The position numbers and the translations under genes were made by a program. Shown piece by piece: positions 1 to 64,000 of a stretch of DNA of 64,000 bases. Numbering within the stretch: the stretch's first letter is position 1; each line of letters starts with the position of its first letter. Under the pieces are notes generated by a model. It was given only the letters and a program-made list of their open reading frames with translations, did not search any database and was not told the DNA's origin. Origin of the DNA: Podarcis cretensis (Eukaryota); NCBI GenBank assembly GCA_951804945.1, contig OX638154.1, forward strand, positions 56,854,001 to 56,918,000. Reading direction: 5' to 3'.

Positions 1-898
1 CTGAGGAAACTTTAATCTTTGAGGATATTACCTCAGCATTGCATTACGTGCACAGAGTGAAGAGAAACATTTATCTGCTTGAGAACCCCTGGGGGGCTAC
101 ACCCTTTACAGGTAAAGAGGGAAGATGTGGCATTTAAAATTAGAAGAATATAGTTGATGGCATATGGTCAAGTATTTTAAGTGTGTTTATGTGCTTGAAA
201 AACAAGATACTATCTTTCAGAGCAGTCTGTCTGAAAACTAAGCCTTTATTTATTTATTTTTGCTGCTGCTACAGTGAAAACTGTTCACAGCAGCAATTTA
301 TATATTATTACACTTATAAAAGAACATTCATGCTCTAAGGACCTTAGTTTTAATAGACAAAATATAATACAATGAATAAGTAAATAAACAAGACAAACAG
401 CCCAGATAGGATGCAACAAGAGGCAACATTAAGGCGAAGCATAAACAAGTTTCTGTTTCTTGCTAGTACTGATATTGAAACAAACATGACAAAAACTATT
501 GTAGAAATTTACTCATTCATTTATAACACAAGAGCTCTTTGTGAAACTTTGTAACCCAGCTAGCGTAACCCACATTGCTATAAAGAATACCAACACTGCA
601 ATCTGAAAGGTAATTGAGGTATTGTAATCATGATAGCACAGTCTTCTGGAGTAGTCCTAAAAAAGCAGCCTCAGATTATTGTTATGAAAGTGGTACTTGC
701 CAAAGTGAAGACAATACAACTTCAAGAAGCAGGATAAACTGCTGAAAGCAGCATTAACAGCTGAAAACAGAAAGCTCTGTTGGGATAATTGACAACAGGC
801 AGTGTATCCCCTGTATAAATTAAGCTGTATCATAAGTGATCCTGGCTGGCAGGTATGGGCAGGGGGGAAAATAGGGGGGGTTGATAATGTATGAAATT

Positions 899-943
899 AA
901 TTGACTGACTGACTGACTGACTGACTGACTGATTGATTGATTG
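899..943. repeat. (TGAC)n(TGAT)n microsatellite
   Basis: Direct reading. Confidence 0.95.
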
Positions 944-1149
944 TACCCTTCTTCATATCAAGATCACAAGGTGGTTCACACATAAAAATACAAAATGAGA
1001 ACCCAAAACACATAACCAAAAAGACCTCACAAACAAAACAATAATCCCACTCCCACAAACACATTTTAAAAGCCAAAGATTGTTTAATCAGCCAAAGACC
1101 TGGTTATAGAGAAACATTTTATGAAATAATGCATGGTAGTATAATACTA

Positions 1150-1550
1150 GAACCACCTAAATAAACAGAATATTGGAAGATTCAAGACAAACAAAAGAAA
1201 GTACTTCTTCACACAGTGCATAGCTAAACTATGGAATTTGCTTACACAAGATTTGATGGCCACCACCTTGTATGGCTTTAAAATAGCATTAGACTAATTC
1301 ATGCCAGATAGGTCTATAAATGGCTAGTAGCCATTAGGCTTTGTTCTACCTCCACTGTTAAAGGTACAATGCCTCTGTATACCAGTTGTGGGGAATCACA
1401 AATGCAGTGAGTGCTCTTCCACCCAGACTTCTGGCTGGCCACTGAAAATAAGATACTAAATGATATTTGGCCTGACATCACTTCATCAAATCTGGCCCTC
1501 TTTGGAAAAAGTTTGGACACCACTGGTCTGATCTGACAAGGCTGTTCTTA
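1150..1550 (+). mobile_element. CR1-like LINE 3' end
   Basis: RFKTNKRKYFFTQ remnant followed by GGCTTTAAAA...TTAGAC..TTCATG and a CR1-type 3' UTR. Confidence 0.7.
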
Positions 1551-1667
1551 AGTAAGATACTTACTTTTAATATGTACATAAAATTATTGCCATAAGATTG
1601 GGTGGAAGGCCCATTCCACACACAGTGTATTGGGCCCAGAAAATCCTGTTGGCACCCCATAGCTCAG

Positions 1668-1989
1668 CAGGGGTAGGCAACCTAAGACCCGTGGGCCGGA
1701 TGCGGCCCAATTGCCTTCTCCATCCGGCCCATGGACGGTCTGGGAATCAGTGTGGTTTTTACATGAGTAGAATGTGTCCTTTTATTTAAAATGCATCTCT
1801 GGGTTATTTGTGGGGCCTGCCTCGTGTTTTTATATAAGTAGAATGTGTGTTTTTATTTACAATGCATCTCTAGATTAATTGTGGGGCATAGGAATTCGTT
1901 TATTATTTTTTTCAAAATATAGTCTGGCCCACCACATGGTCTGAGGGGCGGTGGACCGGCCCACGGCTGAAAAAGGATGCTGACCCCTG
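1668..1989. mobile_element. hAT (Charlie-like) MITE
   Basis: CAGGGGTAGGCAACCT...ATGCTGACCCCTG TIRs; internal duplicated unit of about 85 bp; TSD only partial (GCTCAG). Confidence 0.75.
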
Positions 1990-3496
1990 GCTCAGAGTAA
2001 GCCGTGGTACCAAGAGCTAATGCTTTTCTCCCCAAAAGTCAGCCTAAATTTGCATCTATATGTTTACTTTGGCACATGCAAATTTGTGGGCCTATATTCT
2101 GAGTCTTTAGAATACCTAACAACATCTCTGGTCAATAGTAGGCCCAACTGTGTTTAATAGGACTTATTCCCATTTAAGTGAGCACAGGACTGCAGTCTTA
2201 ACGGTATCCTGTGATCACTGCTCTTCTGACATAATCTGGATGTTTGTTCCTCAGAGAACTGATACATTCAACTGGGGTAATTTATATTCTTGTGTTTTGC
2301 AAATTAATTATCAGCTGTTAAGAGCATCACATGAGTGCAGCTCCATGAAGGAAATGGTACTGGAACTGAATGTACACTAGGACAAGGCTCTAAATATTCT
2401 TTTTCATACCTTTAGTATGAATTTACTTGGATAAAACAAAAAGCACATATCTAGTAAAACTTAACTACTGATCATCTCTGAGACATCTCCAGTATATTTC
2501 ATTGTATATTTGGATATAAACCTTACAGATCATACAAAAATCAATTAGGAAAGGCCAAACAGAATATATATTAGGTACCTTTTTATATCTACTTATACCC
2601 AGAAATGATATTTTTATTATAGAAAACTAAAGACTGAACTAATCACAAAATATTTTAAAGTATTTCCTTTATTTATGTCAAAACTGTTCCATATCCCATA
2701 TGCTATATCTATAGACCAACAACAAGAACAAAAAAAAATGTCAAGTGCAACATCATCACTAAGTAGTAGCCAGCTCTTATTTTAAGTGTCCTTAAATGGT
2801 AGCTAATTTAAGTGTATTGTATTTGACTGATAATGGAGCCACAGATATTGCTTGTCTCTGAAAGTATCTATTGATATGTAAAGCAAAGACATTAGCCATG
2901 TAATTAGCCTACAGCATAACGATATCCTTCACTCAATCATTTCAGTTCCAACTGCCCAAACAATGGTAACATTTCACAATGTTTTCACTTGAAATAACTG
3001 GTGCTGTAATCATAGTGTGAGTTTCTTATAAAAAGCTCCCACAGATAGTGTACATCATGCTGGGAAAATGAGTTTAAGTAGAAGAAACCGATTAAAACTC
3101 TAGCAATCTCCCAAGGATAATTTGTTAAAGAAGCTTTGTTACTTTGCCTTTTCTATAAAAATCTCCAATACCATAGAAGTATTTAGGGTGCTATAAGACT
3201 AATTAATATTCATCTATTTATAGTCTGCACAATTTATATTAAGAAATTAAAGCTACAATATTCTTCTGCAGAAGTCTCAAGAAAATAATAATCTCCCAAT
3301 AGTTTTCAGTTTCATTAGTTATTAGGCTTTTAAGATAAAGGGAGTGCTCTCCCAAGAGGAAGCTTTTAAAACAAAACATTTTATCACATTTTCAAGGCAT
3401 AATTTTCATGGCACATTTTCATAAGAACATAAAAAAGGCACACTGTGCCAGGCCAAAGGCCCACCTAGTCCAACAACCTGCTTCCCCAGTGGCCAA

Positions 3497-4295
3497 TCCT
3501 CCTCCTCCTTTGGTGATCACTCATTGCCAAATAAGATCGTCTTCCATGAACACAGTCTTAACAGTGAGTCCATAAGTGACTGTGGAGGCCAATTCTGGAT
3601 CCACACATTCTTCCACAGTGGGGACATAGGTTTCCGGGCAGGAGTTAATCATGGTGAGGGTTTGCCAAACTTGCCTTCCTCTTAGCACGTTTCTCCCTTT
3701 CATCCTGAGTCTGAGTGTCTTCAAAGTCCATGACACCTTTGGTAAACATTCTCTAACTGGAGCACTCACAGGCCAGTGTTTCCCAATTGTCGGTGTTTAT
3801 ACTACTTTTTTTTTATTTGTCTTGAGAGTCTTTAAACCTCTTTTGTTGACTACCAGCATTACGCTTTCCATTTTTAAGTTTGGAATAGAGTAGTTGCTTT
3901 GGAAGACGATAATCAGGCATCCGAACAACATGACCAGTCCGATAAAGCTGATGTTGAAGAATCATTGCTTCAACACTGGTGATCTTTGCTTCTTCCAGTA
4001 CACTGACATTTGTTCACATGTCTTCCCAAAAGATACATAAAAATTTTCGGAGACACCATTGATGTAATCTTTCAAGGAGTTTGAGATGGTGTTTGTAAGG
4101 AGTCCATGTTTCACAAGTGTCCAGTAAGGTGGTAGTACTTGCCAATCAGACGCCTATAGGAAGCACACAAGCAGAAGCTAAGTGCAATTGCACTCTCCCC
4201 ACTTATGATACTGCCCTGATGATAGAGCCAGAACACAGTCATTATAACAAATAGCCAATGGAAGCCTTCCCCTCCATATGTGATTCGTAGAAACA
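3497..4295 (-). mobile_element. RTE-clade LINE 3' fragment, distinct from BovB, decayed
   Basis: Minus-strand remnants SVLEEAKITSVEAMILQHQL..TGHVVRMPDYRLPKQLLYSKLKNGKRNAGSQQKRFKDS, typical of the RTE C-terminus. Confidence 0.8.
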
Positions 4296-5317
4296 CATAT
4301 TAATTCACATTAGAAGTCATAGTATATGGTGAAAATAGGGTGGCTATATGGTGAAAGTAGGCTAATTGGGAACATACTAGGGAGGTACACACTACAAAGC
4401 TATATACATAAATGAGGGTCAAAGTAAATTTAAACTTGGGAAACTATCTTAACTGAACCTGCAGCCTTAAACACACTTAATTGGGAATGATCTCCACGGA
4501 ACTAAATAGTATTTGCTTTTGAATAAACATGCATATGATTGCACGGTAAGTGTCCAGTTTTTAGGACTGCGTAGATTATGGTGATGATGATTTGTACCCT
4601 GCCCATCTGACTGGGTTGCCCCAGGCACTCTGGAGCGGGTATGTAAGGCAACCATCCTTCTTGGATGGTTTTTGTATCATATTTCCACGTGTGGCTGAAA
4701 GAGTTAATGTTGGATGTGCAGGAACTGCTATAGTATGGTATTTATAAACTTCACTAGGAAGTTCAAAGCATTCTACTTCTTATGCTCATAGTTCTTGTGG
4801 AGCTGTACGAACTCATTTCTCATCATAGGTTTGTCTGCCAGCCTAGAGTCTGTAACACCAGATGTCCCTTCTACGTGCCAGAATTTCCCATTTGTTCATG
4901 TGAAAGTCTCTTAAATCAAGTTTACAAATGTCCTTATAGTAAAACTTTGAGTGACCCCTGGAACACATAGATCTGGCCATCTCATCATACTACTTTCCCT
5001 TTACTTTGTGTCCATCTTGCATGCAATGCACATGTCAAGTCAGCACTATGTCTGAGAAAAGACAGAATTTATTAACTCCTCATCATACCAAAAGACTGAT
5101 TCAGTAATTCTTTCCATTGATGCTCAATCCTATAACTAATGGGGATGCTTTGGGGGTGAGATGACCAGAAAGACATAATCCAGAGTTCTTTCACTCGTCA
5201 CTTAGTTGACCAATGTTTCAACTATGTCTATATCTGGAGGCAGTGGTGTAGGGAGCCCTGCTTGCCACCGGGGCAGGTGTGCACTGCTCCATGGAGGCGG
5301 GGCATGCCGAAACTGGG

Positions 5318-8140
5318 TGTGGTGGATGAACCTTGATCTGAAAATTAAAGTGTTCAAGAACTCAAACCAAACCACATTATATAAAATCATACACAGACTT
5401 TACTAAAACAAAACTCTACAAGAGAGAAAAATTCCAAATAATTACAGATTAAAATGGCTCAGAAGGTAAGAAAACAACAAACACTAAATTATCCCGCGAA
5501 TTAACATAAAGGCTTATACTTATATCTCAGTAGGCTGAGTAATGGAACAAAATGCTGTCAAAAGCCCAAATAGACATTTCAGTTGGCTGGCTGCTGAGAG
5601 CTCCCACCAACCCAGGTTTTATGGGAATATAGACCAAGGGCGTGAACCTCTTCCACCTAAATTACATTGTGACACCGGCTTTGAAGCCTTAAGGGGACAC
5701 AGTTGCATGTAAGCTCATTATTTCTGAGGTTCTAACCCAGGCACAGGCAACCTTGGCCCTCCAGATGTTTCGGGACTACAATTCCCATCATCCCTAACCA
5801 CTGGTCCTGTTAGCTAGGGATCATGGAAGTTTTAGTCCCAAAACATCTGGAGGGCCAAGGTTGCCTATGCCTGTTCTAACCCATTCCCATAAACCAGTCT
5901 TAAAGGGGTAATATCACCACAACCCCCCCCCCTTTTAAAGGCTATAATTAGTGGCAATAGACACGATTATAGCTTTATACAGGATCAAAACAGCCAATTC
6001 TTTTAACGAGAAAGACATCCGTTCTAATGGAAGGATAATTACCAATATAATGTGGAATCAAATTGGATTTATCTGGCACAGTGGCAAATAATGACTAAAA
6101 CATTGTAACTCCTCTCCAAATTCCCCTTGTTGTTAAACAATCAGCTATCAGACATTTAAATTTCACCAATATCATCCCCGCCATTCACCAGTAGAACCAA
6201 TCCAGAAAGTTATTCTTTATTTCCAATTTGGATTGAAATAGGGAATATCACATCAGCCCTTTCTCTACATGTCATCGGACTGAGACCCTCTTGCTCTGCA
6301 ACTTTAAACAATTCAGAAGTTACAATCTGATTAACTCCTGTTTGTGGTTGAGTATTTGCTCCCTTTTAAGTTACTGCCGAATTCCCCAAGACGCCTTGAC
6401 TCATGAACACGTTCGAAATGGCATCACTTTACTAACTTTTAACAAATCTGCCCCATGACAAAATCATATCCATACTTCTGATGAACCAAGAGTACGTGAT
6501 CACCCTCCCAATTTCTAAATTTCACATGCACTTTAGCAAGAGCCACCCATTTAAGTTGGCCTTTGTAGGGCTTGACTTTAATAAAGCCGGCTGGTTCCCA
6601 CTTTAAACCCTCAAGCACTTTGCAATTAACCGAGCTGATATCAGCCCCAGAGTCCATAGAACCCCTAATGATCACACTTCTGTCCAAAATAACAGATTCA
6701 GTTCTTAATTTATCAAGCCAGGCCTGCTGCTCAGGAGGAATAAGTTGTGAAACATCCACACAATCCATTTGATTCACTACTCCAGCTGAAGCAATTCTAA
6801 CACTCCCCCATCTGCACCAGGCTAGGCCACTTCAGTACCAGATGCATAGTTTACCCTTGTTCTTGCTGCCGTTGTGGCCCAATCAGGTCGCTGTTCAGTG
6901 ATTTTTCTCATCACCATATTATTAGGCTCTTCTCTTCAATAGTCATCTTCCTAGCTTTCAAAGCTGCCTGGGGAATTAACAGGATTCTGAGCTCTACCAC
7001 CTCCATTGTGAGTCACACTCTTGGCCTTATTAATTGTCTCTGCTGTAATTTAAGGCAGTCTCTCTTTATATGATTGATCTGACAGCAATAAAAACACACC
7101 GGACCTGAAGAAGAACCGGCTGAAAACCTTTCTCCCCCCCCCCAAGAAGAGTTTCCAACTCTGCCCCTGGACCAGGTCTCATCAAAGCAGTTTTTTGGCT
7201 TAGCTCCCAGATTGTCCTTTTGAGGAATATAACTTTCACTTGTGGATTTACTAAAACAAGACTTGTATTGCCTGCTCCTTTTAGCCATAATCTGCTCAGT
7301 AAAAATGGCCAATTCCTCTAAATCCTGGGGGTTTCGAGCCTGGACTAACTCACCCACCTCCTCTTGGAGTGATTGACAGAATTGTTCTAACTATCAAATC
7401 ATGAAATTCAGCTAGAGTTGTTACACCAGCTGTATGAGTCCATAGATTCACAGTCTTTCTAATCCTTGCCTTATAGGCAGTAATAGGTTCTTTTAGCTTA
7501 GGGAATGCTCTTCAAAGTTTGAACTTAAGTTGGTCTTTGACTAAAGCAAATTGATGTAACGCCAACTGTGATAGTTCTGCGCATCCTCTTGGGGTAACTC
7601 ACCCAGAACTTCTGCAAGCAAAGGATCTGGTTGTACTCCCTTTCAGGCACATTGTATCTTTCACAAGTCACTTCAAAGCGATTCAAATCAGGGATTTTTT
7701 TCCTCTCCCATTCCTCTCCAGATTTACAGTCGGACTGAGCTGATTGTCCTTAATTAACTGATGGGCTGATATGAAAGTTTTTAGCCACTGCCTCCAATCC
7801 TCTTCATCTCTCTGCCCTCTACTTTGGCTGCGTCCCCTAGCACCTGCCACCAAACCCCTGGCACCTCCCACTAAACAGTCCTCTCTTTCTGCCTCTGAGT
7901 CACTGTCCAGATGTGCACAGCTTCCTCTCTGGCCATTACCCAGGCGGAGTCTACCCTCCTCTATTCCAGCATTCCTGGAGGGGACTCTTCATTCACCGTT
8001 ACAATGTTTATTTCTGGGTCAACAATACTAATGTCCACTTCAACCTCCTCATACTCCATATTATTTAATCTAACTTGCTCCAGTCTTCTCTACAAACATT
8101 GTAACTACCCAACTAGCTAGCCAAAATAACAAACATGCTT
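5318..8140 (-). mobile_element. Decayed Gmr1-like Gypsy element: SCAN-like gag, CCHC, protease, PPT and 3' LTR; 5' LTR and RT/IN absent
   Basis: Minus strand, across frameshifts: ...VNLWTHTAGVTTLAEFHDL/LEQFCQSLQEEVGELVQARNPQDLEELA; CFYCCQINHIKRDC; MDSGADIS protease. PPT (plus-strand C10 at 5923-5932) abuts an LTR at 5318-5921 with TGTGGTG...CACCACA ends. Upper boundary approximate. Confidence 0.8.
5738..5873. mobile_element. 136-bp hAT MITE inserted in the LTR
   Basis: Long imperfect palindrome CAGGC...GCCTG; 8-bp TSD TTCTAACC. Confidence 0.88.
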
Positions 8141-8532
8141 CTCAGCACTGCAAATTTTGCAGTTTGGCGCACTGCAAGACCAGTCCCAGGCCGTGCTGCT
8201 TTGGGGAACAGCGTGCTGGGCTCTGGGGTGCAAGCCCCCCCCCCCAGCTACGCTACTGTCTGGAGGCTAAAGAGGCACTGAAGTCTCTGGTGACAGCCCT
8301 TAGATTCTGAATGTGCCATCACAATCCAAATCCTATGGCAGCACCTACAGTTCAAGTCATCCATTTCTATCAAGGAAAGGACTACCTTATCTCAGTTGCA
8401 GACATGGGGATGGAGGTACACAGGAATATTGTGTTGCAGATCCACCCTTATGAATATTGCTGAAAAGGCTTAGGCATGCACACTTCCCCCCTGCAGATGT
8501 TTTATACTGTGGACCGATATTAAAAAAAATAT

Positions 8533-8787
8533 GTAAAGGACCCCTGACAGTTAAGTCCAGTTGTGAACGACTCTGGGGTTGCAGCGCTCATCTTACTTTA
8601 TTGGTCAAGGGAGCTGACGTTTGTCTGCAGACAGTTTTTTTGGGTCATGTGGCCAGCATGACTAAGCCGCTTCTGGCAAAACCAGACCAGTGCACCAAAA
8701 CGCCATTTACCTTCCCGCCGGAGCAGTACCTATTTATCTACTTGCACTTTGACGTGCTTTCAAACTGTTAGGTTGGCAGGAGCTGGG
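8533..8787 (-). mobile_element. Sauria SINE, lacking tRNA head
   Basis: Aligns with 48843-49085 (GGACCCCTGAC...CGACTCTGGGGTTGC...TATTTATCTACTTGCAC). Confidence 0.85.
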
Positions 8788-9342
8788 GTGGTTCATATGC
8801 ATATGATTAAAAATAGGAAGACTCCACCAGACCTCCACAAAAGTGTGTAGGCATGGACCTGGGTGCCATTATAGAAGACAATAACATAGGCATGAGTTTC
8901 TGTAACATCGATGATCAAGTTAATTATCCCACTGCAGGGCTAGAGCTTAAACACTGTTTGAAATGGCGGCATTTCAATCTATATTTTTGGCAAGATGCTC
9001 TTGCCTTCTAAGTGAGGTAAACTTGAGAATTCTCAAGAAATGCAAAAAGAAAGAAAGAAGATACTTCATTTAATTAGCACAGCATGTACCTGACAGTTGG
9101 GAACAATTTCCTAACAAGGGAACAGTGAACAGTGAATTATGGGTGTTGCTTGTATTAGACATGACACTGCTTTATATCTGAATACCACCTTGAGGGCCTC
9201 CCTGAGCCAAAAGGCAGTATATGAGAAAAATCTTATTTGTGTATCTACAAGTTCTCTGATTTCAAACTCTTCTATTAAGCACATATCCACATATATTTAT
9301 TATTATTGTTTGCTTTATATATGGTATGATGCAATACCCTGC

Positions 9343-9471
9343 NNNNNNNNNNNNNNNNNNNNNNNNNNNNNNNNNNNNNNNNNNNNNNNNNNNNNNNNNN
9401 NNNNNNNNNNNNNNNNNNNNNNNNNNNNNNNNNNNNNNNNNNNNNNNNNNNNNNNNNNNNNNNNNNNNNNN
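9343..9471. other. Assembly gap (129 N)
   Basis: Run of N. Confidence 1.
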
Positions 9472-10537
9472 TAACTTCCCCTGCTGATTATGGGAGCCGG
9501 ATATCCAGCAATTCTCTTCCTACCCTACCCCAGATAAAAGGCAGCACATTTAATCCAAACAATCATTGTAATAGCTATCCAGGTGATTTGGACTTCATGG
9601 TGCCAGCCATATCACTCTCTTTTATTACATGAATGTATATCTTGAAATCATAATGTGTATTTCTGCAACACTTTAGACACAGCAATAACCTCTACTGGTT
9701 TTTTAGTTCTAGTGCAAGAAATTGTATCAATAAAGGCTCCTATGGCTAATTCTTTTTCCTTTTTTTTTAAAGTAAAATATCAGTCAATCTTTATGCAAAT
9801 GCACTATTTGTGAATTGGTCAGATTTAATGCAGAATGGGCTACCAAAATACTACCGTTTCCCATTTGTGCTGCTTATCACATGAATGATACACAAGTCTT
9901 GTGCTTTTTTCCAATTCTCAAACAGAGGACTCAACAGGAGGTGGTTGTTAATAAGTAAAAGCATTAGTCTCTTTATAAGGCAGCTTTGCAAAGCCATGCT
10001 TTTGTCCTGTTAATAAATGGGAAACCAGAAATTACCAGTAATTTCACTTGGAGCACAAAAGGAAAGTAATTGTGAGAAATATCAAACACAGTGCTCTGAA
10101 TAATTATAGCACATAACTGGCTGAGGTTTTAAATCAAGGGTACTTATCTTAATTGAACATCTGAAATGTTTTATTTATACAAAGAAAAGGTGTAAGAAAA
10201 TTTAACTGATCCAAAGCATGAGGAATATAGTGCTTTGTTCTGGAAGATACTCATGTGTGAACTCCTCCTTTTCCTTTGACAGGATAGTAGGTAGTGCTTT
10301 AAAGCCAGCAGCATTGTCAAAGCACATTAAAGTTCATACAGACCTTTTGGGTGAAGAAGCATTTTCTGGTTATCCACAACAGAACCACTGTGTTTTTATT
10401 TCAAAAGCAGAAATGTTGCCTAAATTTTAAATAAACCAGGTTGGATACTGTGGTTCCTTCTGTCAGTGATCCATATAATTCTCCTGCTTTCAGTGCATCC
10501 TTTCATGAACCACACTTATAGCACATACATATTATAT

Positions 10538-11125
10538 TGCTATAAGCAGGGCATTTTTCCAGCCAGAACTCACTGGAACTCAGTTCTGGCACCTCTCAGG
10601 TGGGTGCCATTGCTATTATAAGAGAACAAGGGAGGTGTTCATTTTTCTAGAAAAATAGCATTGGTTATGAGTTGGGGGACAGACCCCCCATAATCTCTAC
10701 ATTCAGTGAAGAGTCAGAATTTGAACTCTTAAATTCATGAAATAATACCAACCAGCTTCCTCATAAGTTCATCCAGGTGATGGCTCGGAAAGGCTTATGA
10801 TGTATTGGTTTGTTTGATAATGGGAGCCATCAGCCAAGCAGGATCCCGGCATGGAGGAGGCGGATGCCAGGGTAACAGGGGGTGTGATGTCACCACAGGA
10901 AAAGTGTGTTTGAGGCTTTTAAAACCAGACTTAAATGCACAGTAGTTGGAAGAGGCTGCACCAAGAGATTGGGGGGCATGACAGACAGCTGCTTTGCACC
11001 CAAGCTTGCTGAAGCTATGAGAGGAGCAACAAGAGACACCCTTGGAGTGTACTGTTCTGAATTCACTCACTCCAAATCCAGGATGTAAATATGTGTAAAA
11101 TAGGGATAACAGTGGGGCAACGAGC
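10538..11125 (+). mobile_element. Possible decayed LTR followed by PBS-like sequence
   Basis: TG(T/C)TAT...ATAACA ends (10538, 11111), followed by GTGGGGCAACGAG, which resembles a Gypsy TGGCGACGAG PBS; no TSD seen. Confidence 0.35.
10547..10663. mobile_element. hAT MITE
   Basis: CAGGGCATTTTTCCAG...CTAGAAAAATAGCATTG; degenerate 8-bp TSD GCTATAAG/GTTATGAG. Confidence 0.6.
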
Positions 11126-11179
11126 CTACAAACTGAAGGCTCTTGCAGATGACGTGATGCAATCCGTGAAGGAACCATT

Positions 11180-12795
11180 GGAATCTATCCCAAAGGCACT
11201 GGAAGATATTAAGAAATTTGGAGAAGTAGCAGGTTTCAGAATGAATAAGAGTTAAACTAAAATGTTGGTGAAGAATGAGAAAGCTAATGTAAAGAATGAT
11301 TTACAGATAAGTACTGGACTAATTGGGAGGGACGCAGGTGGCGCTGTGGGTTAAAGCCTCAGCGCCTAGGGCTTGCCGATCGAAAGGTCGGCGGTTCGAA
11401 TCCCTGCGGCGGGGTGCGCTCCCGCTGCTCGGTCCCAGCGCCTGCCAACCTAGCAGTTCGAAAGCACCTCCAGGTGCAAGTAGATAAATAGGGACCGCTT
11501 ACCAGCGGGAAGGTAAACGGCGTTTCCGTGTGCGACTCTGGCTCGCCAGAGCAGCGATGTCACGCTGGCCACGTGACCCGGAAGTGTCTCCGGACAGCGC
11601 TGGCCCCTGGCCTCTTAAGTGAGATGGGCGCACAACCCCAGAGTCTGTCAAGACTGGCCCGTACGGGCAGGGGTACCTTTACCTTTACCTTTACTGGACT
11701 AATGGTAGAGAAAAAGATTAAATACCTAGGAATATGGTTAACAGCAAGAAATATTAACCTATTTCAAGACAACTATGTTAAAACTTGTAGAGAAATTAAG
11801 AAAAATCTTGAAATATGGGGAAGGATGAAACTTTTGTCAATGGGAAGGATGTCAGTCATAAAAATGTATTACTGAAGATGCTTTTCTTATCCCGAACAGC
11901 TCCGGTGATCGGCATTGTAGGACGCTTCAAAGAGTGGTGAAAGGGCATTTCTAGGTTTATCTGGCAGGGGAAGAAGCCAAGGATAAAATATAAAATTTAA
12001 ATAGATGTTAAAGATGCCAGATTTAAGATTATACTATGAGGCATCATCTTTGTTGGTTAAATGAGTGGTTAACATTGCAGAATGTGGATTTGAAATTGAC
12101 AGCATGTTATGAGATAAAAGAAAACTATATGAAAGTGATCTATAGATGGTATCTGACACCTACTAAATTAGCAAAAATGTTTAAGTCAGAATGAGATATC
12201 TGCTGGAAGTGTAGAGAGAAGGAAGATACCTTTTTCCATATGTGGTGGTCATGCAGGGTAACAAAAGCATTCTGGGAAATGATTTATGAGTTGAAAAAAA
12301 TGTTGAAGATAACTTTTGTTAAAAAAACAAGGTTTTCTATTAGGAAAACATTGTTTATGTATGCTACTACTGCTGCCCAAATGATATCTGCCCAGAAATT
12401 GAAAGAAGCAGCAGTTCCAACTAAGGACTAGCAACTAAAACTGATGGAGTACGCAGAAATGGTGAAACTTACTGGAAGAATAAAAAATCAAGAAGAAAGA
12501 TGATTTAATATAGAATGGGGGAAATCATGGACTATTTGAAAATTATTGTAAACAAATCATTAGCAGGATTGACATTAAAAGTGCAGTATAAATAAATTAA
12601 AAGGAATATAAAAGGAAAATTAGTAAATAGGCTTGAACTGGATATACAGTGGTAAAAGATATAACATAAGTAACTGCAGAAAGAGGGTTCGAAATATGTT
12701 TTTGGATTGATTGTGTAATTTCTTTTTTCTTTGTTAAAATATTTGTAAATTGAGAAAATAAAAATAAAAAAGGAGAATATATGCAAAATAAAACC
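11180..12795 (+). mobile_element. L1-clade LINE 3' fragment (ORF2 end), decayed
   Basis: IKYLGIWLT; GRMSVIKM; FIWQGKKPRIK; CWKCREKEDTFFHMWWSC zinc finger; A-rich tail. Confidence 0.85.
11324..11691 (+). mobile_element. Sauria SINE (Squam1), full length, young, inserted in an L1 fragment
   Basis: GGGACGCAGGTGGCGCTGTGGG...GGTTCGAATCC head; (ACCTTT)n tail; 12-bp TSD TACTGGACTAAT; CpG-rich. Confidence 0.92.
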
Positions 12796-12800
12796 TATTT

Positions 12801-14658
12801 CTTACAGAACGTAGTCTCTGCTGTGCTTTATTTCAAAGAAATGCAAACCCGGTTAAGTACCAAGACCCCTGGAATTTTGCTACAGCTTGGCAGAGATTAG
12901 AGTAGCCCATAACAATATTCTCTACAGACAGAACCTTTTGCAGAAAATTTCACACATCTATATCTTAGTCCTTTTTTAAACTCTGGGAAATCAAACCAGA
13001 CTGGTTATTTTCACTCCAAATCCTCTCATTAGAACTGTCTGAAGGACATGGTGCCCAATATTTAGGAAGTATAAATACAAGAGCTCTATTTCTTCAACTT
13101 TACAGACTTGCAGCCAATTTCATAGGTCTCCACTTGTTACAATCTAAGCCCCACAAACTTATCTAGTTATTCCCATTGCTATATATGTGGTATTAAAAAG
13201 AGATACTGACATTTCCAAAAGTACTCCATTAGATGACCAGGAATTTGAATCAGAATCTCCCATTCCTTGCCATGCTAAGTCAACTAATATGCAAACAGTT
13301 CCAGGATATGGTGGGCAATCCTTTGCCAGAGGTATTTTTTCATAGGGGCTGGGTAGACATTTGTCAGGGATACTGTAGTTGCACGTTGTATTGCAGGTCC
13401 TGTATCAAGCAGGACATTGCACTAGTTGACCTTCAAAATCCTTACCAGTTCAATGAAATTCCATTTGAAATTTGTCTAAACGAGTTAACTTAAATTGGTT
13501 TGACTGGAATGGAATTTAACAAAAATGATGAAAATTAAGTTGCAGCAGCAATAGTATTTCCTTATTATGAAGTTAGCCTCTGTGGTAGTATACCCCCGAG
13601 AAAGTATGTGTCTAATGAGCCCAAAAGCCAAGTGGGTATGTTGTTCTTAAGTTGTTTTCACATGGCAGTGCAAAATACATTTTCAACTCCTTTTGCAGCA
13701 ACTAACCATGCAGTCACTGCTTAGAATTGCTTACAGAACGTAGTCTCTGCTGTGCTTTATTTCAAAGAAATGCAAACCCGGTTAAGTACCAAGACCCCTG
13801 GAATTTTGCTACAGCTTGGCAGAGATTAGAGTAGCCCATAACAATATTCTCTACAGACAGAACCTTTTGCAGAAAATTTCACACATCTATATCTTAGTCC
13901 TTTTTTAAACTCTGGGAAATCAAACCAGACTGGTTATTTTCACTCCAAATCCTCTCATTAGAACTGTCTGAAGGACATGGTGCCCAATATTTAGGAAGTA
14001 TAAATACAAGAGCTCTATTTCTTCAACTTTACAGACTTGCAGCCAATTTCATAGGTCTCCACTTGTTACAATCTAAGCCCCACAAACTTATCTAGTTATT
14101 CCCATTGCTATATATGTGGTATTAAAAAGAGATACTGACATTTCCAAAAGTACTCCATTAGATGACCAGGAATTTGAATCAGAATCTCCCATTCCTTGCC
14201 ATGCTAAGTCAACTAATATGCAAACAGTTCCAGGATATGGTGGGCAATCCTTTGCCAGAGGTATTTTTCCATAGGGGCTGGGTGGACATTTGTCAGGGAT
14301 ACTGTAGTTGCACGTTGTATTGCAGGTCCTGTATCAAGCAGGACATTGCACTAGTTGACCTTCAAAATCCTTACCAGTTCAATGAAATTCCATTTGAAAT
14401 TTGTCTAAACGAGTTAACTTAAATTGGTTTGACTGGAATGGAATTTAACAAAAATGATGAAAATTAAGTTGCAGCAGCAATAGTATTTCCTTATTATGAA
14501 GTTAGCCTCTGTGGTAGTATACCCCCGAGAAAGTATGTGTCTAATGAGCCCAAAAGCCAAGTGGGTATGTTGTTCTTAAGTTGTTTTCACATGGCAGTGC
14601 AAAATACATTTTCAACTCCTTTTGCAGCAACTAACCATGCAGTCACTGCTTAGAATTG
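12801..14658. repeat. Tandem duplication, 2 x 929 bp
   Basis: 12801-13729 is repeated at 13730-14658; differences seen at 13340/14269 (T/C) and 13355/14284 (A/G). Confidence 0.95.
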
Positions 14659-15397
14659 CTCCTGCTGTCACCAGGAGTTAATAGACATGGAGACTGGAGA
14701 TGCTAAGCACAAAGCAGAAATAATTGAGTGCTTCCTCCCTAAATGAAGTGTGGGAGATGATGGAAAAGCTGCAAAGAATCACCAGCCTGAGGCAACACAA
14801 AGTGTCAACAAGACAGGAGAACATCTCTGATACAGCTGCAGCCAGATTCTTTGACTAATCACTCGACAGCCCCATGTCAGAAACAATTTGCTGCCTCTAG
14901 GGGGGAAATGCAAAAGTGCTTGTTTTCAGCTTTTTGCAGTCTTTAGCTATATAGTAAACTTCATTTAATGGCAAAAACACTCAAAGGCTGGTACAAGCTA
15001 ATTTGTTGCAAAGCAAATGGGGAGGATACATTTTGTTTCATATATTATATTTACAAATGCTAGAAAAGTAATTTTTACAAAATAATAATCTGGGAGTGTG
15101 CATTATAGTTCATCTGGCAGGAAAGGCATTGTTTCGCTTAACAAATGAACAAATGAACAAACATTTTACCTTCTGCAACACACAAGTTGTTTTCCTAATA
15201 TCTAATGATTCTACAGCAAAGTACAGCAAGAACAGATTATCTGTGGGAGCTCTCATAAAAAAATAATTCTTTTCTTAAAAATTAATACAGAATTGATAGA
15301 ATGAGAATTACATTCACATGCATGTAGTCTGATCCTCATTTACTCAAAAGGAATTTCACTTATTTCAGTGGTATTTGTACTCAAGTAAACATACAGA

Positions 15398-16115
15398 GGA
15401 GGAATTAAATAACCTTTTAATGAGAGTGAAAGAGGAGAGCGCAAAATATGGTCTGAAGCTCAACATCAAAAAACGATGATCATGGCCACTGGTCCCATCA
15501 CCTCCTGGCAAATAGAAGGGGAAGAAATGGAGGCAGTGAGAGATTTTACTTTCTTGGGCTCCATGATCACTGCAGATGGTGACAGCAGTCACGAAATTAA
15601 AAGACGCCTGCTCCTTGGGAGAAAGGTGATGGCAAACCTAGACAGCATCTTAAAAAGCAGAGACATCACCTTGCCAACAAAGGTCCGTATAGTTAAAGCC
15701 ATGATTTTCCCAGTAGTGATGTATGGAAGTTGAGAGCTGGACCATAAAGAAGGCTGATCGCCGAAGAATTGATGCTTTTGAATTACGGTGCTGGAGGACT
15801 GCAAGAAGATCAAACCTCTCCATTCTTAAGGAAATTAGCCCTGGGTGCTCACTGGAAGGACAGATCGTGAAGCTGAGGCTCCAATACTTTGGCCACCTCA
15901 TGAGAAGAGCAGACTCCCTGGAAAAGACCCTGATGTTGGGAAAGATGGAGGGCACAAGGAGAAGGGGACGACAGAGGACGAGATGGTTGGACAGTGTTCT
16001 TGAAGTGACAAACATGAGTCTGACCAAGCTGCGAGAGGCAGTGGAAGACAGGGGTGCCTGGCGTGCTCTGGTCCATGGGGTCACGAAGAGTCGGACACGA
16101 CTAAACAACAACAAC
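15398..16115 (+). mobile_element. BovB (RTE) LINE, 5'-truncated 3' end
   Basis: FTFLGSMITADGDSSHEIKRRLLLGRK and LRLQYFGHLMRRADSLEKTLMLGK; 3' end CCATGGGGTCACGAAGAGTCGGACACGACT plus (AAC)n; TSD AAAC(A/T)TACAGA. Confidence 0.93.
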
Positions 16116-18363
16116 AAACTTACAGAATTGCAAACTAAAAGGTAAAATGCTAATCTGAAATAAATAAAGACACACTGACCAAAATGTGACACTTATTGCA
16201 GCTATTGCAGCTGTTGTTGTTGTTGTTGTTGTTATTCTGCCTATTGACTTGGTAACTAAAAAATCTTGGTAACTAAAAAATCTGCTGAATTTGCACAATG
16301 TATGATAACTAGAAATATAAACATGTTTCATATTAGTTGAAAGTTCAAACCACCCCATCTCTGTATACCTAGTGCAAAAATTATGTGATGACACACTATT
16401 AACATGTAAAGCAGGACAAAAATGTGTATTTTAGTTCCCATTTATGTCATTAATGAGTGTGAACAAGGTTTTCTGAATACAGGTATTGCCAGATGAAAAT
16501 AGTTCATCTAAAATAGTTGCATTATGTGAAATATACTTACCACAGAAAGAGTGAATGCAATGGAGTTTCTTTTTGACTAAATGTCTTAAGAATTGGTCTG
16601 TAAGTTGTTCTTAAAAAAACATTTTGGCCTACCTCTGCTCCTGTGCTGAACAGGCATATGGCTCTCATCACAGTATATTACACAATGAACAGTATGCCCA
16701 GAATCAAGATTTGCAAACAAAAATGAACTTTGGATCTGGCATTTAGAATGCAATAAAAATGCTTTCTTTTTGTGAAGCAGGCCCCTTTTATTTATGGAAC
16801 TCAAACTGTCCAAACAGACAGATAAAATACTCTTCCCTGTAATGTAATAAGCAGGATTCCACTTACCTGTAAATGTTACTCCTTGAGCGCTTGCCTGGGG
16901 AATTCCATTTATTGGATTGTACATGTGCAAAGAGTGCAATGATCAGTCCCTACTGTAGCACTCATTGAATATCAAGTTTTTCACAGAGAGGCATGAAAAT
17001 TGAGTGAAAGCATGCCTTTCACCTCTCAAAGGCCCGCGAGTGGAGAATGAGGAAGGCAGACACATGAATCCATGCAGAGCTGCTGGGCCCTGCCTCATAA
17101 CTTCCTTCTTCCCCCTTCTTTATTATATAGTGATTGCACCCATTTTATTTGTATTTTTATTTATATAACTAGGCATATAACAGGATTGGGGGGGGCACTA
17201 ATGAATCAGCCTTGACGGAACAGTATGCCACAATTTAATGAGAATTTAACAAACTTTACCATTGATGAATTCATGTGCATAATCTTGTTACAATCAAAAC
17301 ATCTGGATTGTGAACCATAGGCATTTGTTTTACTATTTTACAAGCCACTACTACTGCTTTGCCACAGTAATTTTTCACCCATTATATTTCTCCGTATTTT
17401 GAAACCCAGTGAAGAAAGTCCATTGTTACAGGTGAGATCACTGAAATGGAACTCAGTCAAAGTGCAATAATAAAATGAAAAAGAACTCATAAAATAATAA
17501 TAACAATATGCACTGAAATAAAACTGGTTTATCCTGAATAACAGGGGACTGACCAGATTAAACAAATCAATGTTATTGCTGGCTTCCATCCTAGTGGTGA
17601 TATTGGAGGGAACAATCAATTCATTTTTGCAGAATATTTGTTCTTTCTATTTGTTCTCATCCTCAAATGCATCAGTTTTGATCTAAAATTGCTCATTTGT
17701 TTTCTTCTTTTAGCATCACAACTTGTTCATCTGTATTTGTGTCAAAGTTTCCAGCAGTGCTGGTAATACAAATATACCCCACAGATTAATCAGGTGATGT
17801 GATCATTTATGTGCTACAATTAATATTGTTTTTAAAATATATATTTATGGTATTTTCATAATACAGATTTGTTGTCCTCTTTTGTTTTCAGTATTCTTAA
17901 AAGTGTAGATAGTTCTACATTTTCTTGCCATTTATTGCACCAATACATAATGAAGTTACTTAATTTTTCAATATAAATATTATTTAAGTGCCTCACCAGA
18001 TTGCCCCTGATCAAGCAGCCAGGAACAATCCAGAGTCAAGGGGCAGGGCAGTGAGCAGGAAGGAAGAGAGACACATGGAGTCTGCAGAAAGAGCAGCATG
18101 AAACTGTTTACAAGAGGGCTTTCTAGCAGCCCTTTAGCTGTACATGCCTCTTCCCAGGAGGGGAACTGCACACATGAACACTCTGCTCATCAGCTTGTTG
18201 CAGGGAGCTGCTTCGCTAGTTTGCTCCTCACATGGAATGCACTGGTGAAGCAGAACCCTGCAGGACTGAACCCTCCATTCACCAGCTGGTAAGTGAACAA
18301 TGCAATCCTGCTTAGTTTGGCTGTGGGTGCAGGGGTGTGCTTCAACATGTTCCTCATGCTATA

Positions 18364-18605
18364 CAGTGGTTCCTCGGGTTACATATGCTTCAGGTTACAG
18401 ACACTTCAGGTTACAGACTCCGCTAACCCAGAAATAGTACCTCGGGTTAAGAACTTTGCTTCAGGATGAGAACAGAAATTGTGTTCTGGCGGTGCGGCGG
18501 CAGCGGGAGGCCCTATTAGCTAAAGTGGTGCTTCAGGTTAAGAACAGTTTCAGGTTAAGAACGGACCTCCAGAATGAATTAAGTTCTTAACCCAAGGTAC
18601 CACTG
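18364..18605. mobile_element. Tc1/mariner (pogo/Tigger-like) MITE
   Basis: TA-CAGTGGTTCCTCGGGTTA...TAACCCAAGGTACCACTG-TA. Confidence 0.88.
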
Positions 18606-19930
18606 TATATGAATAAGCTTCCACATGAGGTTTTGGGACCATGCATAAATAGAGCTAAGCCATCTGTGTATGGCCTGATATTAAAGTCTCTCCTTCCTAG
18701 TTTCCTTCCATACAAAAGTGTATGTGGAAAAGATGCCACCCCCCATGTTGTATGAGGAATAGACTGCAAAACTGGGAGCCATTTTTGGTATACCTTTATC
18801 TAGAACATATTGCTGTTGATTCTTTCCAGTCCTATGATTTATGAGGAGCTCTTTAGAATCAGCTACCTCTATTTCCACTGGTGACATATTTTTCAGTTTG
18901 ATATATTTGAAATGTGACATTTTATGAAATCTACTTGAAGCAACACAAACTTTGTCTTTCTTCCCACCCACTCTGTTCACAGAATGAAAGAGCTGAATAT
19001 TTAAAATGTATCTACAATATAAGATGCATCATGTATATGAATGATTAGTATCTACTATTTATTCATATCAGTTTGTTCTGCATTTTCAAACTATAACCAA
19101 TTTTTAAGAATATGACAGCAACACAGAATTGTGGAGCTAATGTTTATTATCTCTCAATGCTTTTTAGCACCAATTTGTCCTTTTTACAACTAAAATTATG
19201 ACTGCTCTAGTTCACAGCCAGGCAAACACAAAATGGCATCTTTTCAACAATCTGGGCTCCTCCTAGCTGAAATAGCTAGCAACAGAAATTTATAACTGAA
19301 TGTAAACAATTCTGTGACAAATGTTGAATGGAAATATAGTTCAGATTATTCTGGCCAGGAAGTCTCTGGACAGAGGGACATTTTTCTTGTGGTGTCACTG
19401 TCCTGTTTGAATATTAAAAGTTGTGTTAAACAGACTCGGATGAAAAACAAAGACAGGGGGAGATAGGGTCTACAGGTAGGATGATACTCTTCTTTTATTT
19501 ACAACTGGAGGATTTTTGATTTTCTAAACTGAAAGGCCAGCAGAGACAAGTTAGTCTGTTCAGTTTTGAGGAAGCATTGTGCTCCTTGGAGTGGCTTGTA
19601 CAGGGTGAGCAGAATTTACTCTAAATGGTTGCTTATGTTCTGTGGGATTGTTTGCTGTATATGGAAGACAGAGAGCCTTTCTTTCATAGGTTTAGTGACT
19701 TGGGTGCTACAAATTTGTCTTTAGGGACTGACCTTCAGGACAAGAATCTCTGGGGCTCAGTGTTGGAGAGTTTATAACAGGTTGTGAAAGCTACAAGGCT
19801 CTAGGAAAGGCTGTGAGTGAAATATAATCATACTGTTGCCAGCAGAAGGAGGTAATAGGGCCTTTCCATTAAACCTGGGAGGAGATTATTCTTAGAAAAA
19901 GGATGCCAACCACTTAAAGTGTTTAAATGT

Positions 19931-19932
<2 letters not shown>

Positions 19933-20000
<68 letters not shown>
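19933..20000. repeat. (TA)n(CA)n compound microsatellite
   Basis: Direct reading. Confidence 0.95.
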
Positions 20001-20001
<1 letters not shown>

Positions 20002-21710
20002 GTATATATAGATTCAAAAAGAAAAGGCATGGCTAAAGGCAGTGGTACTGTGAAGAAGGTGCCATTTTGTCATGAATGCATATGATAGTGTGCCAATTTA
20101 AAAATTTTACATGCTTTATTTCTGTAGTTCATGGAATCAGTGAACTCAGCATGACTTGATATTAATTATTTCATAAAAATTATACATTGCTTGATTGAAA
20201 ATACTAAGCATCTGGGTAGGCTTGTCTATACAATAATGTGTTTAGCAGGTACCAAAAAGGACAGTGAAGACACCTGCTGGATATCAATAGGAAGGGAGTT
20301 CCAAAGTGTAGGTGCTGCCACATTAAACAATTGGTTTCTCACAAATGCGAAACGGGTATTATGTGGCACATGTAGTAGTGTAGACAGCCCAATTAAAATC
20401 ATTTTAGCATATTAGGTATCTTTAGTCAATATAAATGTATCCATTTCCCCATTCCCCTAGATGTATTTTATTATTTGCTTATTCTTTAGATTTATATCCT
20501 TTCAAAATTTATTATATTAATGTTACTTATAATTAAAAAATCCAAAATAAAATCTGTAAAACAAAATACTTTAGGTGTCAGAATACACATCAGTTTACTG
20601 CAAGTGTATCTTTACTATTTCCCATCATTTTCCTATTCGTCTCAAGATTTTATAAAGTATGGAAGAAACAAATTATACTCAACAAAGAAAGCAATCCATT
20701 ATTATGTGGTGTTACACAAGACAGCATAAAATACGCACAGAAGCTGGGTATTTTAAAAACCTACTCAAGAGATGGAATACTGTTCTTTAAAAAGGTATAG
20801 GAATTTTTTACGTAATTTCACTTATGAAGAAGTATAGCTATATACTAATAAAGTAAAATCTGAATTTTCTACATTTAATATCTGCAATGGCTATGGGAGT
20901 TAATGGTGAATGTAAGCCTTTGAGACTGCTTCCCCTGCCTGCTCAGAAGCACAAGGTAGTCTTGGTTCCATAGTGTAAGAAACATGACTAGAAAATAAAA
21001 TAAAATAAAATAAAATAAAGGCCTTTTTAAATACGCAGGAAATCAAAATTCCAAATATGTTATATGTCTGCTTGGAAATACAAGCCTACCAAGAATATTA
21101 TTCCGCTTGCATCGTCCTTTAGTCTTTTCACAGCTTTATGTAATCGATGATGTCTGAATCATGGTTTTTTTCAATTCAGAAAACTGTTAAATATACCTGC
21201 TTGTCCATATGCATAAACATATAATACAGACTAAAAAAAAAAAACCTGTGTAAAGAGTGTACTCTTAACAAAGCATAAGACTTACTCTTAGGATAATACA
21301 GGATTATAGCCTAAACAAACTATTGCTGATGATTCAGGTTATCAGGGACTACATAAAAAAAAATGTAATATTTATGTTAATAATGGAAACGATTGCCTTC
21401 TCCTTAAAATATTTATTTTCATTGTACTATGGAAACTTCTCCAAAACATTCCTTACAATGTACAATTTGAAAAGAAAGATAATGAATTAACATTCACAAC
21501 TAAGAATAGTCTATTTGTCCTAGATGAGCAGTTGCAGGATAAAAATAATCCATTTGTTTTGATTAAGGGATCTGTCAGCTTTGAACTGCTTAAATACTAT
21601 CCTCCTCTTACGTAACAGAGACATTATTTTTATATTCATTGTTTTCAGTCATATGCCCTTCTTTCAGACTACTAAATGGCAATAAGAGTGAAACAGGAAG
21701 GGGAATGAGG

Positions 21711-21742
<32 letters not shown>

Positions 21743-22805
21743 CACCTTGTCCTACAGCTTGTCGTAACTTCCCAGCTAGCTGGAGTTCTAGGAAGGTGGC
21801 CAGAGGAATAGGGGATGCTCCTGAAGAAGCTGAGACAGAGAAAGATGAATAAAAGTTCTAGAGAGGAGAAGGAAGGCTGGGGAGAAGGTGAAGGAAAGGC
21901 ACAAAACCAGGGAAGGAATGAAGGGGGAAGCACTTGTCCCTCTTAGGTCATACCTCCCCTCAGAAAAGGGGGGGGGGCTGCAGTCTGCCTGTGAACATTT
22001 GAATTCTGACATGCTCCTAATAATCAAAACTCTATTTTTTCAAGCTCCATACAGACAGCAAGAACCCAACCACTTAAGTTCCAAGAAATGAGGCAATGCA
22101 GAGGAGTGTTAAGGAACCTGGAGAAAGAGGGAAGGCAAAAAATACCTCACAGAGAAATGAGGGTTGAAGAATGAGGGAGAGGAGGGTTTCCGGTTCCTAT
22201 CTGCCTTAGTGGAGGCAGCCCCCATGACATCACAGGGATCAAAGGCGGAGAAAAACAAGAATGATAGAGGGTAAATCATTCTTGGAAATTCCTCCCAGGG
22301 AAGGGAGGAACAGGCTTCACTTGCAGTCTGTCTCAGTACCCGGCATTGAATGTGGGGATCAGGGAGGCACTGAGTGTAAAAGCACTTCACCTGGTGAAAA
22401 CCCTCCTACACCATCATTAAGAAGCAGAGGTTCTCCTGTTAATTGGTGATTAATTAAAATGAAAGTACTCCAATATCCCATGCAGTGGAAGCTGGATCCC
22501 ACTTACGTGGGCTGTCAAAATTTCTAAATGTTGATTGAGTAGTGAGAAAGAGTGGACTGATGGCGTATGTTGTTGTTTGGAAACACCAAGCAAGATGAGA
22601 GCATGATGGGAGGGAGCTAATGAGATATTTTGAGAATTCTCCAGGATTATAGCCCCACCTCTCAGCCCTAAGCTAAGAGACAACATCAGCCGGAGGAATT
22701 TCAAGAATGGGACAGCAGACAAAGTCCAAGGACATGATAATTGGACATTTATTAATATGAACAGTAATCACTAAAAATGCAGCTGTTATCTAAATGATTA
22801 ATATA

Positions 22806-23005
22806 CAGTGGTACCTCTGGTTACGTACTTAATTCGTTCCGTTCTTAACCTGAGGTACCACTTTAGCTAATGGGCCTCCCACTGCTGCTGCGCTGCCGGA
22901 GCACGATTTCTGTTCTCATCCTGAAGCAAAGTTCTTAACCCGAGGTACTGTTTCTGGATTAGCGGAGTTTGTAACCTGAAGTGTATGTAACCCGAGGTAC
23001 CAATG
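22806..23005. mobile_element. Same MITE family, opposite orientation
   Basis: TA-CAGTGGTACCTC...GAGGTACCAATG-TA. Confidence 0.85.
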
Positions 23006-23034
23006 TACTAACTGAAAGGTAATTAGATAATAAT

Positions 23035-23108
23035 AAAAAATATGCTGCAGCAATATAAGAACTGGACAAAAAACTATGCTGCAGCAATATAAGAACTGGA
23101 CAAAAAAC
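23035..23108. repeat. 35-bp tandem duplication in an L1-like 3' tail
   Basis: TATGCTGCAGCAATATAAGAACTGGACAAAAAAC occurs twice; A-tail near 23234-23240. Confidence 0.85.
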
Positions 23109-26100
23109 ATTGATCAAGGAACACAGGAAACCACTTTGATTAAATTGTATAAATTTGGAAATAATTGGAATTATTTTGATATTAATTGGAATCTGTATAA
23201 TTGGCAAAACTGTGGTTAATAAAACTTTATTATAAAAAAAGGAGGAGGAGGAGGAGGAGAGTAGCTTTGCTGATCAACAACTCTGGCATTGATTCCAGCC
23301 CTCGATTGATTTCATAGCACAAAGGTTATCTACCTCTGATTTACTGCCTCTAAGAATCCCCCAAGAGCAATTAGCAAGCACAATTAACTAAAATTTCAGG
23401 TAATTTGATAACCAGGAACTATTTTTTGTTGTGAATATCAGGAAGTATGATTGTGTGCAAGGCATTAGTATTTCCTCTGTTCTATGTAGACTGCTCATTC
23501 CATGCAGAGCACGGGAGGAGCACAGACGTGGTTACAAAATTCTTAGGGGTACAAAATTTCTGCTCCTCGCTCATCTGAGCCCTCAAAGCCCCTGAACTGC
23601 AGCTGTACCTCAGAAATTTTCTCAGCAGCACCCACAGCCAGTTCTGCAGAGCACTGGCTCCATCAGCCAATGGCAGGGCCAGGACCTAGACCTGGGTTTG
23701 TGCTTGTAAGCAAGGGACTGCAGGTTCTACTATAATGGAAGCAGCTGTTAGTTAGGCTCAGAAAGATAGGGGACAGAACAAAAGTGGGGAGTGGTAGGCA
23801 GGAAGGATTGTAACGGGGTGAAACAGAGCAAGAAGGGGCTCGTGACAGAGAGATGTGCCCTTGCTTACCGCAGCCAATTCATTCTGTTTCTCCATCTTTC
23901 ATTTTGTTCTCCTTGCCTTATGCTTATATAAAAGTGGGGAGGAGAGTGGGAGAGATAATAGCTGGTGACAGTGGCAGTGACTGGTGAGAGCTGAGGCTAT
24001 GCTTCTCCCGCTCAAAACTGCCATCCCTAAGAGATGGAAGAGGCTGTAGCACCCATTTAGTTAGCTGAATGGGTGTGGGGTGTAGGAGCCGTTGCCCCCT
24101 CACTCTCTTTGGAGGGGGGAGTTAATGGACTGGGCAGGGGTTGAGGGGAGAGAGAAGCCACTCAACACCCTCCTTCTCTGGTGAGGGGTGCTCCCTTCTC
24201 CTCTGCCCCACCCTGGCTACGGAGACCTGCTTCTGCCTCAGAATTGAAGCTGTGCGGTGGCACCCGCACAGCATATAAGGTGGCGCAGAAGGAACCCCTC
24301 TTTTTAACTTCCTCTTCTCTTCTCACAACCTCTTGTGGAGGCAGGTTGCTGCTCGCCCCAACCCCTCCTCTCCCCCCACCCTTTGGCCATCCCCCGGCAA
24401 TGTGGCTAGAAAAAGCCCTTCAGCACTTTTTCAGGGGAAGCACCACAACTCCAGAACTTTGTGTGCAGCCTTAAGGGAGCCTAGCTCTCCCCCTACCCCA
24501 ATATGTAGGGATGTGTGAGGGATGTGTTTGTGTGTTGGGGGAGTTGCCGCAGAGGAGGCACAATACTTGCTTGCTCTGGGTGCTGACAACCCACACTATG
24601 ACACAGGCACAGGCAAGGATTATCCAGCACTTGGTGGGCCACTATGCAAGTCTATACCATATGTTGTGCACACTTAATTTAAAGAACCAAAAGCTTTCTT
24701 AACAATTGAGTCATCTGTTCTCTTTATCATCGGTTTTTACTTGAATAAATTCATTAACATATATAAGTTGTCTGGGAAAGGCTGTTTGTGTTAACCTCAG
24801 GAGCATGTAGATAGTGATGTTTATTTTATATGCATATCATCATTCCACTCATGCCTTCTTCAACTGCACAAAGCTGCAAAAGGGATGAGTTCTATTTTAA
24901 CTGGGTAATTGCCATTTTTATTGTGAAAAGTCAATACTCTAAATTTACCTAGAAATTTGCTGGTACTTTTTAAAATAATCAATAAATCCTAAAACATTTT
25001 TCTTCAATGCATAGTGAATCAAGATATAAATGGTTTTCTACACAAACAAGATATTCAATATTCAATGAAATAAACTGACTACCTTTCAACAGTTCAACAA
25101 TTTGAACATAAATGATTAGAGAAATGTTCAGTGAATCATGTGTTCCATTAATTTGCTTTAATAATCTTAACTCTTACCTTTCTGTCAAGTACCATCCTAA
25201 TACTGAAAAGCTAGCTTTTTTTTGTTTCAATCTACAAGTGTTGTTTTCATGTCAATAATATTACTTAGTGTGAATCACACTATTGAACCACATACAAATC
25301 TAATAAGTATACAAGCAAATAAATGTACTTGCTACTATAATTTATTTTGACTGAAAGGTCATTCCTGGAAAATCAATATTCTTCTGTTCCTAGCTAACAA
25401 ATTTGTATATAATATAGAAATTTAGGCCATGATCTTATCATTCCTGATGGAATCCAGAAAGCACAAAATCATTGCTGTAGCTGAGACTGCTAAGCACAGA
25501 GCACAATGCTGAGATTTCTAAGCATGTTGTGCAGTAGTGTCATGGTTGGAAAAGTTGTATATCCACCTGGACATTGTTCCTAAGAACTGGGTGGTAATTT
25601 CATCAGAGTATCAGCAGTTGTGCACACATAGTTTGCTTGCAGACACATAAATCCACATCCTATCTTACTTTCCACATTATACTAGGCCTTATTTTAGGAC
25701 ACCAAACTTTCATGTGAAATATCTTCTTCTTGCCACCTCCAAATCTCTGTGATACTGCATTTGCAGCTGTGAAGCCTCTGGCACCAACTGGCTAAGCCGT
25801 TGTGGTGGCATCCAAGTTTCTCCCACTTGGATCAATGTCCAGGGAACAAAACTAGTCTAGCTTCACTTAAGAAAAGTTGTTTGCTAGGATTAAAACTTCA
25901 GCACAGCTGATGAATGAAAAAAGAACCTGAAACTTAGGGAAATTAAGGAACAGGCAATTCAGAAGTAAAGAGACTGTGACAAAAGGCTATTTTGGACTAA
26001 ATAACAGGTTCCCAGAAGGAAGACGTAGGTAATAAAGCTTACTAAAAAGGGCACATAATCATAATCCCTCCCTTTTTTTATCCTCACATGATCTGTGATA

Positions 26101-27713
26101 GCCAGGTTATTCTTACTCCCACTTTTCAGTTTGGAGACTTGAATGAAATATAATGCTTTTTTTAATGGCCACTCTTACTTTACCATGGCTCTTCAAAAAG
26201 TGTGCATTCCTACATCCAAATAATTAGTTAAACAAAGGTATGTGGAATGTAGGAAATAAATGCACATTTATTATGGAAAAAAACCAGAAACTAAATGGTG
26301 TTATGAAACCACCCAAAACCACAGCTATATGAGTAAACTTGGCATTTGTTAAAATTCTGAGCCAGTATAATCACCTTGCTCAGTATATTGGAATCATTAA
26401 ACTACTTTTCCATTGAAAAAGGCAGTCCCCATCATCAATCTTGCCATCTAAAAAAAATTACCAACCTGGAACTAGTGTAATTAAATAGGGATGCTGCTAA
26501 TAAAAGCAATAGATAATTCCTAGATTAAAAAAAAATCTGAAAATTGAAGAAATGCCCTTTTAATTTCTATGCTGAGAATATATTTGCTTCAAAACGAAAT
26601 GTATTAGAAGTTTGACAGTCTCTCTGATCAAATAATAACATAATAGCTTTTGTCCTGTGTCAGTATATGTTAGCCAGCATCAGAGGAGAAAATAAGCAGA
26701 GGGTTGCTATTGTGTTGCTATTTTAGAAGGGCCTTCCATCTGGTAGGAAGCACAAGCCATCAGCATTGTAATTAAAATGCAATTACTGTCCCCCATCACA
26801 ATCCCAGGATGATCATTCCATCTGTGTGATATACAAGGGAGGGGCACACATTTCCCCCCTTTCCAGCCCCATTAAGTTCATTTTCTTTGTATTAATTTAT
26901 CTAACACCAAGGGTATAGTGTTATCTTGCATAACAACATGTCACAAACTCTGCACTCCAAAAGCCTAAAATCACATATTTTGAATTTCTGCACCATTAAT
27001 TACTTCTGATTCACCATCTGTAATTAAAATATATCACTACAGCAGATTTACCTGCACTTGTGGGTATCGGGGTGCATGCTTCTGTGGCTGTCACAAATGA
27101 ATGCCTCAGAGACATTAAAATAGAAGTTAAGATATATTGCAAAAAAAAAACCAAAGAAAAAGAATAGAGAGTTTAAATGAAAACAACTGCATTCTTTCCA
27201 CCTTCACTGCAGTATATACCTTGTGAGCATGTGCCACTTGAACCAGTGATAAAAAGCTGAAAAAACAAACATTGACATCAAAGCCAGGATGCTCTCTAAC
27301 TCAGGCCTCACTTTATGTGCAAAGTTTAATTACTATTTGTTTTTGGACATTTAAGGTACAACCAGTTTTAAAATAGGTCAGTGGTGCACACAACTGAGTC
27401 CTTGATTTGTACTGAGTGGTCTGAGGGACCAGTTTAATTAGACTGACCTTTACTGCAACACAAAGGATGTGGGAAATTTTTGACTGGGCACAGAAGCCAG
27501 ACACCGTGGCGAAGGAAGCCTCTCCTGCACCCAAGGTGGGGGCACTGAGGGGTGGGGCAAACTGCCTGGCAGCGCACATGCAGTGCCTGTACAGACAGTG
27601 CTTGAGTGGCAGCCCGTATGGGCGCCGCGCACCCTCGGCCACTCTACAGCTGGGGGGGAGGCATCAGGCGATCTTGTCACCCCACAGGGTGGCACCCGGG
27701 GCAGACCACCTCC

Positions 27714-28817
27714 TGCAACAGGCTCAGCACCTCACTTACTGCTCACACCGATGTGCCCACTCTCACTTAAATATAGTGCCCCCACCTCACTGAACAACCT
27801 TTTACCCGAAGGCTTAAAAACAAAACCTAACTATCCCAGAGTATCCTGTGGGGGATCTTTGTGAGGGGGATAACCAATAAGTTGGGAGTCTCAAGCGGGT
27901 GTTCTTTAAATAAACAATAAATATTTATTTTTAAAACAAAGTAGTATAATACAAGTGGAGAAACTTAGGTTACTTCAATAATAATGTGGTCAACCTCTAG
28001 TTACGAACCTGAAACTGTTCTTAACTAGAGGCGTGCTTTCACTAATAGGACCTCTTGCTGCCGCTGTGCCGCTGGCACACGACTTCCATTCTCACCCCGG
28101 GGCAAAGTTCTCAACTCAAGGTAACTGTTCCAGGTTAGCGGAGTTTGTAACCTGTGGCGTTTGTAACCGGAGGCGTTTGAAACTCAAGGTACCATTGTAA
28201 TATGCTAGTTCAGTTCAATTCGTTCTCAGAGGTTTCGACTTTATAGGTTGGTTCCTTTCCAAGGCGGTACTTTCCTTCACCACCCACCCCTTTAACAAAT
28301 CCAGCTCCTGAGGTACTTTCAGTAACAGTCTTAAGGGCTCACCACACACCCCTTCCTTCACTGAGTTTTGGGAGTCTCTTCTTTCCTCAGAAGTCTCTCC
28401 CCTCCAGACTAGTTTTGAGGCCTAAGTAGACTGATCTTTTTCAGCTCCTACTTTTCCTGTCTCGCCCTCAGTCTCCCAGCAAGATCCGGTCCTATTACTC
28501 CTGCAGGACACTACACTCAGTCCTTCACTGTACACTCGGAGTGGATGTTTTCTCCAGAATCAACTCTCCCTCCTTAACACTCTGTATTCCAACCTGACTC
28601 CTATCCTATCTCCCTACCTAACTCCCAACATCCCTCCTCAACCACCTCAACTCAACCACCTTAAACTCCCCAACTAACTCTATCTCCCTACAGAACCTCT
28701 CCTTTTAAACTCTCCCTCCTGGAACCATAGCCAATCAGAGGATGCCGTTCTTTAACCATTTGCTGGCAAGAGAAAAAAGTAAAAAGAAACACTTGTGGAA
28801 CCAACTTTTCTGTCACC
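27714..28817 (-). mobile_element. Probable solo LTR, minus orientation
   Basis: TGCAACA...TGTCAC ends; minus-strand AATAAA near 27924-27929; TATA-like TTTAAAA near 28703; CCAAT box near 28731; pyrimidine-rich plus strand. Confidence 0.55.
27984..28197. mobile_element. Tc1/mariner (pogo/Tigger-like) MITE, decayed, nested in the solo LTR
   Basis: Clear similarity to the CAGTGGTACCTC family at 18364, 22806 and 47384; ends AGGTACCATTG-TA. Confidence 0.75.
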
Positions 28818-31800
28818 CCCCCCCCATACGCCCCTGGCCAGACACAGGACCACCTGTGACCAGCAAGATCAACAGTGGAGTCTCTCCCTCTCCCCTCCCC
28901 TCTCTCCAGGGCTAAAACTGTGAACTACACTGCAGGATTGTAGCATACTATTCTCTTAGTCCGACCTGCAACATGGTGCAGTGCAGAATTGTGGGAAGCT
29001 ATTCTATCAGATTCAGCCCAGCCTCCAACCTGCAACATGGGTTTAGTACCTCTGGACAACACTGCATGGGGTGCTGTAAATCACTCAGAGTCTGGCCCTC
29101 ATACAATATAATGTAAACTACAGTAATCATTCTCTTTTGCTCTCAAAATACTTTTCCTCTTGGAGGAGGAAAAAGAGGAAGAAGAAAATGGAACAAGAGG
29201 CAAAGAGACAAGAGATACCACTGACCTTCTCCTCTCATCCTTACCACCAACATACTCCTTGACTATGTTTTCCTGTCAGATAGATTCTCTAGCCAGCCAG
29301 CCTCTCCAGCCAGTGTTCTGAAGTCTCTGAGGTTGCTGTAGCAATATTCTCCTCCTCCTCAGCCACTGCCAGCCAGACAGACAGCTGATGCCAATCCCCC
29401 TTTTTCTTTTCCAACTGATTCAGTGTTATTTGCCTACTGAGCATGTTCACTCCTTGTTGAACGGTTCAGGGGATTTCCCCCCTCGAAGGTTGTTTTAAAA
29501 ATACATGTTTGTACTTTAAACCTTTTAAGCCTTACTGCTAATATCCACCAGTTGATGTGGCATGGCCTGCATATGTTTACCCAGAAGTCCACAGCATTCA
29601 ATTGGGCTTATACTTAAAACAGTGTAGCCTTACAGCCCATTCCTATGCATGTTTACTCAGAAGTAAACCCCATTAAGTTCAGTGTTATTTATGCCCTTGT
29701 AAGGAAACCTGGGATGCTAACTTTAATTTTGTATTGCATAAGGGGATGCATAGGTGCAGTGAAAAGATGACTTGGTGTGACACACTCCCTAGTGGTCATT
29801 GGTGATAAGTCAGCACAGCAAAAGAAGATAGTATTGACATCTAAAATGAGATAATTCATTTCTCGAATGAGAAAGCAATTTCCATGGTTGCTGAGTCCAT
29901 CAAAACTATTAATGACTTTTAAAGAGTTAGTCCAGGAACCAAGAAAAAAAATTGGATAGACTGCATGAGTAAAGCATTCTCATGTGGGCATTTATTTGCA
30001 TAGGTCATTGACACTGAAGAGTATATGTAGGGTGGGTTTGCTTCTGCATATTGCTTTATGTATAGTGTTCATACCTTGGCTACATATAAACTGGCTTTCC
30101 ATCTATGGACCACCAAACTAAGGTACAAGAAACAGGAAGGCTGAATTACCAGGTATTATTAGATTTGACAACAGAACAGTAGCAATTGTACTCCATATCT
30201 TCCATACTGAACTATCTCTATTTTCTTTGGATCTGACGCTATTGTTTTTACAGAATCCAGTTTTTATAGAAACTGGGCTTCCAGGAAAACTGATTTAATT
30301 TAAATGCAATTAATCAAATTTACTGACCAACTTCAACCTTATGGGGTGGTTTTAAAATAAACAGTTAGTTAGTTGGTTTATATCCCCCTTAAATGCTTTT
30401 GTGTCTAGGAAATGGTCAGATTACAACAAACAAAGGGAATTATCCCACAGCCAGTGTCAGTACTTGGGCACCAGTGATTCTCATACCCTGATATGTAACC
30501 CACTTTCCCATGTGCTTTCCAGACACTGAGAAAACTAGCAAGAAGTATGTATTAAGGACCGTGGAAGTAATGCGGCTGATGAACCCACCTCAATCTGAGT
30601 GAGCCCCTTCTCAATCAGAGTACACTGTGCTTCTTCCTTATATTCTGCCTAAAACTTTCATCTATAACAAATCTAACAATCTATAATAAAAATTTACCTC
30701 CATGATGTTTCATTGGTATTTACTAGACTATAAGAAAAATTAGATTCAAGGATCACAAAAAGAAATTGTGTGCTCTTGGTGGGGAACGTGCCATAATTTG
30801 CCTGCACTGCCACAAAAAGCCTGGAAAAGGTTCTCATCAAAATTTAGATTGGACCAAATGCCAGTGAAGAATTGTTTGGTAAATCTTCCTTTCATGTTAA
30901 CTCTGAGAGTATGCTTCTCAAGGCCTTGGCAAAAAAAGGATAAACAGAAAACACTAGGATATTATTTATTTTGCCACTTGACAAGAGTGGTCAGAACTAA
31001 AACACTTCCTTTGGAAGATGACCACAATGGAGGTAGTAATATCAAAAGGTAACAAGAGCTGAGACATCTAAGTATGAAACTAAGGTTTGAGCTTTTAAGT
31101 GGGAATGATCACATGAAATTTAGAATGATTTAGTAGAATGTTTAGCTAAAGGATGCAGTTCAATAGGAAATTATACACACTTTCTTTGATAAGCCTGAAT
31201 GCTTGTATCTGATCTTTTAAATGAATACCCACTCCTAATGAAAGAAGATGAGGTAACAGCAGATGTCATCCATAAAGAATATGCTTTTATCATACTATAT
31301 TGATATAAACTCCTCATACTTGTGTGAGTCAACAAGCACCATTCTCAAGGAACTGAAGGATGGTATTGTGGTTGTTAAGGTATACTTAAAGCAATAGCCT
31401 GAAAGAACAAGCTGTGTTTTAAAAAGGGCATGGTCTACATAGAAAAACCTTGAAAATATTCTAACATGCATGCTGTCATTTTCAGCAACATTAAAATAAT
31501 TGAAAATGCAAGAAAGAAACAGGAAACATTATTTTAAAGCATGTGGACAATTAATGCTTCTGATACTTGAGTTAGTGGCCTTGGGCAGCCTGCCCAAGGT
31601 TAGCCCAGCCTGCTTCACACATGGTTATAATGTGACTGAATGTAGGTTGTCTTAGCACTTGTTGATAAGGCAGAATATAAATTAATAAACAAATAACAAC
31701 ATTAAACTAAACAACAGCACTCATCATGAACTGTAATAATCAACTTACGTCTTTGACACAACAGCCACAATTCAACACAGAGTTCACATCAATAAGTTTC

Positions 31801-32583
31801 AAGTGTCAGAGTGCCCTGAAAGCTTCCTAAACTGAGGAACAAACTCTCTTAGCAGGGGGCATATGGGTGTCAGTCATTCTGAAAAGGACTATCAGAGCAT
31901 TGCTTGCCTTAAAGTGATGTCCCACTTGGATCTAAAATAAGCACACTCTACTATGTTCATTAAAATTAATTCATGACAATATATTGTCTAAGCATAATTC
32001 TAAAATTCCGCATATGAAAACCATCAATAACCATGTGGAATAGTTGAAAGACTGCATTACAGGGTGCTTCCTTTGCTCATTTAGGTGATAATCTTGTAGC
32101 AATATATTATAACTTTTTTTTATCCCAGATCACAGCCCTATGCAAGCATTACCAATAGGAAAAATATAAATAGGTGAAGGGTTCCACCCCGCATCAGTGT
32201 GACATATTTTAACTCATGGAATATGACATTCCAAATCTGTGGAGGCTCTCCGAAGATTTTAGAAATCTGGAAAATCAGGGTTCTAAAATACACGGGAGCC
32301 TACATGAATATAAAAGGCTCCTCACCAGTAATTTTCCATGAGTTAAAGATGTCAAAAGATGTCACCTTCCATGAGCTGAAACTTGCACACTTGTCTATGC
32401 CATCCTCCCCTCATGCATCCATACTACCTACTGGTAACACCTGCATAGGGCTAATGTTGGGCTGAAACACAAGAAGTGTATTATACTTCTCAAGTGTACA
32501 ATTTACTTCTTTTATGATTTTAGGACTTCTTTTAGGGCTCCTGATTAAGCGTTTGGTACTTGGACTAATGAGAGTTTGAGATA

Positions 32584-32936
32584 CAGTGGTGCCTCGCAAG
32601 ATGAAATTAATCCGTTCCGTGAGGCTCTTCGTATAGCGGTTTTTTCGTCTTGTGAAGCAAGCCCATTGACAGCTTAGCGGATTAGCGCTATTAGCGGTTT
32701 AGCGGCTTTTAGCGGATCAGCTGATAAGCGGCTTATCAGCGGATCAGCTGATAAGTGGTTTAGCGGCTTAGGAAAAGGGGGGGAGGGGAAAAAACCCGCA
32801 GGAACTCGCAAGACATTTCGTCTTGCGAAGCAAGCCCATAGGGAAATTCGTTTTGCGAAGCGCCTCCAAAATAGAACACCCTTTCGTCTAGCGGGTTTTC
32901 CATCTTGCGAGGCGTTCATCTTGTGAGGCACCACTG
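32584..32936. mobile_element. Tc1/mariner MITE, related family with internal TTAGCGG repeats
   Basis: TA-CAGTGGTGCCTCGCAAGATGAA...TTCATCTTGTGAGGCACCACTG-TA. Confidence 0.88.
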
Positions 32937-34784
32937 TAATTATTTTGGAAGAGTAATAAATGGTAGCAGTTAAGAATTGCAAATTACTTTCGTTGAAATA
33001 ATCTGAGGTGGTTAAATAAAAATCCAGAAGTCAATATCTGGATTATAAATTGTTAAATCCTAAAAACTAGTTTAAGATAATTGTGTATATTGTCAGTGAA
33101 AAATCCAAGGAGTGGTAAACCAAAGAGTTCTTCCAAATAGTGCCATTTCTTTAAGACCATGGCTATGCAGCTGCTGTGTCTTGTGATACTGATCTTGATT
33201 CACAAACAGAAAAGAGTAAGCTGGAAGAAAGCCCAGTTTGCCACATCCAATCACTGAAGTTGTGCAGAAACTTCTATGTGCTTGTTCAGATCTGAACCAG
33301 ATCATCCATGCCAAAATGCAAGCCATAGGCTCATGCTTACTGTCAGTCTTATAAATAAGCAAACAAAGATTACCACTGGGGGCTGGCAAAGGAGGGAAAG
33401 AGAGCAGCCCTCTATATTTCTAACTAAATAAATATTATTTATTTGCAGATATATAAACTGCTTCACAATCAAAAGTTTCTGAAGTGCTATACAGTAAAAC
33501 AAAATACAAACAAAATAATAAGATTACATATACAGTAAACTAAAGCACTAAAACCATTTCTACAATTGTTCAATTATTATTCCATAATAATAAGCCTTCT
33601 TAAACAAAACTATATTATATGGCTGCCTAAATGTCAAAACAGTAGGCACTTGTCTTGGCTGGTAACTGCTTCCGAAGGCTGGAGATGCAACACCAAAATC
33701 CCAGGCTCTAGTACATACCGAATGTACCTCCGGGGCATGTGGTACTCTTAGCAGTGCCCCATCCAAGCTGAGCGGGGCAATCCTTAGGCAACTTGGTCTC
33801 AATATGTTCAGGGCTTTAAATCAGAAGTGGGGAACTTACATAATTAGGCTCCTCAAGCTTCTCCCCCCCCCCAAAGCATGCCCACCTGTCATATGTGATG
33901 TCAGGTGTGGGACAGGCAAAGGCATGGCTGGGATGGAGTGCAGGTTGCTGATTCAAACTGCTGCTGTGCAGAAGGAAAATAAATGTGTCTTTACAGGCAG
34001 GAAGTGAATCCAAACCATGCCTGCAATCAGATTTTAAACGGGTTTGCTCCCTGATTAGCTGTTGGGCGCTATGAGCAGTCCCTTTGCAGGTGCAGAGAAA
34101 TCTATATATGCCAAAGGCTTGGAAGGCCCTTGCTTTCCAAAAGGTGTCTGTAACACCAGCTCAAAGGAAAGGAGGTGTGCACATTTGTATTTCTGTGTAT
34201 GTTACTCTGGTGGAAATATTCTTCATCATTAATTTATCCATTAACATGCTTATCCCTGAGAACTGAATAAAATAAATATTTACATACTAGCAAAGGGCAC
34301 AGCATAATACAGACTGTACTACCTGCTTTGGGAGTGTAACTGAAACTGTCTTTTGTGACTTCTATGCATCTAAAAGACAGTAGGAAATGAAAGGGATATT
34401 TTCTTATGCCCATGCAGTTTTCAAAGTGAACTATTAAGAGAGAAATGGAAGCATGACCTTTCACATCCCCACTGGTATGTGGAAATTAGATTGTAAAGGC
34501 AAAATAAAATGGCAATCTTGCATCATATCATCAGCAACATAAATAAATAAAATGACAGGAAGTTAGGATTTATGCATGGAAGATATTATTCAGCAACCAA
34601 TATACCTATCTCACTGTTCTAGGCTGCATCCCCTTCACCATGGTTGGGAATACCTTTGTCATTCATTCTCAGGATTGGTGATCACAATAAGATGCAGGGA
34701 AGATGGGAAATGTCTGAGATTTATAGGGAAAAAGTCAGCACTGTTCACACATGCAAGTGCATTCGTGTTTTATAATAAATTGTA

Positions 34785-34902
34785 GAGACTGGATGGCCAT
34801 TTGTCATGGATGCTTTAGTTGAGATTCCTGCATTGCAGGGGGGCTGGACTAGATGGCACCTGGGGTTTGTCCCAACTCTACAATTTTTTAATTCTATGAT
34901 TC
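34785..34902 (+). mobile_element. CR1 3' UTR fragment
   Basis: GATTCCTGCATTGCAGGGGGCTGGACTAGATG...ATTCTATGATTCT tail. Confidence 0.75.
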
Positions 34903-35752
34903 TGAGCATTTTTGTTCCACTGCTTTTGATCATCTTTTTGGCTTTACTTCACAGCCCAAATGGAAGAATGCTAACTGGGATATACTGTATATTACTTTGA
35001 AAAGGAGAAACAGCTTTTTAAAGAGTAGTTTAATTCAATAATCCTGAACTAGCATGAAATGAAGGTTAATTCAAAGCCTGCATATTTACCACTGTATTTA
35101 AAACATGTTTAATGCCTGTCTTTGTTGTATCATTTTGCTATGTTATTTATATTATAGTTTAGAAATTTTCTAATCTGCTCCTTAGAATCAGAACAAGTAA
35201 ATTCAATTTAAAATAAAAAGTATATACAGACACCTAACTACTTACAGTTGGGGACCTTTTCATTAACCAAAATGAATGTTGTTAATGCAATTGTGCAAAT
35301 CACTGCATAATGCGAGAGGAGGGGGGATACCCCATAAACAAAATTGCTTCAGCACATTGCTTAGCTAAATGTAACAAAAGTAGTAAATCACACAGCAGAA
35401 AGTGCAGCAAGATTCAGATCAAAGCTGAACATGCATGATTTCTAATATTAATTACGGAAACTGTCTATGTAAAGTTGGAAGACAGATGGAGTTTGTGTAG
35501 CAGAGACAATCTATAGAAAATTCATAAAATCTCTAATTATTTTCCCCCTGTATTTACCAAAATATTGAGATGCAAACAAAGACATTTACTTTAGCCCACA
35601 TCTATTCATTTGGAAGTAGAAGTCCACTGAACCATCCCATACTCTATAGTTCTGTTTACCTTAGTCTTTGTGCTTATTAAATAATTCATGTTATGAACTG
35701 CCTAGACAACACAGTTAGATAGACAATATAAAAGTTTAACAAATAATAACTA

Positions 35753-35910
35753 CCGTATTTTTCTGTGTATAAGATGCCCCCATGTATAAGACGCCCCCTA
35801 TTTTGGGGAACTCCAAATTAAGAAAACACCCCTCAGCACTACCCATGTATAAGACAAGCCCCTATTTTTCTGGTTAAAAAACCCCTAGTCTTATGCACAG
35901 AAAAATACGG
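35753..35910. mobile_element. Tc2/pogo-type MITE
   Basis: TA-CCGTATTTTTCTGTGTATAAGA...TCTTATGCACAGAAAAATACGG-TA. Confidence 0.85.
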
Positions 35911-38569
35911 TACTTAAAATAAAAAAATCTGAAGTTACAGAAGCAGAAATGTGATAGCAATCTTCTCTCAGTTTATTGGAACATACTTAAACTATTATGT
36001 TTAAGAATACCCTTCGCAGTTCTGCAAATGTTCTACAACTTGTATTTAAAAAATTTGAAATGTGTGTGTTAAAAAGACAGGATTAGTAGGATTATATTGT
36101 TTAACAGTTTTTGAAACATGAAATTAGATCTCTATTTTTACTGCTCAACTTGTTTTATATAATAAAAATTATAATAGAAACATAAATTTTTGTGTAAGAG
36201 GCTATATTTCAATGAATTCAATTTGCATTAGTCTGGCACAGGTGGTTATTTATTACAGTGTATACACACATAATCTTGATGCTTTGAAGGTGACTCAGAC
36301 TGCCTGAGTAAGTAAGCCAGGGACAGACAGCAAAAGCGTTTACTCAGCATCTAGGGCACACATTACAAGCTCAGCTATGCATGAAGGGCAATTTCTGCCA
36401 TGAAGAAGCAGCAAACTAAATCAAGGGCAATGGTAGTTTAATACTTTCAGTTCCATGCAGTAAGAACAAAATCTTAGTTTAAGGGGAAAGTGGAGACAAA
36501 AAGGTTATAAAAATAGTTCCACTCTAGTGGTAAAAATGATACACTAAGATTGCACTATTTTTGTGTGTGCAATAACATAACTCAAGTTTTAAAAAATGTA
36601 GTTCAAAGGTAACTAGTTTTTCTTAGAACTTTCTTTCTTCACTATTTATGAAGAATCCAATTATGTTCCACAGCACTGCAGTTTTAAAAGCTGTGTAACC
36701 TGCTAACGCACGCATAGTATAGAAAATTGACGAACACACAGTCAAAATGTTAACACAAAGCAGAGGTGCAATTGGTGATCGAAGTTACTTCAGAGTCAAC
36801 ACAAACTGCTAAGCTCGGCAGTCTGTGTAATGGAAAAATGGGGAGGGCACAGTCGCATCTAGCAGTGCAGGAAGTGTGTACAGCTACCGAAGGGCATAAG
36901 TTGACTGTAGAAAGGGACATTAGACTTAGAAGAAAACTTACCCAAGGGGTTTGCTTGTCTCAGTTTAATTTATTTTTAATGTTGGTTTGGAATACATTAC
37001 CGTATAGATGGAATAATTTTGCTTTAAACCTGATCCCAGCAGCAAAGTGCTGAAGGTCTGATAAAAGAAATCCCCATGAGTATAGAAATTCAGCCACCAA
37101 GCACACACCAAGAAAGTGTGTTTTCCACATTCACCATTTAGAAAAATAAATCTCTAATACTAAAACCAGCTTACTTATTACAAAATTTGTCCCATTCTCC
37201 TTGGACTGACTTTTTATTATTGAGCTACTCTATTACCATACTGACAAATTCAATTGTATTGCCTATTTAAATTGACAGGTGTGCAGGCATGGTTGCAAAC
37301 TTTCTTCTAACATAGTAGCATGTACAATCTTGTGCTTTATCAATGTAATCTGGAAATTCAATAGCAAAAAATGCATGTGAATGAAACTAATGCTATGGGT
37401 TTTTATAAATGCAGATATCCCTCTGTTACTTTATATTGTCATCTATTGTATATGCATGGTTCACAACGGTTCATTAAAAGTTGTATCCAATCCTAGTCCT
37501 ACTCAGAAAAACCCCATTGTAATTAATGTACATTACTATCTAAGGTTCATTAATTTCAGTGAGTCTACTCTGAGTAGGGCTGGCAAATATTTACAGTGGA
37601 ACAAACTAGTTCAGTTGAATGAAGTGCACTGAACTGTTTTGAAAAATCTCTGAATTGCACCAGAAAGAAGTTCCCATATGTTCCCAGGTGAACTAAAGGT
37701 GAACTGAGTTATAGCATTCAATTTGAATAATTTCTATCTTCATGTTCACACCACACACACCAAGCAGGAGGTAGATCCTTAGCTTTCATAACAACAACAA
37801 CAACAACAACCCTGGACATCTCAATTAATCAAATGCCTCTTCCATTGAGGGAAATAAATTTCCAAATAAAATGGAAAAAAGACAAGTTCTGCAGAATATG
37901 ACAAAGTGCTTAGAATTTAAAATATAATGTTATGTCCTTGAACATCAATTACAACTTTGGGCTGATGGTTTTGTTCAAAAACAATACAGAATTTATTACA
38001 CCCAATGAATTGCTTGAGTGATCTAAAAAGATACTAATTTAATTAGCAGAAATTTTATTTATCTGTTAGTAAAATAGATTACCCATACCCCTATCCTTCC
38101 AAGAAAACAAACTCCAGTTCCCTCAAAGCCAAAAACTTTTATCTGCTTGCACTTAGACATCCAAAATGTTTGGCAGCAACAGAAATACAAGGACATTAGT
38201 ATGTTATCAAATGAGATGCAATTCCTCCTAACTCCTGCATCTAATATAGGTTTATGTGCAACCCAGATTAAGTTTTAGATACATTTTCTAAGCAAATTAG
38301 AAAAGATTTGTAAGGATAAGTGATCATAGGAAGTAAAATTTAAAGTGAAAGAAGCATGGAATAAACTAAATAGTATAGATACATATAAATAAAATGTACA
38401 AAAATATGTTGATTACTAAGAAGATAGGTTAATTAACCTGACAGAGTGGGATGAGATCTGTGAATATATAAATTATATAAAACACAAGGACCACATTGGG
38501 GGGAGAACAATGAGTTTTTGTTTATTTATTCTTTAAGGGAGGAAATACAACAATCAGCAAGACTAAAAC

Positions 38570-38975
38570 TATTTATTTATTTATTTATTTATTTATTTTC
38601 TGCCCTTCTTTCTAAAGGAGTCCAGTGTGGCAAACATACAAGCAATAAGACAATCAGAACATCTAAAAACAATTTGAATACAAACCCAAACTTAGAAGGC
38701 TTGTTGAAAGAGGAAGCTCTTCAGTAGGTGCCAAAAAGACAACAGAGATAGTGTCTGTCCAATATGTTACAAGAGTGAATTCCAATGGATAGGTGCCACC
38801 ACCCTATGGGATCGACTGCTATATCATATGCAATGGAACTCCTGATAACATAGTATCCTGCAGATTGCAGTGATAGAGATTATAAAGTCTATATAAGTTA
38901 AGGTATGAGAATATTTTTTAAGGTATACTGGTCCCCAGGTATAAAGGGCTATGTAAACCTTTGTGTGATTAATAG
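38570..38975 (-). mobile_element. L2-like LINE 3' fragment
   Basis: (TTTA)n tail, then GAATTCCAATGGATAGGTGCCACCAC-type sequence; similar remnants near 945-1120, 20225-20390 and 33540-33800. Confidence 0.55.
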
Positions 38976-39169
38976 GCTTGCCATACATCAGGAAAATTCC
39001 TGACATGTCCTGGTTTGGGGGTTCAAAAATGGTATATGGGGGAAAATTTGCTGAATCGGCAAAATGTCAAGGAAAACCCAGATATATGGCAAACCCGGAT
39101 GTTTGGCAGCAGTTTCTGCATATAGATAGTGTTAATGTATGTGGAACCAACTGCCAGGTTACTAATTAA

Positions 39170-40200
39170 TGGAAGAATTTCCAGGAAACTACACTTGAAA
39201 GCGGCACACAGAAAGGGTGCATTACAGCCAGTGACTACTGTTATAAGGTAACATGAAGGCATTACAGAAATAGCAAGTCAGAATACTGAACACAAGTTGA
39301 GACTATATGCAGATACTATAGTAATATACATGTCTGACATAAACAGATACGGAGGAATACCAGAAACAAATTCATTCATTTGGGATGAGAAAAGAGCTAA
39401 AGCTGACAAGAATGTAAGTTACAAGACATGAAAAGAAAGGGGGTTGGGCATTCCCGATATATTTATCTACTACAGTGCTGGAGTCCTGCAGTGAATATCA
39501 GTTGTTCAAAGAAGCAAATAAATATTTTAGACCAACAGAAGGGTCTATACTGAGAACTACAGGAATATATTATGGTTGTCTAAACTCACCAGGAAAGTAA
39601 CATTAAAATGGGCACAGTTACGTGATCAATATGTTTAAAACCTGAGAGAGATATAAGAAAGTTTTATAACTAGAAATTAACAAAATAGCATCAGTAATTA
39701 ACAATAAGAAACCTAAGTTAAATGGACAACTAGGAAATTTCCAGACATAGATAACCAGCAGGTTATATCTGTATCAAAATTAGGTATGACTTAAAACATA
39801 TGAGCAAGCCATACATGATATAGAGAGCAAACCATCTGTTTTTCAATGTGTTCAAATAAGAACAGATTACATTGTAAACAACCAACAGAGAATTTGAAAA
39901 GTAAAGAATACAAAATGAAATATTTGCAAAAAAGCATGGGCTACTGAGAAACCAAAATGATCTATTTATACTAGTTTGTGGGAATCACAAATGGAAAGAA
40001 AGCTGTTGCAAAGATTCAGAGTAATCAATAACATTTGTTTTATGTTCCAGAAGAACTGAAAGAAGCTTCACAAGTATCCTACAGATTTTTATGATAAGTT
40101 TCCTTGTAAAAACTGCAGGAGTTTACTATGGGGCAAGAACTACTAAGCCAACTATAGTAGTTATTTTGGGAACTAATGGCTGTGAAGGAAAGGGATGGCA
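39170..40200 (+). mobile_element. Highly decayed L1-like ORF2 fragment
   Basis: FIWDEK...KGG.G.PD...YY-type remnant at 39376-39480; A-rich plus strand. Boundaries approximate. Confidence 0.5.
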
Positions 40201-40508
40201 CTGTTATGTTTTTATTGTAATAAGTATATATTGTTTTAATTCTATTCATATTTAATTGCTTTTTAATTATTATTTTCTATGTTATTAGTTGTTTTTATTT
40301 TATCTGAAAGTCGAGTTCTGGCCTGGGGAAAAGGTGATATAAATCATCTTCATCTTCATCATTATATTGTCTACTGAGTTGAACTTTCATAAGAAATTGA
40401 CTTTGGGGAGCTAACTCGTGACTTTGCCATGAAAAAACTCTTTAAAAAGCTTTAAAGAGAACTAGTTTATTTAGCAAATGTTTGCAGCCATGTCAGTCCA
40501 TTAGAAGA

Positions 40509-41304
40509 TGTCACAGACTGCCTGGACACAGAGGAATAGTGGGAGGCACCCCCATTCTTCTCAAAGGAAGGCTTAGAGCCCAGGGATTGGTGGTGGGACA
40601 AAGATGAGTGGTCAGAGAGAAGACTCGGAGGAAGAGGTGTCAAAACCTGAAGAGGTAACAGGCTTTAGTGAAGAGGGATCTGTGGCAGAGAGAAGTCCAG
40701 AATCAGAATCAGAAATGGAAGCAGGAGAGGGAGGGAGGTTATGAGGCAGAGATGAAGAAGCACGAGTGTCTTCTCTGCTCTGCTGCACCAAACTCCCCTC
40801 CCTCCCGTCTCCCTGGTATGAAGCAGGAGGAGCAAAGGCAGACATGTTGATGTAGCCTTGGATTGCTTGGAAAAGACCCAGAAGAAGAGGCAGGAACCTT
40901 CAGTCTCCACAACTGCCTCATAGACGCAAGACCTACCAAAGAGAGATACTGTGCTCATTAGGTCTGGCATTCTTGAGCCAGTGTGGGGTAGTGGTTAAGA
41001 GCGGTAGTCTCGTAATCTGGGGAACCGGGTTCGCGTCTCCGCTCCTCCACGTGCAGCTGCTGGGTGACCTTGGGCCAGTCACACTTCTTTGAAGTCTCTC
41101 AGCCCCACTCACCTCACAGAGTGTTTGTTGTGGGGGAGGAAGGGAAAGGAGAATGTTAGCCGCTTTGAGACTCCTTAAAGGGAGTGAAAGGCGGGATATC
41201 AAATCCAAACTCTTTTCTTCTTCTTCTTGAGCAGATCCTGCTTCTTCTAATAAAGTGATAACTTCACTTATTCCATGTGATTTATTGCTGGCTCGCTCCT
41301 AACA
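40509..41304 (+). mobile_element. Solo LTR (Gypsy-like) with inserted SINE
   Basis: TGTCA...TAACA ends; 5-bp TSD GAAGA (40504-40508 and 41305-41309); AATAAA at 41249-41254; purine-rich U3. Confidence 0.8.
40975..41226 (+). mobile_element. tRNA-derived CORE-SINE (Squam3-like)
   Basis: Box A TGGGGTAGTGG; box B GGTTCGCGTCTC; CORE-like GCTGGGTGACCTTGGGCCAGTCAC; (CTT)n tail; flanking repeat TTCTTGAGC. Confidence 0.85.
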
Positions 41305-43029
41305 GAAGACTATTTTTATAGGACCAATCCAATTAATAAAATTATAAGCAAGTTTACGACTTGTTTTCACCAACAAAAATGGGAGAGGAATTGTAGAAAA
41401 GCCCCAGTGTGTAACTTTAGAATCAAACTCAAACCATTTCTTTCATCATTCACAAGATTGTATGTATGGGATGGGATCATCGGTAGGGACTCTTAATCTC
41501 TTGGTACTTACCATTACAACCTTTAATAGAACTCAGATATCTGAAGAAGTGCCTTCTCTACACCAACCTACCTGTGAATTCAATGGAAACACTTTCCCAT
41601 GTGTTAGAGGAAGCTTGTACTATGCTGCTGCCCATTCTCTGGGATGCCCTTCCCAAAGGATTATGGCTAGAACCAATGTTAAGAATCATTGTTGTGCCAG
41701 ATCCAAACTTTTTTTTTTTTTGTCTTGTCCAGGCATTTAGAGAGGCATTCACTTCTTTTAGCTGCCTCTCTATAGGATTTTAATAATGTAGTTTAAGTGA
41801 TTCACTGTATTTTACTTTGATATGATTGTTTCTTCGTGCCTATTGGGGGAAACCCTCATACCTTTGAAGAAGAGTGGCATAAAAATATTTTAAATAAGTA
41901 AATAATGGAGGTGTATCAAAGGCAAAATATATCTGGTCATCAACAGCAGCCAATTCATTTCATTTCATGCTTTTTCCCACCTCTTCTCCCAAGGACCCAG
42001 AAAACTCTTTGCAGATTAGCTATAGGATTTTCAGATGAGTGGCATGGTGCTTAGGTCTCCATCAGTCTGTGCATTCTTAAAGTAGAGGCTCAGTTTGGAA
42101 ACATTTAGATTCCCAGTTTTAGGAATATTGGTGGATAATTTAAAAACCACAAACACTATAAACTTAAATACTACTGCTAGGAACTTTGTAGGAGTATATA
42201 GGATATAGTCAAATCTTCTTTGTTTCTGTTTTCAGCAATATGAGAGAGGTGTGTATGTTGAGAATGGCTACTAAGATCCCAAAAATATACACACAACTGT
42301 AATATTATCCTAATTTGTTTTCCTTCTGTGTTGGGAATTACATTCTCCTGAGAATTACAACCCCTAGCTAAAATTATTGTCTTCTGTTCTCATGCTCTAT
42401 AATCTGTCATTCCAATGAAAGTGAGGAACAATTTTTAACCTTTCAGTAAGAGGACATAACCCAATAATTAACTCTTCTTCCTCCCACCCATTTCTTTATA
42501 AAAGCAAAAACAACGAAGACTTTGCCAAAGGAGCCGTAATTTACATGTTCGGAGGAAAAGAAACTAGGAAGATAAACACTGTAAAACAGTGTAATTTTAT
42601 TTAAATTAGTTCAAGACTTCAAAATGGTTGCCTTCTTTATTCAAGCAAGAACCACTATTTAATCAGCTGAAGTAGGGTTGCCATAACCCAACCCCTAAAT
42701 CAAGATAACTAGCATAACATGCAAATATGCTGAGCTAATTATGGTGGCTAATCTACATAATTTCTATCACACGCTTCAGCCTTCTTCCTTCCTTAAATAA
42801 AGAGTGATGCACATGGGACAAGAAAATTTCCCTTCTTCACATATACACTGATAAGGTCTAAATTTGCTGTTACTACACAAAGAAACAGAGGTTGCAGGCA
42901 TAGTGCAGAGCTCACTGCAATACCAGTGAAACAGGAAAATTCAGTTTTGCAAATGATTAGGAAATGGGCTAGAAATATTTTTTTTAGTGTCATTATATAA
43001 ATGTACAGTGCAGCCATGTTTAAAGAGTT

Positions 43030-43530
43030 TTTAATTTTAAGCTAGTATACAACTAGAAAATATACTGGAAAAGTTTAAACTGCATAAAGCCCCTGGTATA
43101 GATGATCTGACAGATAAATTTTATTTTTAAAAAATTCTGAAATATTGGGGCGGGGGGAACCCCAATATGGGCAGGATGTTTAACAGCATTCTAACGGGGC
43201 AATTGTCCTGAGATCCTGGAAAGAGTCTAGAATAGTGGTAATATTGAAACCACGTAAAGATTCAGAGACTCTGGACACATTTCATGCATTGGGCAGGATG
43301 CTAAAACATTTACTAGCATTCTAGCTAATATCAAGTGGCAAATATATTACCTAGTATAATCCATGCAGAACAAGTAGGTTTTGTTAAACATAGACATATA
43401 GCAGATCTCATACAGAAGATGCTGAATGCAGTATATTATGGAAAACTGTTGTGGAATCCATGTGTGATTGCTTCACTAGATGCTCATAAAGCGTTTGATA
43501 AAATACACTGGAGTTATTTGTATTTACTCC
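43030..43530 (+). mobile_element. L1/Tx1-clade RT fragment
   Basis: KAPGID..DKFY; IIHAEQVGFVKHRHIAD; SLDAHKAFDKIHWSYL. Confidence 0.85.
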
Positions 43531-43534
43531 TTAG

Positions 43535-43679
43535 CAGTGCTTTTCTCTGGGGGGGATGAGGGAATGCATACCCCTAAACATTTTGTGAATCTAAGTTTGG
43601 TCTCATTGAGGGGCAGTATTTCAATATGAGTAGGAAAATGAGAATACCCCTAAACATTTTTTTAAGAAAAGAAGCACTG
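43535..43679. mobile_element. hAT MITE
   Basis: CAGTGCTTTT...AGAAGCACTG; perfect 8-bp TSD CTCCTTAG. Confidence 0.85.
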
Positions 43680-43692
43680 CTCCTTAGATATA

Positions 43693-43942
43693 CAGCCGTA
43701 CTTTGGAACCCAAACGTCTTGGTACTCGGATGCTTTGGCTCCCAAACACCGCAAACCCAGAATAGAGTGTGCCAGTTTGCAAATGTTCTTTAGAACCTGA
43801 GAATCTGACGGGGCTTCCATGGCGTCTGATTGGCTGCAGGAGCTTCCTGAAGCCAATCAGAAGCCGCTCTTTGGTTTCCGAACGTTCTGGAAGTCAAACG
43901 GACTTCTGGAACCGATTCCATTCGACTTCCAAAGTATGACTG
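43693..43942. mobile_element. Tc1/mariner MITE
   Basis: TA-CAGCCGTACTTTGGAA...TTCCAAAGTATGACTG-TA. Confidence 0.8.
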
Positions 43943-46900
43943 TATAACAGTGCAATGCTAACCATGTTCTCGCCTGCCTATCTGACATTTTTTAATCTAT
44001 TTATCTCAAGTCTGAATGCCATAGAACAGATGTAAGCAGTGTTGTGTCTTCACATGTTGTTAAACTGCAACTCCCATCAGCTCCAGCCAGTACGTTCAAT
44101 TATCAGGGATGATGGAAGTTGTAGTTAGCAACATCTGGAGTGCAACATGTTGGGTACCCTGCCACTATCTAATTGGATCCTGAGTTCTGAATTTCATTTT
44201 TGGCAGAATAATTGGCAGTTTGGTTTGGGTTTTTTAAAGGAAGGATGGAGTCTGGTAGTTTGTTCTGCAGACAGATTTTGAGAATTATTATTACAATGCA
44301 TAAAATACACAACAAAACATGATGAAATTTTTCTGTAGAGGAGGTTAGAAAAATATAATACAAAATAAACACTCTGTCTATACATGATATTTGAATCAAT
44401 GCTGCCAAATTGCTACTACAGTGTAAAGATGTTAGGTAATGGAACTAAATGTTAGGTAATGGAACTAAAGGGCTCCCAATTGTCTGTTTATATTATTCAT
44501 TAAAAAGAAATTATCTGAATAACTACTCTTTTAAAATAATGGACTCTGCTGTCATTCTTCATGCTCTTGCACTGGGACTATATGAGCCATAACAATGAAA
44601 CTATATCTTTCTAGATACCAAACCCAACCTTCCCCTAGTATTCCTTGGTCATTCCATACAATAGTAAAGCACATAAAGAAAATGTTTGGCTAGGCTAGTT
44701 TAGGATATTGGAAATTACACTTGGTCAACATTTTTTACACCAAGACTGGGAAACTATGACCCTCCAGTAGTTCTTGGGCTGCAACCCTCACCATCCCTGA
44801 TCTCCGGCCACGCTTGCTGTGGCTGGTGGGAGTTGTATTCCAACATCTGAAGGGCTAAATTACAGCCCACCCTTGTTTTACAGGCATAACAGAAACATCA
44901 ATCCACCTGAAGGCACCATTTATAGATAACCACAAAGGCAATGATTAAAAATGGAGTTTGCCTTATTTGTGATAATCTGTTTACAGATGAGGAATGTCCT
45001 TGAACAGCATCTGGTAAACCAAGCAGCCACACTGTGGAAAAAGATATCAGAAAACAGTGCAAAATATTATGAATCTGCTAGAGTCGTTATGTGCCCACCC
45101 AAATATTCACACCCACAAACACACACACACACACGGTTTGATTGCTAGAAAAGAAAAATAAGTTTGACTATTTTTCTTCTTCTTCTTTAGCATGTAATGA
45201 AACAAAAGAGAAAGCAACTGAAGTAATACAATACTTTCTAATCTGATAAAGCAGCATAAATAAAGACTATAATAGCAAAAAAAAAAAATCAGTCATGCTT
45301 TTACAATACTTTGTTCTGCTTATGATTACAGGTTGAAACGAATGATTTTCTCAATGACAGTATTTTAAATAGTGTGTCACACTGTCAAAATCTGAAGCTT
45401 GATAGGACCAGAGTACTTTTTAAAAATATAAATGTAAAGCATTCAAAGAAGCTCAAAATTTAATTAAGCAAAACATTAGATCAGTTAAATCTAAACGGTA
45501 GTATAAAATATTAAGGTAAAACATGTATTAGTGTGAGATTTGCATTTTTATGAAGTATGAATCACAAAGAAATGAAAATGCTGCTAAATTTCAGTTAACT
45601 CCTTTTTAAAAATCTTGTTTCCATGGCAATGCTGACAGTAAGTTTGCATGGGATGTAAGATACGGCTTTTTCCCTTTTCTCTTACAAAACAATTTAGCTG
45701 AAAAGTGGCAGCATCATGGACTCTTTTCAATTTTCTAATATGCCTGAGAGGCACAGAAAATAAGCCAGCAGAAGTCATTGACTGGAAAAAATGCAGCAGT
45801 TGAGCCTTTCCCCCCTAGTTTTCTAGCTTGTGGTATGCTTTTAAATGAGCATGTTCACAAACATCACCCACAACATTCTAATTGTCAGATAGAGGTCTTG
45901 TCTCTTTAATCTGTATTCCTTGCGCTCCTGGTTCAATTAAGGAAGCTTTTAACAACATTAAACCTTAGCACGGAGATCATTTGAAATTCCAGTAAAGACT
46001 GCCTACAACACAAGCACTCAAACCTCTCTTTTTCATTCTAGATCTAAAAAGAACTGCTCAATTCTCTAATGAGTAATCAGGGATTGAGGTTTCTAGGCTA
46101 CAAAATCTTGTTGTCGCAAAAGAAAAGAAAAAGGTAGAAATCTAACACCCAAATCAATACTGTATTACTCTCTCCACAGGCAAGAGATGCTGGGTCAGGA
46201 AAATCATGAAAAATTCATAGCAAAGGTGGTCAAGTCATCCATAAGACAGAGAAAATAATGCTATATCTAAAGATCCCTTGAGCAATCGAAGACACTTTAC
46301 AGATTTCACCGTGAATAAGTGCTGGTTTGTTTCATCGATGTGCCTTAATACTGCTCCTATCTTATTTCTGACAGTAAATGAGGATGTTTTGATCTATATT
46401 TACTATCTTTCTTATTTACTATATTCACTTCTCAGCCTCTGTATTAGTCACTCATGGGACAATTCCAAGTAATTGTTTTCTGCTGAAAAGGGGGATAACT
46501 CATCAGGGAGGAGGCCTTTCTTAAGTGCATATTTCTCGGTACCAATAGTTTAATTCCAACAGTCTAGAAACAGCCTTCTCAAAAGTCCTATTGAATTCTG
46601 TGACTTCATTCTTCCAAGGAAAAAAGAGCCTCCCTCACTTATAAACTCAACGTTTTGAAGCATAAACAAAGGAAGACAACAATGTAGTTCATAGTATGGT
46701 ATGTGGGGGGAGGATAGTACCAGTAAACTATAGTGACTATGTTGCAAGGGCAGACTTTGATAATATGGAGCCCTGAGCGATAACAAAATTTGGTGCCCTT
46801 CCCTAAATATTTCTTATTTTCACAATAATTCCTTTAAGTACAGTTTTTTATGGATCTTCTCAGTAGCTACCTGTATAAATACAGGGTTTTGTGTTTTTGT

Positions 46901-47383
46901 TTTTATTATTTTGCACCCACTTGGCTTGGCACCCTGTGCAGTGGAACTTCCCAAACAGCCCTAATTCCAGTTCTCGATGTTGGATTACTAAATGGTTTTA
47001 CTATTTTAAAAAATATTAATTTCCCTATGGGTAGCTCACAAAGAAATCACCTTACTGTACCAACACTCACAGAACTAAACAGAACTAAGGAATTTTATGA
47101 ACTAGAAAGGTGTCAATAATTATGATGGTTTGGATAATATGAGGGAAGGTATATAATGTATGTTGAACAGTTCATGTGCACAACATCCAACCACTGTGCA
47201 TACTCACAAGGCCTCATAGAGAATATGCATATAATCTGTCCATGAAGAAGGAATTTTGTCACATTTCTCAGTCAATATACATAATTTCCAACAAGCCTTG
47301 AGGAATGTGCATATCGCAACTGCATTTTGTACATTCTCCAGTCAATATGCACAATCGTTAGCAGGTTTTAGAGAGTATGTATA

Positions 47384-47624
47384 CAGTGTTACCTCGGGTT
47401 ACATACGCTTCAGGTTACATACGCTTCAGGTTACAGACTGCGCTAACCCAGAAATAGTACCTCGGATTAAGAACTTTGCTTCAGGATGAGAACAGAAATC
47501 GTGCTCTGGCGGCACGGCGGCAGCAAGAGGCCCATTAGCTAAAGTGGTGCTTCAGGTTAAGAACAGTTTCAGGTTAAGAACGAACCTCTGGAAGGAATTA
47601 AGTACTTAACCCGAGGTACCACTG
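47384..47624. mobile_element. Same MITE family
   Basis: TA-CAGTGTTACCTCGGGTTA...TAACCCGAGGTACCACTG-TA. Confidence 0.88.
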
Positions 47625-48829
47625 TATCTCATTTGAGCTTTATACATTCTACACTCAGTATACATAGCCTTCAGGAAATATGCCCATTTTCTATCTGTCA
47701 TTTAGAAATGTTCAATCTGTATTCTGAAGGCTGCTTCTGACCAGCCTAATCTTATGTGATCCACCACATACCTTCCCACTGAGCAGCAGGGTGTAGAGGT
47801 GGGGCTTCAGGTAAAAATATTAACTTTTTTCTGCACCCCAGACTCCTTTTCCTCAGTGTCAGCTGTTCTCCTGTCGGATAAGCAGCAGAGTAGAAGAATC
47901 ACAAGCAGATGTGTTTTAAACCTCCCCTTCCATAATCCCTTCTTACTTCTGCTTCTGATCCTCCTCCTTTTTCCTCTTGCCTTTTCCCTGGTCTGTATTT
48001 AGGTTGGCAAATACATGGCATTTTGCTTATGTTACTTGGTAAAGTACCATATATATGAGGACAGTGTTTTAAACAAACACAAACCAAATTAGGAAAGCTC
48101 CATGATGGGTCTATGATTAACTATAATTGGGGAGACCGGGGTGTCCAAATAGATATTGATCCAGACATTTTAAAATTTAAGGTTTGCACCCAGCAGTTGT
48201 GCAAGTGGAAAGCAATTTGCACAAACATATGATATTTCTCTTCTTGCCTTTTCATTTGCATCCTCTAAAAAGACTTTCCAGGGGGTTGTGGGAGCTCTCT
48301 TGAATAATGTTGGCTGTGTTGCATGGGGCTATAGTGGAAAGGAGGAAGCGCCTGAAATTGGGCAGAGGAACCCATGCAACTCAAGTCAAACTGTTCAGGA
48401 CTTGGGAGGTCCTTTGCAGGAGCTGTGGAGGAGGAGGAAGGGAAAAGGAATATCAGTTGCACAAGCTGCCTTCCATTAGCCAGTTGTGGAGTGGCTTGGG
48501 AAAACAGTATTGAAAAAGAGAGGGGGAAGAAAAGGGTACCAAGGCTAACAGAAAATGCCCCCAAAAAGGAAATTAAGTTTTCTTTTTTATTTTTAAGAGA
48601 AAGATTCAGGGAAGGACAAGGAAAAGCCCCTAAGGAAACTGACGGGGGGGGAAGGTAGATGGTAGTTAAATAACCATATATGGTCCCAAATATACACACA
48701 AAAAAAGAAGGAAAAACACTAGAAAGAAAAACTAAGGAGGCACACACACAAATTCAACATATTGGCTCAAACAAAGGGATTTTCACAAGAGAAGAAAATA
48801 CCAGACCAAACATAACCATAAGCAGGGTA

Positions 48830-49190
48830 AAAAGGTAAAGGGTAAAGGGACCCCTGACCATTAGGTTCAGTCGTGGACGACTCTGGGGTTGCGGCGCTCA
48901 TCTCACTTTAGTGACCGAGGGAGCCGGCATACAGCTTCCAGGTCATGTGGCCAGCATGACTAAGCCACTTCTGGCGAACCAGAGCAGCGCACAGAAACGC
49001 CTTTTTACCTTCCCACTGGAGCGGTACCTATTTATCTACTTGCACCTTGGCATGCTTTCGAACTGCTAGGTTGGCAGGAGCAGGGACAGAGCAACGGGAG
49101 CTCACCCCGTTGCGGGGAATTGAACTGCCGACCTTCTGACTGGCAAGTCCTAGGCTCTGTGGTTTAACCCACAGCGCCAAACGCATCCCA
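48830..49190 (-). mobile_element. Sauria SINE, full length
   Basis: Reverse complement of the family at 11324; TSD CATAAGCA(G/A)GGTA. Confidence 0.9.
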
Positions 49191-49587
49191 CATAAGCAAG
49201 GTATATCTGGACAAATACCCTGCACCACTACTATCCCCTGGAAGAGGAGATAAAAGACCCTGCCAATCAAGTCTAGAGGGAGGCATTATCCTGTAAACAG
49301 AATATCTTCGGACCTTATCTGGCAAATAACATGTTGATTTATGAAACTATTAATTTCTGCTTTTCTTAATGGTCATATTGATATTTGGGTCTGGAAAAAG
49401 GTCTATCTTGAACAGATCACTTGATAGTTTAGAATTAAGACCACGCCACATACAGTATGATGCAGCACAGTACCCTTCTTTGTTCAGTACCACATATGGA
49501 TTCCATGCCTCGGCAGAGCATCATTCAGAACGTTTGGCTAGTACTCAACGTTTTAGGCTCTCTGTAGTTGCTTTGCTTCCCCTATGG

Positions 49588-49723
49588 CAGGCTTCCTCAA
49601 CCTCGGCCCTTCAGATGTTTTTGGCCTACAACTCCCATGATCCCTAGCTAGCAGGACCAGTGGTCAGGGATGATGGGAACTGTAGTCTCAAAACATCTGG
49701 AGGGCTGAGGTTGAGGAAGCCTG
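49588..49723. mobile_element. 136-bp hAT MITE, same family as 5738-5873, opposite orientation
   Basis: CAGGCTTCCTCAACCTC...GAGGTTGAGGAAGCCTG; 8-bp TSD CCCTATGG. More decayed relatives near 44030-44161 and 44740-44874. Confidence 0.88.
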
Positions 49724-52700
49724 CCCTATGGTATTAATGGGGGGGGATGCAAGACCTTGAAAACAAAATGGGGGGGGGGGCTGTTTTGGCTGTCATTTTC
49801 ATTTCACCTGGGTTTGGCTGTTTAAAAAGGCAGCAATAAAGTTTCAGACATTGATGCTGATTTTCACTCTTTAGTTTACTAAAACAAGTAGAGATATTCT
49901 AAAGTTATTCTTTCCAGCTTAATCTTAATTTTATCAGTTGGATAAACTATATTCCTTTGCATAAAGTATGTTCTGCGTATGCTTCTAGATTTGCATTTTC
50001 ATTAGATTTCAACATTCAGCACCTAATACCATAAATTTGTTTTTGAAACTCTTTAATTCCCTTGAGTATTCCAACATATTGAATGCTATTTGCTTTGTAT
50101 TATGTTGGTAACAAATCTGTAGTGAAAATGCTGTCAATATATATTCATAGCTAACGTTGTTAACTAAAAGCAATATTGTTTTTCCACTGTAAGCTGTCAT
50201 AAATGTTTGGCACCCTGTTGTGTAAGCCAAAAATGTCAAAGAAATGATTAAAAAAAATAAAAAATAAAAACCCTGTGGTGATAACGTGTTAAGTTTACTG
50301 CAATAAAATACATCCCTTTTGTATAAGCCCTTGCAATTTACCAAAATGGGGAAAGCTTCTCCACGTTATTTTAAAGTTAGAATATTGTGACTATATGTAC
50401 ATTAGGAGAGGCGTTACTTGAAAGTGTATGACAGCATAAGAATAATGCATATATATTCATGATAGCTGTTATCCTTCTAAAATAGTAAGAAACTTTACAT
50501 TTTAAATAAACTAAATATTTCAGAAGTAATATTATACATTTGGGAACTGAAAATTATGCTGATAAATAGACAACCTCTTCTGAGGGCTGTACCCCAAAAA
50601 GAAAACTCACTGACTTGTATCCAAATGGTGCCCTTCCATGATTGCAAGGACTTTTGACCCAGCAGATGTATCTGCTAAGTGTATAAAACTTTGGCCAGTG
50701 CGCCAAATTAAGCTTAGTACGGGTCCTAATTTGGCCCACAAGGCAATTTCCCCTGGAATATGCCCCACTTCTACCCACTGCTGGCTCACAGCCCTCAGAG
50801 ACTTGTCCAAAGTCGAATGCAGATTCAAGGGGGGAAAGGAAAGGAAAGGAAAGGTTCCCCACCACTAAAAATTGTCCTCTGATCCAAAGTGAATGTAAGG
50901 CACTTACGAGTAATAGCTACATACTCCCACTCTCTATTCTTCAAACATGATTTCAAACTCTGAATAATAATGAAGCCTGGTTAGAATTAACCATAGTTAA
51001 GGTCAATGCTTCAGAAAACTTTAGCCATTATTAAGACTCTAAAACTCATATATAGGTGGTCCCAACCCCTAAAAGAAGAATATGAGAGAAGTAGTAAGAA
51101 AAGAAAAAGAGAAATTGTGAATACTTAAAGTGGGATATTGCAGCAGTATTTTCTGTATGCTGGATTTGTCCTGAGGTCTGCCAGTTGCCAAAAACAAGTG
51201 TGACTTGAAAAGCACACTTGTTCCTAAATAGAAGCAAAACTAAATGTGTCACATCACTAATATCATGATAATTACAACAAAGCATCCTTCTTGTTTGTAC
51301 TATTTAGAATTTTGACATTCTGATTGACAGATGTCATCATATTAAGTAAGTAAACACACCTGGCTATTTAGATTCTACTCAAGAAACATCAGTGTAACAA
51401 TCAAAAGTATGAATATGCTTGCTGTAATTTCAAAAAATTGGCAACTAAGATGGTTTCATAGACATTAGAAATTAAGTGTATAAATTTAACACAATTTTAT
51501 CTATGTCAATCCATATTAATTATATTCTAAAAGCTGGAACATGTTAAGGAAGCACTACATAAAATGCTTACTGTGCATTACATTGTAATGATTCAAAAGA
51601 AACGTCTCTACTTGAAAGAATCCTACTTGGAAGAATATTAATCTGCAAAAGTTTCCACAACTGCAAAGTTACTCATTTTAGAATAATGGTGTATGTATGG
51701 AACTGATATTTCTATATAAAATATGAGGCATGTCTAAGATTCTTAGATATCACTGCTTCATTCTGCATTTAATTTACATTTCACACAGAGTAGCAAACAA
51801 ATAATGCAATCATACACAACATTTATCAATTCAGGAATAGAAGGTTACAAGGGACAAAACTGCTCATAATGAAACCTAATTACATTCATTCATTCATTTG
51901 TTTGTTTGTTTGTCCATCCTCCAGTGTTGAGACGTAATAAAAGGACAGTTTTTCAAAACATGGGAATGTAATATACAGAAACTATTCCCAAACACTTTTC
52001 AATTTCAGCTTGAAACAGCTTAAATTTTTGGTAAGAAAACAAAGCAAACAAATCTAGAGCAATCTGTCAGGACACATGCTGGTGATGGGCAATCAGAGTA
52101 GATGATGCTCTGGACTGACCGTCTCAGGTCTTCTAACATTCTGCTTCACTGGATGTCCACATGTTCTACTGTTGTGGGAGAGGGAGAAAAGCTTTTCTCT
52201 AGCCACACCAGGAATAACTGTAAAAGTCAGTTTAGGCACAGAGACCTTTGTTTATCAGCTGTTTCAAGGGCACAAATAGATGCAGAGGGGAGGAGGGGGC
52301 AGGAAACTTCCTTATGTTAAAACCCAGGGCAGTATATTTGTGAAAAAGTTTTTCTTTTAAGTAATCTCTTTGTAGGTTTAATTTTGCAATTAAACAATTA
52401 TAGACTTGGAGTTGTAAAGGGATCTTGTGGAGTTCAGCCCTTTGAAACAAACAAAAATCTATGCAAAGCTATCCTTGTCAAAGGACTGCAAACTCTTCAT
52501 GATAGAGTCTCATCAAATCACTGTAGCAGGCCATACAATTGTATACGGGTATCACAGGTGGATTAATGATATTGAAAACATAGTTTGTTTTCTTTACATT
52601 CTTTACATTCTCAATAATAAATGTAACATCAATAAGTAAGCTTATCGTAAGTATGTTATATCAAGTTAATCAAGACCTACTACACTGAAATAATGACATT

Positions 52701-55215
52701 TAAACATGCTTAACTATGAACTGGGCTGCAGCTCTAATGCCATTAAGGAGGGGTTATGAAGAAGGTGCAATTATATTCTATAATCTTAAATAAATCACTT
52801 TAAATGATTTTACAACCTGTTCAGAATACAACAAAGAGACTTTTACAATATGTTTCTTATATGACACAATATAGTTAATAAAAAACACACCACATACATT
52901 TGATGCAACAATTTGTAGCATTTATTTAATACACTAAGGTTGCAGTGTCTGGTGGTGCCCAGTCTGAGAGATGCTTAAGATTTCATTATATTCATGTAGG
53001 ACTCATTTTAACGGAAATTTGAGAGATAAAAAAAGCAGATTGCAGGAAGACATATTATAAAAACAGACCTCACAAGTCAAAGTTAATAGTGAACCCATTC
53101 TTTTTCATGTATACAACCATGAAAACAAATATCCTGTGAACTCTAGATATATATTGTATCTCTACATGAGATCTTGGTGCTCATTGAGACAGGTACTCAA
53201 TCATCTCATGGCTTTACAATCTCATCATTGTTGACTAAGGAACAAAACAGGGAAATAGGACCAATCACCTATGCAGTACCACAAATTTTGATAACACATT
53301 TCATGGTTTTTTTCTTGTAACATAGGATAGTCATATAAAAGAGGAATTATTATTAAATAATTCTTCCATTAAAATGCTATTTTAGTTATGGGATTTTTTC
53401 AGGCAAGACATAATGATACAAAATCATGCACAGACATACATGTATACAGACCTACATATTGTGAACAGCTGGGCCATATTAGTACTGACAAAATGTACAT
53501 TAAGGAAAGAACTGTGGAATAAAAGCAAAGTAGTATCACTGGGTTAAATCTGGACAACATCCACTCACCTGCTTGAAGGTGAAGTGGTATATATGGCCTG
53601 GCACAGCCCCACTGCCATCCAGTGGTCCTAGGCTCTTCAGCCCCAGGCTCCAACAGCTGATGGGAGAAGCAACAACCTCTCCCACCAGCTATTGGATTCA
53701 AATTTGCCCACTGGGCACAACTGGCCAATCACAGGTGGGTGAAGGGGTGGAGCCTGGGGGCAGGTCTGACAAAGACTCCTAGAAGACTTCATTCAGGTCT
53801 GCTCCCTGGGCATAAAAATTGCCCTGACCTTTGCTAGGGACCGCAATGGGCTTTTAGGATCTTCCACCCACCCTCCCTTATCTCATGGTTGGCGCCCCTT
53901 TTACTTGTGTTGGGCTTTGCTTGACTTTGCTATGGTTCTATAGTTGATGCATTCAGGCCCAGGGAGGAATTTTTCCCAAATGAAGGACCTCTACATGCCA
54001 AGCAGACAGACAATATTTAAGATCTGTCACCTTTTATTTATTTATTTATTTATTTATTTTTATTTATACTAACACACTGTGTTGCTCTTGTTCTCTAATC
54101 AAACATCTTTCTCCCATTTTCACCCCTTACAATTAGTTGTCCATCAGGAACAAAACATTTTGCAAGTTGTCTTGCCAACATTGTGATTAATCATTTGGCT
54201 CTTGTGCAGTCCAAGGAGACATTTCTTAACCTTAACTCATGTGCCCTATGATCTGCCTCCACCACTATCCACAGACACACTTTCTATAACATACAGCTAC
54301 TAGATGAGCATGAAGGCAAGGTTGTCCACATGCAATTGATCTTTCATGAGAATTTGTGCAAGGATAGTCTTACACTTCTTGGAAGTTTAAGGCAAATGGT
54401 GTCTTTCTATTAAAATATTGTGTGTGTTTTTAAAACCCAAGCTAAATCAACCAGTAACTGTACAAAAAGAAAGCATTATAGAAAAAGGTCACAAAGGCAT
54501 CCATATGTAAATTGTTTATCGTTCCTTTCTTAAAATGTTACTGGAATTTTTTACCAAGATGACATTTCATCTATGCTCAATAAGAAATGGCAAAGTGCTC
54601 AACTAGGTGCTCTGCTAAAATGGTGTCTTAATTCTTGAACATAGCAAAACGAAAACTCTCTTGCAGGCAAGCACAAACATGCCCACAAAGGAACTGAATA
54701 CAGCCCATGTACTTTGGCTGTTTGTGAATGCACATATCTGTTCGTTAGGGGACAACCAAGGCAGAGATAAGAGGTGAACCATAAAAGGAAGCTGAGAATG
54801 CATCCTACATCCCATTATAATGTGTATTGGAGTACAACAAGCTAGTTACCAACAGACAGAAGTATAAATAGGAAAAACTGGTTTAACCTATCTCCTAGAC
54901 AGCTGGTACACTGGTTTGAGGCAAGCAGCTAGGAGTGACAGATTAGCAGTAACCATAGCATGAGATCTTCAGACCCAGTTTAAGGTATCTTTTAGCCAAA
55001 TATCTTACTCAGCCCAGGATATAATGGAGAGACACATTTTACCACCTGGGAAACAAGTTTCTTGTCAAATTAACATGTCTAAATAGCAACAATATAGTAC
55101 AGGCCACCTCTAATCCAGCTACAGAGCAGGCAGAAAATAACAGCTATCTAAATATTCAGAACATTTCTAGTTGTTAAGCAAAAGTTTACTTCATTCTCAT
55201 TTAAATTGCACTTAC

Positions 55216-55340
55216 CTGAGATTCTTTCACATTTTCAACTGTGAAATTGAACCAGACTCGAAAACGGGGATTACATGTATCTGGTCTGATAAACAGGTCA
55301 TACTCAAATTCAGTAATATAGTCCACACGTCCAAGGTTAC
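55216..55340 (-). CDS. AGBL4: Internal coding exon (125 bp; equivalent to human exon 3) of cytosolic carboxypeptidase 6 / ATP-GTP binding protein-like 4
   Basis: Minus-strand translation (G)NLGRVDYITEFEYDLFIRPDTCNPRFRVWFNFTVENVKESQ matches the recalled human AGBL4 peptide GNLGRVDQVSEFEYDLFIRPDTCNPRFRVWFNFTVENVKESQ. Acceptor is TTTTTTAG (55341-55348) and donor CAG|GTAAGT (55210-55218). Phase 1 in, phase 0 out. Neighbouring exons were not found in the window. Confidence 0.95.
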
Positions 55341-56922
55341 CTAAAAAAATATTAGAAACAGAATGCTATGTTAACACATTCCAGAAAAGCCCCTTTCTCT
55401 CTTAGAGAAATATTCTACCAAAAGACTCAATAAAGTTGTATGGAAAATTCTAATCCACAACTGTTGGCTGTGAGCACATTTCATTTCTAAAAAATAAAAT
55501 AAAGTGTATTTGTCTTTCCAGATGAGCTGTCTATGATATAAGAATGTTCACAATGCCTTACTCAGGGCAGCCCACACATTCCTGAAGAAGCCTCTAGAGC
55601 CAAGATATTGGAAGAATGGTAATATTTATTGAAATATAAGATCAGCAAATCAAGAGCCAATTAATAAGTGAGGGCAGATGAGGGGAGCACCTCCTGGCCA
55701 TGTCAGCTGCTTCACATAGTAGTTTCCTAGCCAAGGATTGAGTGTACTTCTCCCCCATCCTTTGGGGTATTGGGGGGTGGGGCTGAACATGTAGACCATG
55801 ACCCTGCAGCAAAGCGTTCACCCAGGGCCACTCCCTGTGATTGGTCACTTATACCCTGGTAACCTCCTTGTCCCCTCCTCTTTGGGAATTCCTGCTGAGT
55901 CTCCTTCAAGTAATGAATAGGTAAAGTAAATTCACTCTTGATAATGGCAGGAGTGCCACTGTTTGGATTTGAATATGAAAGAAAGTCAGAGCATAGGTGT
56001 GAACAAAAGTTGGGGCTATCTCTGGTCTACTCTCTTGAGCAAAGGATATCCACCTCCCTTGGCTGGACATGCCACTAACAGAACAAAATGTGAAGGCTTG
56101 GATCCTTGGGGCACCATCTCTTTCTGACATATGGTAAAAAAATTAAGTAGAAATAAAAATAATAAGCTACCATTTGTGCCTCATGTTTCCAGAATGCCCA
56201 ATAATAAATTGTAATGATAATTCCCCATAGTCTGATTTAGAATTGGGTCGGCAGTTCCAATTCCAATATCACTTGAAATAGTTAGCTACTTGGCATTTAA
56301 CATGGTGGCTTGTGGGAGGAAAGCTTTAGAAGTCATGTCAGCTACAAGGTTTAAAAAATTATTCCATCTTCACATAAGCTAAGGCGTACTTGGATTGTAA
56401 AACTTCCCAATGATTGGCAAGACAAGGTCAAGGATTGCACAGATCCTTCTTCCTTATTCTCTGGATTTGACTCACATTTTCGCAGTCATAAAAGTATCAT
56501 TTGGTGCTTAGTTTTGCTTAGACTATTATTACTGTCCAAGAGTTGGACAAGATAGATGAACTAAAAGCACATTCTGTATACATGCTGAACCTTGTCTTAC
56601 ATTCTGGGCAGCAGATCTACTTTTGCAGGAAATGACATTTAATTTGTAGTACATCTGAGCATTATGTTAGGTAAATTCATATTCAAAAAAAAAGTAATGA
56701 CAAACCACATTGCCATGGGCATAGCCAGGATTTAATTTGGGGGGGAGGCAGGCTTTATGTTGGGGGGGCAGAGCCTCAGTAAAGTTTGTTTGTTGTTTTA
56801 CTTGATTGCCCTCTGTCCCGCCTTGGTTGCGCCCATAAACATCACCCATAATAAAGAATCACTCTGCTGGTGGCAGAAATAGAGTGGCCAATAACTTTAG
56901 ATTAATTAACTGAAAGGATCAC

Positions 56923-57748
56923 TGTCAGGGGTTCAGGAGCAGAGGCACAGGGAAGAGAGGAGATGGAGAGCGAAGGGGAAGAATCCGAGGGCAGCGTAGG
57001 AGAAGAGGACAGTGGACTGAGGGATTCCATGAGCCTCTCCAGCGAATCGGAAGATTCACAGAAGGGGGCGCCAGTGGCCAGGGGTAGGGGGTTCCCAAGG
57101 GGAATGCCCCAGGAGCAAGGGGGCAGCAGGGACTCCCAGAGCACTAGTTGGAAATCAGGACCAGCTTCCCCACCAGAGCAGAGTGGGGGGGAAGAGTCCC
57201 AAGGATCGGGGCCAGTGCATTCCCCACCAGGGAGAGAAGATAAGGCAGGGCTGACCACACCTCCATCGGAGAGTCAGACAATGGAGGGGAGGTCAGATCC
57301 GGCCAGTATCCCGGAAGAGGGAAGCAGTGACAGAAGTAGTATAACGGTCAGGAGGAAGGTCACTGGGTTGGCGCGAGAGGCAAGTTCAAATGTACAGGAG
57401 CGCGGGACAGCAGAGAATGAGGATTGGGAACCGGGTCCTAAAGCCCGCCGGAGGGAGGGGGAGGAGCTAAGCGACTCAGCGTCGGAAGAGTCCAGAAAGG
57501 GCAATGCCCCAGCAGGCAGGAGGACCCAGAGGAGGAGAGAGCAGCGTAAAAGGTGGAGCAGGGCTAGGATCTTAAACTGGTGTCATAGGGGAGGAGACTC
57601 AGACGGTACTTCGCCGGTCTAGGCTTTAAGACGTAGAGCTGCGCGCTGCGGCTTTGAAATGGAAACTGAACCTCAATAAAGACTTTTGTACATAACGACA
57701 GCCTCGCGTTGGTCCTCTGTGAGCTGGGACCTAGGGGCAGCTCTGACA
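56923..57748 (+). repeat. 5' LTR (826 bp)
   Basis: Direct repeat of 60873-61698 with 10 substitutions by manual count and no indels; AATAAA at 57675-57680. Confidence 0.97.
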
Positions 57749-57750
57749 GT

Positions 57751-57761
57751 AAGTACCGTCT
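57751..57761 (+). promoter_or_regulatory. Self-priming primer-binding site (non-tRNA)
   Basis: AAGTACCGTCT is the exact 11-nt reverse complement of AGACGGTACTT at 57601-57611 in the LTR; no TGG tRNA-type PBS is present. Confidence 0.85.
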
Positions 57762-57840
57762 CCTTAAAAACCTCGCAACGTGAGTGGACGCAGCGAGGGG
57801 CGAAAATTGGTACTTCGCGAGCTCACGAAAGCAGCACAAG

Positions 57841-58917
57841 ATGACTACCGAAGAACAAATGGCAGCCCTGCAAAACGCAGTGACACAACTTAACGCAGAA
57901 ATACTAGCGTCCAGGAGGAGAGAAGAGGAAGCAGAGGCTGTCTGCAAGGATCTGCAAGCCAGGTTGGAAATGTTGACTAAACAGGGGCTACCGGGAGCCA
58001 GACCAGAGGGGATTGGGCTGGGAAAGAGAGGAGGCAGCCTTGTGTCTCATTTCGATGGGAGTCTGCAGCACTATCCTAACTTCAGAGCAGACGTGGTTTT
58101 TGCGCTAAAGTTACTGGAGAAGGACTTTAGAGATGAGCAGGAGAAAGTAGGCTTCATACTAACGCATCTCCATGGAGAAGCTAAAGCGTGGTTGCGCAAT
58201 CTGTGGAGAGATAATGATCCAGCCCTCCAAAACGCGAATGCCTTCATTAAGGCAATGGATGCTTGTTTTTTATCAGCGATAGATGTAGATGTCGCCAGAA
58301 AAGAGATACATGGATTGAAACAAGGCAGAGCCACTGTGAGGCAATATCACTCCCGCTTTTTTGCATTGGTCAACGCACTGGGATGGGAAAAAGATTCAGC
58401 GGCCGTTAGGGACCTGTTCTGGGAGGGGCTGAACGGGGCTGTGAAAGACGAAATCGCAAGGGGGGAGAGACCCCAGAGCACTCAAGAAGTTGTCCAGAGA
58501 GCGCTGACGATTGGGGTGCGTCTGGAAGAACATCCCTGGAGCAAAGACGAAGGGCGTTGGGGACGCACACCAGCGAGAGCACCTTCCTTCTTTCCCAGGG
58601 ACTCAGCGCGCGCTCAATCCACGCCTCCACTGGGTGGGGGAGAGGAGCCGATGGAGATAGGTGATGCCAAGGCTCAGTCAGCAACCAGAGCCCTAACACG
58701 GGGAGCAGCCAAAGTGAAGCCTCCTAGAGGGAACAGGAAGTGTTACATCTGCGACAGTGCTCAGCACATGGCAAAAGAGTGCCCCCAGAGGCTCCACAAG
58801 CACATTGCAGCCTCAGCAACAGTAACAGAAGCAGTTCAGCAGAGAGAACCACAGCAGGGAAACGACAAAGTCTGGCTGGAAGCAGAGCCACTGGGGCCCA
58901 GCCAGACGAGTCAGTGA
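57841..58917 (+). CDS. gag: Retrotransposon Gag, intact, 358 aa from first ATG
   Basis: N-terminal coiled-coil-like segment; capsid-like region (FDG...KVGFILTHLHGEAKAW...LKQG..TVRQYHSRF...FWEGLN); EPMEIG motif; CCHC knuckle CYICDSAQHMAKEC. Confidence 0.93.
   Translation: MTTEEQMAALQNAVTQLNAEILASRRREEEAEAVCKDLQARLEMLTKQGLPGARPEGIGLGKRGGSLVSHFDGSLQHYPNFRADVVFALKLLEKDFRDEQEKVGFILTHLHGEAKAWLRNLWRDNDPALQNANAFIKAMDACFLSAIDVDVARKEIHGLKQGRATVRQYHSRFFALVNALGWEKDSAAVRDLFWEGLNGAVKDEIARGERPQSTQEVVQRALTIGVRLEEHPWSKDEGRWGRTPARAPSFFPRDSARAQSTPPLGGGEEPMEIGDAKAQSATRALTRGAAKVKPPRGNRKCYICDSAQHMAKECPQRLHKHIAASATVTEAVQQREPQQGNDKVWLEAEPLGPSQTSQ
58857..58916 (+). promoter_or_regulatory. -1 ribosomal frameshift signal: slippery G GGA AAC plus predicted H-type pseudoknot
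   Basis: GGGAAAC at 58857-58863 in gag phase; 6-nt spacer; 10-bp stem GTCTGGCTGG (58870-58879)/CCAGCCAGAC (58898-58907); loop CACTG (58889-58893) pairs with CAGTG (58912-58916). The protease ORF is in the -1 frame. Confidence 0.88.
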
Positions 58918-59525
58918 AGCAGTCCCCAGGAATCTTGCAGCCCACAGACCCCCTCCCGCCCAAACCAGTGGTGCAGCTCACCGCAGCACTCCAGCTTCCC
59001 AATGGGCTCACCATGGAAGTCCCTTTTACCATTGACTCTGGTAGCAATGCAGACTTTATAGGAGTGGATTTCATAAAGCAACATAGCATAGCGCTCCTGC
59101 CTGCCACGATGCCCCTAAAAGTAGTGACAGTTGATGGAAGAGAATTGCTGGGGGGACAGGTGGTACAGCAAACGCCGCCAATGGTGATGCGAATTGGAAA
59201 TCACCGCGAAGTCATCAGCTTCAATGTCACCCACCTGTCAGACACGCCCATAGTATTGGGCATGAGCTGGTTGGACAGGCACAGCCCGGCATTGGCATGG
59301 TAGCAGCGTAAATTGACCTTCTGCTCCTCCTACTGCGCAGAACATTGCATCATGACTAACCAGGAAGACGAGGGGCAAGAGGATGACCCACAGCTACAAC
59401 TGGGCATGCTGCAAGCGGTACCCGACAAGTACAAGGCGTTTTTGGAGGTCTTCTGCGAGAAGGAAGCGGACAAGCTGCCTCCCCACAGACCCTACGACTG
59501 CAAGATTGACCTCCTGCCGGGGGCG
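58860..59525 (+). pseudogene. pol: pol 5' part: aspartic protease and start of RT, with in-frame TAG at 59301-59303
   Basis: FTIDSGSNADFIG active site; IVLGMSWLDRHSP protease C-terminus; same frame continues VPDKY..F.EVF...EADKLPPHRPYDCKIDLLPGA, the typical lead-in to sushi-type RT, then breaks off. Confidence 0.9.
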
Positions 59526-61572
59526 CCAGTTCATCTCGAGTTTCTGGCAGAAGCTGATGGGGATCCTGAACGTCAAGGTCAACCTAGCGTCAGCAAGACA
59601 CCCGCAGACCAACGGACAAGCGGAGAGGGTCAACGCCATCATGCAGCAGTACCTGAGATGCTACGCGAACCAGCAGCCCTCGACCTGGGTGGACTACCTA
59701 CCGCTGGCCGAGTTTGCCTACAACAACATGAAACACGTGTCCACGGGGGTGACACCGTTTTTCGCCAACAATGGGCGACATCCCAGGACCTTCCCGGGCT
59801 TAGAGAAAGAGGGGGAAGGGGAGCCGCAGGGAGCAGAGGCATTGGCAGAGGAGTTACAGGAGGTCCATGAACAGCTCCGAAGGCAGTTGGAGCTAGCTAA
59901 ACACGTGTACAAGATGCAGGCAGACAGACACAGGAGAGTTGGGGAGGACATACGGGTAGGGGACTGGGTCTGGTTAGCAGCCCAGGCAGTGCCGGCCAGA
60001 TCCTTAGCTAAGAAGAAGCTCGGACACAAGCAGCTAGGCCCTTACCAAGTCGAGGCACAGATCAACCCAGTGGCCTTCCGGTTGACACTACCGGAGGGAT
60101 CCAGAATGCACCCGGTCTTTCATAGATCGGTACTCACGCCCTACAAGGCACCTCACAGGTTTCAGGCGCCAGGGACAGCTCCTGGCCCGCTTAGAGACGC
60201 ACCCACGACAGGGGGGTCACCGAGGGCGGGGCCGCTCAACGAGGTCACGGAGATTTTGGACTCAAGATGGGGGGAAGAGGGGGTTAAATATCTCCTCGCC
60301 AGGGAAGGTACCCCGGCCAGCGCCAACAGCTGGGTACCGTATTATGCGGTGGAGGAGCACTACCTCAAAGACGAGTTCCACGCACTCTTCCCACACAGGG
60401 CCATGCCGGAGGATTATTTTGACGAATATCTTTTCACACCCACACTTTCAGCCAGCACGTTCCGGGGTTTCTCTTCAGAGGAGGACACGGCGCCGGAGAC
60501 TAGCTCCCCAGAGGGGTCCCTCTCAGGGTTTGGCACAGGCGGCTCTTATTGGTGGGAAGATCAACCTGTGGTGGGGTGGAGCAGAGATCTGCCGAGCGGG
60601 CCCGCGCACGCAGCGTCACCCCAGGCGACAGGGGGAGAGGGGGTCATGGACGTGTTGGGGGAGGATCCGGGGTTCGAACACATCGGCAGAGAGATGGAAG
60701 CTGAGGAGATCGACATCGACGAGCCCGTTGAGGACTGGCCGGATCTACCCGGCTGGAGGCACACCACGGGGGAAGAACTGTATCCTGCACTCACCCCCAC
60801 AACACTGGAGCACCCAGAACCCACGCCAGAAGAGGGGGAGGGGGGAAGGGGGGGCTTTGAGGGGGGGATGGATGTCAGGGGTTCAGGAGCAGAGGCACAG
60901 GGAAGAGAGGAGATGGAGAGCGAAGGGGAAGAATCCGAGGAGAGCGTAGGAGAAGAGGACAGTGGACTGAGGGATTCCATGAGCCTCTCCAGTGAATCGG
61001 AAGATTCACAGAAGGGGGCGCCAGTGGCCAGGGGTAGGGGGTTCCCAAGGGGAACGCCCCAGGAGCAAGGGGGCAGCAGGGACTCCCAGAGCAGTAGTTG
61101 GAAATCAGGACCAGCTTCCCCACCAGAGCAGAGTGGGGGGGAAGAGTCCCAAGGATCGGGGCCAGTGCATTCCCCACCAGGGAGAGAAGATAAGGCAGGG
61201 CTGACCACACCTCCATCGGAGAGTCAGACAACGGAGGGGAGGTCAGATCTGGCCAGTATCCCGGAAGAGGGAAGCAGTGACAGAAGTAGTATAACGGTCA
61301 GGAGGAAGGTCACTGGGTTGGCGCGAGAGGCAAGTTCAAATGTACAGGAGCGCGGGACAGCAGAGAATGAGGATTGGGAACCGGGTCCTAAAGCCCGCCG
61401 GAGGGTGGGGGAGGAGCTAAGCGACTCAGCGTCGGAAGAGTCCAGAAAGGGCAATGCCCCAGCAGGCAGGAGGACCCAGAGGAGGAGAGAGCAGCGTAAA
61501 AGGTGGAGCAGGGCTAGGATCTTAAACTGGTGTCATAGGGGAGGAGACTCAGACGGTACTTCGCCGGTCTAG
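59518..61572 (+). pseudogene. pol: pol 3' part: integrase C-terminal half, GPY/F motif, chromodomain-like segment and long acidic/basic tail running into the 3' LTR
   Basis: RGRQFISSFW...HPQTNGQAERVN...YLR...AEFAYNN (integrase core end); GPYQV; HPVFHRSVL; EVTEILDSR...YLL...NSWVP; frame open to TAG at 61570-61572. Confidence 0.88.
60829..60872 (+). promoter_or_regulatory. Polypurine tract
   Basis: G/A-rich run immediately 5' of the 3' LTR TG. Confidence 0.85.
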
Positions 61573-61698
61573 GCTTTAAGACGTAGAGCTGCGCGCTGCG
61601 GCTTTGAAATGGAAACTGAACCTCAATAAAGACTTTTGTACATAACGACAGCCTCATGTTGGTCCTCTGTGAGCTGGGACCTAGGGGCAGCTCTGACA
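60873..61698 (+). repeat. 3' LTR (826 bp)
   Basis: Copy of the 5' LTR; preceded by the PPT and followed by TSD ATCAC; AATAAA at 61625-61630. Confidence 0.97.
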
Positions 61699-64000
61699 AT
61701 CACGAATACCTATACTAAGCTTATGATAGAAACTTAGAAAGTAGTTTTTAAATAAAATCTTGTTTAGCATATAGTGGGATTTTTAAAGCTATGTTTTAAT
61801 TTTTATCTTTTAATTTTAAAAGAATTGTAAAAAAAAAAAAATGGTACCCAGAACAGAATAAAATACAGTTATTTTACTGAAATGCATTAAAAACTATTAA
61901 ACAGAAACTATATATGTATTAAAAGATCAATATTTTATTCCATATGTCTATTGTATTGAGGAGAATTTTTTTGTAAAAAAACCCCCAATCTGTTCTGCAA
62001 TAAGAGATTAATAATTTATAGTACTATTTTAGGCATGTTTACTTAGGACTAAGTTCAACTTTACTCCTTTACTGCATACAAGTCTGTGTCTAAATAAATA
62101 TTTATGAACATTTCTTACATTTCTAGATGTATTTTATCATATGATATGCATTTCATATGCATTTTGGTGCTTTTTGTGTCAATAACTGCACTACAAAATT
62201 CAGGAAAATGTGAAATATGAGGGATAACTGCACTCTGATTTGCACATTAGTCTCTGAGGTGTGGATCAGGTCAATTCATATTGGAATTCACAAAATAATG
62301 TCCTCAAAATAATGTCCTGTAACATATTTAAAATACAAAAACTGTAAACTAATTCTAAAGATGAATGTCACTAGGAATACACACACACATGATTACTACC
62401 ACTTTATTTAACCTACAATATGAACTTAACTCTTCATCAAATACTAAAACATGGTGCATCCTAGATCAATAAGAAAGGCTGCATTTCAGGACAAAAGAAA
62501 TCCTGTTCCAGTAAATGCTAGCTGGAGTTTTTAAGTATGCCAACAATTATTATAAAAATGCAAGAAAACAGAGATATGTTAAGCAATCCTAAAATCTTCT
62601 TAAACCACACATTGTGCTTTTCTACAGAGAATTTTAAGATGAAAAATAGACCTTGAGGGTCTTTGACAAGCCTCAGGCAATATAAAGGAAAAAGGTCAAA
62701 CACACTGCTAAAAAGGACTGTTATCTTCAGAACAACAACTTATCAGCCAGCTTGCAGCCCTGCTTATTTACAGTTATTGGTCCCAGAGGAAGTGCACTTC
62801 AACACAGGTCACGATTACTTTGTAATGAGTTTGCCAGAAATGGTAAAGGAAACTAATTTGTAACAATGTGCTATTCCTTGCACATGAACTTTTGCAGACA
62901 CCTTTTTTTTTGTCCAGCAATGAATAACTAACTTCAGCTTCCCTAACAAGCAATGAAAACAGGAGTGTACTCAAAAACCCAACTTGCAGGCATGAATGTG
63001 TTGAAATATCAGTAATTATCTCTCTCAGCTGTCCATTACACTATTCATGATTATGATCAATTCCCCTGTGGTTGCTATACAGAATACAGATTTCAGGGGA
63101 TGAATTTGCACACGCAAATTAACACCATTTGGACGAAAATAGGTTGCACCTGTCAAAGCTTAGTAACAAAAGGTCAGATGCCCTCTTTTGCACCTAGAAC
63201 ATTTGGCTATTGTGTGCCTTGCTTGCAGGAATATAATTCTGGTTTGACTAAATAGAGAAAAGTGAGCACCATGGTGAACAGAAGAAAAAAGAATTAAACC
63301 TTAACTGAAAGCTCACAGTTAGCCCATTCTTTAAAATACACGTGAATAGAAGTAGCCAAGGCAATTTTGAGTAGTTTTTCAAAAGAAATATATCAAGTAC
63401 TCCTCTGTTTTTGTCGATACATTGCCAGGCCTCAAAATACTATTTTTCATCTGAACAATAAAAATCTGGACAAGATGGCAATAGAAAATCATTAATACAC
63501 TTGCAGCTGCATTTCAATCTATACAAAACCCTTAAATAAAAACAACCTGGGAACAAATGTGCAGAATTGCATAATACATACATCATTTACAGAGCTCGGA
63601 GTCTGAAATTGTGCTCAAGATAGCCAAGCAGAATTAATCTATGTTTTCAAATAAACTTTTTAAAAAAGCATTGAACTTTAATATTCATTCTAGAATGGGC
63701 CATCAGCTGAATGCTACTGAAAAGATAACAAAACTGAGGTGATAAAATGAAGCAATTATATAGATTATATTCTAAGTGAAAGCGGAAACTTCTCAAAAAA
63801 AGTCTTTAAAAATATTTTCCCAGAGAACCATGTGACACATTTCATTTTTTTACTCATGAAAAAAATGAAATACAGTAATGGGAAGCAGTCAAATCCATTT
63901 TTTCAGACAACAAAATCACAAAAAGGAATAAATATTTTTTAAAAAATCATATTCACCATATACACCACTATTCAGAAAGCACCTGTAAAAAAAAAAAAGC

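What the first reader, a model, noticed from the sequence alone, without database searches (positions are those of the whole stretch)
60391..61572. Integrase frame continues about 400 codons past the chromodomain, through the PPT and the whole U3 of the 3' LTR
Seen: no stop from the integrase core to TAG 61570-61572, about 50 nt before the LTR AATAAA. The tail is Glu/Asp/Ser/Gly-rich with scattered Trp (YWWED, EDWPD) and ends in an Arg-rich segment (RRTQRRREQRKRWSRARILNW). The U3 part is also open in the 5' LTR (56963-57622, 219 aa). Known: chromovirus pol normally ends soon after the chromodomain, but plant CRM centromeric elements extend integrase into the 3' LTR, where it carries a targeting (CR) motif. 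Inference: this lizard family encodes an LTR-embedded accessory or targeting polypeptide. I do not know of one described in vertebrate sushi-like elements. Caveat: G/A-rich DNA has few stops by chance, and the two LTRs were identical at insertion, so they are not independent evidence.
Basis: partly seen in the sequence, partly recalled or inferred. Interest (0 to 1): 0.85.

Follow-up and report, generated by a model that had tools for sequence, protein, structure and literature searches.

The report
Integrase tail encoded through the LTR
In a family of wall-lizard (Podarcis) retrotransposons the polymerase/integrase reading frame runs about 390 extra codons past its last domain, through the whole promoter half of the terminal repeat. 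Divergent subfamilies all keep this frame open, so it is a real protein tail, probably a host-tethering or nuclear-import module.

Summary
The frame 59383-61572 has no stop from the integrase core to TAG 61570-61572. The 393 post-chromodomain codons have 0 stops against about 9.5 expected, and 0 of 5000 dinucleotide shuffles were open.

The feature belongs to the family, not to this copy. Podarcis muralis and P. lilfordi proteins of four subfamilies carry the same tail to the same end, including complete PR-RT-RH-IN polyproteins of about 1500 aa. Tail identity between subfamilies is 45-66%, against 86-97% in the integrase core and SH3 domain. All indels between subfamilies are in frame. Unconstrained drift to that divergence would add 9-10 stops.

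A sister family (48% identical integrase) appears to read through its polypurine tract too. Other chromoviruses stop 10-30 residues after the chromodomain.

An 11-nt self-primer places the transcription start at 61551. The frame therefore covers all of U3, including a TATA-like box, plus 22 nt of R.

The tail looks disordered: acidic and Ser-rich, with an invariant F-x-G-F block and a basic end. Its function was not tested. The window copy is itself an internally deleted, dead element.

Other readers of this scan noted related tails and LTR frames elsewhere in this genome.

The parts
56923..57748 (+). 5' LTR (826 bp, TG...CA). It carries a second, untranscribed copy of the U3 frame, open from 56906 to 57622.
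   Evidence: 10 substitutions and no indels against the 3' LTR; extent of the open frame.
56918..56922 (+). Target-site duplication ATCAC. The second copy is at 61699-61703.
   Evidence: flanking sequences.
57751..57761 (+). Primer-binding site of the self-priming type. It is the exact reverse complement of 57601-57611 and of 61551-61561.
   Evidence: Self-priming in the Tf1/sushi group: PMC6317226.
57841..58917 (+). gag (capsid-like domain plus CCHC knuckle), ending in TGA.
   Evidence: PF03732, PF19259, zf-CCHC.
58932..59531 (+). Protease and the first part of RT (matches P0012 residues 1-198). It is interrupted by a stop at 59301-59303. The internal deletion junction lies within 59506-59531.
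59506..60390 (+). Remaining integrase: end of the catalytic core, the SH3_Tf2-1 domain (59959-60144) and a chromodomain-like stretch (60241-60381) that lacks all three aromatic-cage residues.
   Evidence: SH3 4.6e-15; Chromo 14.1 bits, below the 25.1 cut-off; alignment to CDYL2.
60391..60872 (+). Internal part of the tail (160 codons): acidic and Trp-containing. The invariant aromatic block plus F-x-G-F is at 60403-60483, with F-x-G-F itself at 60460-60471.
   Evidence: F-x-G-F in 25 of 25 family proteins; codon-position bias p=0.003.
60829..60872 (+). Purine-rich tract ending in the polypurine tract just before the LTR. It is translated as a Gly/Glu-rich stretch conserved in all subfamilies.
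   Evidence: 94-100% identity in this segment.
60873..61698 (+). 3' LTR. U3 is 60873-61550 (inferred), R starts at 61551, and AATAAA is at 61625-61630.
60873..61572 (+). LTR-encoded part of the tail (233 codons plus TAG): an acidic/Ser-rich region followed by a basic end.
61468..61530 (+). Arg-rich C-terminal segment with a predicted short helix. Its I-L-N codons (61519-61527) contain the TATA-like CTTAAA at 61521-61526, 30 nt upstream of the inferred start.
61551..61561 (+). 11-nt self-primer and inferred transcription start. It lies inside the codons of the conserved D-S-D-G-T-S end of the protein.

Best explanation
The element is a Tf1/sushi-type (chromovirus-related) LTR retrotransposon of lacertid lizards. 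Its pol frame does not stop after the chromodomain-like domain. It continues for about 390 codons through 160 internal codons, the polypurine tract, all of U3 and the first 22 nt of R. The tail is made as the C-terminal extension of integrase within the Pol polyprotein.

Shown:
- The extension is kept open, with the same end, in divergent active lineages.
- It evolves fast, like a disordered linker. It keeps short fixed blocks.

Inferred:
- The tail is an intrinsically disordered adaptor.
- The block next to the chromodomain (aromatic cluster, 8-residue Ser/Thr linker, F-x-G-F, then acidic residues) would dock a host chromatin or transcription factor.
- The basic clusters at the end would serve nuclear import and/or nucleic-acid or nucleosome binding, guiding the integration complex. 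This would be analogous to the long disordered, NLS- and tether-bearing C-terminus of yeast Ty1 integrase.
- U3 is therefore dual-use DNA, serving as both promoter and coding sequence. The tail probably arose by stop loss and read-through into purine-rich LTR sequence.
For: 1. Openness beyond composition. The tail has 0 stops against 9.5 expected, and 0 of 5000 shuffles were open.
2. Family-wide retention. Complete P. muralis polyproteins (P0012 and P0019, P0022-P0024, P0027, P0028) and shorter proteins (P0013, P0015, P0021, P0025, P0029, P0043, P0001, P0007) end at the same C-terminus as the window frame. That is 15 of the 26 proteins that reach the tail; the other 11 stop short, most after a visible shift of frame.
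3. Four subfamilies differ by at least 10 indels of 1 to 35 residues, all in frame.
4. A neutral substitution simulation run to the observed 50-65% amino-acid identity gives 7-10 stops with 0 of 1000 open. For the U3 part alone it gives 4.9-6.2 stops with at most 0.5% open.
5. The sister family (P0044, P0045, P0086) has a bona fide chromodomain at 43 bits. It also appears to read through a PPT-like Gly/Glu stretch into an acidic-then-basic tail. More distant chromoviruses end 10-30 residues after the chromodomain.
6. F-x-G-F sits at a fixed position in 25 of 25 family proteins, and F-R-G-F after an acidic 8-residue linker in 3 of 3 sister-family proteins. This layout matches the published TND-interacting motif (PMC9987994).
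7. No start codon is conserved within the tail, and the 5' LTR copy lies upstream of the inferred transcription start. Translation as a pol fusion is therefore the simplest route.
8. Signs of disorder. E, G, S, P and R make up 58% of residues. AlphaFold pLDDT is about 40, with one short helix in the basic end. There is no Pfam, PDB or Atlas match.
9. Precedent. Ty1 integrase has a large disordered C-terminal half with an NLS and a short tethering segment (PMC8487063, PMC7459421, PMC10050235).
Against: - No nucleotide sequences of other copies could be obtained, so dN/dS was not measured. The tail's amino-acid divergence (45-66% identity) could be close to neutral apart from the ban on stops and frameshifts.
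- The U3 part shows no significant codon-position bias (p=0.15).
- The most conserved C-terminal residues overlap a TATA-like box, the inferred transcription start and the self-primer. Their conservation may be imposed by DNA/RNA function.
- Database proteins are gene predictions and are therefore enriched for open copies.
- The family-1 linker before F-x-G-F is Ser/Thr-rich, not acidic, and AlphaFold predicts no helix in the aromatic cluster.
- No expression, translation, binding or integration-site data exist.
- The window copy is itself defective. Its two LTR frames differ by 6 replacement codons and 1 silent codon, the pattern expected for a copy that is drifting neutrally.
Confidence: 0.6

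Rival explanations
1. The tail is a separate accessory protein rather than a working part of integrase. It would be released by the element's protease, or translated from a spliced subgenomic RNA. It would then act in trans, for example as a Rev/Rex-like RNA-export or nucleolar factor through its Arg-rich end, or as an acidic activator. This would parallel U3-overlapping genes of retroviruses such as MMTV sag or HIV nef.
For: - The Arg/Gln/Trp-rich end resembles arginine-rich RNA-binding and nuclear-import motifs.
- A perfect GTAAGT lies at the LTR/PBS border, 57749-57754. Another note of this scan (s1-837404) proposed splice signals.
- The internally deleted window copy keeps gag plus the tail.
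- The acidic-then-basic design recurs in the sister family.
Against: - No start codon is conserved inside the tail across subfamilies. The Met at the PPT/LTR border is absent in the sister family, and the ATG at 56963 is specific to one subfamily.
- The tail is always in phase with integrase in full-length proteins.
- GTAAGT overlaps the PBS, whose sequence is fixed by the self-primer.
Confidence: 0.2
2. The frame is kept open for a reason other than the peptide's own activity. One possibility is that ribosomes must travel to the 3' end of the RNA to shorten the 3' UTR and avoid decay. Another is that this places nascent Pol near the 3' R region for cis-preferential packaging or priming. On this view the sequence of the tail is otherwise free to drift.
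For: - Fast amino-acid divergence of the tail with strict retention of the frame and a fixed stop just after the self-primer.
- Weak codon-position bias in U3.
Against: - Fixed short blocks exist in the internal, non-LTR part (aromatic cluster plus F-x-G-F in 25 of 25 proteins, and a Y-W-W block), where no promoter constraint applies.
- Charge pattern and basic clusters persist although the residues change.
- Most LTR elements tolerate a UTR of this size (general knowledge).
- The gag stop already leaves kilobases of downstream RNA.
Confidence: 0.1
3. The open frame is an accident: purine-rich, T-poor DNA combined with young copies that all descend from one recent master element. On this view there is no selected coding function.
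For: - The region is only 13% T, and long ORFs also occur in other frames and on the minus strand, for example 60561..61208.
- The two LTRs of one element are not independent evidence.
- Database proteins are biased towards open copies.
Against: - Shuffles keeping dinucleotide content never give an open frame. The other five frames carry 5-16 stops.
- Subfamilies with only 45-66% tail identity, and many indels between them, all keep the same frame and end.
- The neutral simulation predicts 7-10 stops.
- The sister family has the same layout.
Confidence: 0.05

Closest known systems
Plant CRM (group A) centromeric chromoviruses and some Galadriel-clade elements (Beetle, Bingo)
   Same: The gag-pol/integrase frame passes the polypurine tract and ends inside the 3' LTR, where a putative targeting domain is encoded (PMC3059260, PMC3605345).
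   Different: - In CRM the chromodomain-derived CR motif itself lies downstream of the PPT. Here the chromodomain-like stretch is upstream, and an extra 390-residue non-chromodomain tail follows.
- The host is an animal.
- The nearest relatives by integrase are vertebrate and fungal Tf1/Tf2/sushi-type elements.
- Here the frame appears to cover all of U3, up to and past the transcription start.
Ty1 (Pseudoviridae) integrase C-terminal module
   Same: A long intrinsically disordered C-terminal half, dispensable for catalysis, that carries basic NLS clusters and a short host-tethering segment at the extreme C-terminus. CK2 regulation is reported (PMC8487063, PMC7459421, PMC10050235, PMC9673352, PMC2490736).
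   Different: There is no sequence similarity and the superfamily is different. The Ty1 tail is followed by RT within the internal region and is not encoded in U3. The partner, Pol III AC40, is known for Ty1 and unknown here.
Cellular TND-interacting motifs (IBM/TIM) that bind LEDGF/p75 and HRP2, and lentiviral integrase use of LEDGF
   Same: A disordered segment with a hydrophobic cluster, an 8-residue linker and F-x-G-F followed by acidic residues. F-x-G-F is reported as essential for LEDGF/HRP2 ligands, and linkers are phosphorylated by CK2 (PMC9987994). LEDGF tethers lentiviral integration complexes to transcribed chromatin.
   Different: Binding is untested. The family-1 linker is Ser/Thr-rich rather than acidic. 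Lentiviral integrase binds LEDGF through its folded catalytic core, not through such a motif. The resemblance is at motif level only, with no significant sequence match.
Retroviral genes overlapping U3 (MMTV sag, HIV nef)
   Same: Protein-coding sequence shares DNA with the U3 promoter/enhancer of the 3' LTR (general knowledge).
   Different: Those are separate genes with their own start codons and spliced mRNAs. Here the coding sequence is the in-phase continuation of pol, and no start codon is conserved.
Tf1/sushi-group vertebrate chromoviruses (sushi-ichi, Amn-san and relatives)
   Same: Domain order, the SH3_Tf2-1 integrase domain, the C-terminal chromodomain position, an 11-nt self-primer and a 5-bp target duplication (PMC6317226).
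   Different: The 33 relatives retrieved here outside the two lizard families end within about 10-30 residues after the chromodomain in the examples read. Family 1 has also lost the aromatic cage and fails the Pfam chromodomain threshold.

Membership tests
Tf1/sushi-group Ty3/gypsy retrotransposon (chromovirus sensu lato) | gag, then PR-RT-RNaseH-IN in that order, between LTRs | tested here: met
   P0012 has RVP_2, RVT_1, RT_RNaseH, Integrase_H2C2, rve and SH3_Tf2-1. The window copy keeps gag, part of PR and RT, and the integrase C-terminal part.
Tf1/sushi-group Ty3/gypsy retrotransposon (chromovirus sensu lato) | Chromodomain at the integrase C-terminus | tested here: inconclusive
   The window scores Chromo 14.1 bits against a cut-off of 25.1. 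P0012 has no hit at E<0.1. The stretch aligns to the CDYL2 chromodomain at E=0.14, with cage residues replaced by N, R and T. The sister family P0044 passes at 43.3 bits, so the stretch is a degenerate homologue.
Tf1/sushi-group Ty3/gypsy retrotransposon (chromovirus sensu lato) | Self-priming: the PBS is complementary to the first bases of the transcript | tested here: met
   There is an 11-nt exact complement between 57751-57761 and 57601-57611 (equivalent to 61551-61561), with about 2e-4 expected by chance in an 826-nt LTR. The family trait is cited from PMC6317226. The transcription start itself was not measured.
Tf1/sushi-group Ty3/gypsy retrotransposon (chromovirus sensu lato) | 5-bp target-site duplication | tested here: met
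   ATCAC on both sides. That 5 bp is typical of the group is from my own knowledge.
CRM-type element with CR motif | [quoted passage not shown] | tested here: met
CRM-type element with CR motif | Chromodomain-derived CR motif located downstream of the PPT, inside the LTR | tested here: not met
   The chromodomain-like stretch at 60241-60381 lies about 490 nt upstream of the LTR. The LTR-encoded part has no chromodomain or other Pfam match.
CRM-type element with CR motif | Membership of the plant CRM clade by RT/IN similarity | tested here: not met
   The closest integrases are lizard, amphisbaenian and fungal Tf2-like proteins. No tree was built.
TND-interacting motif (LEDGF/HRP2-type IBM/TIM) | F-x-G-F motif | tested here: met
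   Present at a fixed position in 25 of 25 family-1 proteins and in 3 of 3 sister-family proteins. The definition is from PMC9987994.
TND-interacting motif (LEDGF/HRP2-type IBM/TIM) | Acidic linker of 8-16 residues between the helix and F-x-G-F | tested here: inconclusive
   In family 1 the linker is 8 residues, all Ser/Thr/Pro/Leu/Ala with no Asp or Glu. In the sister family it is 8 residues rich in Asp, Glu and Ser.
TND-interacting motif (LEDGF/HRP2-type IBM/TIM) | Upstream short amphipathic helix with Phe/Leu/Ile/Val anchors | tested here: inconclusive
   An aromatic/acidic cluster is present and invariant, but AlphaFold predicts no helix there, with pLDDT about 52.
TND-interacting motif (LEDGF/HRP2-type IBM/TIM) | Binding to a TND/IBD domain | not testable with these tools
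U3-encoded retroviral accessory gene (sag/nef type) | Own conserved start codon and separate (spliced) mRNA | tested here: not met
   No Met is conserved across subfamilies and the sister family within the tail. RNA evidence was not obtainable.

The most novel reading that the evidence does not exclude
The integrase tail is a host-mimicry tether encoded in dual-use promoter DNA. Its invariant aromatic-cluster/linker/F-x-G-F block would bind the TFIIS-N-terminal-type domain of the H3K36me3 readers LEDGF/p75 or HRP2, or another TND protein, in the same way as cellular ligands do. The basic end would give nuclear import or nucleosome contact. A vertebrate retrotransposon would then have reached the lentiviral integration cofactor by a different, motif-based route. 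This may have replaced the methyl-lysine reading lost from its cage-less chromodomain. The whole U3, including the TATA-like box and the start site, would evolve under simultaneous promoter and protein constraints.
Probability: 0.2. Interest if true: 0.85.

Novelty: new variant of a known kind. Interest (0 to 1): 0.6.

Why it matters
Integration-site choice is well worked out for yeast Ty elements, Tf1 and retroviruses. It is not for vertebrate Ty3/gypsy elements. This finding gives a defined, conserved, about 390-residue integrase appendage with a few fixed short motifs, in a lizard genus whose copies look young (1.2% LTR divergence in this one). That makes the question testable through localisation, partner pull-downs and insertion-site mapping.

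It is also a clear case of an entire U3 serving as both promoter and coding sequence. It probably arose by stop loss and read-through, which bears on de novo protein birth and on how overlapping constraints shape LTRs.

In practical terms, LTR annotation pipelines that assume pol ends before the polypurine tract will mis-annotate these elements. The long 'genes' in Podarcis annotations named 'Gypsy retrotransposon integrase-like protein 1' are these polyproteins.

Tried and rejected
No DNA of the homologous proteins could be fetched, so dN/dS and codon-level tests were impossible.
- Scans of viral contigs and metagenome contigs with the tail alignment found no relative.
- Nothing matched the tail in Pfam, in the PDB by sequence with a single sequence or a profile, or in the ESM Atlas.
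- AlphaFold of the chromodomain plus tail with 16 sequences gave only a low-confidence model (mean pLDDT 40.9). No fold search was made on it.
- hhalign between the tails of the two families gave only a weak C-terminal match (P=0.014 over 26 columns). Homology of the two tails is suggested by layout and is not proven.
- The older solo LTR at 40509-40960, noted by another reader, shows no protein-level similarity to either family.
- A strict bipartite-NLS pattern is not conserved in all subfamilies. Only the presence of two or three basic clusters is conserved.
- Complex prediction was not used, because no host partner sequence was available within the rules.
- The composition-only explanation was rejected.
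- The alignment tools printed consensus lines automatically. These were neither used, saved nor reproduced.
Full report
**What is in the window**

A direct repeat of 826 bp bounds an LTR element at 56923-61698. The LTRs run 56923-57748 and 60873-61698, start with TG and end with CA, and differ by 10 substitutions and no indels. The element is flanked by a 5-bp duplication, ATCAC.

The interior is only 3.1 kb. It holds:
- gag at 57841-58917, with a capsid-like domain and a CCHC knuckle;
- a stretch matching the protease and the first part of RT at 58932-59531, with a stop at 59301-59303;
- directly after that, the end of the integrase core.

Residues 199-833 of a full-length relative are missing, and the junction lies within 59506-59531. 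This copy is therefore a dead, internally deleted derivative.

**The observation**

The frame 59383-61572 (729 aa) is open. In order, it contains:
- the end of the integrase core;
- an SH3_Tf2-1 domain (4.6e-15);
- a weak chromodomain-like stretch (14.1 bits, below Pfam's cut-off);
- 393 further codons with no Pfam match.

These extra codons cross the purine tract at 60829-60872, enter the LTR at 60873 and stop at TAG 61570-61572. That stop is 53 nt before AATAAA at 61625. The same frame is open in the 5' LTR from 56906 to 57622.

The region is only 13% T, yet composition does not explain the open frame. Dinucleotide shuffles give 9.5 stops on average and 0 of 5000 were open. The other five frames have 5-16 stops. 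The LTR part alone would be expected to hold 6.4 stops.

**Family evidence**

A full HMMER scan of 1.84 billion representative proteins with the tail found only lizard retroelement proteins, plus one low-complexity chance hit. Word-based searches and cluster look-ups added many Podarcis muralis and P. lilfordi proteins. Most of them are named 'Gypsy retrotransposon integrase-like protein 1' by automatic annotation.

Several are complete PR-RT-RNaseH-IN polyproteins of about 1400-1506 aa whose last residues align with the end of the window frame (P0012, P0019, P0022, P0023, P0024, P0027, P0028). Shorter models end in the same way (P0013, P0015, P0021, P0025, P0029, P0043), as do Logan-derived fragments (P0001, P0007). 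Of the 26 proteins that reach the tail, 15 end at this canonical end. The other 11 stop short of it, most after a visible shift of frame, for example P0004, P0008, P0011 and P0026.

The sequences fall into four subfamilies. Between subfamilies the identities are:

| Segment | Identity |
|---|---|
| Integrase core | 86-92% |
| SH3 domain | 92-97% |
| Chromodomain-like stretch | 69-88% |
| Internal tail | 48-66% |
| U3-encoded tail | 45-67% |

The tail values are similar to those of the linker before the chromodomain (50-69%). The subfamilies differ by at least ten indels of 1, 2, 10, 15, 18, 21 and 35 residues, and all keep the frame.

I simulated unconstrained substitutions on the window's tail DNA until the amino-acid identity fell to 65-50%. 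This produced 7-10 stops, with 0 of 1000 runs open. For the U3 part alone it produced 4.9-6.2 stops, with at most 0.5% of runs open.

**A second family with the same design**

The next-closest integrases (48-49% identity) are a different P. muralis family: P0044, P0045 and P0086. They have a bona fide chromodomain (43 bits).

They also continue past it, through a Gly/Glu stretch that resembles the translated polypurine tract and LTR start of family 1. Their tail is acidic and then basic, and about 170-195 residues long. In-frame indels separate the family's members.

Profile-profile comparison supports only the last 26 residues, and weakly (P=0.014). Without DNA, the LTR border in this family is an inference.

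The more distant chromoviruses retrieved are fungal Tf2-like proteins and unnamed metagenomic ones. In the examples read they end 10-30 residues after the chromodomain.

**How the frame sits on the LTR**

The 11 nt after the 5' LTR plus 2 (57751-57761) are the exact reverse complement of 57601-57611, which equals 61551-61561 in the 3' LTR. This is the arrangement of Tf1/sushi-type self-priming elements (PMC6317226), in which the transcript starts with the self-primer.

It places the transcription start at 61551. A TATA-like CTTAAA lies 30 nt upstream, at 61521-61526.

If this is correct, the frame covers all 678 nt of U3 and ends 22 nt into R. The TATA-like box then lies within the I-L-N codons of the conserved basic end, and the self-primer lies within the D-S-D-G-T-S codons.

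Two consequences follow. First, the 5' LTR copy of the frame is not in the element's own transcript, so the peptide must come from the 3' copy. Second, the conservation of the last 20 or so residues cannot be credited to the protein alone.

**Nature of the tail**

- Composition: E, G, S, P and R make up 58% of residues. Net charge is strongly negative over the first 200 residues and +7 over the last 33.
- Structure: AlphaFold with 16 aligned sequences gives pLDDT of about 40 throughout. The only helix in the tail covers nine residues inside the basic end. The shallow alignment limits this evidence.
- Codon-position bias: significant in the internal tail (p=0.003) but not in the U3 part (p=0.15). 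This fits a recently evolved or doubly constrained coding region.
- Start codons: no Met is conserved within the tail in all subfamilies and the sister family. This argues for translation as part of Pol.
- Fixed blocks: an aromatic/acidic cluster follows the chromodomain directly. It is followed by an 8-residue Ser/Thr-rich linker and F-x-G-F at a fixed position in 25 of 25 proteins. Other fixed blocks are a Y-W-W block, a Ser/Glu/Asp cluster of the CK2-site type, and two or three basic clusters near the end.
- Sister family: it has F-R-G-F after an acidic 8-residue linker and a Trp/Phe-containing segment.

Notes by other readers of this scan, made on other pieces of this genome, pointed to F-x-G-F as a LEDGF/TND-binding-type motif. 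I checked the published definition: a helix, an acidic 8-16-residue linker, and an F-x-G-F that is essential for LEDGF/HRP2 ligands, with CK2 phosphorylation of the linker (PMC9987994). The sister family fits it well. Family 1 fits only in part, because its linker is not acidic and no helix is predicted. Binding could not be tested.

The chromodomain-like stretch of family 1 has N, R and T at the positions that align with the three aromatic-cage residues of CDYL2. That these are the cage positions comes from my own knowledge. Methyl-lysine reading is therefore probably lost in this family.

**Mechanism proposed**

Shown:
- The extension is a selected, in-phase part of pol.
- It looks disordered and evolves fast.
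- It carries a few fixed short motifs.
- It overlaps the promoter region of the LTR.

Inferred:
- It works as an adaptor on integrase for host-factor docking and nuclear import or chromatin contact.
- The closest functional parallel is the long disordered C-terminal half of Ty1 integrase, with its NLS and short tether (PMC8487063, PMC7459421, PMC10050235). CK2 is reported as a regulator of Ty1 retrotransposition (PMC9673352).

The layout parallel is plant CRM group A and some Galadriel elements, whose frame also ends in the 3' LTR (PMC3059260, PMC3605345). These lizard elements are not CRM members, however. Their chromodomain-like stretch lies upstream of the polypurine tract, and their relatives are Tf1/sushi-type.

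The rivals are a separately expressed accessory protein, a frame kept open for RNA-level reasons, and chance. They are weighed in their own sections.

**Limits**

There is therefore no RNA evidence, no DNA of other copies, no dN/dS and no insertion-site analysis.
- Database proteins are gene predictions and favour open copies. The argument rests on the agreement of divergent lineages, not on counts of copies.
Consensus lines printed automatically by alignment tools were not used.
- I found no paper describing this feature in vertebrate elements. The library is incomplete, and Butler et al. 2001 on vertebrate Tf1/sushi elements is not held.

**Verdict**

This is a real feature that belongs to the whole family. 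It is a new variant of a known kind (pol reading into the LTR), unusual for its length, its coverage of the whole U3 and its occurrence in a vertebrate. Function is unproven. Interest 0.6.

Noticed in passing
window 59506-59531 (element 56923-61698): The window copy is an internal-deletion derivative. It joins the first part of RT to the end of the integrase core out of phase, losing the equivalent of residues 199-833 of a full-length relative. It keeps gag and the whole tail.
   Followed up: partly
window 57601-57611, 57751-57761, 61551-61561, 61521-61526: An 11-nt self-primer/PBS pair of the Tf1/sushi type fixes the likely transcription start. A TATA-like CTTAAA lies 30 nt upstream. Both lie inside conserved codons of the tail.
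   Followed up: yes
window 57749-57754: A perfect GTAAGT (5' splice-site-like) sits exactly at the LTR/PBS border and overlaps the PBS. It could be a splice donor or a by-product of the self-primer sequence. No RNA data were available.
   Followed up: no
window 60241-60381: The chromodomain-like stretch of this family has lost all three aromatic-cage positions (N, R, T) and fails the Pfam threshold. The sister family in Podarcis muralis (P0044, P0045, P0086) keeps a scoring chromodomain.
   Followed up: partly
proteins P0044, P0045, P0086 (Podarcis muralis): A second, distantly related lizard chromovirus family also appears to read through its polypurine tract into an acidic-then-basic LTR-encoded tail. 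That tail has tandem (L/M)-E-G-F and F-R-G-F motifs after acidic linkers.
   Followed up: partly
protein P0013 (Podarcis muralis): One copy carries a 35-residue in-frame tandem duplication inside the internal tail, spanning the Trp-rich segment.
   Followed up: no
window 60561-61208 (-) and 60344-60949 (+): Long ORFs in other frames of the same purine-rich region (215 and 201 aa). No homologue supports them. They look composition-driven.
   Followed up: partly
window 40509-40960: The older solo-LTR-like region noted by another reader shows no protein-level similarity to either tail-bearing family (tblastn, E<=1e-3).
   Followed up: partly
window 9343-9471: A run of 129 N (assembly gap or masked stretch). 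It was left untouched.
   Followed up: no
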